Shown here: piece after piece, positions 1 to 4,352 of the stretch
Numbering within the stretch: the stretch's first letter is position 1
Layout of the letters: the number at the start of each line of letters is the position of its first letter
DNA from: a virus
Taxonomy: Duplodnaviria; Heunggongvirae; Uroviricota; Caudoviricetes
IMG/VR virus record: IMGVR_UViG_2713896777_000025
Strand: one strand, 5' to 3'
Length of the DNA stretch: 4,352 nucleotides
Notes under the pieces: model-generated
The model's input: only the letters and a program-made list of their open reading frames with translations
Database searches by the model: none
Told to the model about the DNA's origin: nothing
Made by a program: the position numbers and the translations under genes

Positions 1-324
1 GCTGTGCATCCCTTCGGGGTAATAATTCGCATCAGTTACACCCGCCGCCGCCAGCTTGTGCGCAATGGCATTAATATTTGATGGCCTGATGTGGCCTGCC
101 TTGTACAGCCGGACACAATAGCGCCCCTCGTCGATGATTCTCAGGTCTGCCAGTTCATCCAGTTGATCATCAGCCAGCACAACGGGAGGCACATTATCGC
201 CAGCCAGTCGCCCGTCCTGTTCCTGCCACTGTTTCGCATGTGCCCAGGCATCACTACCCGCAAAAATAATGACTTCGGTCATCTTGTCGTAAGGCTGTTT
301 TTTTAAGTTCGGTGCGCTTTTCAT
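1..324 (-). CDS. Hypothetical protein, N-terminal part only (gene runs off the left edge); begins MKSAPNLKKQPYDKMTEVIIFAGSDAWAHAKQWQEQDGRLAGDNVPPVVLADDQLDELADLRIIDEGRYCVRLYKAGHIRPSNINAIAHKLAAAGVTDANYYPEGMHS
   Basis: Minus-strand frame is open from ATG 324-322 to position 1 (108 codons, no stop); it is missing from the ORF track only because it has no in-window stop. The ATG overlaps the TGA stop of the upstream gene (ATGA at 324-321) and has GGGG (revcomp of 331-334) 6 nt upstream. An in-frame alternative ATG lies at 282-280. Function unknown. Confidence 0.5.
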   Translation of the reverse strand, partial: MKSAPNLKKQPYDKMTEVIIFAGSDAWAHAKQWQEQDGRLAGDNVPPVVLADDQLDELADLRIIDEGRYCVRLYKAGHIRPSNINAIAHKLAAAGVTDANYYPEGMHS

Positions 325-620
325 TTCTTGCCCCTGAATCCGTTAATCATGGTTTTCAGCTTCTGGATGTTTGCCCGTGCCCTGGCGTTGCTGGTGGGCA
401 CGTTATGCGGCGCGGTCTGTACCAGAGAAAAATCACGCCGGAACTGATAAACAGGCATCACGCAATCATATTCGTAACCTTCACGGCGGTAGGTTACGCG
501 CCGTTCTTCCACGCCCTTAATCATTACCGTGCCGCCGTACTGGTCGCGGTAAATATCACCGCGCGTAAATTTAGGGTGAGTGTTGCCACTGGCAGTTAAG
601 CCAGAATATTTAAGTTTCAT
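321..620 (-). CDS. Hypothetical small protein (99 aa, MKLKYSGLTASGNTHPKF...)
   Basis: ORF-track ORF. Stop TGA at 323-321 overlaps the start of the next gene; its own ATG (620-618) overlaps the TGA (619-617) of the preceding ORF, so the genes look translationally coupled. The RBS region is hidden by the N-run at 622-688, so the true start could lie further upstream. Confidence 0.5.
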   Translation of the reverse strand: MKLKYSGLTASGNTHPKFTRGDIYRDQYGGTVMIKGVEERRVTYRREGYEYDCVMPVYQFRRDFSLVQTAPHNVPTSNARARANIQKLKTMINGFRGKK

Positions 621-820
621 TNNNNNNNNNNNNNNNNNNNNNNNNNNNNNNNNNNNNNNNNNNNNNNNNNNNNNNNNNNNNNNNNNNNTCTTGATTTTTG
701 TTTGTCGCGTTCATTGTCGCCAAGTGTTTCAAGCCATATGCGCAATATTTCGTACATACCTTCAGCGTAAGCAAGGGCACTAAATGCGCGGTCTATTGTT
801 TCGTGGTAAATATCACGCAT
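617..820 (-). CDS. Hypothetical small protein (~67 aa, MRDIYHETIDRAFSALAYAEGMYEILRIWLETLGDNERDKQKSR..., C-terminal third masked by N-run)
   Basis: ATG at 820-818 lies 1 nt after the TAA stop (824-822) of the upstream gene, with a G-rich stretch (GGACGGGG) 6 nt upstream. The frame runs into the 67-nt N-run and exits exactly onto a TGA that overlaps the next ATG. Acceptance depends on the N-run length being true. Confidence 0.4.
   Translation of the reverse strand: MRDIYHETIDRAFSALAYAEGMYEILRIWLETLGDNERDKQKSRXXXXXXXXXXXXXXXXXXXXXXX
622..688. other. Run of 67 N (masked or unresolved bases)
   Basis: Directly visible. Falls at the junction of two overlapping minus-strand genes. Confidence 1.
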
Positions 821-821
821 A

Positions 822-1043
822 TTAATCCCCGTCCGTTGTTTTTCTTAAAACAGCTTCTGTCACGAAATCAGCATAGTTAGCGGCAATATCAAGAATATTT
901 AGCCCTGTATCTCTGTGCTCATCAGTGCAAAGAAAGAAAAAAGCCACCCGCATAATTTCAGATATTGACGAAAGCGCATCAGCCGCATCATCAGGAACGC
1001 CGGAAAATTCTTGTTTCAGGGAATTAAAACGATCATCACGCAT
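822..1043 (-). CDS. Hypothetical small protein (73 aa, MRDDRFNSLKQEFSGVPDDAADALSSISEIMRVAFFFLCTDEHRDTGLNILDIAANYADFVTEAVLRKTTDGD)
   Basis: Same frame as ORF-track ORF 822..1091; I prefer the ATG at 1043-1041 because it sits 2 nt after a G8 tract (revcomp of C-run 1046-1053) that can act as the SD, and it overlaps the stop of the upstream gene (ATGCGTGA). Alternative starts at 1055 and 1091 lack an RBS. Confidence 0.5.
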   Translation of the reverse strand: MRDDRFNSLKQEFSGVPDDAADALSSISEIMRVAFFFLCTDEHRDTGLNILDIAANYADFVTEAVLRKTTDGD

Positions 1044-1257
1044 AACCCCCCCCATTTTCACAATCAGCAACAAGAATATTTTTAGCGTCATTCAGCGACC
1101 GCGTTGCGATGTATCGGATACATTCCAGGGCGAACTGTGTCCGGTCTTTCTGTTCTTCTCCCTGCGCAAGCTCTGCAGTGCATTCAATATCGATAAGCGC
1201 GTGCATCAGCGTAGTGAGCGCGGCGGCTGCTGCGTCCGGTGTGGTTTTATTGCACAT
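1036..1257 (-). CDS. Hypothetical small acidic protein (73 aa, MCNKTTPDAAAAALTTLMHALIDIECTAELAQGEEQKDRTQFALECIRYIATRSLNDAKNILVADCENGGGYA)
   Basis: Same frame as ORF-track ORF 1036..1299; start placed at ATG 1257-1255, which has a consensus SD AGGAGG (revcomp of 1264-1269) 6 nt upstream and overlaps the last codons of the preceding gene. Stop TGA at 1038-1036. Confidence 0.6.
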   Translation of the reverse strand: MCNKTTPDAAAAALTTLMHALIDIECTAELAQGEEQKDRTQFALECIRYIATRSLNDAKNILVADCENGGGYA

Positions 1258-1807
1258 GGCACACCTCCTGACGAATACGGGCGGCGAATACAGCAACACA
1301 ACCGGACGGGCAACGGCTACGCGCTTCGCGTTCCGTCCAGGCGGTTACGTGGATGATTTGATGTTCTGACGCGCCAAAGATGATAAAGCGCCAGAGAAAG
1401 GCGGTTTGAGAATGTACAAGGGTAGGGATAGTAGCCATGTTGGCAGCCTCCTCAGTGTGGTTAAGATAACCGCCACCGGAAACGCCAATTTCGCTGGTGG
1501 CGGACTGTACAGGGTTGGCGTAACCGGACACTGAAGAAACCGGCGCGGATTGCTCCGCCCCCGTACAGCCCACCATTGATAAGGTGTGACTATGCGGCAC
1601 AAAAAAACACGCGGGGCGCGTGTTATGCGCTTCAGTTTTGCCCAGGACGCCAATCCCGGCACCCGTTTTATGAGGTGCGCGGGAATCATAGCTATTTTCG
1701 ACACTGGCGATCAACTGGTTTTTTTCTCCGATATTCAGGGCCAGAAAACGCCACACAAAGGCCGTTTGTGTGTGTACAAGGTGTGGTATATGATTTACGG
1801 CAACCAT
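1247..1807 (-). CDS. Small protein (186 aa) with an internal tandem duplication of an N-terminal module (HIPHLVHTQTAFVWRFLALNIGEKNQLI / TIPTLVHSQTAFLWRFIIFGASEHQII); possibly related to Icd-like proteins of P4-type elements (unverified)
   Basis: ATG at 1807-1805 with SD AGGAG (revcomp of 1813-1817) 5 nt upstream; frame open to TAA at 1249-1247. A second in-frame ATG at 1438-1436 has its own strong SD GAGGAGG (revcomp of 1447-1453, 8-nt spacer) and begins a 63-aa copy of the module. The longer ORF-track call 1247..2323 is rejected because it reads antisense through the RHH gene and the operator region. Confidence 0.55.
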   Translation of the reverse strand: MVAVNHIPHLVHTQTAFVWRFLALNIGEKNQLIASVENSYDSRAPHKTGAGIGVLGKTEAHNTRPACFFVPHSHTLSMVGCTGAEQSAPVSSVSGYANPVQSATSEIGVSGGGYLNHTEEAANMATIPTLVHSQTAFLWRFIIFGASEHQIIHVTAWTEREARSRCPSGCVAVFAARIRQEVCHVQ

Positions 1808-1836
1808 AACGGCTCCTAGTTTACGTTGTTGGTTAG

Positions 1837-1878
1837 ACGCCCCGTATGTGTTCCCAGCACTGCGGGGCGTTGATTTTT
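1837..1878 (+). terminator. Hairpin followed by a T-tract (terminator-like on the plus strand; also a structured element in the 5' leader of the minus-strand operon)
   Basis: ACGCCCCG (1838-1845) pairs with CGGGGCGT (1863-1870), with an inner GTG/CAC pair, followed by TGATTTTTGT (1871-1880). On the minus strand the same stem is not followed by a U-tract. Confidence 0.3.
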
Positions 1879-1897
1879 GTGTAATGGCAAGTACAAT
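1870..1897 (+). promoter_or_regulatory. Candidate sigma70 promoter for the RHH gene (TTGATT - 16 bp - TACAAT)
   Basis: -35 TTGATT at 1870-1875 and -10 TACAAT at 1892-1897; predicted TSS near 1904, about 34 nt before the RHH ATG. The -10 overlaps palindrome 1. Confidence 0.4.
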
Positions 1898-1909
1898 GGT
1901 AATTACCAT
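1896..1909. promoter_or_regulatory. Perfect 14-bp palindrome ATGGTAATTACCAT (candidate operator 1)
   Basis: Read directly from the sequence; it is its own reverse complement. Overlaps the plus-strand -10 and the predicted TSS of the minus-strand promoter. Confidence 0.5.
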
Positions 1910-1915
1910 GTAGGT

Positions 1916-1944
1916 ATAGTAATGAAGGGTAATTACCATGTCAA
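1916..1944 (-). promoter_or_regulatory. Candidate sigma70 promoter for the minus-strand small-gene operon (TTGACA - 17 bp - TACTAT)
   Basis: On the minus strand, a consensus -35 TTGACA (revcomp of 1939-1944, overlapping the RHH start codon), an exact 17-bp spacer that contains palindrome 2, and -10 TACTAT (revcomp of 1916-1921). Predicted TSS near 1908, about 100 nt before ATG 1807. Confidence 0.45.
1928..1937. promoter_or_regulatory. Perfect 10-bp palindrome GGTAATTACC (candidate operator 2)
   Basis: Same core as palindrome 1, 30 bp centre-to-centre. Sits in the -35/-10 spacer of the minus-strand promoter and covers the RBS of the RHH gene. Confidence 0.5.
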
Positions 1945-2111
1945 CACCATTAGAAAAACGTTCGCCTCCATACCAAATGCGATTACCGGAAGACTTCAGA
2001 GCGCAGCTAGAAGAAGCAGCTAAGGCCGATGGCGACACATCTTTAGCCACTTGGATTAAACGCGTTCTCCGCAAAGAATTACAGCAACGCGGCATAGAAC
2101 CCAAAGGATAA
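1938..2111 (+). CDS. Arc/Mnt/MetJ-family ribbon-helix-helix DNA-binding protein (57 aa, MSTPLEKRSPPYQMRLPEDFRAQLEEAAKADGDTSLATWIKRVLRKELQQRGIEPKG)
   Basis: Not in the ORF track (below its size cut-off); translated by hand. SD AAGGG at 1925-1929, 8 nt before ATG 1938; stop TAA at 2109-2111. The protein has the Arc/Mnt RHH pattern: beta-strand YQMRLP, helix A EDFRAQLEEAAKADG, turn, helix B SLATWIKRVLRKELQQ. Confidence 0.8.
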   Translation: MSTPLEKRSPPYQMRLPEDFRAQLEEAAKADGDTSLATWIKRVLRKELQQRGIEPKG

Positions 2112-2168
2112 AAACTATCAGCGCCGTGGTGTGAGGTATTACGGCGCATTGCTATGCAGGACAACACA

Positions 2169-2327
2169 ATGACCGATAAAGAATTGACCAAAACATNNNN
2201 NNNNNNNNNNNNNNNNNNNNNNNNNNNNNNNNNNNNNNNNNNNNNNNNNNNNNNNCTGATTGCATTGCCCACCAGCCTGATAGCGGCTATCATCCCCGTG
2301 CTTATGTTTGGGATCACATACACATAA
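2169..2327 (+). CDS. Probable small single-TM membrane peptide (~52 aa; MTDKELTKT...[about 20 masked codons]...LIALPTSLIAAIIPVLMFGITYT)
   Basis: ATG 2169 with AGGA (2158-2161) 7 nt upstream; an alternative ATG is at 2154. The frame stays in register across the 59-nt N-run and ends at TAA 2325-2327, 27 nt before a strong plus-strand terminator. The C-terminus is a 20-residue hydrophobic stretch. Uncertain because about 40% of the ORF is masked. Confidence 0.35.
   Translation: MTDKELTKTXXXXXXXXXXXXXXXXXXXXLIALPTSLIAAIIPVLMFGITYT
2197..2255. other. Run of 59 N (masked or unresolved bases)
   Basis: Directly visible. Falls inside the candidate small membrane-peptide ORF. Confidence 1.
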
Positions 2328-2353
2328 GGCGCAGCGGGTTAATTGTTCAGAAA

Positions 2354-2381
2354 GGCGGCTCCATATCGGGGCCGCTTTTTT
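2354..2381 (+). terminator. Rho-independent terminator for the plus-strand RHH cassette (possibly weakly bidirectional, also ending alpA)
   Basis: GCGGCTCC (2355-2362) pairs with GGGGCCGC (2368-2375), 8 bp with one G-U, loop ATATC, followed by TTTTTT (2376-2381). On the minus strand the hairpin is followed only by CTTTCTG. Confidence 0.6.
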
Positions 2382-2407
2382 CGTGTTTGTCATATCTGTG
2401 ATACCCG

Positions 2408-2614
2408 TTAAGCAGCCGTTCCGCGTGCTTCCTCTTCGCGTTCTTTCTGCCAGGACAACACATCATCCTCATACCATCCGCGACGGCGTAAACCAACGCG
2501 AAAACCCTGCGGAAATTCTCCGGCGTTGATCATGCTTTGCAGCGTGCTGTCTGCCTTGATGTGGATAATTTTTTTTACTTCCTGGCGAAAGATAATTTTT
2601 CTGATTGCTTCCAT
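2408..2614 (-). CDS. alpA: AlpA/Vis-family phage transcriptional regulator (68 aa)
   Basis: ORF-track ORF. The sequence RQEVKKIIHIKADSTLQSMINAGEFPQGFRVGLRRRGWYEDDVLSWQ matches the AlpA family pattern (HTH, then G-x-FP-x-P/G-x-K/R-hG-x-R-x-x-GW, then W). SD AAGGT lies 8 nt upstream of ATG 2614. It sits downstream of int on the same strand, as in CP4-57-type islands. Confidence 0.85.
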   Translation of the reverse strand: MEAIRKIIFRQEVKKIIHIKADSTLQSMINAGEFPQGFRVGLRRRGWYEDDVLSWQKEREEEARGTAA

Positions 2615-2690
2615 CGTGATTTACCTTGTGAATCCGGTGTATTCCGGTGACAAATACGGTAAATCATCGGATATGGGTAAAAACAGTTCC

Positions 2691-2720
2691 CACCGTTTTT
2701 AAACGGTATACACCGTTTTT
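2691..2720. promoter_or_regulatory. Repeat cluster upstream of alpA: direct repeat CACCGTTTTT (x2) flanking a 16-bp inverted repeat ACCGTTT-TT-AAACGGT
   Basis: CACCGTTTTT at 2691-2700 and 2711-2720; ACCGTTT (2692-2698) and AAACGGT (2701-2707) are exact reverse complements. A related TACGGTAAA lies at 2655-2663. All fall in the roughly 165-bp region between the upstream terminator and the alpA start. Confidence 0.3.
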
Positions 2721-2747
2721 TATATTGATGATTTGAAATGGAATTAT

Positions 2748-2770
2748 AAAAAAAGCGGCATTTCTGCCGC
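2748..2770 (-). terminator. Rho-independent terminator ending the int / small-ORF transcript
   Basis: On the minus strand: stem GCGGCA, GAAA tetraloop, stem TGCCGC (plus coordinates 2755-2770), followed by TTTTTTT (revcomp of the A-run 2748-2754). Starts 11 nt after the TAA stop at 2784-2782. Confidence 0.65.
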
Positions 2771-2781
2771 TTCCAGGATTG

Positions 2782-3033
2782 TTACCGCCATTTTTTGGGC
2801 CTGCCTCCGATCTTCATAGATGCCGGACGTACGACCTTATCAATACTTACCGCCAGATTTCTGGAAGCGCCACGGGATACCAGAAAATCTACTACCTGTT
2901 TTTTTGATGGGGCCGTCGTTCTGTCCTCCGGATCGTAGGTTGACCAAAATTCATGCTGAACCATCAGGGCCAGTTGCAGCCCGTCGCAATTGCATCTGAT
3001 ATTTTTTTGCATCTTAACGGTTTCATGTTTCAC
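2782..3033 (-). CDS. Hypothetical small protein with a basic C-terminus (...KIGGRPKKWR); 83 aa from GTG 3033 or 76 aa from ATG 3012
   Basis: ORF-track ORF; its first codon is GTG, and the first ATG is at 3012-3010. Neither start has a convincing SD. Support comes from position (between int and alpA, same strand) and the canonical terminator immediately downstream. Function not recognised. Confidence 0.45.
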   Translation of the reverse strand: MKHETVKMQKNIRCNCDGLQLALMVQHEFWSTYDPEDRTTAPSKKQVVDFLVSRGASRNLAVSIDKVVRPASMKIGGRPKKWR

Positions 3034-3110
3034 GGCCTTGTCGTTAAATTTGATGCAATTATACGACGGTTTTACATGGTTTTCGTAGTTTTTACTGGTT
3101 TTCTGTACAG

Positions 3111-4352
3111 CTACACGGCTCGGATACCCCTTTTACCACTGGCGAGGGTTACGCCCGTCGCCGCAGCCTCGACAAATTCGCCCCACCAGCGCATCAGCAC
3201 GATGCGTTTTTCTATGTAGTTGCTCCGGTTGTATGCCCGTCTAACTTCGTTGGTGTCGACGTGGGCAAGTGCCGCCTCTATTACGTCCGGCTCGAATCCT
3301 TCCTCGTTCGCTGCTGTGCTGAATATGGCGCGTAATCCATGAGACACCAGCACGCCAGCGAATCCCATACGCCGCAATGCTGCGTTAGCTGTCTGGCTGT
3401 TCATCGGCTGCTGTGGGTCTTTCAGACTTGGGAAAACGTAATTGCGGTGGTGGCTGATTGGTTTCATGGCCTCCAGCACCGCCATAGCCTGACCGGAAAG
3501 CGGGATAACGTGATCCCTGCGCATCTTCATGCGTCCGGCAGGTATCGTCCATTGCTTCGCGTCCAGGTTGATTTCATCCCACCGCGTTGATGACGCTTCG
3601 GCGGGACGGGTTACGGTCAGTAACTGCCATTCAATCAGTAATCTGGTCTGCCGTTCTGTTGCCGATACTGATAAAGCCTGCATAAGCTCGGGCAGCTGTT
3701 CGGGGCGGATTGTTGGCATATGTTTTTTTACAGGTGAGGGAAACGCCTTACGCACATTCATAGCCGGATTGGCATCAATCAGCCCACTGTTGGCGGCGTA
3801 ATCCATTACCTCATTAACGCGCTGTAAAACCCGCTTGAGTGTTTCCAGGTTGCCGCGCTCCTTGATGGGGGTAAGCACTTCAACGAACCTTCGGGCGGTG
3901 AGGGTATCTATTGGCGTGTTGCCGATGAACGGGAATACATATTTATCCAGCGAACGCCAGATGTCTTTAATCGTGTTGGGGGCCAGATTCTGGCTGATTT
4001 TCACCTGGTACCATGCCGCCGCCACATTTTCGAACGTGTTCCCTTGTCTTCGGGCCTCTGTCTCTCTTTTTTGCCTCTCGTGGTCCTGCGGGTCAGTTCC
4101 GGCACTGATTAACGTCCTGTACTCGCTACGGCGTTTTCTGGCATCAGCCAGGGAAACATCTTCAAGCGATCCAAAACTCAGCAATATTCTTTTTTTGTCC
4201 GATGGTCGGTAGTAGGAAAATCTCCAGAGTTTTGATCCAGACGGTTTGACCAGGAGAAAAAGCCCTCCGCCGTCCTGCAGGGTGTACTCCTTTTGCGCTG
4301 GTCTGGCTGCTTTGATCTGCACTGTGGTTAATGGGTGTGTTTTTCTCGCCAT
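3111..4352 (-). CDS. int: P4-family tyrosine recombinase / phage integrase (413 aa, complete; ATG is the last 3 bases of the window)
   Basis: ORF-track ORF. N-terminal arm-binding-type region (LTTVQIKAARPAQKEYTLQDGGGLFLLVKPSGSKLWRFSYY) and a C-terminal catalytic domain with the conserved residues in order: R (LTVTRPAE), K (GRMKMRR), H-x-x-R (SHGLRAIF), H (ALAHVD), Y (RAYNRSNY). Stop TAG at 3113-3111. Confidence 0.95.
   Translation of the reverse strand: MARKTHPLTTVQIKAARPAQKEYTLQDGGGLFLLVKPSGSKLWRFSYYRPSDKKRILLSFGSLEDVSLADARKRRSEYRTLISAGTDPQDHERQKRETEARRQGNTFENVAAAWYQVKISQNLAPNTIKDIWRSLDKYVFPFIGNTPIDTLTARRFVEVLTPIKERGNLETLKRVLQRVNEVMDYAANSGLIDANPAMNVRKAFPSPVKKHMPTIRPEQLPELMQALSVSATERQTRLLIEWQLLTVTRPAEASSTRWDEINLDAKQWTIPAGRMKMRRDHVIPLSGQAMAVLEAMKPISHHRNYVFPSLKDPQQPMNSQTANAALRRMGFAGVLVSHGLRAIFSTAANEEGFEPDVIEAALAHVDTNEVRRAYNRSNYIEKRIVLMRWWGEFVEAAATGVTLASGKRGIRAV

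What the first reader, a model, noticed from the sequence alone, without database searches (positions are those of the whole stretch)
1..1807. Operon of six overlapping small genes of unknown function behind the regulated promoter
Six consecutive minus-strand ORFs tile 1807..1 with essentially no intergenic space, joined by ATGA or similar stop-start overlaps (at 1257/1247, 1043/1036, 820/824, 620/617 and 324/321). That pattern is typical of a translationally coupled phage early operon. None of the products is recognisable to me; the last one runs off the left edge and may be the start of a larger protein such as a replication protein. The ORF track misses the correct starts for several of these and misses the edge gene entirely.
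Basis: partly seen in the sequence, partly recalled or inferred. Interest (0 to 1): 0.4.

Follow-up and report, generated by a model that had tools for sequence, protein, structure and literature searches.

The report
Satellite early operon with RNA immunity switch
This stretch is the early operon of a small phage-parasite island in E. coli, in which a well-known antisense-RNA "immunity" switch (C4/CI RNA with its IsrK/seqA leader) sits inside the first supposed gene and most likely gates a cell-division inhibitor, three small unknown proteins and the island's replication genes; this is an ordinary member of a known kind.

Summary
The minus-strand gene tiling is real. The ORFs cover 99.7% of 1..1807, five of them show dN/dS of 0.2-0.65, and NCBI annotates the same genes in identical E. 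coli genomes.

- The 620/617 junction is an artefact of an N mask. In the true sequence there is a 5-nt gap.
- The first "gene" (1807..1247) is composite. It contains a 5' copy of the icd start and a conserved internal promoter (1714..1685). Next come an IsrK/seqA-type leader RNA with its terminator (1678..1602, Rfam 66 bits) and a C4/CI-type antisense RNA (1580..1493, 77.6 bits). Last is a 63-codon Icd/Kil-like gene (1438..1247), whose Shine-Dalgarno sequence is covered by a C4 target site.

Nine C4 loop variants in related loci each have matching targets, which supports the switch. Three products are recognisable: Icd-like, DUF4222, and the edge gene, a 466-aa RepA-family helicase. Three small acidic proteins (73, 73 and 77 aa) remain uncharacterised.

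The element (Int, AlpA, immunity RNAs, replication genes, TerS and capsid, at tRNA-Pro) fits the published Gram-negative PICI layout and the P4/P1 immunity logic. I rate it a new member of a known kind, of modest interest.

The parts
1916..1944 (-). Upstream sigma-70-like promoter of the operon (TTGACA, 17 nt, TACTAT; predicted start about 1909). It is flanked by and overlaps two GGTAATTACC palindromes (1895-1911, 1925-1941), which are candidate operators for the divergent Arc-like gene at 1938..2111 (+).
   Evidence: Promoter scan, 10 of 12 matches; repeats; Arc-like hits PF03869 E 0.038 (below Pfam cutoff) and phrog_228 E 1.5e-6. Function inferred.
1837..1870 (-). 8-bp GC-rich hairpin in the 5' leader of the upstream-promoter transcript; role unknown.
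   Evidence: Inverted repeat I3.
1247..1807 (-). 186-codon open frame ('orf186'; SD AGGAG 1817..1813, ATG 1807). It runs through both RNA genes and ends as the Icd-like protein. It is the positional counterpart of P4 eta, with kil nested at its end. Its first ~33 codons are a diverged copy of the icd 5' end.
   Evidence: Pfam Phage_ASH hits aa 40-133, i.e. 1690..1409, the stretch holding isrK and C4; aa 7-45 are 44% identical to icd63 aa 4-44; S. flexneri relative L004 uses this same start for its only icd gene; frame preservation in relatives.
1685..1714 (-). Internal promoter (TTGATC, 18 nt, TATGAT) placing the start at about 1678, the first base of IsrK. Counterpart of P4 PLE and Gifsy-1 PisrK.
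   Evidence: Promoter scan. The -35 TTG and -10 TAnnnT keep the same register in front of isrK in several unrelated upstream contexts. P4 has the same layout. Activity not tested.
1602..1678 (-). IsrK/seqA-type leader RNA. It carries target sites b1 (AUUGGCGU, 1654..1647) and a1 (ACUGAAG, 1636..1630) and an intrinsic terminator (stem 1624..1606 plus U run).
   Evidence: Rfam RF01394, 66 bits (gathering 50); terminator scan; duplex with the C4 loops -33.4 kcal/mol against -20.4 +/- 3.4 for shuffles.
1493..1580 (-). C4/CI-type antisense (immunity) RNA. Its a' loop is UUUCUUCAGUGU (1539..1528) and its single-stranded b' is UUACGCCAA (1523..1515).
   Evidence: Rfam RF01695, 77.6 bits (gathering 45), full length; the MFE fold matches the model.
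1447..1489 (-). Downstream C4 targets: b2 (AUUGGCGU, 1489..1482) and a2 (ACACUGAGGAGG, 1458..1447). a2 covers the Shine-Dalgarno sequence GAGGAGG of the icd-like gene.
   Evidence: 12 of 12 pairing with a'; duplex -37.1 kcal/mol against -18.3 +/- 3.4; loop/target covariation over 9 loop types.
1247..1438 (-). 63-aa Icd/Kil-like protein (host cell-division inhibitor family), nested in frame at the end of orf186.
   Evidence: NF033153, 57 bits (cutoff 25); PGAP WP_150322679.1; dN/dS 0.33-0.45; start context nearly identical to P4 kil.
1036..1257 (-). s73a: 73-aa acidic protein, uncharacterised (phrog_5146; N-terminal half of phrog_2512).
   Evidence: PGAP WP_001372127.1; PHROG hits; dN/dS 0.17-0.48.
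822..1043 (-). s73b: 73-aa acidic protein predicted to be all-helical (low-confidence model), uncharacterised (phrog_24341; C-terminal half of phrog_2512).
   Evidence: PGAP WP_001204070.1; dN/dS 0.22-0.38; homologs only in Escherichia/Shigella; AF2 pLDDT 63.
622..820 (-). s77: 77-aa protein (phrog_2196). Its 3' end lies in the masked run; the true gene is L001 9859..9626.
   Evidence: PGAP WP_001204970.1; dN/dS 0.18-0.65; homologs all 'hypothetical/prophage protein' in E. coli.
321..620 (-). DUF4222 protein, 99 aa, immediately upstream of the helicase gene and overlapping it (ATGA).
   Evidence: PF13973, 85.7 bits; PGAP WP_000770175.1; dN/dS 0.21-0.43.
1..324 (-). 5' third of the RepA-family (AAA_25) replicative helicase gene. 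The full protein is 466 aa and runs off the left edge (L001 9324..7924).
   Evidence: PF13481, 148 bits; phrog_2850, 859 bits; PGAP WP_000833625.1; dN/dS 0.21-0.31.

Best explanation
Region 1..1807 is the immunity-plus-replication (early) operon of an ~8.4-kb integrative phage satellite. The satellite has the Gram-negative PICI layout and P4/P1-type RNA immunity, and it sits at tRNA-Pro beside yejM in E. coli.

Gene order, read on the minus strand:
1. An upstream promoter with palindromic operators.
2. SD and ATG at 1807, opening a 186-codon frame.
3. An internal promoter (1714..1685).
4. The IsrK/seqA leader RNA, carrying target sites b1 and a1 and an intrinsic terminator.
5. The C4/CI antisense RNA.
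6. Target sites b2 and a2, lying over the Shine-Dalgarno sequence of a 63-codon Icd/Kil-like gene.
7. Three small acidic proteins (73, 73 and 77 aa).
8. DUF4222.
9. The RepA-family helicase.

Proposed mechanism. The sequence features are shown here; the dynamics are inferred from P4, P1 and Gifsy-1.
- In the resident state the internal promoter makes IsrK and some read-through transcript. C4 RNA is cut out of that read-through transcript.
- The a' loop and b' stretch of C4 pair with b1/a1 and b2/a2 on new transcripts. This favours termination and blocks ribosome binding at the icd-like gene.
- The tightly packed downstream genes, including the replication genes, then stay off.
- On induction, transcription enters from upstream, either from the operator-controlled promoter at about 1909 or from the AlpA-side promoter.
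- Ribosomes starting at 1807 translate straight through IsrK, C4 and the target sites in the frame that is kept open. This prevents the RNA pairing and the termination.
- The Icd-like product and the small proteins are then made, and DUF4222 and RepA are expressed by coupling, so the island replicates.

The three small proteins occupy the position that epsilon and orf151 hold in P4. My guess, at low confidence, is that they act on the helper phage or on host defences.
For: Identity and context:
- The window is 100% identical to E. coli chromosomes in which the surrounding island reads int, AlpA-like HTH, Icd-like, small ORFs, DUF4222, RepA helicase, TerS and major capsid, next to tRNA-Pro.

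RNA genes:
- C4 scores 77.6 bits and isrK 66 bits, both above the gathering scores and both full length.
- The same pair in the same order occurs in P4 and in SfV.

Targets:
- a2 pairs 12 of 12 with the a' loop and covers the SD of the ATG at 1438. b1 and b2 are the same 8-mer.
- Duplex energies are -33.4 and -37.1 kcal/mol, against about -19 +/- 3.4 for shuffled targets.

Covariation:
- In 65 unique loci from viral contigs, 9 different a' loops each have a complementary a2 at a fixed offset over GGAG, and a complementary a1 inside isrK.
- Own-type pairing is 7-8 of 8 in 8 of 9 types. The ninth type has its site shifted by 2 nt. Cross-type pairing averages 3.85 of 8.
- P4 follows the same logic with a different sequence.

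Internal promoter:
- The -35 and -10 elements keep the same register before isrK in unrelated upstream contexts.

Frame preservation:
- The frame through isrK and C4 is open for 114-235 codons in about 55 of 64 unique loci.
- The spacing between b1 and C4 falls in classes of 112, 115, 154 and 160 nt, plus 199 nt in P4. All are congruent modulo 3.
- In true P4-likes this ORF overlaps the vis/alpA stop as ATGA.

Protein genes:
- Family hits and dN/dS below 1.

Literature:
- PMC10111431 describes exactly this PICI zone order, with Rfam C4 and isrK as relatives of CI and seqA, and summarises the P4 eta/kil model.
- PMC4825925 shows that IsrK has its own promoter, that its terminator is read through, that a processed downstream RNA exists, and that IsrK G28/G31 pair with C162/C159 downstream. 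In my reading these correspond to b1 and b'.
- PMC8201110 summarises the P1 C4-Icd-Ant system.
Against: - No expression data were available. Promoter activity, C4 processing, termination and translation through the RNA region are all inferred.
- The 5' icd copy (1807..1691) shows no purifying selection against L004 (dN/dS 0.94 over 38 codons).
- Variation in the C4 region shows no codon periodicity (0.41/0.40/0.47). The 'Ash' peptide itself is therefore probably not selected; only openness of the frame may be.
- The a1 match in this window is short (7 nt).
- PGAP marks two stretches here as pseudogenes.
- The close relative L004 works without any C4/isrK cassette, so the RNA layer is dispensable for the operon as such.
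- No function could be assigned to s73a, s73b or s77.
Confidence: 0.78

Rival explanations
1. One reading: a plain, translationally coupled operon of six protein-coding genes. It is transcribed as one mRNA from the promoter at about 1909 and controlled only by the repressor acting at that promoter. The 186-aa product is an ordinary protein.
For: - The 186-codon frame is open, with a good SD and ATG at 1807.
- Phage records collected in PHROGs call full-length versions (phrog_29966) and label related families 'transcriptional regulator/repressor'.
- L004 uses the same start for a simple icd gene without the RNAs.
- The promoter and operators are present.
Against: - Two full-length Rfam RNA genes, an intrinsic terminator and a conserved promoter lie inside that ORF.
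- Pfam Phage_ASH covers the stretch that holds isrK and C4 (1690..1409).
- Variation there has no codon periodicity.
- Loop/target covariation is an RNA-level signal.
Confidence: 0.08
2. A decaying remnant: the immunity region is a pseudogenised leftover, as PGAP's 'ash family protein' and 'Icd-like' pseudogene calls suggest. It has no current regulatory function, and the downstream genes are silent cargo.
For: - PGAP flags 10508..10978 and 11000..11515 of L001 as incomplete pseudogenes.
- The icd 5' copy shows dN/dS of about 0.94.
- The island is small and lacks a full set of morphogenesis genes.
Against: - C4, isrK, all four target sites, both promoters and all start signals are intact.
- All six downstream genes are under purifying selection.
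- The element is at least 99% identical in 152 records and covers at least 80% of the window in 118 genomes.
- The pseudogene calls are explained by protein models built on translated RNA genes.
Confidence: 0.07
3. The IsrK/C4 pair works mainly in trans on a co-resident helper prophage. It would act as a decoy or repressor of the helper's own C4-controlled antirepressor module, as IsrK activates AnrP in Gifsy-1. Control of the island's own operon would be secondary.
For: - About 260 nt (isrK to the icd start) are 70-75% identical to immunity or antirepressor regions of SfV, P1-like, cdtI and many Stx phages.
- b' and the b sites are the same sequence across most of these elements.
- IsrK acts in trans in Gifsy-1.
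Against: - The a' loop of this element (UUUCUUCAGUGU) occurred only in its own close relatives among 65 unique loci.
- Its best targets are its own a1 and a2.
- No helper with a matching a site was found.
Confidence: 0.07

Closest known systems
Satellite phage P4 left (early) operon: PLL-vis-eta / PLE-seqA-CI RNA-seqC-kil-epsilon-orf151-orf106-alpha
   Same: - Same order: AlpA/Vis homolog, then a long ORF containing an internal promoter, an isrK-type leader (seqA), a C4-type RNA (CI) and a downstream target over the SD of a ~65-codon nested gene (kil 65 aa; here 63 aa). Overlapping small genes follow, then the replication protein.
- The kil and icd63 start contexts are nearly identical: AGGAGGCUGCCAUCAUGGCUAC against GAGGAGGCUGCCAACAUGGCUAC.
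- The mechanism, as summarised in PMC10111431.
   Different: - The a' and b' sequences differ.
- There is no detectable similarity to epsilon, orf151, orf106 or alpha; the replication protein is a RepA/AAA_25 helicase plus DUF4222.
- No sid, delta or psu genes are annotated in the island.
- About 230 nt upstream of isrK there is an extra operator-flanked promoter and an in-frame ATG (1807). About 700 nt holding a divergent Arc-like module lie between alpA and the cassette.
Gram-negative PICIs with the four-zone layout (Integration / Bro plus immunity RNAs / Replication / Late), PMC10111431
   Same: - int and alpA are co-oriented and point inward.
- A middle zone contains Rfam C4 and isrK hits, followed by a replication zone and a late zone with captured TerS and capsid genes.
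- Integration is at a tRNA gene.
   Different: - The replication zone has a RepA-type helicase with DUF4222, not the Primase, SSB and DUF5906 listed there.
- No Bro-N-type domain was detected in the ORF that hosts the RNAs.
- Helper dependence is untested.
Phage P1/P7 immI operon (c4 antisense RNA - icd - ant)
   Same: - A C4 RNA with a' and b' elements and duplicated targets either side.
- The downstream target is at the ribosome site of an icd-family gene that is coupled to what follows.
- Control involves both a protein repressor and the RNA (promoter details for P1 are from my memory).
   Different: - No antirepressor (ant) gene lies downstream. The controlled cargo is small ORFs plus replication genes.
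- The candidate protein repressor is Arc-like, not C1.
Gifsy-1 isrK-orf45-anrP locus of Salmonella (PMC4825925)
   Same: - An IsrK RNA with its own promoter and a leaky intrinsic terminator.
- A processed stable RNA just downstream (STnc1160), in the position of C4.
- Pairing between IsrK G28/G31 and downstream C162/C159, which I read as matching b1 and b' here.
   Different: - There the output is an antirepressor and a Q-like antiterminator of a full prophage.
- Short IsrK is reported there as an activator acting in trans. That has not been shown here.

Membership tests
C4 antisense RNA (Rfam RF01695; P1 c4 / P4 CI) | Sequence and structure match to the covariance model above the gathering score | tested here: met
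   77.6 bits against 45, model positions 1-87 of 87, 1580..1493 on the minus strand. The MFE fold gives the same stem, two hairpins and single-stranded b'.
C4 antisense RNA (Rfam RF01695; P1 c4 / P4 CI) | Two exposed elements (a', b') complementary to two target pairs on the same transcript, one upstream and one downstream | tested here: met
   b1 1654..1647 and a1 1636..1630; b2 1489..1482 and a2 1458..1447. Duplex energies are 3.8 and 5.5 SD below shuffles. Covariation holds across 9 loop types.
C4 antisense RNA (Rfam RF01695; P1 c4 / P4 CI) | Downstream target occludes the ribosome-binding site of the icd/kil gene | tested here: met
   a2 (ACACUGAGGAGG) contains the SD, 8 nt before the ATG at 1438. 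It holds the same position (+53 from the C4 core) in all loop types but one, where it is shifted by 2 nt.
C4 antisense RNA (Rfam RF01695; P1 c4 / P4 CI) | Mature RNA is processed from a longer transcript (RNase P and others) and confers immunity | not testable with these tools
   Needs a Northern blot or RNA-seq, and genetics.
IsrK / seqA leader RNA (Rfam RF01394) | Match above the gathering score, with an intrinsic terminator | tested here: met
   66 bits against 50, 1678..1602. Terminator stem 1624..1606 plus a U run.
IsrK / seqA leader RNA (Rfam RF01394) | Own promoter placing the transcript start at the first base of the RNA | tested here: met
   Met at sequence level only. TTGATC, 18 nt, TATGAT lies 6 nt before G1678. 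The register is conserved in unrelated contexts and in P4. Activity is untested.
Icd-like host cell-division inhibitor (NCBIfam NF033153; P1 Icd, P4 Kil) | HMM score above the curated cutoff | tested here: met
   57.1 bits against 25 for the 63-aa product. Direct similarity to P4 Kil is only 29% with E 0.1.
Icd-like host cell-division inhibitor (NCBIfam NF033153; P1 Icd, P4 Kil) | Inhibits cell division or kills on overexpression | not testable with these tools
   Needs an expression experiment.
P4-like satellite in the strict sense | P4 core genes: alpha primase-helicase, epsilon (Derepression PF25738), sid/delta/psu | tested here: not met
   No similarity to alpha, epsilon, orf151 or orf106. 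There was no PF25738 hit on any small ORF, whereas P4 epsilon hits it. No sid, delta or psu is annotated in the island. It works like P4 in immunity but is not a P4-family member.
Gram-negative PICI (four-zone organisation, PMC10111431) | int plus alpA co-oriented inward; immunity/Bro zone; replication zone; late zone; integration at a specific site | tested here: met
   Annotation and family hits. The island is adjacent to tRNA-Pro. The replication genes differ from those typical of the published set.
Gram-negative PICI (four-zone organisation, PMC10111431) | Induced, packaged and transferred by a helper phage | not testable with these tools
   Needs induction and transduction experiments.
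P1 immI operon | Antirepressor (ant) gene translationally coupled downstream of icd | tested here: not met
   The genes downstream of icd63 are s73a, s73b, s77, DUF4222 and RepA. None has an Ant, KilA or Bro hit.
Pfam Phage_ASH (PF10554) as a protein family | Conservation due to selection on an encoded protein | tested here: inconclusive
   The HMM hit (63 bits) maps to 1690..1409, the stretch that holds isrK and C4. Variability there shows no codon periodicity. However, spacing classes preserve the frame, and the P4 eta frame is reported to be translated. The frame probably matters and the peptide probably does not.

The most novel reading that the evidence does not exclude
The promoter, IsrK, C4, target sites and icd-5' block is an exchangeable immunity cassette. 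It is inserted in frame and flanked by a direct repeat of the icd start. Relative L004 lacks it precisely, L119 carries two in tandem, and this element carries an a' specificity not seen in the other loci sampled. The cassette is layered under a protein (Arc-like) repressor-controlled promoter, which gives a two-key switch: protein repression of entry, and RNA repression that is overridden by translation from ATG 1807. The three Escherichia-restricted small acidic proteins under its control are new helper-directed or defence-directed effectors.
Probability: 0.3. Interest if true: 0.45.

Novelty: new member of a known kind. Interest (0 to 1): 0.27.

Why it matters
Scientifically this adds little. 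RNA-based immunity of the P4/P1 type and its presence in Gram-negative PICIs are already published.

The practical value lies in annotation.
- An apparently clean 186-codon ORF is in large part two RNA genes and a promoter.
- The protein-family labels 'Ash family protein' and 'transcriptional repressor' derive from those RNA genes. NCBI's pseudogene calls here are best explained by protein models built on that translated RNA.
- A masked run created a false stop-start overlap.

The locus also offers a compact natural test bed, present in many O26, O111 and other pathogenic E. coli. It allows study of how a protein repressor and an antisense RNA are combined to control satellite replication. It also provides three small conserved proteins of unknown role that sit where P4 keeps its helper-derepression gene.

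Tried and rejected
- Similarity of s73a, s73b, s77 and DUF4222 to P4 epsilon, orf151, orf106 and alpha: none significant. The best was DUF4222 against orf151, E 0.15. P4 orf151 has no Pfam hit.
- Paralogy among the three small proteins: not supported (E at least 0.9).
- Large homolog searches for s73b and s77 returned only Escherichia/Shigella 'hypothetical' or 'prophage' proteins with no Pfam domains.
- AlphaFold2 of s73b with 22 sequences gave an all-helical model at pLDDT 63 and pTM 0.33. That is too weak for a fold search, so none was run.
- PDB sequence search with DUF4222 found nothing.
- The one genome-contig scan, run with the 63-aa protein, gave only three loci. The useful comparative set came from a DNA pattern scan of viral contigs.
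- I considered that the 409-codon open frame from just after alpA (L001 11515..10286) is a full eta equivalent. It is not conserved in the close relative L119, and L004 has a frame break. Its third codon positions coincide with those of the plus-strand Arc-like genes, which show the more protein-like substitution pattern. The upstream part is probably a shadow ORF; this is left open.
- Extra C4 targets in the island: only one noteworthy site, listed under noticed in passing.
- Forti et al. 1999 (PMC94026) is not in the held library. The P4 eta/kil facts are cited through the summary in PMC10111431.
- One literature search was wasted on generic terms.

Full report
**What the window is.** The 4352-base window is 100% identical to chromosomal DNA of many E. 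coli strains. In all, 2354 of 5426 complete genomes have some match, and 118 carry at least 80% of the window. In NZ_CP074961 it lies in an ~8.4-kb island between a yejO pseudogene and tRNA-Pro/yejM. The island reads: integrase, a 76-aa ORF, an AlpA-like HTH protein, the region studied here, a RepA-family helicase, three small ORFs, a small terminase subunit, a 53-aa ORF and a major capsid protein.

The two N runs in the window are masks that hide more sequence than they show. Positions 622-688 stand for 106 real bases, and 2197-2255 stand for 142. I therefore read the junctions on the unmasked record, locus L001.

**Check of the observation.** Minus-strand ORFs of at least 60 aa cover 99.7% of 1..1807. 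In 1000 shuffles the mean was 37% and the maximum 77%. The plus strand also reaches 74%, so tiling alone proves little.

The real junctions are:
- 11-nt overlap at 1257/1247;
- 8-nt overlap at 1043/1036;
- 1-nt gap at 822/820;
- 5-nt gap between the 77-aa gene and DUF4222;
- ATGA overlap at 324/321.

Every start has a Shine-Dalgarno-like sequence. Against diverged relatives (L004, L005, L006, L031, L119, L124), dN/dS is 0.33-0.45 for icd63, 0.17-0.48 for s73a, 0.22-0.38 for s73b, 0.18-0.65 for s77, 0.21-0.43 for DUF4222 and 0.21-0.31 for the helicase N-terminus. These are real protein genes on the minus strand, and NCBI annotates the same coordinates.

**What the products are.**
- The 63-aa product of 1438..1247 is an Icd-like host cell-division inhibitor (NF033153, 57 bits against a cutoff of 25).
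- The 99-aa product of 620..321 is DUF4222 (86 bits).
- The edge gene is a 466-aa RepA-family AAA_25 helicase (148 bits; phrog_2850, 859 bits).
- The 73-, 73- and 77-aa products match only PHROG families of unknown function. One PHROG (2512, 154 aa) spans the first two as if they were fused.
- Their homologs are confined to Escherichia and Shigella and are unnamed.
- They show no similarity to P4 epsilon, orf151 or orf106, or to each other.
- An AlphaFold2 model of s73b is helical but of low confidence.

**The first 'gene' is composite.** Rfam finds two full-length RNA genes on the minus strand inside the 186-codon ORF at 1807..1247. One is the C4 antisense RNA at 1580..1493 (77.6 bits, gathering score 45). 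The other is isrK at 1678..1602 (66 bits, gathering score 50). A weaker match to the C4 target model overlaps isrK.

The isrK match ends in an intrinsic terminator. Immediately upstream lies a promoter-like site: TTGATC 1714..1709, 18 nt, TATGAT 1690..1685. It places the transcript start at about the first base of isrK. In related loci with several unrelated upstream sequences, and in P4, a -35 TTG and a -10 TAnnnT sit in the same register before isrK.

Pfam's 'Ash protein family' hit on the ORF maps to residues 40-133, which is 1690..1409, the stretch that holds isrK and C4. NCBI's 'ash family protein' pseudogene call covers the same stretch. Sequence variability in the C4 region shows no codon periodicity (0.41/0.40/0.47 by codon position). 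The conservation is therefore at the RNA level.

**How the RNA switch is built.** C4 folds as the Rfam model does. It has a 12-nt loop a' (UUUCUUCAGUGU, 1539..1528) and a single-stranded b' (UUACGCCAA, 1523..1515). Complementary sites lie on the same transcript:
- b1 (AUUGGCGU, 1654..1647) and a1 (ACUGAAG, 1636..1630), inside isrK;
- b2 (the same 8-mer, 1489..1482) and a2 (ACACUGAGGAGG, 1458..1447), downstream of C4.

The a2 site pairs 12 of 12 with a' and contains the Shine-Dalgarno sequence of the icd-like ATG at 1438. Predicted duplexes are -33.4 and -37.1 kcal/mol, against -20.4 and -18.3 (SD 3.4) for shuffled targets.

A pattern scan of viral contigs gave 120 loci with 65 unique cores. 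They carry nine different a' loops. Each has a matching a2 at a fixed offset over GGAG and a matching a1 in its isrK. Own-type pairing is 7-8 of 8 variable positions in eight types; the ninth has its site shifted by 2 nt. Cross-type pairing averages 3.85 of 8. P4 shows the same arrangement with different sequences, and its kil start context is almost identical to the one here. This covariation is the strongest evidence that the pairing is functional. The a' loop of this element occurred only in its own close relatives.

**Why the long frame is still relevant.** In P4 the CI RNA and seqA lie inside a long ORF, eta. Its terminal part is kil, and the constitutive promoter is internal to eta. Translation of eta from an upstream promoter prevents immunity-specific termination. 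This comes from the PMC10111431 summary of Forti et al. 1999.

The same geometry holds here: a 186-codon frame, an internal promoter, and a nested 63-codon icd/kil-like gene in the same frame. Three observations across relatives bear on this:
- In about 55 of 64 unique loci the icd frame stays open 114-235 codons upstream, through C4 and isrK, while the other frames close.
- The b1-to-C4 spacing occurs in classes of 112, 115, 154 and 160 nt, plus 199 nt in P4. All are congruent modulo 3, a pattern with about a 1 in 81 chance.
- In strict P4-likes the ORF overlaps the vis/alpA stop as ATGA.

I infer that openness of the frame is selected and the peptide is not.

The first ~33 codons after ATG 1807 are a diverged copy of the icd 5' end (44% identity to icd63). 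A Shigella flexneri relative (L004) is identical through the leader, the ATG and 25 codons, then joins directly to the icd 3' part. It has no C4 or isrK. The relative L119 has two C4 modules in tandem. The RNA block thus behaves as a repeat-flanked cassette.

**Proposed working.** The features above are shown here; the dynamics are inferred from P4, P1 and Gifsy-1.
- In the resident island the internal promoter yields IsrK and some read-through, from which C4 is processed.
- C4 pairs with b1/a1 and b2/a2. This favours termination and blocks the icd ribosome site, so the packed downstream genes and the replication genes stay silent.
- Transcription entering from upstream comes from the promoter at 1944..1916. 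Two GGTAATTACC palindromes flank and overlap it, and it faces a divergent Arc-like gene. Transcription may also enter from the AlpA side.
- This upstream transcription lets ribosomes start at 1807 and run through the RNA region. That overrides the block and switches on Icd-like, the three small proteins, DUF4222 and RepA.
- The Gifsy-1 work shows that IsrK has its own promoter, that its terminator is leaky, and that a processed RNA lies downstream. It also shows pairing between IsrK G28/G31 and downstream C162/C159, which I read as corresponding to b1 and b' here.
- P1 uses C4 and Icd to gate its antirepressor.

**Comparison with what is known.**
- In immunity logic the locus works like P4. 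It fails the membership test for P4-like satellites: no alpha, epsilon, sid, delta or psu.
- It is not a P1 immI operon, because there is no ant gene.
- It fits the four-zone Gram-negative PICI organisation, in which Rfam C4 and isrK hits were already reported. Its replication genes (DUF4222 plus a RepA helicase) are less typical of that set.

I therefore class it as a new member of a known kind.

**Verdict.** The interest is mainly in the annotation lessons and in the three uncharacterised small proteins.

Noticed in passing
window 1938-2111 (+), with 1895-1911 and 1925-1941: A 57-aa Arc/ribbon-helix-helix-like ORF is divergent from the operon and is not annotated by PGAP. Two GGTAATTACC palindromes, 30 nt apart, overlap both a plus-strand promoter (TTGATT 1870, 16 nt, TACAAT 1897) and the minus-strand promoter. 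Its substitution pattern against L004 (21/10/27 by codon position) looks more protein-like than the antisense frame does.
   Followed up: partly
L001 11515..10286 (window 2393..1247, minus strand): In the unmasked sequence one minus-strand frame is open for 409 codons, starting at an ATG 15 nt after the alpA stop and running to the icd stop. It runs antisense across the Arc-like gene and a 62-aa plus-strand ORF, with third codon positions coinciding. This is not conserved in relatives L119 or L004. It may be a shadow ORF or a P4 eta-like read-through frame.
   Followed up: partly
window 622-688 and 2197-2255: The N runs are masks of altered length: 67 N stand for 106 real bases and 59 N for 142. 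Any ORF or frame read across them in the window is unreliable. The 358-aa ORF 1247..2323 in the window's ORF list is one such artefact.
   Followed up: yes
L001 6377..6369 (outside the window, minus strand): The 9-mer ACACUGAGG, identical to the start of the a2 target of C4, covers the Shine-Dalgarno sequence of the 53-aa ORF that overlaps the capsid gene start. It is also present in L116, where the flanking bases differ. It could be a second C4 target in the late zone. No b site lies nearby.
   Followed up: partly
L004 2880-3180; L119 3235-3900: A Shigella flexneri relative has the same leader and ATG but no isrK/C4 cassette. Another relative has two C4 modules in tandem. The cassette is bounded by a direct repeat of the icd 5' end.
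   Followed up: partly
window 1409-1690 (minus strand): Pfam PF10554 'Ash protein family', NCBI's 'ash family protein' label and several PHROG 'transcriptional repressor' families match the translation of the stretch that holds the isrK and C4 RNA genes. These protein labels probably derive from the old P4 cI protein annotation.
   Followed up: partly
window 822-1257 (minus strand): The two 73-aa genes, which overlap by 8 nt in different frames, match the N- and C-terminal halves of a single 154-position PHROG profile (phrog_2512). In some phages they may be one protein, or may be annotated as one.
   Followed up: no
window 1752-1772 (minus strand): A terminator-like hairpin (CACACAAACGGCCTTTGTGTG, followed by a T-rich tail) lies inside the 5' icd copy, upstream of the internal promoter. 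Its significance is unknown.
   Followed up: no
window 2349-2381 (+): A strong intrinsic terminator lies on the plus strand after the Arc-like gene and the 62-aa ORF. It sits just inside the start of the 409-codon minus-strand frame.
   Followed up: no
L001 5285-6859: The late zone of the island holds only a small terminase subunit (Terminase_2) and a capsid-family protein (weak Phage_capsid hit, E 1e-6), plus tiny ORFs. No portal, protease or head-completion genes are annotated.
   Followed up: no
L006 78-146: The Rfam 'int-alpA RNA' motif (RF02996, 49.8 bits) is present in the E. ruysiae relative. It was not detected in this window.
   Followed up: no

What the first reader, a model, noticed from the sequence alone, without database searches (positions are those of the whole stretch)
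1036..1055. G8 homopolymer exactly at the overlap of two small genes
An 8-nt G run (minus strand; C-run 1046..1053 on plus) lies inside the last codons of the gene at 1036..1257 (encoding ...ENGGGYA) and immediately upstream of the ATG of the gene at 822..1043, which is in the +1 frame. Loss of one G would fuse the two ORFs into a single protein (...ENGGVMRDDRF...). Runs of this length are prone to slipped-strand mispairing and transcriptional or ribosomal slippage, so the tract could act as a phase-variable or programmed-frameshift switch between two separate peptides and a fusion. It may also just be the SD for the downstream gene.
Basis: seen in the sequence. Interest (0 to 1): 0.4.

Follow-up and report, generated by a model that had tools for sequence, protein, structure and literature searches.

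The report
Slippery G-run between two satellite genes
An eight-G run, probably the ribosome-binding site of the second of two small overlapping genes in an E. coli phage-satellite island, is a real mutational hot spot: natural copies carry 4 to 12 Gs, so the genes are separate in some strains and fused in others, with no sign of programmed frameshifting or fast switching.

Summary
C8 lies at 1046-1053 (G8 on the minus strand). Gene 1 (1036-1257) ends ENGGGYA*, gene 2 (822-1043) starts 2 nt after the run, and they overlap by ATGCGTGA.

The window is the early operon of a PICI/cf-PICI-type phage satellite of E. coli.

Tract length is not invariant. Finished genomes carry G7 (O157:H7 EC4115, one 154-aa ORF), G8 (CFT073, Nissle, this window), G9 (O26:H11 11368) and G10 (O111:H8 8234). 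Exact-protein look-ups find G5-G12 in the window's allele background and G4-G11 in the O157-type one. Of 143 metagenome and IMG/VR copies, 50% are split as here, 24% are split in the other frame and 27% are fused. Ten of 19 identical-flank haplotypes hold more than one length.

The two halves are separate gene modules in distant satellites, where a canonical GGAGG motif occupies the place of the G-run. The two-gene state therefore looks ancestral, the run looks like the Shine-Dalgarno element of gene 2, and fusions look like slippage products.

Clones are stable (Nissle, CFT073, ATCC 25922 and O157:H7 each keep one length). No frameshift-stimulating RNA structure follows the run. Verdict: a polymorphic slippage hot spot that toggles fusion and fission. 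Fast phase variation and recoding are unsupported, and protein function is unknown.

The parts
1046..1053 (-). Poly-G tract (G8 on the minus strand). It encodes Gly-Gly-Gly in the tail of gene 1 and is the Shine-Dalgarno-like element 2 nt upstream of the gene 2 ATG. It is a hypermutable site.
   Evidence: sequence. (lengths G4-G12 in relatives). (anti-SD pairing -11.6 kcal/mol).
1036..1257 (-). Gene 1, the N-module: 73 aa, ending ...CENGGGYA*. PHROG phrog_5146, function unknown.
   Evidence: (WP_001372127.1). dN/dS is 0.24-0.41. It stands alone next to other partner genes in L154 and L159.
822..1043 (-). Gene 2, the C-module: 73 aa, starting MRDDRFNSLK. PHROG phrog_24341, function unknown.
   Evidence: (WP_001204070.1). 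dN/dS is 0.19-0.35, and the ORF is intact in all three frame states. It stands alone in L155, L158 and L009.
1036..1043 (-). 8-nt stop/start overlap ATGCGTGA, followed by a second in-frame TGA. This is a translational-coupling type of junction.
   Evidence: The same ATGnnTRA overlap occurs at junctions in L009, L154, L158 and L159.
1262..1270 (-). Canonical SD CAGGAGGTG of gene 1, lying inside the last codons (..QEV..) of the upstream Icd-like gene. It is the counterpart of the G-run at the previous junction.
   Evidence: -15.2 kcal/mol.
1247..1438 (-). Icd-like small gene (63 aa), the first gene of the small-gene run.
   Evidence: WP_150322679.1, host cell division inhibitor Icd-like.
617..820 (-). 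Gene 3 (77 aa in unmasked copies, phrog_2196). It is partly masked by N (621-688) in the window.
   Evidence: (WP_001204970.1).
321..620 (-). DUF4222 gene. It precedes the RepA-type helicase, which runs off the window.
   Evidence: PF13973, 1.6e-24.
2408..2614 (-). AlpA-like helix-turn-helix regulator of the satellite.
   Evidence: a weak Phage_AlpA hit at 17.9 bits, below the 21-bit cut-off. (helix-turn-helix transcriptional regulator).
3111..4352 (-). Tyrosine integrase, sitting next to tRNA-Pro/yejM in complete genomes.

Best explanation
The G8 run is the Shine-Dalgarno-like ribosome-binding element of gene 2. It lies inside the last codons of gene 1. The two genes form a translationally coupled pair (ATGCGTGA overlap) in the early small-gene operon of a PICI/cf-PICI-type phage satellite of E. 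coli.

Because this SD has become a G/C homopolymer of about 7-10 nt, replication slippage changes its length far more often than the flanks change. Natural copies therefore fall into three heritable states:
- (A) Two genes with the 8-nt overlap (lengths 5, 8, 11). The window is in this state, which is the commonest.
- (B) Two genes, with gene 1 ending in a different tail ...GGGLCVMIVLIP* and overlapping gene 2 by 28 nt (lengths 6, 9, 12).
- (C) One in-frame fusion of 144-155 aa joined by a Gly-Gly(-Gly)-Val linker (lengths 4, 7, 10).

Gene 2 keeps its own ATG and SD in all three states, and both halves stay under purifying selection. The change is therefore tolerated, and each state persists stably in a clonal lineage.

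Shown here: the anatomy, the polymorphism, the recurrence on identical backgrounds, the modularity of the two halves, the SD equivalence and the clonal stability. Inferred: that slippage during replication is the mechanism, that the run really works as the SD, that gene 2 is translated separately in all states, and that the states are near-neutral.
For: Anatomy.

Length polymorphism in otherwise identical DNA:
- G8 versus G9 is the only difference seen in the 101-nt junction alignment; the full 701/702-nt matches are 100.0% and 99.9% identical.
- G7, G8, G9 and G10 occur in complete genomes, with PGAP calling one fused ORF (154, 148 or 144 aa), two ORFs, or 'frameshifted'.
- Finished genomes CFT073 (G8), O26 11368 (G9), EC4115 (G7) and strain 042 (155-aa G10 form) all differ.

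Exact-sequence protein counts:
- Window allele background: G5 11, G6 5, G7 258, G8 >=1000, G9 >=1000, G10 152, G11 47, G12 8 contigs.
- O157-type background: G4 1, G5 24, G6 70, G7 >=1000, G8 912, G9 140, G10 41, G11 19.

Independent collections: among 143 metagenome and IMG/VR copies there are 71 in state A, 34 in state B and 38 fused.

Recurrence: 10 of 19 haplotypes with identical 2 x 220-nt flanks carry 2-3 lengths. That is at least 11 changes against 0 substitutions in 440 nt.

The two-gene state is ancestral:
- N-module homologues are followed by an unrelated gene (L154, L159).
- C-module homologues are preceded by unrelated genes (L155, L158).
- In E. ruysiae L009 an extra 128-aa gene separates the two modules.

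SD role:
- The run pairs with the 16S 3' end at -11.6 kcal/mol, against -9.1 to -15.2 for neighbouring genes.
- Relatives have CAGGAGGTGGGG, CAGGAGGT or GGAGGG at the same place.
- L009 has its own G9 run 5 nt before the same ATGCGTGA, behind a different upstream gene.

Tolerance: dN/dS is 0.19-0.41 for both halves in every state. The C-module ORF is intact in 38/40 fused, 66/70 state-A and 31/34 state-B copies. Interrupted tracts of length 8 (for example GGGGGTGG, which still encodes GGG) exist.

Clonal stability: the listed Nissle-labelled assemblies (5, plus near-identical lab derivatives) are all G8 except EcN_Sk, which is G7. The ATCC 25922-labelled (5) and CFT073 (3) assemblies are all G8, 7 O55:H7 genomes are G8, and the sampled O157:H7 genomes are all G7.
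Against: - No expression data exist. Whether the run acts as the SD, and whether gene 2 is made separately from fused alleles, is inferred.
- The protein counts are inflated by clonal over-sampling (outbreak sequencing) and are capped at 1000. Fusion counts require both halves to be identical, whereas split counts require only one half.
- Some +/-1 calls in draft, long-read or low-coverage assemblies may be errors. EcN_Sk versus the other Nissle assemblies is a possible example.
- The high frequency of all three frames, together with further variable homopolymers in the same operon of relatives, could equally mean the variability itself is selected.
- The conserved core ...ADCENGG(G)VMRDDRFNSLKQEF... 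across otherwise mosaic alleles is compatible with a functional fused protein.
Confidence: 0.7

Rival explanations
1. Adaptive contingency (phase-variable) locus. The homopolymer is maintained because stochastic switching between split and fused proteins, or between gene 1 tails, gives the satellite or its host alternative phenotypes, for example towards different helper phages.
For: - All three frame states are frequent in two allele backgrounds and in independent collections.
- Changes recur on identical haplotypes.
- The run persists although synonymous GGN codons or a GGAGG SD would do the same job.
- L009 has a G9 run at the equivalent place behind a different gene.
- Relatives carry two more variable homopolymers in the same operon: an A8/A7 run that gives a 217-221-aa triple fusion, and a second G7-G9 tract.
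Against: - Clones are stable across many independent assemblies.
- O157:H7 and O55:H7 are each fixed for one length.
- Interrupted ('locked') tracts occur.
- E. coli has efficient mismatch repair, so a G8 run is expected to switch far more slowly than classical contingency loci. This rests on general knowledge and was not measured here.
- No phenotype is known.
Confidence: 0.15
2. A single ancestral gene of about 145 aa. On this reading the window's two ORFs are the halves of a frameshifted pseudogene, which is how PGAP flags the G9 allele in 2013C-4225.
For: - Most of the 120 best database hits to the virtual fusion are full-length 144-151-aa proteins.
- PHROGs has a full-length family, phrog_2512.
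- PGAP writes 'frameshifted'.
- AlphaFold gives a two-hairpin helical protein with the Gly linker in the loop, at low confidence.
Against: - The two modules occur apart, with other neighbours, in more distant satellites. Each ends or starts at the same boundary.
- The split state has the operon's standard 8-nt overlap and SD design.
- The C-module ORF and the dN/dS of both halves are as good in split as in fused copies.
- The split state is the most frequent. It is the one carried by CFT073, in the island that matches the published, mobilisable PICI EcCICFT073 (paper 10.1101/2022.09.08.507074).
Confidence: 0.1
3. Programmed recoding. Ribosomal +1 frameshifting (-1 in G9 alleles) or RNA-polymerase slippage on the G-run makes a fixed proportion of fusion protein from split alleles.
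For: - A run of GGG codons lets tRNA-Gly re-pair in any frame.
- The run is itself SD-like, and an upstream SD stimulates +1 shifting in prfB (general knowledge).
- The fusion frame is open and encodes a protein that exists elsewhere.
Against: - No downstream stimulatory structure: MFE -16.8 kcal/mol against a shuffle mean of -16.9, z = 0.03.
- No slow or stop codon lies at the shift site for a +1 event.
- The arrangement is not conserved. In-frame, +1 and -1 alleles coexist, which is the opposite of what is seen at dnaX or prfB.
- Documented bacterial transcriptional slippage involves A/T runs of 9 or more (Baranov et al. 2005, as cited in PMC4066793).
Confidence: 0.04
4. Sequencing or assembly artefact. 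The true tract has one length, and the variation comes from homopolymer errors.
For: G/C homopolymers are error-prone in PacBio and Nanopore consensus sequences. One Nissle-derived assembly (EcN_Sk) disagrees with all the others.
Against: - Four different lengths occur in finished reference genomes (CFT073, 11368, EC4115, 042).
- Lengths are lineage-consistent: 7 O55:H7 genomes are G8, O157:H7 genomes are G7, and all listed ATCC 25922-labelled and CFT073 assemblies are G8.
- Hundreds to thousands of contigs support each of G7, G8 and G9.
- Lengths up to +/-3-4 from the mode occur.
Confidence: 0.01

Closest known systems
Homopolymeric-tract polymorphism or 'microevolution', as described for Bordetella pertussis (PMC1891110), and homopolymeric tracts within coding genes in prokaryotes generally (PMC2831843)
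   Same: A G/C homopolymer inside coding sequence differs in length between closely related strains. This shifts the reading frame while staying stable within a clone.
   Different: Here the tract sits exactly on a stop/start overlap and doubles as the SD of the next gene. The outcome is fusion or fission of two genes, not a simple ON/OFF truncation. The host is a phage satellite of E. coli.
Poly-G contingency loci of Campylobacter, Neisseria and Haemophilus (for example the Campylobacter phasome, PMC6321876)
   Same: A poly-G tract of 7-10 nt with slipped-strand length change and three frame states. Some Campylobacter and Helicobacter tracts likewise join two annotated ORFs into one (from memory, not checked here).
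   Different: Those loci switch at high frequency within cultures and have known phenotypes. Here independent assemblies of the same clone agree, and no phenotype is known.
Translationally coupled overlapping genes (ATGA or ATGnnTGA overlaps with the SD inside the upstream gene) in phage and satellite operons
   Same: An 8-nt overlap and a purine-rich element 2-10 nt upstream of the ATG. The same design is found at every junction of this operon and in relatives.
   Different: The SD is a pure G homopolymer instead of GGAGG. This makes the frame relation between the coupled genes mutable.
Programmed frameshift sites of E. coli (prfB +1, dnaX -1, IS elements; PMC4066793)
   Same: A slippery run within the coding sequence, an SD-like sequence close to the shift site, and an open alternative frame that encodes a longer product.
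   Different: There is no conserved out-of-frame arrangement, no stimulatory structure and no hungry or stop codon at the shift site. In-frame alleles are common in nature.
PICI and capsid-forming PICI satellites EcCICFT073 and EcCIEDL933 (10.1101/2022.09.08.507074; PMC11773190)
   Same: The same element type: integrase, AlpA-like regulator, small genes, DUF4222, replication protein, then terS and capsid genes. CFT073 and O157:H7 carry the same gene pair.
   Different: The published work I could read does not mention these small genes or the tract. They remain 'hypothetical proteins'.

Membership tests
Simple-sequence-repeat phase-variable (contingency) locus | A homopolymer or short repeat of at least about 7 units within or just upstream of an ORF | tested here: met
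   G8 at 1046-1053, inside gene 1 and 2 nt upstream of the gene 2 ATG.
Simple-sequence-repeat phase-variable (contingency) locus | Repeat number differs between closely related strains and changes recurrently | tested here: met
   G4-G12 are seen. Ten of 19 identical-flank haplotypes carry more than one length.
Simple-sequence-repeat phase-variable (contingency) locus | A length change alters the expressed product | tested here: met
   Three predicted products: 73 aa plus 73 aa, 80 aa plus 73 aa, or 144-145 aa. All exist in databases. This is a prediction from sequence only.
Simple-sequence-repeat phase-variable (contingency) locus | High-frequency, reversible switching within a clonal population | tested here: not met
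   Tested by proxy only. The listed Nissle-labelled (5, plus near-identical lab derivatives), ATCC 25922-labelled (5) and CFT073 (3) assemblies are all G8, with one exception (EcN_Sk, G7). Sampled O157:H7 genomes are all G7 and 7 O55:H7 genomes are G8. No read-level data are available.
Simple-sequence-repeat phase-variable (contingency) locus | A phenotype associated with the switch | not testable with these tools
   Function is unknown: no Pfam, PADLOC or PDB hit, and the PHROGs are of unknown function.
Programmed ribosomal frameshift site | A slippery sequence that allows tRNA re-pairing in the new frame | tested here: met
   GGG GGG GG allows tRNA-Gly to re-pair in the +1 or -1 frame.
Programmed ribosomal frameshift site | A stimulatory element (downstream structure, or a slow or stop codon at the site) | tested here: not met
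   The 86 nt downstream fold no better than shuffles (z = 0.03). The codons after the run are UAU GCG, with no rare or stop codon in the A site at the run.
Programmed ribosomal frameshift site | The out-of-frame arrangement is conserved among homologues | tested here: not met
   Fused in-frame alleles make up 27% of copies, and both out-of-frame states also occur.
Translationally coupled overlapping gene pair | The stop of the upstream gene overlaps or abuts the start of the downstream gene | tested here: met
   ATGCGTGA at 1036-1043. The same overlap type occurs at junctions in L009, L154, L158 and L159.
Translationally coupled overlapping gene pair | An SD-like element within the upstream coding sequence at a suitable distance from the ATG | tested here: met
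   Anti-SD duplex of -11.6 kcal/mol, against -9.1 to -15.2 for neighbouring genes. A canonical GGAGG occupies the same place in relatives.
Translationally coupled overlapping gene pair | Downstream translation depends on upstream translation | not testable with these tools
   This needs reporter assays.
PICI / capsid-forming PICI phage satellite | Integrase, AlpA-type regulator and replication (pri/rep) genes in a roughly 10-15-kb island at a fixed attachment site | tested here: met
   Integrase next to tRNA-Pro/yejM, HTH regulator (Phage_AlpA hit below the Pfam cut-off), and DUF4222 followed by a RepA-family helicase.
PICI / capsid-forming PICI phage satellite | Its own packaging and capsid module (terS, major capsid), for the capsid-forming class | tested here: met
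   The 100% identical copy L001 continues into a terminase small subunit and a phage major capsid protein. This region lies outside the window.
PICI / capsid-forming PICI phage satellite | Induction and mobilisation by a helper phage | not testable with these tools
   Shown in the literature only for EcCIEDL933 and EcCICFT073 (10.1101/2022.09.08.507074).

The most novel reading that the evidence does not exclude
The early operon of E. coli PICI/cf-PICI satellites may carry a small 'phasome'. Its elements would be the G-run studied here, an A8/A7 run at the preceding junction that yields a triple fusion, and a second G7-G9 tract in an alternative third gene. These would be maintained by selection, so that a population of satellites stochastically expresses split or fused versions of small helical proteins with different activities towards helper phages or the host. 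This would be SSR-based contingency switching in a phage satellite of a mismatch-repair-proficient enterobacterium.
Probability: 0.12. Interest if true: 0.65.

Novelty: new member of a known kind. Interest (0 to 1): 0.35.

Why it matters
Annotation. Thousands of E. coli genomes describe the same locus in different ways: as two hypothetical genes, as one longer gene, or as a 'frameshifted' pseudogene. Three separate PHROG families exist for what is one locus. Knowing that a G-run SD toggles the frame resolves this. It also argues against treating the split form as a pseudogene.

Biology. The locus is a clean natural example of gene fusion and fission driven by a homopolymeric ribosome-binding site. 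It sits in the experimentally tractable satellites EcCICFT073 (split, G8) and, probably, EcCIEDL933 (the O157:H7 element is fused, G7). Isogenic comparison of the two states is therefore directly feasible and could reveal what these conserved small proteins do.

Typing. The tract is also a potential marker that separates lineages, for example O55:H7 (G8) from O157:H7 (G7). If the variation proves neutral, the finding is an ordinary mutational hot spot.

Tried and rejected
- Paralogy of the two 73-aa genes: BLASTP finds no alignment. Rejected.
- Function by homology: no Pfam, PADLOC or PDB-sequence hit for either half or for the fusion, and no tblastn match in 50,697 phage records. PHROGs gives only families of unknown function.
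- Structure: AlphaFold2 on a 13-sequence alignment gave mean pLDDT 57 and pTM 0.44. The model is all-helical, with the Gly linker in a low-confidence loop. It is too poor for a fold search, so none was run.
A narrower alignment found only Shigella flexneri and Escherichia ruysiae in 185,579 species genomes. The all-protein HMMER scan found only 38 clusters at 50% identity. The family is therefore tiny, and conservation of the tract outside Escherichia/Shigella cannot be assessed.
- The search for related loci in IMG/VR with the distant homologues P0239 and P0247 gave nothing useful.
- Frameshift stimulator: no structure was found.
- Literature: four full-text searches found no paper that mentions this tract or these genes. 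The cf-PICI and EcCIMP1 papers do not discuss them.
- Identity-band counts from the short BLAST queries include partial 100% matches. I therefore treat them as approximate (about 30-35 G8 and about 115-120 G9 complete genomes with the window's flanks).
- A phylogeny-aware count of switches within O26 was not attempted, because too few loci can be fetched.
Full report
**1. The observation**

The window has C8 at 1046-1053. On the minus strand the sequence reads GAA AAT GGG GGG GGT TAT GCG TGA. The 73-aa ORF 1036-1257 therefore ends ...CENGGGYA*. The next 73-aa ORF (822-1043) starts at the ATG two bases after the run, in the +1 frame, and the two share ATGCGTGA. It is the only G/C run of 6 or more in the window. 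One such run in 4.3 kb is not by itself remarkable: 0.13 are expected, and 19 of 200 shuffles have one.

**2. Context**

The window is 100% identical over 701 nt to chromosomal islands of Shiga-toxigenic E. coli. These islands sit next to tRNA-Pro/yejM. In order they encode:
- an integrase;
- an AlpA-like HTH regulator;
- Icd-like and Ash-like remnants;
- a run of small overlapping genes, which includes the two genes in question;
- a DUF4222 protein and a RepA-family helicase;
- further on, a small terminase subunit and a major capsid protein.

This is the gene layout of PICI and capsid-forming PICI phage satellites (paper 10.1101/2022.09.08.507074). The same gene pair lies in the CFT073 island that matches the published PICI EcCICFT073. 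It also lies in the O157:H7 island, which is probably EcCIEDL933. Neither identification was tested directly.

**3. The tract is polymorphic**

Hits that are 99.9% identical differ from the window by one extra G. In the 101-nt junction alignment, that G is the only difference between the window and O26:H11 11368. There, gene 1 is annotated as 80 aa.

Complete genomes show four lengths:

| Length | Genomes | Annotation |
|---|---|---|
| G7 | O157:H7 EC4115, EcN_Sk, Shigella flexneri | one ORF of 144-154 aa |
| G8 | this window, CFT073, Nissle | two ORFs |
| G9 | O26 11368, 2013C-4225 | two ORFs; PGAP writes 'frameshifted' for 2013C-4225 |
| G10 | O111:H8 8234 | one ORF of 148 aa |

I then looked up the exact protein predicted for each tract length:

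| Background | G4 | G5 | G6 | G7 | G8 | G9 | G10 | G11 | G12 | G13 |
|---|---|---|---|---|---|---|---|---|---|---|
| Window's alleles | not queried | 11 | 5 | 258 | >=1000 | >=1000 | 152 | 47 | 8 | 0 |
| O157-type alleles | 1 | 24 | 70 | >=1000 | 912 | 140 | 41 | 19 | not queried | not queried |

Counts are contigs and are capped at 1000.

A pattern scan of JGI/ENA metagenome contigs and of IMG/VR gave 143 further copies:
- 71 in the window's frame (lengths 8 or 11, including interrupted runs such as GGGGGTGG);
- 34 in the other split frame (lengths 9 or 12);
- 38 fused (lengths 7 or 10).

I grouped the copies by identical 220-nt flanks on both sides. Ten of the 19 haplotypes with two or more members hold two or three lengths. 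That is at least 11 length changes where 440 flanking bases had none.

The tract is therefore a genuine slippage hot spot. Sequencing error cannot explain it, for two reasons:
- Four different lengths occur in finished reference genomes.
- Lengths are lineage-consistent. Seven O55:H7 genomes are G8, the sampled O157:H7 genomes are G7, and all listed assemblies labelled ATCC 25922 and CFT073 are G8.

**4. It is not fast**

The same data show clonal stability. The five listed Nissle-labelled assemblies, plus near-identical laboratory derivatives, are all G8. Only EcN_Sk is G7, which may be a real mutant or an error. At laboratory and outbreak time scales the state is inherited faithfully. This does not fit classical high-frequency phase variation. 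Read-level data were not available, so this is a proxy test.

**5. Which state is ancestral, and what is the run for?**

A search with the virtual fusion finds mostly full-length 144-151-aa proteins among the best hits. That first suggested a single split gene. The exhaustive HMMER scan and the DNA around distant homologues say otherwise:
- N-module homologues (41-51% identity) are stand-alone genes followed by an unrelated gene that starts MHKIPFDV (L154, L159).
- C-module homologues (37-49% identity) are stand-alone genes preceded by unrelated genes (L155, L158).
- In Escherichia ruysiae a 128-aa gene lies between the two modules (L009).

In all of these the C-module starts at the same Met, and the junctions are ATGA or ATGnnTRA overlaps. 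At the position of the G-run these relatives have a canonical SD:
- L154 has CAGGAGGTGGGG-C-ATG.
- L155 has CAGGAGGTACGTCC-ATG.
- L158 has GGAGGGCTGGTC-ATG.

Gene 1 of the window is itself preceded by CAGGAGGTG, inside the tail of the Icd-like gene (1262-1270). L009 has its own G9 run 5 nt before the same ATGCGTGA, behind a different upstream gene.

The G-run pairs with the 3' end of 16S rRNA at -11.6 kcal/mol. This is within the range of the neighbouring SDs, -9.1 to -15.2.

I conclude that the two-gene, translationally coupled arrangement seen in the window is the original design. The run is the SD of gene 2 that has drifted into a homopolymer, and the fused ORFs are slippage derivatives.

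**6. Consequences of the three states**

Gene 2 keeps its ATG and its SD in every state. Only the tail of gene 1 changes: GGGYA*, GGGLCVMIVLIP*, or read-through into gene 2 via GG(G)V.

Both halves have dN/dS of 0.19-0.41 in fused, split-A and split-B copies alike. The C-module ORF is intact in 38/40, 66/70 and 31/34 copies respectively. No state behaves like a decaying pseudogene.

This fits near-neutral toggling. It does not exclude a selected switch.

**7. Recoding**

From the window's G8 allele a fusion would need a +1 shift. Three observations argue against this:
- No slow or stop codon lies at the run.
- The 86 nt downstream fold no better than shuffles (z = 0.03).
- The out-of-frame arrangement is not conserved (section 3).

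Low-level RNA-polymerase slippage on G8 cannot be excluded computationally.

**8. Function**

Function is unknown. There is no Pfam, PADLOC, PDB or phage-genome match. PHROGs holds three unknown-function families: the full-length phrog_2512, the N half phrog_5146 and the C half phrog_24341. The AlphaFold model is helical but of low confidence. The family is confined to Escherichia and Shigella satellites.

**9. Comparison and novelty**

This is a homopolymeric-tract frameshift polymorphism of a known kind. Comparable cases are Bordetella pertussis microevolution (PMC1891110), coding homopolymeric tracts in prokaryotes (PMC2831843) and Campylobacter poly-G loci (PMC6321876).

Its particular twist is that the tract is the ribosome-binding site at a stop/start overlap, so length change produces gene fusion or fission. 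I found no paper describing it. I rate it a new member of a known kind, of moderate interest.

The most novel reading still open is that the operon's several variable homopolymers are a selected contingency system in a phage satellite. Relatives carry an A8/A7 run that gives a 217-221-aa triple fusion, and a second G7-G9 tract. I put that reading at about 0.12.

Noticed in passing
L007 513-520 (Nissle 1917; the same in CFT073, L157). Not present in the window.: An A8 run lies 25 nt upstream of the gene 1 ATG, in the tail of the preceding 76-aa gene (phrog_1478). Database proteins of 217-221 aa (P0048; P0087, on 52 contigs) read ...NEKNAEGYMCNKTT. This corresponds to an A7 version that fuses the upstream gene, gene 1 and gene 2 into one ORF.
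   Followed up: partly
L043 441, L044 4777, L092 3889, L104 4007, L116 3601, L122 747, L132 3808, L025 and L089 (about 343 nt downstream of the studied tract, same strand): A second variable poly-G tract (G7, G8 or G9) lies inside an alternative third gene (...VHAEQGGDLFSAF...). Six of 9 copies are in frame and 3 are out of frame.
   Followed up: partly
Window 1262-1270 (-); L154 420-436; L155 2487-2500; L009 2122-2147: Every junction of this small-gene operon places the SD CAGGAGGT(G) inside the last codons of the upstream gene. Unrelated upstream proteins therefore all end in ...QEV.. (Icd-like ..RQEVCHVQ*, ..IQEVGHA*, ..FQEVRP*, ..VQEVHHA*).
   Followed up: yes
L009 2122-2508 and 2486-2494 (Escherichia ruysiae): An extra 128-aa gene lies between the N- and C-modules and ends ...IQGGGKHA*, with its own G9 run 5 nt before the C-module ATG. 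Its middle contains ENGVEVSRERLRDDC, a partial copy of the module boundary. The 167-aa protein P0234 looks like a deletion fusion of this gene with the C-module.
   Followed up: partly
Alignment A2; proteins P0001, P0074, P0096: The gene pair is a recombination mosaic. Two very different N-module cores and two C-module tails occur in all combinations around an invariant centre, ...ADCENGG(G)VMRDDRFNSLKQEF.... There are 99 distinct 440-nt haplotypes among 139 copies.
   Followed up: partly
Window 1440-1810 (-): Tandemly repeated Icd-like and Ash-like fragments lie here. PGAP marks them as incomplete pseudogenes in the identical copy L001 (2925-3440 and 3594-3932). This suggests past duplication and decay upstream of the small-gene run.
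   Followed up: no
Window 621-688 and 2197-2255: Two masked N runs. Coordinates beyond the second one are offset by 83 nt relative to the otherwise identical L001, so the mask or the copy differs in length there. The first run hides the end of gene 3 and the SD of the DUF4222 gene.
   Followed up: no
L005 538-986 (NZ_CP027577), compared with L002 4144-4580: RefSeq annotates the same G9 allele in two ways: as one 'frameshifted' pseudogene in one genome, and as two intact hypothetical genes in another.
   Followed up: yes

What the first reader, a model, noticed from the sequence alone, without database searches (positions are those of the whole stretch)
1247..1807. Internally duplicated small gene with a second ribosome-binding site in frame
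The first gene of the minus-strand operon carries two copies of a roughly 26-residue module (I-P-x-L-V-H-[TS]-Q-T-A-F-[VL]-W-R-F...), one at the N-terminus and one 123 codons later. Each copy is preceded by its own strong SD and ATG (AGGAG + ATG at 1807; GAGGAGG + ATG at 1438), and the flanking DNA is also repeated (about 48 bp around 1391..1438 versus 1751..1807). Either two tandem paralogous small genes have fused in frame, or one gene yields a 186-aa and a 63-aa isoform by internal initiation. The motif is reminiscent of small proteins annotated as Icd-like in P4-type islands, but that is recollection, not a verified match.
Basis: partly seen in the sequence, partly recalled or inferred. 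Interest (0 to 1): 0.65.

Follow-up and report, generated by a model that had tools for sequence, protein, structure and literature searches.

The report
Satellite-phage RNA immunity cassette inside ORF
The "duplicated small gene" is the immunity region of a P4-type phage satellite: two known regulatory RNA genes sit in frame between a 28-codon fragment of one cell-division-inhibitor (icd) gene and a complete second copy, a variant of a system already known from phages P4 and P1.

Summary
The 186-codon ORF (1807..1247, minus strand) carries two copies of an Icd N-terminal module, each with its own SD and ATG. The similarity is far above chance.

- an isrK/seqA-like RNA (1678..1602), with its own promoter-like site and terminator;
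- a C4/CI antisense RNA (1580..1493).

Both pass Rfam gathering scores. The C4 loop pairs with the second SD (GAGGAGG, 1453..1447) and with isrK. This pairing co-varies across 26 C4 variants.

The last 63 codons are an Icd/Kil-family gene. The first 28 codons are the 5' end of another icd allele, which occurs intact as a 64-66-aa gene, without the RNAs, in many related satellites. The window differs from that form by an exact 360-nt in-frame insert whose left edge is at 1724|1723.

The layout matches the nested eta/kil genes of phage P4. In the unmasked identical copy the frame runs 409 codons back to alpA.

Verdict: a variant of a known system, of moderate to low interest. Translation of the long form is inferred, not shown.

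The parts
1916..1944 (-). Upstream sigma-70-like promoter (TTGACA, 17 nt, TACTAT). It would drive the long transcript that contains ATG 1807.
   Evidence: Consensus scan, 10 of 12 matches. It lies between two copies of the operator-like palindrome GGTAATTACC (1895-1911 and 1925-1941). Function is inferred.
1813..1817 (-). Shine-Dalgarno AGGAG of module 1; ATG at 1807..1805.
   Evidence: Read from the sequence. It is not complementary to C4: -16.2 kcal/mol, against -15.8 +/- 2.8 for non-cognate C4 cores.
1724..1807 (-). Module 1: 28 codons (MVAVNHIPHLVHTQTAFVWRFLALNIGE), the 5' end of a second icd allele.
   Evidence: Its first 73 nt are 95-100% identical (mostly 97-100%) to the start of a stand-alone 64-66-aa icd-like gene in about 46 IMG/VR loci; about nine further simple-form loci match at 83-89%. 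Homology to that simple form ends at 1724. The fragment alone gives no NF033153 match.
1685..1714 (-). Internal promoter-like site (TTGATC, 18 nt, TATGAT). It places a start near 1678, which is position 1 of the isrK model.
   Evidence: Consensus scan, 9 of 12 matches. It is the positional analogue of the promoter inside P4 eta (PMC10111431). The hexamers are read as the conserved 'QLIA' and 'YD' peptides of the Ash family.
1602..1678 (-). isrK / P4 seqA-like RNA with the a1/b1 target sites and an intrinsic terminator (stem 1624..1606, then a U-run).
   Evidence: Rfam RF01394, 66 bits against gathering score 50. Weak c4-a1b1 match at 1691..1639 (E=0.04). Terminator scan. Cognate C4 pairing is -29 kcal/mol against -18 for non-cognate.
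1493..1580 (-). C4 / P4 CI-type antisense RNA.
   Evidence: Rfam RF01695, 77.6 bits against gathering score 45, full length. MFE -46.9 kcal/mol with the model's structure.
1447..1488 (-). Downstream target of C4: b2 (UUGGCGUUUCCGG, 1488..1476) and a2 (ACACUGAGGAGG, 1458..1447). The a2 site contains the SD GAGGAGG (1453..1447) of the icd gene.
   Evidence: Duplex -36 kcal/mol against -18.6 for non-cognate. Loop and targets co-vary across 26 distinct C4 cores.
1247..1438 (-). icd/kil-type gene, 63 aa (module 2 plus the rest of the domain), the last part of the long ORF.
   Evidence: NF033153, 57 bits. It is 40% identical to the Icd of a P1-like phage, E=1e-9. P4 Kil hits the same model at 76 bits. 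Third codon positions vary most: 16/19/33 changes at positions 1/2/3, p=0.03.
1247..1807 (-). It equals the 66-aa simple form plus an exact 360-nt in-frame insert.
   Evidence: RefSeq splits it into an 'ash family protein' pseudogene (1807..1469) and an Icd-like CDS (1438..1247).
1808..2393 (-). Upstream continuation of the same frame, back to an ATG 15 nt after the alpA stop (409 codons in all). It runs antisense through the Arc-like and 62-aa genes. The N-run 2197-2255 replaces 142 real bases, so the frame can be followed only in L001.
   Evidence: L001 5475..6704 is open. The window is 100% identical to L001 on both sides of that N-run. The pattern recurs in 23 contexts.
1938..2111 (+). Divergent Arc-like (ribbon-helix-helix) repressor gene, 57 aa, a candidate regulator of the upstream promoter.
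   Evidence: phrog_228 'Arc-like repressor', E=1.5e-6. Pfam Arc is sub-threshold. Not annotated in RefSeq.

Best explanation
This is the immunity and early-control region of a P4-like/PICI-type phage satellite. The satellite is integrated at tRNA-Pro beside yejM in E. coli.

The cassette (1723..1247):
- It begins with a promoter-like site that would start a transcript near 1678.
- That transcript begins with an isrK/seqA-like RNA, which ends at an intrinsic terminator.
- Read-through transcripts contain the C4/CI RNA.
- C4 base-pairs through its hairpin loop and 3' linker with two sites: a1/b1 in isrK, and a2/b2 just downstream of C4. The a2 site covers the SD of the 63-aa icd/kil gene.
- With C4 present, icd is therefore not translated. 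By analogy with P4 and P1, the untranslated transcript terminates, which keeps the downstream replication genes off.

The long frame:
- A transcript from upstream would carry a reading frame that runs without a stop through the whole cassette and ends as icd. Candidate sources are the operator-flanked promoter at 1944..1916, or alpA further up.
- Ribosomes starting at ATG 1807 (or further upstream) use a start region that C4 does not match.
- By translating across isrK, C4 and the targets, they would override RNA pairing and termination. This is the role described for P4 eta.

The duplicated module:
- It is historical. The cassette carries its own icd 5' end and sits in frame after codon 28 of a resident, diverged icd allele.
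- That allele supplies the SD, the ATG and the first 28 codons of the long form.

Shown here: RNA identities, pairing and its covariation, Icd family membership, recombination breakpoints, conservation of the frame.

Inferred: promoter use, translation of the long form, anti-termination, toxicity of Icd.
For: RNA identities:
- C4 scores 77.6 bits and isrK 66 bits, both inside the ORF.
- The same three Rfam features lie inside the P4 eta ORF 8812..8168, which ends in kil.
- PMC10111431 summarises the P4 mechanism and notes C4/isrK hits in PICI 'Bro' genes.
- PMC4825925 shows that in Gifsy-1 an ORF downstream of isrK (orf45) is translated and coupled to the next gene. It calls IsrK a structural homologue of P4 SeqA. 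A processed short RNA derived from orf45 is also reported there; I did not check whether orf45 overlaps a C4 homologue.

Pairing of C4 with its targets:
- Across 26 distinct C4 cores, cognate against non-cognate duplex energy is -28.6 against -17.5 for a1/b1 and -29.6 against -19.3 for a2/b2 plus SD.
- The cognate target is the best partner in 22 and 18 of 26 cases.

The Icd gene:
- NF033153 matches the 63-aa product, P4 Kil, P1-type Icd and the stand-alone allele.

Origin of module 1:
- It is 95-100% identical (mostly 97-100%) to the start of a stand-alone icd in about 46 loci that lack C4 and isrK. Rfam at gathering threshold confirmed the absence in the 6 simple-form loci tested.
- Breakpoints are sharp, at 1724|1723.
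- The two modules differ by 6 synonymous and 3 conservative changes in 15 codons (read). They are therefore diverged alleles, not a recent duplication.

Selection on the frame:
- The isrK-to-C4 spacing in satellites is 98, 101, 140, 164, 176 or 185 nt. All are 2 mod 3, and the ORF is open through isrK.
- In P1-like and lambdoid phages the spacing is 99 or 100 nt and the ORF starts after isrK.
- Of 130 unique C4 segments, 108 have the same frame open from -150 to +200.
- At least four different upstream junction types are all in frame.

Promoter-like sites lie at the expected places.
Against: - No expression data of any kind were available. The promoters are consensus matches only.
- The Ash part shows no codon periodicity (24/24/32 changes, p=0.45). 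The long product's sequence therefore seems unconstrained, and translation is supported only by frame conservation and by analogy.
- A second minus-strand frame (1704..1345) is also stop-free across both RNAs in this family. Openness across the RNAs is therefore weak evidence on its own.
- The loci are phylogenetically related, so counts of open frames are not independent.
- RefSeq calls the upstream part a pseudogene.
- The N-terminal parts of P4 Eta and of this ORF share no detectable similarity.
- BLASTP finds no alignment between P4 Kil and this Icd. They are linked only through the family model.
- For a single sequence, duplex energies of the GC-rich C4 core are only about 2-3 sd better than shuffles.
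Confidence: 0.78

Rival explanations
1. Module 1 and the Ash part are inert debris. The RNA cassette landed in, or recombined into, an icd gene. The 5' stump was left in frame by chance. Only the RNAs and the 63-aa icd are functional, and the 186-aa protein is never made or does nothing.
For: - RefSeq flags the upstream part as a pseudogene.
- There is no codon periodicity in codons 29-123.
- The fragment alone does not match the Icd model.
- Another frame is also open over the RNAs.
- An in-frame junction has a prior of one in three.
Against: - The in-frame state recurs at several different junctions (types A, A', B/C, D and a three-module form).
- Spacer lengths in satellites all keep the frame, and it is lost precisely in phages where the ORF starts later.
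- The SD and ATG of module 1 are intact and identical to those of the functional stand-alone allele.
- The frame stays open back to alpA.
- Translation across this kind of region is reported for P4 eta (PMC10111431) and for Gifsy-1 orf45, downstream of isrK (PMC4825925).
Confidence: 0.17
2. It is a genuine multi-domain protein, Icd-N plus an 'Ash' domain plus Icd. The middle domain would have a protein-level function such as DNA binding, as the Pfam Phage_ASH family and the 'Bro network' classification imply. The RNA matches would be secondary.
For: - Pfam PF10554 scores 63 bits against a cut-off of 26 on residues 40-133.
- phrog_29966 covers the whole 186 aa.
- Hundreds of database proteins have this architecture.
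Against: - The Pfam match coincides with the -10 hexamer, isrK, C4 and the SD.
- Conserved peptides correspond to promoter hexamers and RNA stems.
- Substitutions show no third-position excess, whereas the icd part does.
- Variable 'residues' are the antisense loop and its targets, which co-vary as RNA.
- In the six simple-form loci tested the whole segment is absent and icd is intact.
Confidence: 0.04
3. It is a recent tandem duplication of the icd 5' end, for example by replication slippage, made within this element.
For: The repeat is direct, and its spacing of 360 nt is a multiple of three.
Against: - The copies are only 76% identical, with many synonymous differences.
- Module 1 is 95-100% identical (mostly 97-100%) to a different allele found alone in other elements.
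- The intervening DNA is a cassette found behind other upstream sequences, with the same left edge.
Confidence: 0.01

Closest known systems
Phage P4 immunity region: nested eta/kil genes enclosing the CI RNA, with the seqA and seqC targets (Forti et al. 1999 and Sabbattini et al. 1995, as summarised in PMC10111431)
   Same: - A long ORF ends, in the same frame, as a roughly 65-aa Icd-family product.
- isrK/seqA and C4/CI lie inside that ORF, in the same order.
- There is a promoter-like site internal to the ORF.
- The antisense target sits at the SD of the short gene.
- The frame reaches back to the alpA homologue.
- The downstream genes are replication genes.
   Different: - The N-terminal part is unrelated to P4 Eta. 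Here it contains a 28-codon fragment of a second icd allele with its own SD and ATG.
- An Arc-like repressor operon and operator-flanked promoters are inserted between alpA and the cassette, and the long frame crosses them antisense.
- The isrK-to-C4 spacing is 98 nt against 185 nt.
- The replication module uses a RepA helicase rather than the alpha primase.
- Sequence identity is too low for blastn.
Phage P1/P7 immI: c4 antisense RNA, icd and ant (Citron & Schuster 1990 and Riedel et al. 1993, cited in PMC8198154)
   Same: - The C4 RNA family is the same, with a1/b1 and a2/b2 targets. The downstream target covers the icd RBS.
- The Icd is 40% identical.
   Different: - In the P1-like phage examined, the ORF does not extend through isrK (spacing 99 nt, ORF opens 54 nt before C4).
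- icd is followed there by a Roi-like DNA-binding gene, at the position of ant in P1, not by replication genes.
- There is no upstream icd fragment.
Gifsy-1 isrK-orf45-anrP locus of Salmonella (PMC4825925)
   Same: - The isrK RNA has a leaky terminator.
- A translated ORF downstream of isrK couples to the next gene.
- The nucleotide sequence, not the peptide, is what is conserved.
   Different: - The downstream gene is an antirepressor.
- The published model is activation in trans by short IsrK, not C4-type repression.
- There is no Icd module.
Pfam PF10554 Phage_ASH / RefSeq 'ash family protein'
   Same: Residues 40-133 match above threshold.
   Different: Here the 'domain' is the translation of a promoter-like site and two RNA genes, and it shows no sign of protein-level constraint.

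Membership tests
Icd-like protein (NCBIfam NF033153) | Match to the family model above the curated cut-off of 25 bits | tested here: met
   The C-terminal 63 aa score 57.1 bits and the 186-aa ORF 60.3 bits, on residues 137-180 only.
Icd-like protein (NCBIfam NF033153) | Module 1 (the N-terminal copy) is itself an Icd domain | tested here: not met
   A 45-aa N-terminal query gives no match. Only 28 codons derive from icd. The intact allele scores 64.6 bits.
Icd-like protein (NCBIfam NF033153) | Inhibits cell division or kills the cell when expressed | not testable with these tools
   This needs an overexpression and filamentation assay.
C4 antisense RNA (Rfam RF01695, includes P4 CI) | Covariance-model score above the gathering threshold, full length | tested here: met
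   77.6 bits against 45, model positions 1-87 of 87.
C4 antisense RNA (Rfam RF01695, includes P4 CI) | Loop (a') and linker (b') are complementary to an upstream and a downstream target, and the downstream one covers the RBS of the next gene | tested here: met
   -29 and -36 kcal/mol against about -18 for non-cognate pairs. Covariation is seen across 26 cores.
C4 antisense RNA (Rfam RF01695, includes P4 CI) | Processed from a longer transcript into a stable small RNA (by RNase P, from my own knowledge of the literature) | not testable with these tools
   Only the 3' ...GCCACCA motif after the closing stem can be read from the sequence.
isrK / P4 seqA RNA (Rfam RF01394) | Covariance-model score above the gathering threshold, with own promoter and terminator | tested here: met
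   66 bits against 50. A promoter-like site ends 7 nt before model position 1, and the scan finds a terminator. Promoter activity was not tested.
P4-type nested eta/kil arrangement | A long ORF ends in frame as the short Icd-family gene and encloses seqA and CI | tested here: met
P4-type nested eta/kil arrangement | The long ORF starts next to, or overlapping, the alpA homologue | tested here: met
   In L001 the frame is open from 54 nt before the alpA stop, and the first ATG is 15 nt after it. The P4 ORF overlaps orf88 by 48 nt. A nearer SD and ATG at 1807 also exists.
P4-type nested eta/kil arrangement | Translation of the long form prevents immunity-specific termination; the short form is made from the internal promoter | not testable with these tools
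   Only indirect support is available: frame-preserving spacer lengths.
P4-type nested eta/kil arrangement | Sequence homology of the Eta-specific part to P4 Eta | tested here: not met
   blastn of the window's cassette segments (C4, isrK, both modules) finds nothing in P4. The upstream parts look unrelated by inspection of the translations; no protein-level comparison of them was run.
Pfam Phage_ASH (PF10554) | Match above the gathering score | tested here: met
   63.3 bits against 26.
Pfam Phage_ASH (PF10554) | Behaves as a protein domain under purifying selection | tested here: not met
   Changes by codon position are 24/24/32 (p=0.45), against 16/19/33 (p=0.03) in icd.

The most novel reading that the evidence does not exclude
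In this family of E. coli satellites, selection would keep one uninterrupted reading frame, hundreds of codons long and with no protein-level function, from the end of alpA to icd. The frame runs antisense through a divergent repressor operon, across promoters and operators, and through two RNA genes. Its purpose would be that ribosomes escort RNA polymerase past every termination and antisense checkpoint once alpA is switched on. Fragments of icd alleles would be captured in frame as spare start sites. That would be a translated bridge whose only product of value is the act of translation, on a much larger and more modular scale than P4 eta.
Probability: 0.35. Interest if true: 0.55.

Novelty: new variant of a known kind. 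Interest (0 to 1): 0.33.

Why it matters
- Annotation. 'Ash family protein' and the long 'Icd-like' CDSs in thousands of enterobacterial genomes largely reflect a promoter-like site plus two regulatory RNAs read as protein. The true regulated product is a gene of about 63 aa whose RBS is an antisense target.
- Biology of satellites. The RNA immunity unit behaves as a portable cassette with a fixed left edge. It is present or absent between otherwise near-identical satellites. Recombination always seems to leave the frame intact, which gives a testable handle on translation-dependent anti-termination outside P4.
- Novelty. It is not a new mechanism.

Tried and rejected
- A genome-contig scan with a 9-sequence Icd alignment matched 114 stretches, but none passed tblastn because the query was too short. 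I used viral contigs instead.
- The primary P4 paper (Forti 1999, PMC94026) is not held. The P4 mechanism is therefore cited through the summary in PMC10111431 and from my own knowledge.
- BLASTP of P4 Kil against the window's Icd gave no alignment. The link rests on the shared NCBIfam model.
- No solved structure is related to the Icd profile.
- PHROGs has no family for the upstream 'bridge' part of the ORF.
- My first codon-position count was off by one base. It was redone.
- The 'other frames are closed' argument was weakened: frame +1 is open from 1704 to 1345 in this family. I rely on spacer lengths instead.
- A simple shadow-ORF explanation for the 409-codon frame was tested. The reverse genes contain TTA, CTA and TCA codons, so it is not the codon-for-codon shadow. 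Synonymous shuffles give P(no stop) of 0.13 and 0.03, which is suggestive but not decisive.
- A possible third C4 target at 1753..1724 (-26.4 kcal/mol) is within the shuffle background of -25 +/- 2.9, so I dropped it.
- No structure prediction was run.
Full report

Yes. The minus-strand ORF 1807..1247 has 186 codons.

Residues 7-21 (IPHLVHTQTAFVWRF) and 127-141 (IPTLVHSQTAFLWRF) align with a BLOSUM62 local score of 80. Shuffles give 23.8 +/- 4.3, and none of 2000 reaches the observed score.

At DNA level there is a 46-nt direct repeat, 1790..1745 against 1430..1385. It is 76% identical and spaced exactly 360 nt apart. Its local score is 40 against 15.6 +/- 2.3.

AGGAG (1817..1813) with ATG 1807, and GAGGAGG (1453..1447) with ATG 1438, are both present.

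The sequence is not an assembly artefact. It is 100% identical in a closed E. coli chromosome and in three viral contigs (L004-L006). About 139 of 5426 complete E. coli genomes carry at least 80% of the 751-nt region.

**2. What lies between the two modules.**

An Rfam scan of the window gives two matches above gathering score, both inside the ORF and on its strand:
- C4 antisense RNA (RF01695), 1580..1493, 77.6 bits against 45.
- isrK (RF01394), 1678..1602, 66 bits against 50.
- There is also a weak match to the 'a1,b1 target' motif at 1691..1639.

A sigma-70-like site (TTGATC, 18 nt, TATGAT; 1714..1685) ends 7 nt before isrK position 1. isrK ends in a hairpin plus U-run.

On the protein side:
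- NCBIfam recognises only the last 63 aa as Icd-like.
- Pfam's Phage_ASH matches residues 40-133, which is exactly the stretch that encodes the -10 hexamer, isrK, C4 and the second SD.
- RefSeq annotates an 'ash family protein' pseudogene (1807..1469) and a separate Icd-like CDS (1438..1247) in the same frame.

**3. The same layout is found in phage P4.**

In NC_001609 a 214-codon ORF (8812..8168) ends as MATTLTPSHPEFVFVF..., which is Kil. It contains isrK (8692..8615), c4-a1b1 (8705..8653, which is seqA) and C4 (8507..8420, which is the CI RNA). P4 Kil hits the same Icd model at 76 bits.

PMC10111431 summarises the P4 mechanism as follows:
- A constitutive promoter lies inside eta.
- Early termination occurs through CI/seqA RNA interactions.
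- Kil is a truncated Eta made on read-through.
- Full Eta is made only from an upstream late promoter, coupled to the alpA homologue.
- Eta translation prevents termination.

That paper also notes C4 and isrK hits in PICI 'Bro' genes.

PMC4825925 shows for Gifsy-1 that an ORF downstream of isrK (orf45) is translated and coupled to the next gene. It calls IsrK a structural homologue of P4 SeqA. A processed short RNA derived from orf45 is reported there as well. I did not check whether orf45 overlaps a C4 homologue.

PMC8198154 recapitulates the P1 c4-icd-ant operon. The window's Icd is 40% identical to a P1-type Icd.

**4. The second RBS is an antisense target.**

I collected 310 loci and located C4 and isrK with nhmmer. 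There are 26 distinct C4 cores.

The hairpin loop (a') and the 3' linker (b') vary between cores. The matching segments vary with them, both in isrK and in the 60 nt after C4.

| Target | Cognate (kcal/mol) | Non-cognate (kcal/mol) | Cognate is best partner |
|---|---|---|---|
| a1/b1 (in isrK) | -28.6 | -17.5 | 22 of 26 |
| a2/b2 plus SD | -29.6 | -19.3 | 18 of 26 |

In the window the C4 loop UUUCUUCAGUGU pairs with ACACUGAGGAGG (1458..1447), which includes the SD. CGCCAA pairs with UUGGCG at 1488..1483 and within isrK.

The start region of module 1 is not a target: -16.2 against -15.8 +/- 2.8.

**5. Where module 1 comes from.**

Its first 73 nt are 95-100% identical (mostly 97-100%) to the start of a stand-alone gene of 64-66 aa in about 46 viral contigs, and about nine further simple-form loci match at 83-89%. 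That gene reads MVAVNHIPHLVHTQTAFVWRFLALSAGESQIIHVTAWTEREARSRCPSGCVAVFAARIRQEVCHVQ and scores 64.6 bits on the Icd model. These contigs have no C4 or isrK by nhmmer. Rfam at gathering threshold confirmed the absence in the 6 simple-form loci tested.

The breakpoints are as follows:
- The simple form (L024) matches the window at 1879..1724 (95%) and again from 1421 onward (97%).
- Loci that carry the cassette behind other upstream sequences match from exactly 1724/1723 onward.

The window therefore equals the simple form plus an exact 360-nt (120-codon) in-frame insert. The insert holds the promoter-like site, isrK, C4, the targets, an SD and ATG, and the 5' end of another icd allele.

The two modules differ by six synonymous and three conservative changes in 15 codons. 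They are diverged alleles, not a fresh duplication.

Relatives show other in-frame junctions:
- ...SEQEARQ|KNQLIA
- ...NLNKAGV|KNQLIA
- ...YIWRFLAR|KNQLIA
- a three-module form, P0014.

Some relatives carry a second C4-icd unit downstream.

**6. Is the long frame selected?**

Evidence for selection:
- Among 130 unique C4-containing segments, 108 keep the same frame open from 150 nt before C4 to 200 nt after it.
- In satellites the isrK-to-C4 distance is 98, 101, 140, 164, 176 or 185 nt. All of these are 2 mod 3, and the frame is open through isrK.
- In P1-like and lambdoid phages the distance is 99 or 100 nt and the frame opens only after isrK. One 97-nt variant is frameshifted.

Evidence against, or weakening the case:
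- Codons 29-123 show no third-position excess (24/24/32 changes), unlike icd (16/19/33, p=0.03).
- Another frame is also open across the RNAs in this family.
- The loci are related, so the counts are not independent.

My reading is that the frame, and not the peptide, is conserved.

**7. The ORF does not stop at 1807.**

In the unmasked copy L001 the frame is open for 409 codons. The window's N-run 2197-2255 hides 142 real bases there. The frame starts at an ATG 15 nt after the alpA stop and runs antisense through an Arc-like repressor gene and a 62-aa gene.

In 23 unique alpA-to-icd contexts there is always one long forward ORF of 196-442 codons.
- In most of them its first Met lies 10-20 nt after the alpA stop; exceptions include L018, L030, L053, L063 and two loci where it lies upstream of the stop.
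- It ends 11 or 28 nt before the first icd-type ATG in 12 of 23, or is fused in frame to the icd ORF in 5.

Synonymous shuffles of the reverse genes give P(no forward stop) of 0.13 and 0.03. This parallels the coupling of P4 eta to its alpA homologue, but it was only partly followed up.

**8. Verdict.**

The finding is a correct observation of a real feature. Its main content went unrecognised: a C4/isrK RNA immunity cassette nested in a P4-type eta/kil reading frame. The system is known. The icd-fragment N-terminus, the portable cassette edge and the very long bridging frame are variations on it. Translation of the long form and its anti-termination role remain inference.

Noticed in passing
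window 1247..2393 (-); L001 5475..6704: The frame of the 186-aa ORF is open for 409 codons, from an ATG 15 nt after the alpA stop. It runs antisense through the Arc-like and 62-aa genes. In 23 related contexts a forward ORF of 196-442 codons always bridges alpA to icd. It ends 11 or 28 nt before the icd ATG in 12 of them, or is fused in frame to the icd ORF in 5.
   Followed up: partly
window 1895-1941 and 1938..2111 (+): Two copies of the palindrome GGTAATTACC flank or overlap divergent promoter-like sites. Next to them is a 57-aa Arc-like repressor gene (phrog_228, E=1.5e-6) that RefSeq does not annotate. A 62-aa gene (phrog_21027) and a strong terminator at 2349-2381 follow.
   Followed up: partly
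window 1469..1723 (-): The conserved peptides of Pfam Phage_ASH / 'ash family protein' correspond to non-coding signals here. 'QLIA' is the -35 hexamer TTGATC and 'YD' is the -10 hexamer TATGAT. The rest is isrK and C4. There is no codon periodicity. The family may largely be a translated RNA and promoter region.
   Followed up: partly
window 1838-1880: A GC-rich hairpin (GACGCCCCG...CGGGGCGTC) lies in the leader before ATG 1807. On the plus strand it is followed by TTGATTTTTGTG, so it looks like a terminator for transcription antisense to the cassette. A plus-strand promoter-like site lies at 1440-1467. It is conserved in the simple-form relatives.
   Followed up: no
window 1752..1772 (-): A terminator-like hairpin (CACACAAACGGCCTTTGTGTG, then GCGTTTTCTG) lies inside module 1. 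Its arms include two codons, ACA (Thr) and GTG (Val), that differ non-synonymously from module 2, which cannot form it.
   Followed up: no
L015 3225-3429, L019 3263-3351; protein P0014: Some close relatives carry a second, divergent C4 (plus a1/b1) and another icd-like gene (MAVSARPYFVWRFMQC...) just downstream. One database ORF strings three Icd-like modules in one frame. The window has only one C4.
   Followed up: partly
window 1345..1704 (-): A second minus-strand frame (119 codons) is also stop-free across isrK and C4. ORF length alone is therefore poor evidence of coding in this GC-rich structured region.
   Followed up: yes
window 2197-2255 (N-run): This masked stretch is shorter than the sequence it replaces: 59 N for 142 real bases, judged against L001. 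ORFs and coordinates across it are therefore distorted in the window.
   Followed up: yes
L001 3221-11706 (whole island): The element sits between tRNA-Pro (next to yejM) and yejO. It encodes an integrase, AlpA, a RepA-family helicase, a small terminase subunit and a major capsid protein. That is a capsid-encoding PICI/P4-like satellite of about 8.5 kb.
   Followed up: no

Follow-up and report, generated by a model that had tools for sequence, protein, structure and literature searches.

An Arc-like ribbon-helix-helix gene with matched palindromic sites as the probable repressor switch of an EcCICFT073-type phage-inducible chromosomal island

In the immI region of phage P22, promoters of opposite direction overlap, and operators occupy a promoter spacer and a start site. 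Its components are the Mnt and Arc repressors, the promoters Pant and Pmnt, and the sar antisense RNA (PMC2629481). Among satellites, P4 has a nested eta/kil arrangement, in which eta follows vis (PMC10111431); in the Stl/Rpr system of SaPIs, the repressor gene is divergent from the replication/packaging operon (PMC6092414); and in EcCICFT073, overexpression of AlpA alone induces the island, AlpA being the only regulator shown to control its genes (PMC6092414). In a literature search conducted largely outside the subscription journals, we found no described ribbon-helix-helix (RHH), Arc, or YlcI regulator in phage-inducible chromosomal islands (PICIs), and no reported function for the YlcI/YnfO gene of EcCICFT073.

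The window, i.e., the whole stretch of 4,352 nucleotides that was analysed, belongs by its gene content to an EcCICFT073-type PICI. The island is 100% identical to that of E. coli O26:H11 strain 11368 (NC_013361), spans ~8.2 kb beside tRNA-Pro, and is annotated there with int, an AlpA-like HTH, an Icd-like gene, DUF4222, RepA helicase, terS, and the major capsid gene. Such PICIs are expected to have an integrase and AlpA-type regulator at one end, a replication module, packaging/capsid genes, a specific att site, and a size of about 8-15 kb, and the island agrees with this. EcCICFT073 itself shows the same order (int, AlpA-type HTH, reversed small-gene pair, divergent Icd-like gene, small ORFs, DUF4222, primase/helicase, capsid), and has in common with the island the 62-aa gene, which is identical, and the 5' hairpin; likewise, an open frame, of 433 codons, runs antisense through its reversed genes. 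It differs in the reversed regulator, which belongs to the YlcI/YnfO family and shows a weak relationship to the RHH protein (hhalign probability 15%), and in its repeats, namely GGTGTGGCCCAC in two copies 23 bp apart; at this profile-profile probability we claim a positional analogy and not homology between the two regulators. A P4-like satellite, on the other hand, was rejected, psu, delta, sid, alpha, and epsilon being absent from the NC_013361 annotation of the island, and no P4 record in the phage collection matched the RHH protein; the framing of the element by P4 and CP4-57 in the earlier note is not supported. The following genes and signals are located on the integrase side of the region of interest.

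3111..4352, minus strand: tyrosine integrase of the island, adjoining tRNA-Pro and yejM
2408..2614, minus strand: AlpA-like HTH gene
2349..2381, plus strand: intrinsic terminator (terminator scan) closing the RHH transcription unit
2154..2259, plus strand: second plus-strand gene, encoding a 62-aa basic protein in the unmasked genome; partly N-masked in the window
1938..2111, plus strand: Arc-like RHH protein of 57 aa, putative repressor

The 62-aa protein matched phrog_21027, in which no function is assigned; its gene occurs also in EcCICFT073, but beside the RHH gene of other loci it is not conserved. A 57-aa membrane-like ORF at 2154-2327 turned out to be an artefact of masking, the run of N being shorter than the real sequence, of which the 62-aa protein is the true product.

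Upstream of the RHH gene, two predicted promoters face in opposite directions, with two palindromes placed on them.

1928..1937, palindrome, no strand: putative proximal operator O2 (GGTAATTACC), in the 17-bp spacer of P(-) and overlapping the RHH ribosome-binding site
1896..1909, palindrome, no strand: putative distal operator O1 (ATGGTAATTACCAT), with conserved arms ATGGT-N4-ACCAT
1883..1899, no strand: possible weak auxiliary site; this third repeat copy has 76% identity and lies upstream of O1 by 12 bp
1916..1944, minus strand: predicted promoter P(-), -35 TTGACA at 1944-1939, 17 bp, -10 TACTAT at 1921-1916; 10 of 12 consensus matches
1870..1897, plus strand: predicted promoter P(+) of the RHH gene, TTGATT at 1870-1875, 16 bp, TACAAT at 1892-1897; 9 of 12 consensus matches

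Sequence inspection and a repeat scan agreed that the two palindromes are real, with a spacing of 30 bp; a 14-nt direct repeat, GGTAATTACCATGT, at 1898-1911 and 1928-1941, showed the same start-to-start distance of 30 bp. Within the window, these were the only two places that matched GGTAATTACC with at most one mismatch, while shuffled sequences had a mean of 0.12 matches and reached two in 2 of 200 shuffles. The geometry that the earlier note had described was likewise recovered, with minor changes of coordinates: O1 touches the -10 of P(+) by a two-base overlap (1896-1897) and its right edge, 1909, is the predicted start of P(-) (~1909, consensus scan); O2 lies entirely within the spacer (1922-1938), where it shares the GGG of the RHH Shine-Dalgarno; and the minus-strand -35 (1939-1944) shares two bases with the RHH ATG (1938-1940). 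The near-consensus promoter TTGACA-17-TACTAT was found again by the consensus scan, and is the predicted promoter of the Icd-like/replication operon, the first ORF of which starts at 1807 and not at 1808 as previously given. P(+) is the weaker of the two, and its predicted start (~1904) also falls within O1, which thus covers both predicted transcription starts. The auxiliary site is listed with low confidence; in several other loci, a clear TGTAATTACA or GTAATTGCGG is seen one helical turn upstream of O1.

The 57-aa ORF appears to be a real Arc-like RHH gene, although it has no annotation in NC_013361, where RefSeq places a pseudogene on the opposite strand. Its homologues fall in 93 clusters of 61-98% identity, nearly all ~57 aa long, plus a partial one at 56% identity (exact-word search), and substitutions in the gene pile up at third codon positions (3948:2074:8981). 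The protein matched phrog_228, Arc-like repressor, with an E of 1.5e-6; the matches to Pfam Arc (E 0.038, 14.3 bits against a cut-off of 20.4) and to NCBIfam YlcI/YnfO (NF041551; E 0.0014, 18.7 bits against 30) were weaker, and membership of the latter family was rejected since the score is below the curated cut-off. Nonetheless, the two families adjoin, because a class-D relative in E. coli JNEC-KY203 is named YlcI/YnfO by RefSeq. The AlphaFold model (pLDDT 76.7), being that of a monomer and hence lacking the intersubunit sheet, shows the strand-helix-helix topology of RHH domains, which have ~45 residues, with extended residues 1-17 and helices at 18-31 and 36-50. The top Foldseek matches to solved structures were all RHH proteins, namely AmrZ (the best, 37% identity, rmsd 1.3 A), Arc, CopG, ParG, and NikR, at an E of ~1 that is due to the tiny size of the protein. 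A profile search of the sequences of solved structures placed designed helical repeats on top, which is spurious, and AmrZ only at E 0.76. The N-terminal PQYQMRLP lines up residue for residue with PQFNLRWP, the DNA-reading strand of Arc. RHH proteins are obligate dimers that use this strand to bind palindromic or repeated sites, and here the paired cognate palindromes vary together with the N-terminal segment.

For comparison of the layout, we retrieved 60 loci, which belong to Enterobacterales, Pasteurellaceae, Aeromonadaceae relatives, and Orbaceae. The palindromes proved to be conserved in related elements, the same arrangement recurring in 48 non-redundant loci of other genera, spread over many Gammaproteobacteria, and this conservation makes it more than a product of chance. 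Of 51 non-redundant intergenic sequences, 48 have TTGACA at +2..+7 of the RHH start codon, with a -10-like hexamer 16-18 bp from it, and codon 2 of the RHH gene is always TCA, despite the six codons available for serine. The spacer of the promoter is always filled by one site, while the other directly adjoins the plus-strand -10. In the alignment of class A, conservation is confined to the operators and the promoter hexamers: the arms of O1 are kept in 23 loci while its central 4 bp vary, O2 is, in nearly all loci, at position -10 counted from the start codon, and TTGnTT and TA(C/A/T)AAT are found at the same offsets in most. In the other classes, the O1 position is occupied by a cognate variant, as is that of O2 in classes B to D; P(+) in class B is weaker, less conserved, and poorly defined. 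The module is not rare either, as it occurs in ~472 of 5426 complete E. coli genomes (~9%, at coverage of at least 80%), which does not agree with its earlier description as an unusual control layer. In O157, its identity is 99%.

The comparison also documents that, as far as the alignments go, both operators change in concert with the RHH subfamily. Proteins with SPQ(Y/F)QMRL are paired with GGTA-N2-TACC at both sites, those with (T/S)xQYQ(I/L)RL with TGTAATTACA at both sites, those with PPFQFRL with GTGTAATTACAC, and the YlcI/YnfO-type protein of EcCICFT073 with its own duplicated repeat. The proximal 12-mer had a mean of 2.7 mismatches to the distal region of its own locus, 4.2 to loci of other classes, and 5.5 to shuffled sequence. 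It is to be noted that the protein classes are also phylogenetic clades, such that the association could in part be one of co-inheritance; classes A and C have the same half-site though their strand residues differ, and one Pasteurellaceae locus (L030), with a QYQMRL protein, has a class-B site.

Downstream of the divergent promoters by ~230 bp, and on the minus strand, an RNA immunity cassette was found within the divergent ORF.

1247..1807, minus strand: 186-codon ORF (ATG at 1807, Shine-Dalgarno AGGAG at 1817-1813)
1685..1714, minus strand: predicted promoter TTGATC-18-TATGAT, the predicted start of which is the isrK 5' end (1678)
1602..1678, minus strand: isrK-family RNA (Rfam RF01394, 66 bits, gathering score 50)
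1493..1580, minus strand: C4 antisense immunity RNA of the P1 c4 / P4 CI family (RF01695, 77.6 bits, gathering score 45)

The 186-codon ORF is composed of an Icd-like N-terminal half, an Ash-like middle that bears isrK and C4, and a complete terminal Icd-like gene at 1438-1247 (NCBIfam phage_ICD_like, E 1.4e-15), a nesting that resembles the eta/kil genes of P4. The likeness to the immI region of P1 (c4-icd-ant) and to the left operon of P4 (PLE, PLL, CI RNA, seqA) is that the elements of C4/CI and isrK/seqA type reach Rfam gathering scores, a promoter lies exactly at the isrK 5' end, and the Icd-like gene is the end of a longer ORF begun upstream of that promoter, which corresponds to PLE, a constitutive promoter in P4. 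The isrK-family RNA, a relative of P4 seqA and of the P1 a1b1 target, ends in an intrinsic terminator at 1624-1602 (terminator scan), and the C4 loop CUUCAGUGU, as read from the sequence, is complementary to ACACUGAGG at the Shine-Dalgarno of the Icd-like gene starting at 1438. Overall, C4 and its target element were found on the same strand, upstream of an icd gene with a loop-complementary ribosome-binding site, as in P4/P1-type RNA immunity, and a protein switch standing in place of RNA immunity, as suggested earlier, does not fit this island, in which a cassette with its own promoter follows just downstream. The cassette is closer to those of SfV and Stx phages (72-75% identity). In all four Pasteurellaceae loci with both C4 and isrK (L029, L030, L031, L047), ORFs of 203-315 codons run from the divergent ATG, and the counterparts of the isrK promoter read TTTACA-17-TATTTT or TATAGT. 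C4/isrK as a universal partner of the RHH module was rejected, since no locus other than the window and these four yielded the cassette, and most RHH-bearing loci, unlike P4 and P1, have neither C4 nor isrK; the RHH switch is thus an independent cassette. The island further differs from P4 in lacking sid, delta, psu, epsilon, and alpha.

Upstream of the start of the Icd-like ORF, a hairpin followed by a T-run is conserved.

1836..1880, plus strand: intrinsic terminator, conserved hairpin plus T-run (-33.6 kcal/mol, z -4.2)
1766..1794, plus strand: candidate promoter TTGTGT-17-TATGAT for an antisense RNA, at the level of consensus matching

The hairpin comes after a near-invariant GGTTAGA motif (1831-1837) and shows compensatory changes in 10 of 13 pairs. 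A minus-strand structure in the 5'-UTR of the Icd-like mRNA was considered, but pairing is kept in 94.8% of cells on the plus strand against 82% on the minus, and the asymmetry of G-U pairs (63 vs 3) favours the plus strand. In most loci, a -10-like hexamer is found at a fixed 42-43 nt upstream of GGTYAGA, though the proteins encoded there differ. The conserved terminator suggests a sar-like plus-strand antisense RNA of ~80 nt (about 1801-1880), the span of which would include both the start codon of the Icd-like ORF and its ribosome-binding site. This terminator, which lies inside the region described in the earlier note, was absent from it, as were the isrK/C4 cassette and the 409-codon antisense frame treated below.

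We consider it quite probable that the region is the control switch of the island, at which the RHH protein represses the Icd-like/replication operon and itself. That such repression occurs had been proposed from the single sequence, and the proposal is strengthened by the Arc-like ORF, the conserved operator positions, and the concerted operator change, while its setting in a P4/CP4-57 element is lost. The RHH protein would be made from the weak P(+) and would bind O1 and O2, three helical turns apart, probably as dimers of dimers. As O2 takes up the spacer that separates the -35 of P(-) from its -10, and O1 covers both start sites and touches the -10 of P(+), occupancy of the operators would turn P(-) off and silence the Icd-like division-inhibitor ORF together with the downstream genes for replication and packaging; as occupancy rises, the protein would also restrict its own production. 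Since the RNA polymerase sites of P(-) and P(+) overlap, silencing of P(-) should first favour P(+), as with the Mnt repressor in immI. The isrK and C4 RNA immunity (promoter 1714-1685) would act on the same transcript, and the plus-strand antisense RNA ending at 1836-1880 probably plays a part too. Considering that overexpressed AlpA alone induces EcCICFT073, any repressor located here can be circumvented, and the master control may be a different one.

The likeness of this proposed switch to immI lies in a small Arc-type RHH repressor gene beside a strong promoter that serves a gene disruptive to the resident state, in the operator geometry, and in a terminator-ended antisense RNA, here predicted, that may act on the ribosome-binding site of the target. 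However, there is one RHH gene here and two in P22, the target is an Icd-like division inhibitor with a satellite replication operon rather than an antirepressor, and no sequence relationship is detectable beyond the fold. With Stl/Rpr it shares the divergent position of the repressor gene, although Stl is a large HTH protein that is removed by helper-phage proteins, whereas the protein here is an RHH of 57 aa, and AlpA-driven read-through would be an alternative route of escape.

It is unlikely, in our estimate, that the palindromes are operators of another protein, such as AlpA, a helper-phage repressor or Cro, or a host factor, with the RHH protein as a bystander. The standing of AlpA as the only demonstrated regulator of EcCICFT073 genes would accord with it, and phage HTH repressors, too, typically have 14-bp palindromes as their sites; nonetheless, the site sequence follows the adjacent RHH subfamily across genera and always touches the start codon of the RHH gene, and a helper-encoded binder is not expected to co-vary with a satellite gene. 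Somewhat less likely still is a reading in which the RHH protein does no more than regulate itself, or serves as antitoxin in a toxin-antitoxin or defence cassette, and in which the overlap with P(-) is incidental. Some database records do call homologues 'HicB family antitoxin', RHH antitoxins autoregulate through palindromes, and the 62-aa gene follows the RHH gene in this island. Across loci, however, no downstream partner is conserved, the plus-strand ORFs there differing or being absent such that the RHH gene is usually alone, and a toxin-antitoxin system was rejected as no conserved adjacent toxin gene was found; moreover, O2 lies in the spacer of an opposed, near-invariant promoter (48 of 51 loci), a location for which it is hard to account unless that promoter is regulated.

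A long minus-strand frame of 409 codons, as read in the unmasked genome, starts 15 nt after the AlpA-like gene, a position comparable to that of eta after vis in P4, and runs antisense through the RHH gene. We regard it as very improbable that this frame, and not the 57-aa ORF, is the true product, with the palindromes as its coding or RNA features. RefSeq annotates the minus strand, partly as Icd-like, and not the RHH gene; a frame of this length has a chance of about 0.0008 of staying open; and comparably long frames occur elsewhere (433 codons in EcCICFT073; 366-529 in Pasteurellaceae and Citrobacter loci). As the two frames share third codon positions, third-position variation alone cannot separate them. 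In 56 non-redundant sequences, though, the RHH ORF is intact, ~57 aa, and RHH-like, whereas the antisense frame is broken in 27, and its translation has no domain and looks like non-coding sequence. The two frames may both be used, as they are not mutually exclusive. Finally, that the repeats act as RNA, their fully complementary arms (1896-1907 and 1928-1939) forming a 12-bp stem in read-through transcripts, or arose by chance, is close to negligible, since neither predicted primary transcript holds both arms, the central bases differ between the sites elsewhere (ATGGTCGTTACCAT vs GGTAATTACC), which breaks the stem and keeps the half-sites, no compensatory O1-O2 changes that save pairing but not half-sites were seen among the loci, and conservation excludes chance.

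Returning to the RHH repressor, a broader scheme, which we offer tentatively and regard as rather doubtful, would join these observations. The RHH protein and its YlcI/YnfO counterpart in EcCICFT073 would be the resident repressor of Gram-negative PICIs, the RHH gene being embedded antisense in a P4-eta-like frame that begins right after alpA and is held open by selection. Transcription and translation of this frame, helper-induced and driven by AlpA, would shut down the repressor gene through collision and antisense pairing, and the same translation would carry ribosomes through the isrK/C4 terminator region, bypassing the RNA immunity; the sar-like antisense RNA would control the Icd-like gene at a third level.

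The RHH protein and its matched sites look like a repressor switch not yet found for this class of islands. The RefSeq pseudogene opposite the RHH gene exposes a problem of annotation, and the conserved, often unannotated gene is a concrete candidate for the factor that silences these satellites. A further question that it poses is in what way a protein repressor, RNA immunity, and an activator act in layers on a single operon. Should the reading as resident repressor be true, the RHH protein, together with its YlcI/YnfO counterpart, would be the long-sought resident repressor of Gram-negative PICIs.

The earlier note had described two palindromes lying across divergent promoters at the start of the gene for a ribbon-helix-helix (RHH) protein. 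This description was found to be right except for one-base offsets when examined by direct reading, repeat finder and consensus scan, since the coordinates of the palindromes, -35, -10 and ATG were all recovered in the window:

1896-1909: distal palindrome O1, putative operator, ATGGTAATTACCAT, sequence read directly
1928-1937: proximal palindrome O2, putative operator, GGTAATTACC, sequence read directly
1944 to 1916, minus strand: promoter P(-), TTGACA-17-TACTAT, 10 of 12 consensus matches (consensus scan)
1870-1897, plus strand: promoter P(+), TTGATT-16-TACAAT, 9 of 12 consensus matches (consensus scan)

The repeat finder placed the palindromes in a 17-nt repeat family, with copies at 1895-1911 and 1925-1941 spaced 30 bp apart and a third, weaker copy at 1883-1899, and gave a mutual complementarity of O1 and O2 over 12 nt. 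With at most one mismatch, GGTAATTACC occurs in the window at the 1896-1909 and 1928-1937 regions alone; the shuffle mean was 0.12, and two matches were reached in 2 of 200 shuffles. By coordinates, O2 falls within the P(-) spacer and has bases in common with the G-run in the plus-strand Shine-Dalgarno, the P(-) -35 shares two bases with the RHH ATG (1938-1940), and O1 shares two bases with the P(+) -10 and covers both predicted starts (~1904 plus, ~1909 minus).

Sixty loci with RHH relatives were fetched, of which 51 non-redundant sequences were used for -35 counts. The same plan was found in the 130-150 bp upstream of the RHH start in all loci except a few degenerate ones, the divergent gene (usually Icd-like, 58-68 aa; a primase fusion in Xenorhabdus) beginning, with its own Shine-Dalgarno, 128-155 bp from the RHH start. 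In 48 of the 51 sequences, GTG and TTG starts included, TTGACA was found on the opposite strand at +2..+7 relative to the RHH start, and a -10-like hexamer stood 16-18 bp from it. The second RHH codon is TCA throughout, suggesting that the DNA itself is constrained here. The minus-strand spacer always contains one palindrome, and the other follows 30-35 bp further on. In class A, one of four classes (A-D) grouped by RHH subfamily and site, the second palindrome directly abuts TACAAT, TAAAAT or TATAAT, with TTGnTT 16-18 bp upstream, and conservation in the alignment is confined to these blocks, the intervening sequence varying freely. In O1 the arms, ATGGT and ACCAT, never change, whereas the four central bases do (AATT, CGTT, CATT, ACGT); this suggests that each arm is contacted on its own, in the manner of Arc, CopG or MetJ operators with two bound dimers. 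Some genomes, including E. coli O43 RM10042 and several Photorhabdus, carry tandem RHH or YlcI modules, each with its own hairpin and operators (L066, 720-1800; L033-L037, ~2770 and ~3989), indicating that the module acts as a recombining cassette.

The palindromes were found to change together with the N-terminal segment of the protein.

Site sequences by N-terminal segment or type of protein
RSPQ(Y/F)QMRL: GGTA-N2-TACC at both positions
K(T/S)xQYQ(I/L)RL: TGTAATTACA at both positions
GNPPFQFRL: GTGTAATTACAC and GTGTCAACACAC
YlcI/YnfO-type (EcCICFT073, second E. coli island): GGTGTGGCCCAC or GGTGTCAGCCAC, twice, adjoining a TTGAC

The best match to the proximal 12-mer averaged 2.7 mismatches in its own distal region and 2.6 in same-class loci, against 4.2 in other classes and 5.5 in shuffled sequence, a comparison in which the operator/protein classes are also clades, classes A and C have a half-site in common, and one locus (L030) is an exception. 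Such concerted change of sites 30 bp apart would be expected of operators read by the adjacent RHH protein, and would not be expected if the sites served a host or helper factor.

The 57-aa ORF itself appears to be a real gene for an Arc-like protein. Exact-word search retrieved 93 homologue clusters, nearly all of ~57 residues and mostly 61-98% identical, from Enterobacterales, Pasteurellaceae, Oceanimonas, Oceanisphaera, Aeromonas and Gilliamella; the family is nonetheless tight and narrow, since just 38 representatives came up when 1.84 billion representative proteins were searched in full by HMM. Residues 6-55 matched phrog_228, 'Arc-like repressor', in PHROGs (E 1.5e-6), with matches below cut-off to Pfam Arc (E 0.038) and NCBIfam YlcI/YnfO (E 0.0014). 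In the AlphaFold model (pLDDT 76.7), the N-terminal segment is extended and helices span 18-31 and 36-50; all leading Foldseek matches among solved structures were RHH proteins, namely AmrZ (37% identity, rmsd 1.3 A), Arc, CopG, ParG, NikR, PutA and several antitoxins, with E-values of ~1 because the protein is so short. Its segment PQYQMRLP lines up position by position with PQFNLRWP, the DNA-reading strand of Arc. Among 26 equal-length RHH coding sequences, differences at codon positions 1:2:3 stood at 3948:2074:8981. The possibility that the protein is the antitoxin of a two-gene module was rejected, because no conserved gene follows the RHH gene across the loci compared. The tail RGIEPKG (residues 51-57; window 2088-2108), which lies outside the predicted helices, is near-invariant across all operator classes and recurs in the tandem paralogue of locus L005; it may be a motif for docking or degradation and matter for induction.

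A plus-strand RNA structure was also found between the divergent genes, inside the span marked in the earlier note, with a candidate promoter inside the Icd-like gene:

1836-1871, plus strand: hairpin followed by TGATTTTTGT, -33.6 kcal/mol, z -4.2
1766-1794, plus strand: candidate promoter TTGTGT-17-TATGAT, consensus-level

Compensatory changes were seen in 10 of 13 hairpin pairs (36 loci, EcCICFT073 included). Pairing was kept at 94.8% on the plus strand vs 82% on the minus, with 63 vs 3 G-U pairs, and this asymmetry identifies a plus-strand structure with a U-run, i.e., an intrinsic terminator (1836-1880). Some transcript must start in the 5' part of the Icd-like gene and run into the hairpin; in most loci a -10-like hexamer is fixed 42-43 nt upstream of GGTYAGA, and the proteins encoded there differ. 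The predicted product is an ~80-nt RNA (~1801-1880, plus strand) antisense to the start codon, Shine-Dalgarno and leader of the Icd-like ORF; the region had no Rfam match, and the RNA recalls sar of P22 immI (PMC2629481). Directly 5' of the hairpin, GGTTAGA (GGTYAGA; 1831-1837) is near-invariant in all classes and EcCICFT073, its conservation exceeding that of the hairpin stem.

The repressor-switch reading in the earlier note is supported at its core, an RHH repressor on two operators, by comparative evidence; its P4/CP4-57 framing is not, as the island is a phage-inducible chromosomal island (PICI) of the EcCICFT073 type. Window 1400-2160 matches E. coli O26:H11 strain 11368, and further enterohaemorrhagic strains, at 100% identity; in strain 11368 the window lies within an ~8.2 kb island beside tRNA-Pro and yejM, with integrase, a small AlpA-like HTH protein, Icd-like and Ash-like ORFs, small ORFs, DUF4222, a RepA-family helicase, small terminase subunit and major capsid protein. 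This gene order equals that of EcCICFT073, the model Gram-negative PICI, and of the P4 core set none of sid, delta, psu and alpha appears in the strain 11368 annotation of the island. The Rfam int-alpA motif (RF02996), which several related loci carry near alpA (L030, 6529-6594; L046, 7180-7249; L062, 7939-8004), gave no match in the window up to E 1.

Annotation of the region is uneven. Both plus-strand genes, RHH and a 62-aa gene, are without annotation in the strain 11368 RefSeq record, where a partial 'Icd-like' pseudogene is called on the minus strand across the RHH gene (L001, NC_013361, 12562-13077); elsewhere the protein is named 'Arc family DNA-binding protein', 'HicB antitoxin' or 'hypothetical'. 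The N runs at 612-688 and 2197-2255 do not keep true length (59 N in the window vs 142 nt in the identical O26:H11 genome), so ORFs across them are artefactual or mis-sized: the 57-aa 'membrane' ORF at 2154-2327 was rejected, the real product being a 62-aa basic protein, and a 358-aa minus-strand ORF also crosses a mask.

In the unmasked genome, a 409-codon minus-strand ORF (L001 11848-13077; window ~1247-2393) begins 15 nt beyond the AlpA-like gene. It passes antisense across the 62-aa gene, RHH gene and promoter region, joining the Icd-like/isrK/C4 ORF in frame, and its third codon positions coincide with those of the RHH gene. When synonymous codons were randomised and non-coding parts shuffled, an open frame survived over the 669 nt upstream of 1807 in 0.08% of trials, and over the isrK/C4 part in 0.4%. 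A wobble-sharing antisense frame is open in 29 of 56 non-redundant RHH genes vs ~14% expected. The equivalent frame of EcCICFT073 has 433 codons and an N-terminus resembling a Bro-N domain; frames of 366-529 codons occur in Pasteurellaceae and Citrobacter loci, those of Pectobacterium, Yersinia and others are short, and the frame is broken in many other genera. No recognisable domain was found in the translation. We hypothesise that it may be a P4-eta-like frame, translated only from the alpA promoter.

Downstream of P(-) lies an RNA immunity cassette, which the earlier note had passed over:

1714-1685, minus strand: promoter TTGATC-18-TATGAT (consensus scan), predicted start exactly at the isrK 5' end (1678)
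1678-1602, minus strand: isrK-family RNA (Rfam scan, 66 bits)
1580-1493, minus strand: C4 antisense RNA (Rfam scan, 77.6 bits)

These Rfam families detect relatives of P4 seqA and CI, and such matches had been reported before in some PICIs (PMC10111431). The C4 loop CUUCAGUGU is complementary, as read from the sequence, to ACACUGAGG at the ribosome-binding site of a complete Icd-like gene starting at 1438 (NCBIfam phage_ICD_like, E 1.4e-15). This gene makes up the final portion of a 186-codon ORF starting at 1807, upstream of the isrK promoter, a nesting that matches the eta/kil genes of P4 (PMC10111431). The predicted start exactly at the isrK 5' end, together with conservation of the promoter in cassette-bearing Pasteurellaceae loci, indicates that the cassette is served by a promoter of its own within the longer ORF; this promoter corresponds to the constitutive PLE of P4. 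An N-terminal Icd-like motif is present twice, HTQTAFVWRFLAL near 1807 and HSQTAFLWRFIIF near 1438 (window 1700-1807 and 1247-1438, minus strand), a pattern that looks like insertion of the Ash/isrK/C4 cassette, together with a partial duplication, in an ancestral Icd-like gene. At 72-75% identity, the isrK-C4 cassette (1430-1720) is closer to the 'immunity region' annotated in SfV, and to stretches of many Stx-converting phages, than to P4. The island thus has both layers, a promoter putatively under RHH control upstream and an RNA immunity cassette with its own promoter, so that repression of P(-) would leave C4 synthesis running. Since the cassette was found in just 4 of 34 other loci scanned, the RHH switch is an independent module. 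In the phage collection the RHH protein matched four records only, one a Pasteurella PICI-like 'phage' and none P4.

Overall, an Arc/Mnt-type switch is the best-supported reading, and we consider the repressor model probable. Bound to O2 within the spacer and to O1 over the starts, the RHH protein would silence the strong P(-) and also restrain P(+), its own weak promoter. The polymerase sites overlap, so that shut-off of P(-) should at first favour P(+). Among known systems the switch comes nearest in logic to P22 immI, and in context to EcCICFT073 and the P4 left operon. As EcCICFT073 is induced by AlpA overexpression alone (PMC6092414), AlpA-driven read-through across the reversed genes is a plausible escape from the repressor.

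In kind, this switch belongs to the well-known RHH repressor-operator class. We found no paper giving a function to this RHH gene or the PICI YlcI/YnfO gene; one survey lists them merely as accessory 'HicB' or 'YlcI/YnfO', and the 2018 PICI paper states that the global repressor in Gram-negative elements is unclear (PMC6092414). The RHH protein, layered with RNA immunity, makes a credible candidate for the resident repressor so far missing from a widespread satellite class.

Follow-up and report, generated by a model that had tools for sequence, protein, structure and literature searches.

The Arc and Mnt repressors of the P22 immI region are RHH proteins of about 53-57 aa that regulate their own synthesis. 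Their operator lies between the -35 and -10 elements of the repressed promoter, amid overlapping opposed promoters. The window considered here, which is the whole stretch of DNA that was analysed (4,352 nucleotides), carries on its plus strand a cassette of two small genes, the first of which encodes an equally small predicted RHH protein. This protein matches an Arc-like PHROG, Arc is among its fold matches, and its predicted operator is likewise placed within a -35/-10 spacer where promoters oppose each other. It differs from Arc and Mnt in that it lacks significant Pfam Arc membership, in that two 14-bp palindromes 30 bp apart take the place of one 21-bp operator, and in that its proposed target is a satellite replication operon and not an antirepressor gene; its gene is also nested antisense in a long ORF. 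The best solved-structure match is AmrZ (PDB 3qoq), an Arc-like RHH regulator of Pseudomonas, with 37% identity over 38 residues and an rmsd of 1.2 A, a match that is not statistically significant. AmrZ is the only RHH protein among the phmmer matches of the window protein to the PDB; its biological role, as a global regulator encoded on the chromosome, is unrelated.

The Stl repressors are larger proteins of the HTH type, and the binding of helper-phage proteins relieves their repression. The window protein is instead of the 57-aa RHH type and appears to be combined with an RNA lock. It resembles the Stl/Rpr master repressors of Gram-positive PICIs (SaPIs) in that the repressor gene is transcribed away from the excision-replication operon, is positioned at the int side and tolerates accessory genes beside it (PMC6092414). 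[quoted passage not shown] Literature searches on PICIs and P4-like satellites brought up nothing relevant about a repressor of the RHH or Arc kind.

P4 is not known to carry a gene for a protein repressor between vis and PLE. Its eta/kil product is said, in a 1999 account by Forti et al., to be a small protein that ends a longer frame begun upstream of the early promoter. The window is similar in this respect, with a 63-aa Icd-like product at the end of a much longer frame that also begins upstream of the early promoter. It further resembles P4 in having a C4/CI-type RNA and an isrK/seqA-like element in the leader of the leftward operon, and a Vis/AlpA-type gene upstream. It differs in that about 750 nt with two opposite-strand genes are embedded in the long ORF. 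P4 immunity itself operates through the CI RNA with seqA and seqC and the promoters PLE and PLL (PMC4825925). The c4-icd-ant immunity region of P1 and P7 offers a further parallel, since there too a C4 antisense RNA precedes an icd-like ORF, and control is exerted on the translation of that ORF. In the window, replication genes and not ant lie downstream, and there is an extra, putative protein repressor at the promoter.

Element type and gene order

The window covers the regulatory end of an E. coli phage satellite of the PICI/cf-PICI type. It contains an integrase gene, an AlpA-type gene, isrK and C4 immunity RNAs, an icd-like gene and replication genes, arranged as in Gram-negative PICIs and cf-PICIs, with int and alpA ahead of a replication module of the same orientation. 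The same layout is found in the O157:H7, CFT073 and Pmp8 islands. Helper-phage-dependent induction and transfer have been demonstrated in the literature for EcCIEDL933 and EcCICFT073, and the CFT073 island is probably the model PICI EcCICFT073.

Annotation of the 12.7-kb locus L001, which reaches about 6 kb past the window and leaves the far end of the island outside, includes a RepA helicase and, as packaging genes, terS and a major capsid gene; this content fits a cf-PICI. The initial annotation had called the element P4-like. That description holds for its immunity RNAs, which are of the P1/P4 type, but not for its gene content, because unlike P4 the element carries capsid and terS genes of its own beside the RepA helicase, and no psu, sid or delta is annotated in the 12.7 kb.

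Both immunity RNAs score above their Rfam gathering scores (Table 1), and c4-a1b1 is also matched, weakly. The AlpA-type protein matches Pfam Phage_AlpA below the curated cut-off (E=0.0028) and a PHROG of excisionases and regulators (E=2.5e-6), and its RefSeq label is HTH regulator. The cassette is tail-to-tail with this gene and faces the leftward operon, as had been described.

Table 1. Features of the regulatory region in window coordinates
Feature	Position	Strand	Remarks
Stop-free frame, proposed eta/kil-like read-through ORF	1247..2393	minus	409 codons unmasked
C4 antisense (immunity) RNA	1493..1580	minus	Rfam RF01695, 77.6 bits vs gathering score 45
isrK/seqA-like RNA with own terminator	1602..1678	minus	Rfam RF01394, 66 bits vs gathering score 50
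P_R, rightward sigma-70-like promoter (predicted) of the RHH/ORF2 transcript	1870..1897	plus	TTGATT-16-TACAAT; -10 abuts O1
O1, distal operator (candidate)	1896..1909		perfect palindrome ATGGTAATTACCAT; overlaps predicted start sites of both promoters
P_L, leftward early promoter (predicted)	1916..1944	minus	TTGACA-17-TACTAT, 10/12 consensus matches
O2, proximal operator (candidate)	1926..1939		AGGGTAATTACCAT, core GGTAATTACC at 1928-1937; within P_L spacer
RHH (Arc-like) DNA-binding protein (predicted), 57 aa	1938..2111	plus	PHROG, AF2, fold search, conservation, pN/pS
Conserved intergenic stem-loop	2121..2147	plus	GCGCCGTGGTGTGAGGTATTACGGCGC; just upstream of ORF2 ribosome-binding site, no U-tract
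ORF2, true length 57 aa (174 nt including stop)	2169..2259	plus	MTDKELTKTLSPARKRRRRKIEHESERFAPCAFALEQFLKEYREKRSLQVWQRTEPD; start ATG 2169, stop TGA 2257-2259
ORF2 3' UTR	2260..2348	plus	holds out-of-frame hydrophobic stretch and motif ATTGCCCACCAGCC at 2264-2277
Intrinsic terminator of the cassette	2349..2381	plus	14-pair stem, then T-run
AlpA-type HTH regulator/excisionase gene	2408..2614	minus	convergent on cassette; profile matches

The RHH gene and the frame antisense to it

The plus-strand Arc-like ORF of 57 codons recognised in the initial annotation is borne out. Its product matches PHROG 228, Arc-like repressor (E=1.5e-6), so that the Arc-type profile match that had been expected was obtained there, but not in Pfam, where the score against Arc (PF03869) is 14.3 bits and the cut-off 20.4. 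The score against NCBIfam YlcI_YnfO_N is likewise below its cut-off (18.7 vs 30 bits). The AF2 monomer model consists of an extended N-arm (residues 1-17) and two helices (18-31 and 36-50). The N-terminal strand would form only in the dimer and is an extended arm in the monomer model. The beta-alpha-alpha pattern with its G-x-S/T/N-type turn is present, and the DGDTS turn is invariant or nearly so. Top Foldseek matches of the model are nearly all RHH proteins, including AmrZ, CopA, Arc, ParG, CopG, NikR and ParD, every one with E>1 and with TM-scores of 0.4-0.6.

Homologs form 93 clusters of about 57 aa from dozens of gammaproteobacterial genera, with identities of 60-98% in Enterobacterales, Pasteurellaceae, Aeromonas, Oceanimonas and Gilliamella. 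The gene always lies between the leftward icd/DUF4222/RepA operon and the convergent integrase gene in the loci compared. It is present in an O157:H7 cf-PICI, and in Pmp8, a packaged Pasteurella cf-PICI, it is the sole plus-strand gene. The gene is real and under purifying selection; pN/pS is 0.20, and codon-position entropy (27/15/67) is highest at the third position. RefSeq copies inspected that have the exact window sequence leave it unannotated, and a diverged copy, in L082, is annotated as hypothetical.

The long minus-strand frame begins 15 nt after the alpA stop, runs antisense to ORF2, the RHH gene and the promoter region, crosses the isrK/C4 region and has the 63-aa Icd-like protein (NCBIfam phage_ICD_like, E=1.4e-15) as its last part. 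By analogy it is reminiscent of P4 eta/kil. PGAP labels part of it an Icd-like pseudogene, and the RefSeq/PGAP annotation, which puts such a minus-strand pseudogene or CDS over the region, would imply that this ORF is the only real gene and that the plus-strand ORFs are spurious. The minus frame is indeed significantly open. The openness of the 669 nt to the right of the ash-like start has a probability of about 2e-4 to 6e-4, and of 71 distinct RHH genes, 42 have this frame open on the antisense strand, where 11.4 would be expected. Protein-level constraint is nevertheless found on the plus strand, with an amino-acid identity of 0.80 for the sense frame against 0.64 for the open antisense frame and a pN/pS of 0.20 against 0.40. 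The antisense translation is rich in Cys, Ser and Arg and poorly conserved, whereas an RHH fold is predicted for the sense product, ORF2 has a dN/dS of 0.13-0.60 among eight diverged copies, and both plus-strand genes are annotated by RefSeq in some genomes. That the plus-strand ORFs are spurious is therefore extremely improbable.

Promoters and candidate operators

Two predicted promoters face each other at the start of the RHH gene. P_R agrees with the initial annotation, which gave the cassette a promoter of its own, and a -10-like hexamer adjoining O1 recurs across loci as TGTAAT, TAAAAT, TACAAT or TATAAT. The -35 of P_L, TTGACA, is the reverse complement of RHH codons 1-3. It is exact within these codons in 72 of 77 loci, and the Ser2 codon is always TCA. 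A good leftward -10 stands at 16-18 nt in 50 of the 77 loci and is missing in 27.

The palindromes O1 and O2 straddle P_R and P_L, and O2 lies between the ribosome-binding site and the start codon of the RHH gene, 30 bp from O1 centre-to-centre. Across 79 species-level loci, palindromes recur with one centre at -5 relative to the start codon and the other, that of O1, at -35 to -39 in most loci; clear palindromes are absent from a few (L052, L057, L072 and L076). The exact core GGTAATTACC occurs only twice in the 12.7-kb locus. No further operator copies are found elsewhere in the island, and two one-mismatch matches fall in the host gene yejM. That TTGACA is retained in 72 of 77 loci and that the serine codon never departs from TCA shows selection on the leftward promoter exactly where O2 sits in its spacer.

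Operator half-sites co-vary with the beta-strand of the RHH protein. The strand RSP..QMR[LM] is paired with GGTAATTACC in 22 of 28 loci, KTDQYQ[IL]RL with TGTAATTACA in 16 of 17 and RSPQFPMRL with GGTATATACC in 7 of 8, and GNPPFQFRL goes with TGTGTAATTACACA-type sites. Because these counts share ancestry, the independent specificity switches are few, about 4 to 6.

An RHH protein that autoregulates an accessory (moron) cassette only, with no role in the life cycle and an incidental overlap with P_L, would fit the variable cargo slot downstream of the gene and the report that AlpA overexpression alone induces EcCICFT073 (PMC6092414). The conservation of TTGACA and of the serine codon argues against this, as does the persistence of the RHH gene where cargo is absent; the integrase gene comes next in Pectobacterium, and nothing follows in Pmp8. 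An accessory role of this kind is considered unlikely.

ORF2 and the slot behind the repressor gene

The second gene was initially described as a 52-aa ORF at 2169..2327 with a single hydrophobic helix. Its plus-strand ATG start is retained, but that product does not exist. In more than 20 E. coli genomes with 100% identical flanks, the masked run at 2197..2255 (59 N) stands for 142 nt; the frame is therefore shifted by 2, and ORF2 ends at the TGA given in Table 1. The apparent membrane helix arose because the mask was assumed to preserve length. Since masks in these windows do not do so, reading frames must not be carried across masked runs.

The initial annotation favored a pairing of the RHH protein with a membrane peptide of one helix, the peptide being an effector of toxicity, abortive infection or exclusion. 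The hydrophobic sequence LIALPTSLIAAIIPVLMFGITYT can indeed be read at 2256..2327, and in a few other genera, for instance in L061, L063 and L066, genuine lipoprotein-like peptides stand at +3 nt after the RHH gene, so that units of an RHH protein and a membrane peptide do exist in the family. In the window, however, replacing the 59 N by the true 142 nt takes the stretch out of the ORF2 frame. It belongs to another frame, within the 3' UTR, and was rejected as a candidate membrane peptide. All that can be read there is a TTG ORF of 20 codons without a ribosome-binding site. Nor is the hydrophobic frame conserved in related elements: L060 has lost its stop, L082 carries indels in it, and in six further loci with ORF2 other sequence takes its place. 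With a soluble ORF2 product and no co-inheritance of the two genes, a membrane-acting effector is hardly credible here. The kinds of finding that the initial annotation had listed as refuting it were all made, namely a change of frame within the mask, RHH genes in other loci with no peptide linked to them, and a peptide frame that lacks conservation. The motif ATTGCCCACCAGCC in the same 3' UTR is kept in 9 of 9 loci, with single-base changes in two (L082 and L086).

ORF2 is a soluble basic helical protein. It has a basic N-terminal helix (RKRRRRK) and a conserved core, ERFAPCAFALEQFLKEY, and its AF2 model shows two helices; an identical protein is annotated in CFT073. It matches PHROG 21027, of unknown function (E=1.6e-15), but in spite of this match no copy was found in phages by tblastn against 50,697 phage records. 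No match was obtained in Pfam, NCBIfam, PADLOC or a PDB sequence search, and two fold searches with the model were empty, with no structural neighbor. The stem-loop GCGCCGTGGTGTGAGGTATTACGGCGC is present in all ORF2-bearing loci, whatever the type of the upstream repressor, and its changes are wobble-compatible only. That the arginine-rich ORF2 protein binds this upstream hairpin, or acts in a Rop-like manner on antisense RNAs, is speculation. The strong terminator placed at the cassette end by the initial annotation is confirmed, and each variant has a terminator downstream of ORF2.

Neither the RHH gene nor ORF2 depends on the other as a partner, and they are not inherited as a pair. In 77 of 78 scorable species-representative loci from other genomes the RHH gene is without ORF2, and the ORF2 DNA is present in 1505 E. 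coli genomes, the RHH gene of the window in 589. ORF2 is confined to Escherichia/Shigella and is usually preceded by a YlcI/YnfO-type gene, the CFT073 island included. The slot after the RHH gene is variable and can hold DUF1543, MazE, SWIM, DUF523, membrane proteins or lipoprotein-like peptides.

These data bear on a type II toxin-antitoxin-like pair, in which ORF2 would be a toxin that does not act on membranes and the RHH protein would both neutralise it and take part in its repression. The gene order, RHH first and then a small partner, the shared promoter and terminator, and the many RHH antitoxins among the fold matches are as such a pair would have them. The two genes are not co-inherited, however, and ORF2 stands elsewhere behind YlcI/YnfO-type genes. 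The 57-aa RHH protein has no partner-binding extension beyond its DNA-binding domain, only a short RGIEPKG tail (7-9 residues) after helix 2 that is kept whatever gene follows. ORF2 has no toxin match in Pfam or PADLOC, and the operators are placed on the promoter of the early operon. A toxin-antitoxin pair is thus quite improbable, and a toxin-antitoxin or defence function was set aside after ORF2 gave no family or fold matches and the co-occurrence tests failed.

YlcI/YnfO-type genes (NCBIfam NF041551) fill the RHH position in other E. coli islands, and in most E. coli PICIs they have the position and orientation of the RHH gene. They share with it the downstream hairpin and ORF2 and a weak, in-register sequence and profile similarity (hhalign E=1.2e-4), and their loci have repeated palindromes of their own beside TTGACA or TTGACG. 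The window protein differs in scoring below the family cut-off, in its other operator sequence and in having its start codon on the -35 of P_L.

A proposed lysogeny-type switch

The cassette appears somewhat likely to be the protein-repressor arm of a lysogeny-type switch in a Gram-negative PICI/cf-PICI satellite. The two genes are best read as those of an Arc-like immunity repressor and of a passenger, in preference to a pair with a toxin-antitoxin or abortive-infection function. This is close to one suggestion of the initial annotation, a master repressor carrying a passenger peptide, except that ORF2 is no membrane peptide. To judge from the sequence, the RHH protein probably acts as a repressor that keeps the phage-satellite island silent.

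In the proposed scheme the 57-aa RHH protein would be made from P_R, and its dimers would bind both palindromes, O1 and O2, at a centre-to-centre distance of 30 bp. Because O2 lies in the P_L spacer and O1 over both transcription start sites, such binding would shut off the isrK/C4-icd-replication operon and also make the repressor autoregulatory. The C4/isrK RNA would be a second, RNA-level lock on leaky leftward transcripts, and this immunity might be sufficient on its own. ORF2 would be a separate basic helical protein, co-transcribed with the repressor from a cargo slot that is variable across genera. Our guess is that it modulates the switch by binding nucleic acid and is not a toxin.

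When the island is induced, transcription driven by AlpA would begin upstream of alpA and continue leftward across the cassette. Ribosomes translating the long antisense ORF would exclude Rho and proceed into and beyond the RNA-immunity region. The leftward read-through could in this way get past both locks, and as convergent transcription it would silence the repressor. Induction by AlpA overexpression alone means that a repressor does not dominate in EcCICFT073, which the read-through model would accommodate.

A wider proposal is offered with more doubt than confidence. The RHH protein and the interchangeable YlcI/YnfO-type proteins may together be an unrecognised master repressor of Gram-negative PICIs and cf-PICIs, its gene nested antisense in a translated eta-like read-through ORF. 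The switch would then set rightward transcription of the repressor against AlpA-driven leftward transcription and translation, on top of C4/isrK immunity. Cargo expressed in the quiescent state would generally gather in the slot that follows the repressor gene, with ORF2 as the occupant in Escherichia.

Many RefSeq genomes carry a minus-strand "Icd-like" pseudogene call in place of the RHH gene, which is a problem of annotation. With a conserved and mostly unannotated RHH candidate, and with putative operators on the early promoter, the question of a repressor in Gram-negative PICIs becomes testable. The candidate is also represented in the CFT073 island, through its YlcI/YnfO-type counterpart. 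The classes of operator and recognition strand look like immunity specificities, and they may allow prediction of which satellites can reside together or regulate one another.

The RHH gene and its putative operators

The RHH gene, which encodes a 57-aa Arc-like ribbon-helix-helix protein, is present as the initial annotation had it, together with the start of a second plus-strand ORF (ORF2), a promoter-like site of its own and a strong terminator. Its product falls into 93 clusters, nearly all about 57 aa, from Enterobacterales, Pasteurellaceae, Aeromonas, Oceanimonas and Gilliamella. Among 27 distinct genes of 57 codons, mean identity is 74% for nucleotides versus 80% for amino acids, and variation is mostly at third positions (entropy 27/15/67; pN/pS 0.20). 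Eight diverged copies of ORF2 give dN/dS values of 0.13-0.60 and have an invariant core in common. Judged from sequence, both plus-strand ORFs are real genes. As anticipated, the first protein has an Arc-type profile match, to PHROG 228 (Arc-like repressor; E=1.5e-6); its match to Pfam Arc is below the family cut-off, and membership of that family is not demonstrable. In the AF2 model two helices follow an extended N-terminal arm, and nearly all of the Foldseek hits to it are RHH DNA-binders, AmrZ first, none being individually significant.

Features of the window discussed in the text
Feature	Position	Strand or direction	Remarks
Long open frame	1247-2393	minus	409 codons; ATG at 2393
46-nt direct repeat	1385-1430 and 1745-1790		76% identity
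C4 antisense RNA	1493..1580	minus	Rfam, above gathering score
isrK RNA (isrK/seqA-like)	1602..1678	minus	Rfam, above gathering score
GC-rich stem-loop	1838-1869		CGCCCCG...CGGGGCG
P_R, promoter-like	1870-1897	rightward	-10 at 1892-1897, adjoining O1; promoter scan
O1 palindrome	1896-1909		ATGGTAATTACCAT; upstream of RHH start
O2 palindrome	1926-1939		AGGGTAATTACCAT; over RHH start, within P_L spacer
P_L, promoter-like	1944-1916	leftward	TTGACA 1944-1939, 17-nt spacer, TACTAT ending at 1916; promoter scan
RHH gene	1938..2111	plus	
Stem-loop	2121-2147		no U-tract
ORF2	2169-2259	plus	stop TGA at 2257-2259
3' motif	2264-2277		ATTGCCCACCAGCC
Terminator	2349-2381		
Tandem direct and inverted repeats	2635-2720		20 nt each; direct repeat AAACAGTTCCCACCGTTTTT / AAACGGTATACACCGTTTTT
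Terminator	2774-2751	minus	
76-aa ORF	2782-3033	minus	83 codons as mechanical ORF

Two palindromes, the putative operators O1 and O2, lie 30 bp apart centre to centre, and their exact core is absent elsewhere in the 12.7-kb locus around the window. O2 lies within the spacer of the leftward promoter-like site (P_L). The -10 of the rightward one (P_R) abuts O1, so that the two stand face to face. Relative to the RHH start, the palindromes of 77 scorable loci are centred at -5 (proximal) and at -35 to -39 (distal). The -35 element of P_L is the reverse complement of RHH codons 1-3; TTGACA is exact in 72 of the 77 loci, and the Ser2 codon is always TCA, out of six possible. As read from these alignments, this is a constraint at the DNA level, and such conservation shows P_L to be a functional promoter.

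The operator half-sites vary together with the predicted recognition strand. RSP..QMR[LM] is paired with the core GGTAATTACC (22 of 28 loci), KTDQYQ[IL]RL with TGTAATTACA (16 of 17), RSPQFPMRL with GGTATATACC (7 of 8), and GNPPFQFRL with TGTGTAATTACACA-type cores in most of 15 loci. Variants with a YlcI/YnfO-type gene (NCBIfam NF041551) have their own repeated palindromes around TTGACA or TTGACG, and the YlcI/YnfO-type proteins align in register with the RHH profile (E=1.2e-4). Because of this covariation, the additional palindromes and the in-register alignment, the RHH classes and YlcI/YnfO-type variants look like exchangeable immunity specificities.

A conserved GC-rich stem-loop at 1838-1869 is found in nearly all of 79 compared loci. 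Read on the minus strand, it falls within the 5' leader of the P_L transcript. Read on the plus strand, it precedes a T-run also serving as the P_R -35, which gives it the look of a plus-strand terminator or insulator.

The second reading frame and its linkage to the RHH gene

Positions 1800-2450 of the window match more than 1200 E. coli genomes in a sequence search, and more than 20 E. coli genomes, including O26:H11 strain 11368, are 100% identical to both flanks of the N run at 2197..2255. The 59 Ns correspond to 142 nt in the identical genomes (record span 734 versus 651), and a 67-N run at 622-688 replaces about 107 nt in an identical genome, making it about 40 nt too short. The masks do not keep length, so reading frames cannot be carried across them. 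With the true sequence inserted, ORF2 has 57 codons and encodes a basic protein, MTDKELTKTLSPARKRRRRKIEHESERFAPCAFALEQFLKEYREKRSLQVWQRTEPD, with an all-helical predicted structure. The hydrophobic stretch at 2256..2327, read initially as the membrane helix of a ~52-aa ORF (2169..2327), belongs to a different frame of the ORF2 3' UTR. This frame is not kept as an ORF across nine ORF2-bearing loci: its stop is lost in L060, indels occur in L082, and the sequence is different in six loci. For the peptide, the outcomes named at the outset as refuting the claim are those observed, and the specific claim of a membrane-peptide cassette is largely refuted.

Profile searches match ORF2 to an uncharacterised PHROG only, and no neighbours were found in Pfam, NCBIfam, PADLOC, PDB and fold searches. 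Between the repressor gene and ORF2 there is a conserved stem-loop, whether the repressor is Arc-like or YlcI/YnfO-type; having no U-tract, it is not an intrinsic terminator, and may serve in processing, stability or protein binding. The motif ATTGCCCACCAGCC, directly 3' of the ORF2 stop, is kept in all nine ORF2-bearing loci, even in those whose 3' UTR is otherwise different; L082 and L086 show single-base changes in it.

In every one of 79 loci taken from different species, the RHH gene sits between the leftward icd/DUF4222/RepA operon and the convergent integrase, about 320 to 3800 nt from the latter. ORF2 occurs in just one of them, a Shigella. The occupants of the slot after the RHH gene include a second RHH gene, a MazE-like gene, DUF1543, a SWIM-finger protein, a DUF523 enzyme, membrane proteins and small lipoprotein-like peptides. 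Nothing separates the RHH gene from the integrase in Pectobacterium, and in Pmp8, a packaged capsid-forming PICI (cf-PICI) of Pasteurella, it is the sole plus-strand gene, with no gene after it. E. coli genomes carry ORF2 DNA in 1505 cases versus 589 for the window RHH gene; elsewhere ORF2 follows a YlcI/YnfO-family gene, including in the CFT073 island at roxA/phoQ. On this distribution the RHH gene and ORF2 are not a unit of inheritance, and co-occurrence of the pair across related islands was not borne out. A toxin-antitoxin module was rejected, since the two are not co-inherited and the Pfam, NCBIfam, PADLOC, PDB and fold searches gave ORF2 no match. The best description of ORF2 is a passenger linked to the repressor; its arginine-rich helix and fixed association with the hairpin and regulatory zone incline us, with low confidence, toward a nucleic-acid-binding modulator.

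The CFT073 island, which we take to be, probably, the model PICI EcCICFT073, carries its YlcI/YnfO-type gene and an ORF2 100% identical to that of the window (L091, 9243-9653) on the opposite strand from all its other genes. For neither gene did a literature search turn up published functional work. E. coli E2855 (L082, 2676-3935) has a tandem arrangement at the same tRNA-Pro site: first a YlcI/YnfO-type gene and a 75-aa ORF2 paralogue, then an Arc-type RHH gene and a 67-aa ORF2 homologue. It has the appearance of a recombinant or of two immunity modules in series. Edaphovirga (L061), Raoultella (L063) and Erwinia amylovora (L066) have a 47-53-aa signal-peptide- or lipoprotein-like ORF 3 nt after the RHH gene, at about 4153-4315 in each (for example MKKIIILAAVLIVAAFLLKSC...). 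Such pairs are true RHH-plus-membrane-peptide units, as first imagined, but they belong to other elements.

The island and its long antisense frame

In O26:H11 strain 11368 the window forms that end of an integrated island which is nearest to tRNA-Pro/yejM. The island's genes all lie on a single strand: those for the integrase, a 76-aa hypothetical protein, an AlpA-type HTH protein (alpA), "ash", an Icd-like protein, three small hypothetical proteins, DUF4222 and the RepA helicase come first, and after them more small genes, terS and one for a major capsid protein. Both C4 and isrK/seqA-like RNAs are in the leftward operon's leader; by these Rfam matches, P1/P4-type RNA immunity is present within a PICI. 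Gram-negative PICIs with such RNAs have been described with the same layout (PMC10111431), and the CI/seqA/seqC termination mechanism of P4 has been summarised (PMC4825925). The label "P4-like" is only loosely right, because no psu, sid or delta gene is annotated in the 12.7-kb locus: the immunity RNAs are of P4/P1 type, but the capsid and terS genes fit cf-PICIs, and strictly speaking the element is not P4-like.

Both copies of a 46-nt direct repeat flanking the isrK/C4 RNAs encode, in the same frame, an Icd-like N-terminal motif (LVH-S/T-QTAF-x-WRF), and may be paired target regions of C4 RNA. Direct and inverted repeats upstream of alpA are candidate AlpA or promoter control sites, and a minus-strand terminator insulates alpA from the gene upstream of it. 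The 76-aa ORF between int and alpA has no family match beyond a chance-level one and is an uncharacterised accessory gene of the integration zone.

The minus strand is without stops for 1230 nt. The resulting frame starts 15 nt past the alpA stop, runs antisense to ORF2 and the RHH gene, crosses the promoter region, the ash-like segment and isrK/C4, and ends as a 63-aa Icd-like protein. For the 669 nt right of the ash-like start, the chance of openness is about 2e-4 in composition-matched random sequence, and multiplying the per-segment probabilities, with the two encoded proteins taken as given, yields about 6e-4. Of 71 distinct RHH genes, 42 have this antisense frame open, where synonymous resampling predicts 11.4; with shared ancestry ignored, all 200,000 simulated counts stayed below 42. 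Its translation is poorly conserved, and selection appears to act on openness of the frame, not on an antisense protein sequence. PGAP labels vary between an Icd-like pseudogene and a 470-aa CDS (L087); the "Icd-like pseudogene" over the RHH gene is a by-product of the open frame.

A proposed immunity switch

In P4, where kil is nested in eta, ribosomes on the long eta ORF, transcribed from PLL upstream, reportedly prevent Rho-dependent termination at the immunity site. The island would be alike in nesting a small Icd-like product in a longer frame. In the quiescent state P_R would express the RHH protein, in Escherichia along with ORF2; bound to O1 and O2, dimers of the RHH protein would block P_L and damp P_R, and C4/isrK RNA would halt leaky leftward transcripts. 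AlpA transcription is helper-activated and self-activating (PMC6092414). On induction it would read leftward across the cassette while the long ORF is translated, bypassing the repressed promoter and the RNA lock and interfering with repressor expression. We infer binding, repression and read-through from the observed sequence anatomy and its conservation.

A literature search for an RHH/PICI repressor found no paper describing it, and inaccessible literature may hold one. The proposed repressor resembles Arc of P22, a small RHH immunity repressor, and is surrounded by an RNA-immunity region of the P4/P1 type. Its gene occupies the position of Stl/Rpr in Gram-positive PICIs.

Follow-up and report, generated by a model that had tools for sequence, protein, structure and literature searches.

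The DNA analyzed here (the window, 4352 nucleotides) is the int/alpA end of a ∼8.4-kb phage satellite of the PICI/P4-like type located at a tRNA-Pro gene. A 741-bp query taken from it (positions 2380–3120) is 100% identical to a segment of E. coli E2865 (L002), where the matching stretch forms the left end of a ∼8.4-kb island at tRNA-Pro/yejM. In addition to Icd/Ash genes and DUF4222, the E2865 island has genes for a RepA helicase, a small terminase subunit, and a capsid protein, and this content identifies the element as a PICI/P4-like satellite, with alpA as its switch gene. All of the features of immediate concern lie on the minus strand: a P4-type tyrosine integrase gene whose product has an N-terminal arm-binding domain (int, 3111..4352; Pfam), a gene for a 76-residue protein between int and alpA (2782..3012), an intrinsic terminator with a 10-bp stem and T run located by a terminator scan (2751..2774), and an alpA-like gene of 68 codons (2408..2614). 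The terminator insulates alpA from the upstream int and 76-residue protein genes; the L006 lineage has a terminator of different sequence at the equivalent place. A bidirectional terminator (2349–2381) follows the 3′ end of alpA. Downstream of alpA, a C4/CI-type antisense RNA (1493–1580, minus strand; Rfam, 77.6 bits) and isrK (1602–1678, minus strand; Rfam, 66 bits) make up a P4-type CI-RNA immunity module, together with a weak a1/b1 target match (1639–1691). Masked runs of N at 622–688 and 2197–2255 break open reading frames on both strands, and gene calls there are incomplete.

The 68-residue product scores 17.9 bits against Pfam Phage_AlpA (E = 0.0028), short of the cut-off of 21, and it matches the PHROG family annotated as excisionase and transcriptional regulator at E = 2.5e-6, and P4 Vis with 29% identity (E = 1e-7). 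Its AlphaFold2 model (pLDDT 70, moderate confidence) comes nearest to the GIsul2 excisionase (8c3t; TM 0.70/0.81), followed by MerR-family domains, BldC, and Pukovnik Xis; the Foldseek E value for the excisionase is 0.12, and nothing matched at E ≤ 0.001. By PHROG assignment, identity to P4 Vis, and modeled fold, the product is predicted to be Vis/Xis-like, and the gene adjacent to the repeats described below would accordingly encode a small MerR-like winged-helix protein of the recombination directionality factor (RDF) type. Antitermination at the flanking terminators, of the kind associated with P. aeruginosa AlpA, was considered and rejected. The latter is a different and larger protein, Q-like, whose C-terminal HTH (contact residues 128–142) reads GGGACG between the −35 and −10 elements (PMC9371919), whereas the protein encoded here is 68 residues long with a predicted MerR/Xis-like fold; the two have the name alone in common.

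Seven sites upstream of alpA

The alpA upstream intergenic region is 166 bp long (2615–2780). The initial annotation had drawn attention to ACCGT-based repeats in this region, between the terminator (2774..2751) and the alpA-like open reading frame (2614..2408), and every copy that it quoted is present: CACCGTTTTT occurs at 2691–2700 and 2711–2720, 20 bp apart; AAACGGT at 2701–2707 generates ACCGTTT-TT-AAACGGT at 2692–2707; and the further copy placed ∼40 bp away is TACGGTAAA at 2655–2663. The letters of the central palindrome are therefore right, but the repeats are better parsed, in the sense of alpA (minus strand), as two tandem 18-bp dyads with a 7-N4-7 arrangement, because the gap between the dyads loses 1 bp in L003 and the internal N4 is kept. 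The first dyad, O1 (AAACGGT-GTAT-ACCGTTT; 2718..2701, minus strand), consists of sites S1 (2711–2718) and S2 (2701–2708), and the second, O2 (AAACGGT-GGGA-ACTGTTT; 2698..2681, minus strand), of sites S3 (2691–2698) and S4 (2681–2688). The dyads are separated by AA and their centers are 20 bp apart; as 8-bp sites, S1–S4 alternate in orientation with a spacing of exactly 10 bp. The full dyad has no further copy elsewhere in the island.

Closer to alpA are three sites in a single orientation, S5 (TACCGTAT; 2661..2654, minus strand), S6 (CACCGGAA; 2649..2642, minus strand), and S7 (CACCGGAT; 2639..2632, minus strand), spaced by 12 and 10 bp and positioned just upstream of the ribosome-binding site. 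S5 corresponds to TACGGTAAA on the plus strand and falls within a fully conserved block, TTTACCGTATTT. S6 and S7 form a 10-bp tandem direct repeat, CACCGGAATA/CACCGGATTC (2649..2630, minus strand), which lies 16 bp upstream of the alpA ATG and had been overlooked in the original inventory of repeats. The order in the alpA sense is O1, AA, O2, 19 bp, S5, S6–S7, Shine-Dalgarno sequence, and ATG.

All seven sites are variants of a single 8-bp word, YACCGKWW. The window contains 8 matches to this word against 1.82 expected, a number reached by none of 200 shuffled sequences, and six of the eight are located inside 2632–2718. The dyad pattern AAACNGTNNNNACNGTTT is matched twice in the window where 0.01 matches would be expected; again, none of 200 shuffles contains two. 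Spacings of about one helical turn (10–11 bp) are found between S1–S4 (10/10/10), between S5–S7 (12/10), and between the units of the attL arm described below (10). Same-sense direct repeats are the arrangement of S5–S7 and of the attL arm; S1–S4 alternate and make up the two dyads. Part of the lineage has an additional site of opposite sense, CATCGGATAT (2665..2674, plus strand), between O2 and S5, which has the second-best score in the window with the att-arm matrix introduced below; in the L006 group the stretch is swapped for unrelated sequence of equal length.

Conservation of the array among relatives

E. coli relatives were gathered independently of the motif, by BLAST with the region (78–100% DNA identity) and by look-ups of the neighboring 76-residue protein. 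All of them keep the seven sites, with AlpA identities of at least 76% and DNA identities down to ∼78%. Over 14 non-identical E. coli sequences, the 56 columns within sites are 97% identical and 46 are invariant, while the 66 columns outside sites, from the terminator to the Shine-Dalgarno sequence, are 75% identical and 18 are invariant. Seven of eight columns are invariant in each of S3 and S4, as are all eight in S5. The centers of the dyads vary among relatives (GTAT, GACT, GGGT, GAGT, GCCC, or TATA in O1; GGGA, GAGT, GACT, or GGGT in O2) while the half sites are conserved, and O1 of L031 is perfectly palindromic over all 18 bp. Outright replacement of the 12 bp separating O2 from S5 also occurs, with their length retained. 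The proximal 10-bp unit CACCGGAATA, present in two copies in the window, occurs in three copies in L005 and L011, a variation in the number of a presumed binding site upstream of the alpA Shine-Dalgarno sequence. Fifty further islands from IMG/VR were collected with a search pattern and orientation filter that fixed S2–S4 and the S5 block; these add variants of S1 and have no weight for the fixed sites. One-sided variants of S1 or S3 (AAACAGT, AAACTGT, AAAGGGT, AAACGAT, AAACGTT) were found among the relatives and IMG/VR islands, none of them accompanied by a compensatory change on the partner arm.

These variants bear on whether the dyads act as nucleic-acid hairpins, forming an attenuator or terminator in the alpA leader RNA or a terminator of antisense transcription, and are not protein sites. 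A terminator scan flags 2701–2718 and its T run as terminator-like on the plus strand, in the alpA sense O2 runs into TTTTT, and the 136-nt leader folds better than shuffled versions of it (−34.7 kcal/mol, z = −3.5). In the L006 group, moreover, the variant S1 (AAACAGT) pairs perfectly with S4 (ACTGTTT). Yet the stems are A/T-rich and just 7 bp long, any array of dyads folds well by construction, and a strong terminator is already present 30 bp upstream. The S1 or S3 changes in L009, L011, L027, L043, and L060 break the pairing, whichever one is supposed, without compensation, and the S1 change in the L006 group likewise breaks its pairing with S2. Since the centers vary freely and changes in the arms are never compensated, protein sites are indicated and not hairpins, and we regard a role of the dyads as hairpins as very improbable. 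The dyads combine symmetric, conserved half sites with an unconstrained center and repetition in helical phase. The initial annotation had listed the repeats as candidate binding sites, and they behave as conserved regulatory protein sites in the only intergenic region upstream of alpA; they are real and conserved, and their conservation predicts that they are bound by protein upstream of alpA.

A genome scan with an AlpA alignment yielded 13 more distant loci, in Pantoea, Citrobacter, Pectobacterium, Erwinia, Brenneria, other Escherichia, and three metagenome-assembled genomes; AlpA identity is 57–64% in 10 of them and 33–46% in 3. None of the 13 has the dyads upstream of its alpA homologue. 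The expectation that the repeats would recur upstream of alpA in related islands held for all E. coli relatives examined but not for other genera, nor for EcCICFT073, the PICI studied by experiment, which has a different AlpA allele and lacks the dyads. Immediately upstream of the Shine-Dalgarno sequence, most loci of the 57–64% group retain CCGG/TCGG-type units repeated directly at 10 bp, such pairs being found in Pantoea, Pectobacterium, Erwinia, and Brenneria, and in Pectobacterium an ACCGTTT is located ∼17 bp above the proximal repeats, at the place equivalent to S5. Further upstream, the distant loci have lineage-specific repeats with a period of 20–25 bp. Protein searches with AlpA and with the 76-residue protein returned close E. 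coli/Shigella relatives only. By this distribution the dyads are confined to a single AlpA clade of E. coli (identity of 76% or more), and the alpA-proximal direct repeats are older than the dyads.

Two rearrangements of the region were observed in passing. In L003 (∼6400–6780), ∼400 bp are inserted between the terminator and the alpA array, and the insert contains four direct repeats of GTTTTGAGACAACAT together with two inverted copies in an iteron-like arrangement. In a record labelled Cooperia oncophora (P0037), which has the look of bacterial contamination in a nematode assembly, the entire intergenic array is deleted, leaving a 90-residue fusion in which the N-terminal half of the 76-residue protein continues into the C-terminal half of AlpA.

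Related units in the attL arm and candidate binding proteins

The attL arm of the E2865 island (∼220 bp, ∼17974–18192 of L002) lies just past the end of the window at 4352. The initial annotation had proposed comparing the repeats with the int and alpA upstream regions of related islands; the YACCGKWW core is also found in the attL arm of the island, in 10-bp tandem units. Next to the core, from the 3′ end of tRNA-Pro, the arm reads CACCGGATAT/CACCGGAAAG/CACCGGATAA, and further in, past a hairpin, TCACCGAACA/TCACCGGATT/..CAGCCGGATT, with all units in the int-to-alpA sense. These CACCGGAWW units adjoin the core as 10-bp tandem repeats, and four units in the L002 arm are exact matches to YACCGKWW. 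On the int-proximal side, TTAGTTATACG occurs twice in direct and twice in inverted orientation, followed by int. The layout of core, three 10-bp YAYCGKWW units, hairpin, three more units, and Int arm repeats abutting int is conserved in all relatives, L002, L012–L021, L027, and L031 among them, and recurs in Pantoea, Citrobacter, Pectobacterium, and Erwinia, independently of the type of integrase arm domain. The arms from other genera contain ACCGTTT-type and ACCGG-type units in a single 10-bp register (TATCGGTATT GACCGTTTAC AACCGGAATT), and because the two types share one register, a single protein plausibly reads both classes of unit. The ACCGT class is present within att arms in the other genera only.

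Two Pectobacterium islands, L015 and L017, have the same AlpA and identical YAYCGKWW units, and differ in the N-terminal arm domains of their integrases. Their int-proximal repeats differ along with the arm domain, TTAGTTATACG in one case and GGGACTA in the other, and because they change in this way they are assigned as Int arm sites. The YAYCGKWW units, being constant across the swap of arm domains, are not Int arm sites and are left for an RDF, here the AlpA/Vis-type protein. The array upstream of alpA could in principle also consist of arm-type sites for Int, which has an arm-binding domain, or of operators for the ribbon-helix-helix (RHH) protein encoded nearby (1938..2111; Arc-like, of the YlcI/YnfO type), which the initial annotation had proposed for binding assays together with AlpA. 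Both ideas are hardly credible. The array is ∼1.7 kb from the start of int, with the att core farther still, and the repeats that do change with the Int N-domain are TTAGTTATACG/GGGACTA instead. As for the RHH protein, L027–L030 keep the dyads in spite of Rha/ASH genes replacing the RHH module downstream, and the RHH gene has a pair of repeats of its own. Of the proposed binders, AlpA thus stands as the best candidate, by virtue of the core motif shared with the attL arm, and the RHH protein is not supported. The RHH gene's own pair, GGTAATTACCATG, occurs at 1898–1910 and 1928–1940, 30 bp apart, with the second copy overlapping the ATG of the RHH open reading frame; these copies are probably operators of the RHH protein, in a divergent promoter region that faces the Icd/Ash operon.

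A weight matrix was built from the att-arm units only, and the ∼8400 positions of the window were ranked with it. S7 ranked 4, S6 7, S5 14, S1 and S3 21–22, and S2 33, placing S1–S3 and S5–S7 within the top 0.4% of the window; S4 (AACTGTTT) scored poorly. The best match in the window is CACCGGAAAC, and there are two further good ones (1474–1483, 1522–1531, and 1536–1545 for the three). These matches sit at or inside the C4 RNA gene and could reflect chance or a further AlpA target.

The array sits in the promoter/leader region of alpA, and AlpA is the best candidate to bind it because the core motif recurs as helical-turn-spaced tandem repeats in the attL arm, a place at which binding of an excisionase-type protein would be expected. 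Binding at both att sites and promoters, with sites one helical turn apart, has been described for excisionase-type proteins including 186 Apl, P2 Cox, P4 Vis, and RdfS (PMC7498355, PMC2603039, PMC11963761). We give about even credence to the reading that the repeats are an autoregulatory array for AlpA, as a winged-helix protein of the Vis/Xis type, comparable with the sites of P4 Vis or 186 Apl. The 68-residue product of the downstream gene would bind the helical-turn-spaced CACCGGAWW repeats in the attL arm, leading to excision, and words of that type at its own promoter, resulting in feedback on its own transcription; the dyads and the direct repeats would then be read by one protein. Because the folds nearest to the AlpA model include MerR-family domains, binding of dyads by the AlpA fold is plausible. 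MerR-family domains bind 7-N4-7 dyads as dimers. Counting against one protein for all seven sites, S1–S4 alternate, whereas the RDF arrays described so far are direct repeats, and S4 scores poorly with the att-arm matrix. The array is an ordinary kind of operator in an unusual, dyad arrangement, and if only this ordinary reading holds it adds one more operator set for a dual-function excisionase/regulator. In the literature covered, no description of an AlpA binding site was found, and YACCGKWW is a candidate recognition word common to the alpA promoter and the attL arm.

The sites fall into two classes at position 6. Within E. coli islands this position is always T in the dyads and S5, and G (or A) in the att-arm units and S6/S7, with no interconversion between classes. 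Two different proteins are possible because the T and G classes never interconvert: S5–S7 alone would be AlpA sites, and the dyads would be tandem operators of a separate dimeric regulator. We see this as a tenable reading that falls short of being probable. Dyad symmetry with conserved half sites, free centers, and a 20-bp offset that puts both operators on the same helical face are the textbook layout for a dimeric HTH protein, and the strict T at position 6 of the dyads sets them apart from the att-type units. A precedent exists in the RdfS promoter, in which an inverted repeat for an activator lies upstream of RDF sites (PMC11963761). Set against this, the half sites share the YACCG core of the att-arm units and score in the top 0.4% by the arm matrix, and ACCGTTT units are found inside the att-arm arrays of other genera.

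The regulator in question might be the 76-residue protein, a host factor, a helper-phage inducer, or a repressor removed by a helper product. The gene for the 76-residue protein co-occurs perfectly with the dyads, being present at all E. coli loci (65–100% identity) and absent from L012–L024, and the AlphaFold2 model has three helices (pLDDT 80) and a basic GGRPKKWR tail. Since the clade represents one evolutionary event, this co-occurrence cannot separate AlpA from the 76-residue protein. No DNA-binding family or fold match was detected for the protein in Pfam, PHROG, NCBIfam, or the PDB, and it was rejected as a recognizable DNA binder on these grounds; it is retained as an alternative candidate binder.

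Promoter, helper phages, and known systems

A consensus scan of the alpA strand over 2615–2780 found no sigma-70-like pair, in agreement with the initial annotation. There is no convincing or conserved promoter for nATAAA upstream of S1, for TTTACC/TATTTn around S5, or with a MerR-type 19–20-bp spacer at the dyads, and the alignment contains no hexamer pair conserved across lineages that would give the dyads a defined promoter position. Because neither a promoter nor a transcription start can be placed, activation by the array is not separable from repression. The sole sigma-54-like match (GG-N10-GC) is inside the terminator stem. A late promoter of the P2/P4 type was considered and rejected, the TGT-N12-ACA Ogr/Delta dyad (near −55) being absent from both strands of 2615–2780. 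Consensus sites for LexA, CRP, FNR, lambda CII, and IHF are absent as well.

That no sigma-70 promoter is visible counts toward a separate regulator at the dyads, and other PICIs need a helper phage for alpA transcription, by a factor that has not been identified (PMC6092414, PMC11773190, PMC10803314). Studies of Gram-negative PICIs and of PICMIs treat the way in which a helper phage induces alpA as an open question (PMC6092414, PMC10803314). The dyads could be a docking site for an inducer from the helper phage, or for a repressor displaced by it, with AlpA feedback acting through the direct repeats only; we hold this to be unlikely. If true, the dyads would be the first sequence defined as a target through which a Gram-negative PICI senses its helper. 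The searches made for a regulator of this kind speak against a second protein at the dyads: the consensus sites named above, Ogr/Delta included, are absent, and no phage in INPHARED or IMG/VR showed the dyad as a clustered operator in the searches that follow. BLAST against 50,697 phage records, with a word size that makes the search insensitive to 7–8-bp half sites, gave only a 32-nt resemblance (E = 4) to the attP arm of Fels-2. IMG/VR contains no match to the double dyad and 23 isolated matches to a single extended dyad, mostly in low-GC contigs and by estimate at about the level of chance. The Fels-2 segment (CTGTTTTTAAACGCAATACACTGTTTTT; L025, 2503–2535) resembles window positions 2689–2720 with 84% identity over 32 nt and the same 20-bp period, and is probably a chance resemblance, though it is located in the int-proximal arm of a P2-like phage.

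A close parallel to an AlpA autoregulatory array is P4 Vis, which binds attP and regulates transcription (PMC2603039, PMC7498355). Like the protein predicted here, P4 Vis (orf88) is a small winged-helix protein of the AlpA/Xis type, and its gene lies downstream of int in a satellite. In the P4 record, vis is preceded by CCGG-type words (GCCGGAC..TCCGGTG), and the int-proximal arm has, next to the Int arm repeats, TCCG-type units spaced by 10–11 bp; the island in the window shares the P4-type immunity RNAs (C4/CI, isrK). In contrast, protein identity is only 29% and the recognition word is different, P_LL of P4 has an Ogr/Delta TGT-N12-ACA element upstream of vis that is absent here, tandem dyads are not evident upstream of vis, and alpA in the window is bracketed by terminators and then convergent genes. 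The sites of 186 Apl and P2 Cox, which are multiple, weak, one helical turn apart at att and promoter, and bound cooperatively in a filament-like manner (PMC7498355), resemble those described here in their helical-turn spacing at att and in the promoter region. However, the Apl and Cox arrays consist solely of direct repeats and are located between lytic and lysogenic promoters that face each other, whereas four of the seven sites here alternate and the array is upstream of the gene for the regulator itself; the proteins also belong to different families. MerR-family operators have the same 7-N4-7 geometry (18 bp), and MerR domains are among the nearest folds of the AlpA model. The dyads differ from such operators in that no −35/−10 pair with a 19–20-bp spacer surrounds either of them and that there are two in tandem, and the 68-residue protein lacks the long coiled coil and effector domain of the MerR family.

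[quoted passage not shown] AlpA feedback in EcCICFT073 is positive, and P4 Vis acts negatively on P_LL, its own late promoter. EcCICFT073 shares with the present island the architecture of int, alpA, RHH, Icd/Ash, DUF4222, primase, and capsid, as well as 10-bp tandem repeats upstream of alpA with related units in the attL arm; it differs by another integrase and AlpA allele (62 residues), an ACAAC word, and the lack of both dyads and the 76-residue protein gene. In L085 (8188–8247 and 8440–8510), six tandem 10-bp ACAACGnnnn repeats come right after the int stop codon, ACACAA-type repeats are located 30–80 bp upstream of alpA, and the attL arm has GTTGT-type units adjoining two copies of GGTGTAGTTAAT. 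These repeats are candidate AlpA sites, and the same logic carried by another word counts in favor of AlpA autoregulation.

For the island studied here, the array amounts to a conserved element of 90 bp in which seven sites are defined, and it bears on helper induction of Gram-negative PICIs. Its natural variants, including two or three proximal units, variant dyads, and the swap of Int arm domains, make models of autoregulation, excision, and induction testable. A further natural arrangement is found in E. coli Nissle 1917 (L001, 14731–14940), where a copy of the island lies between roxA and phoQ, the site occupied by EcCICFT073. The Nissle island has the alpA module of the window and only a truncated remnant of an integrase, an arrangement which implies that the int/alpA module has been exchanged between islands with common replication and capsid modules.
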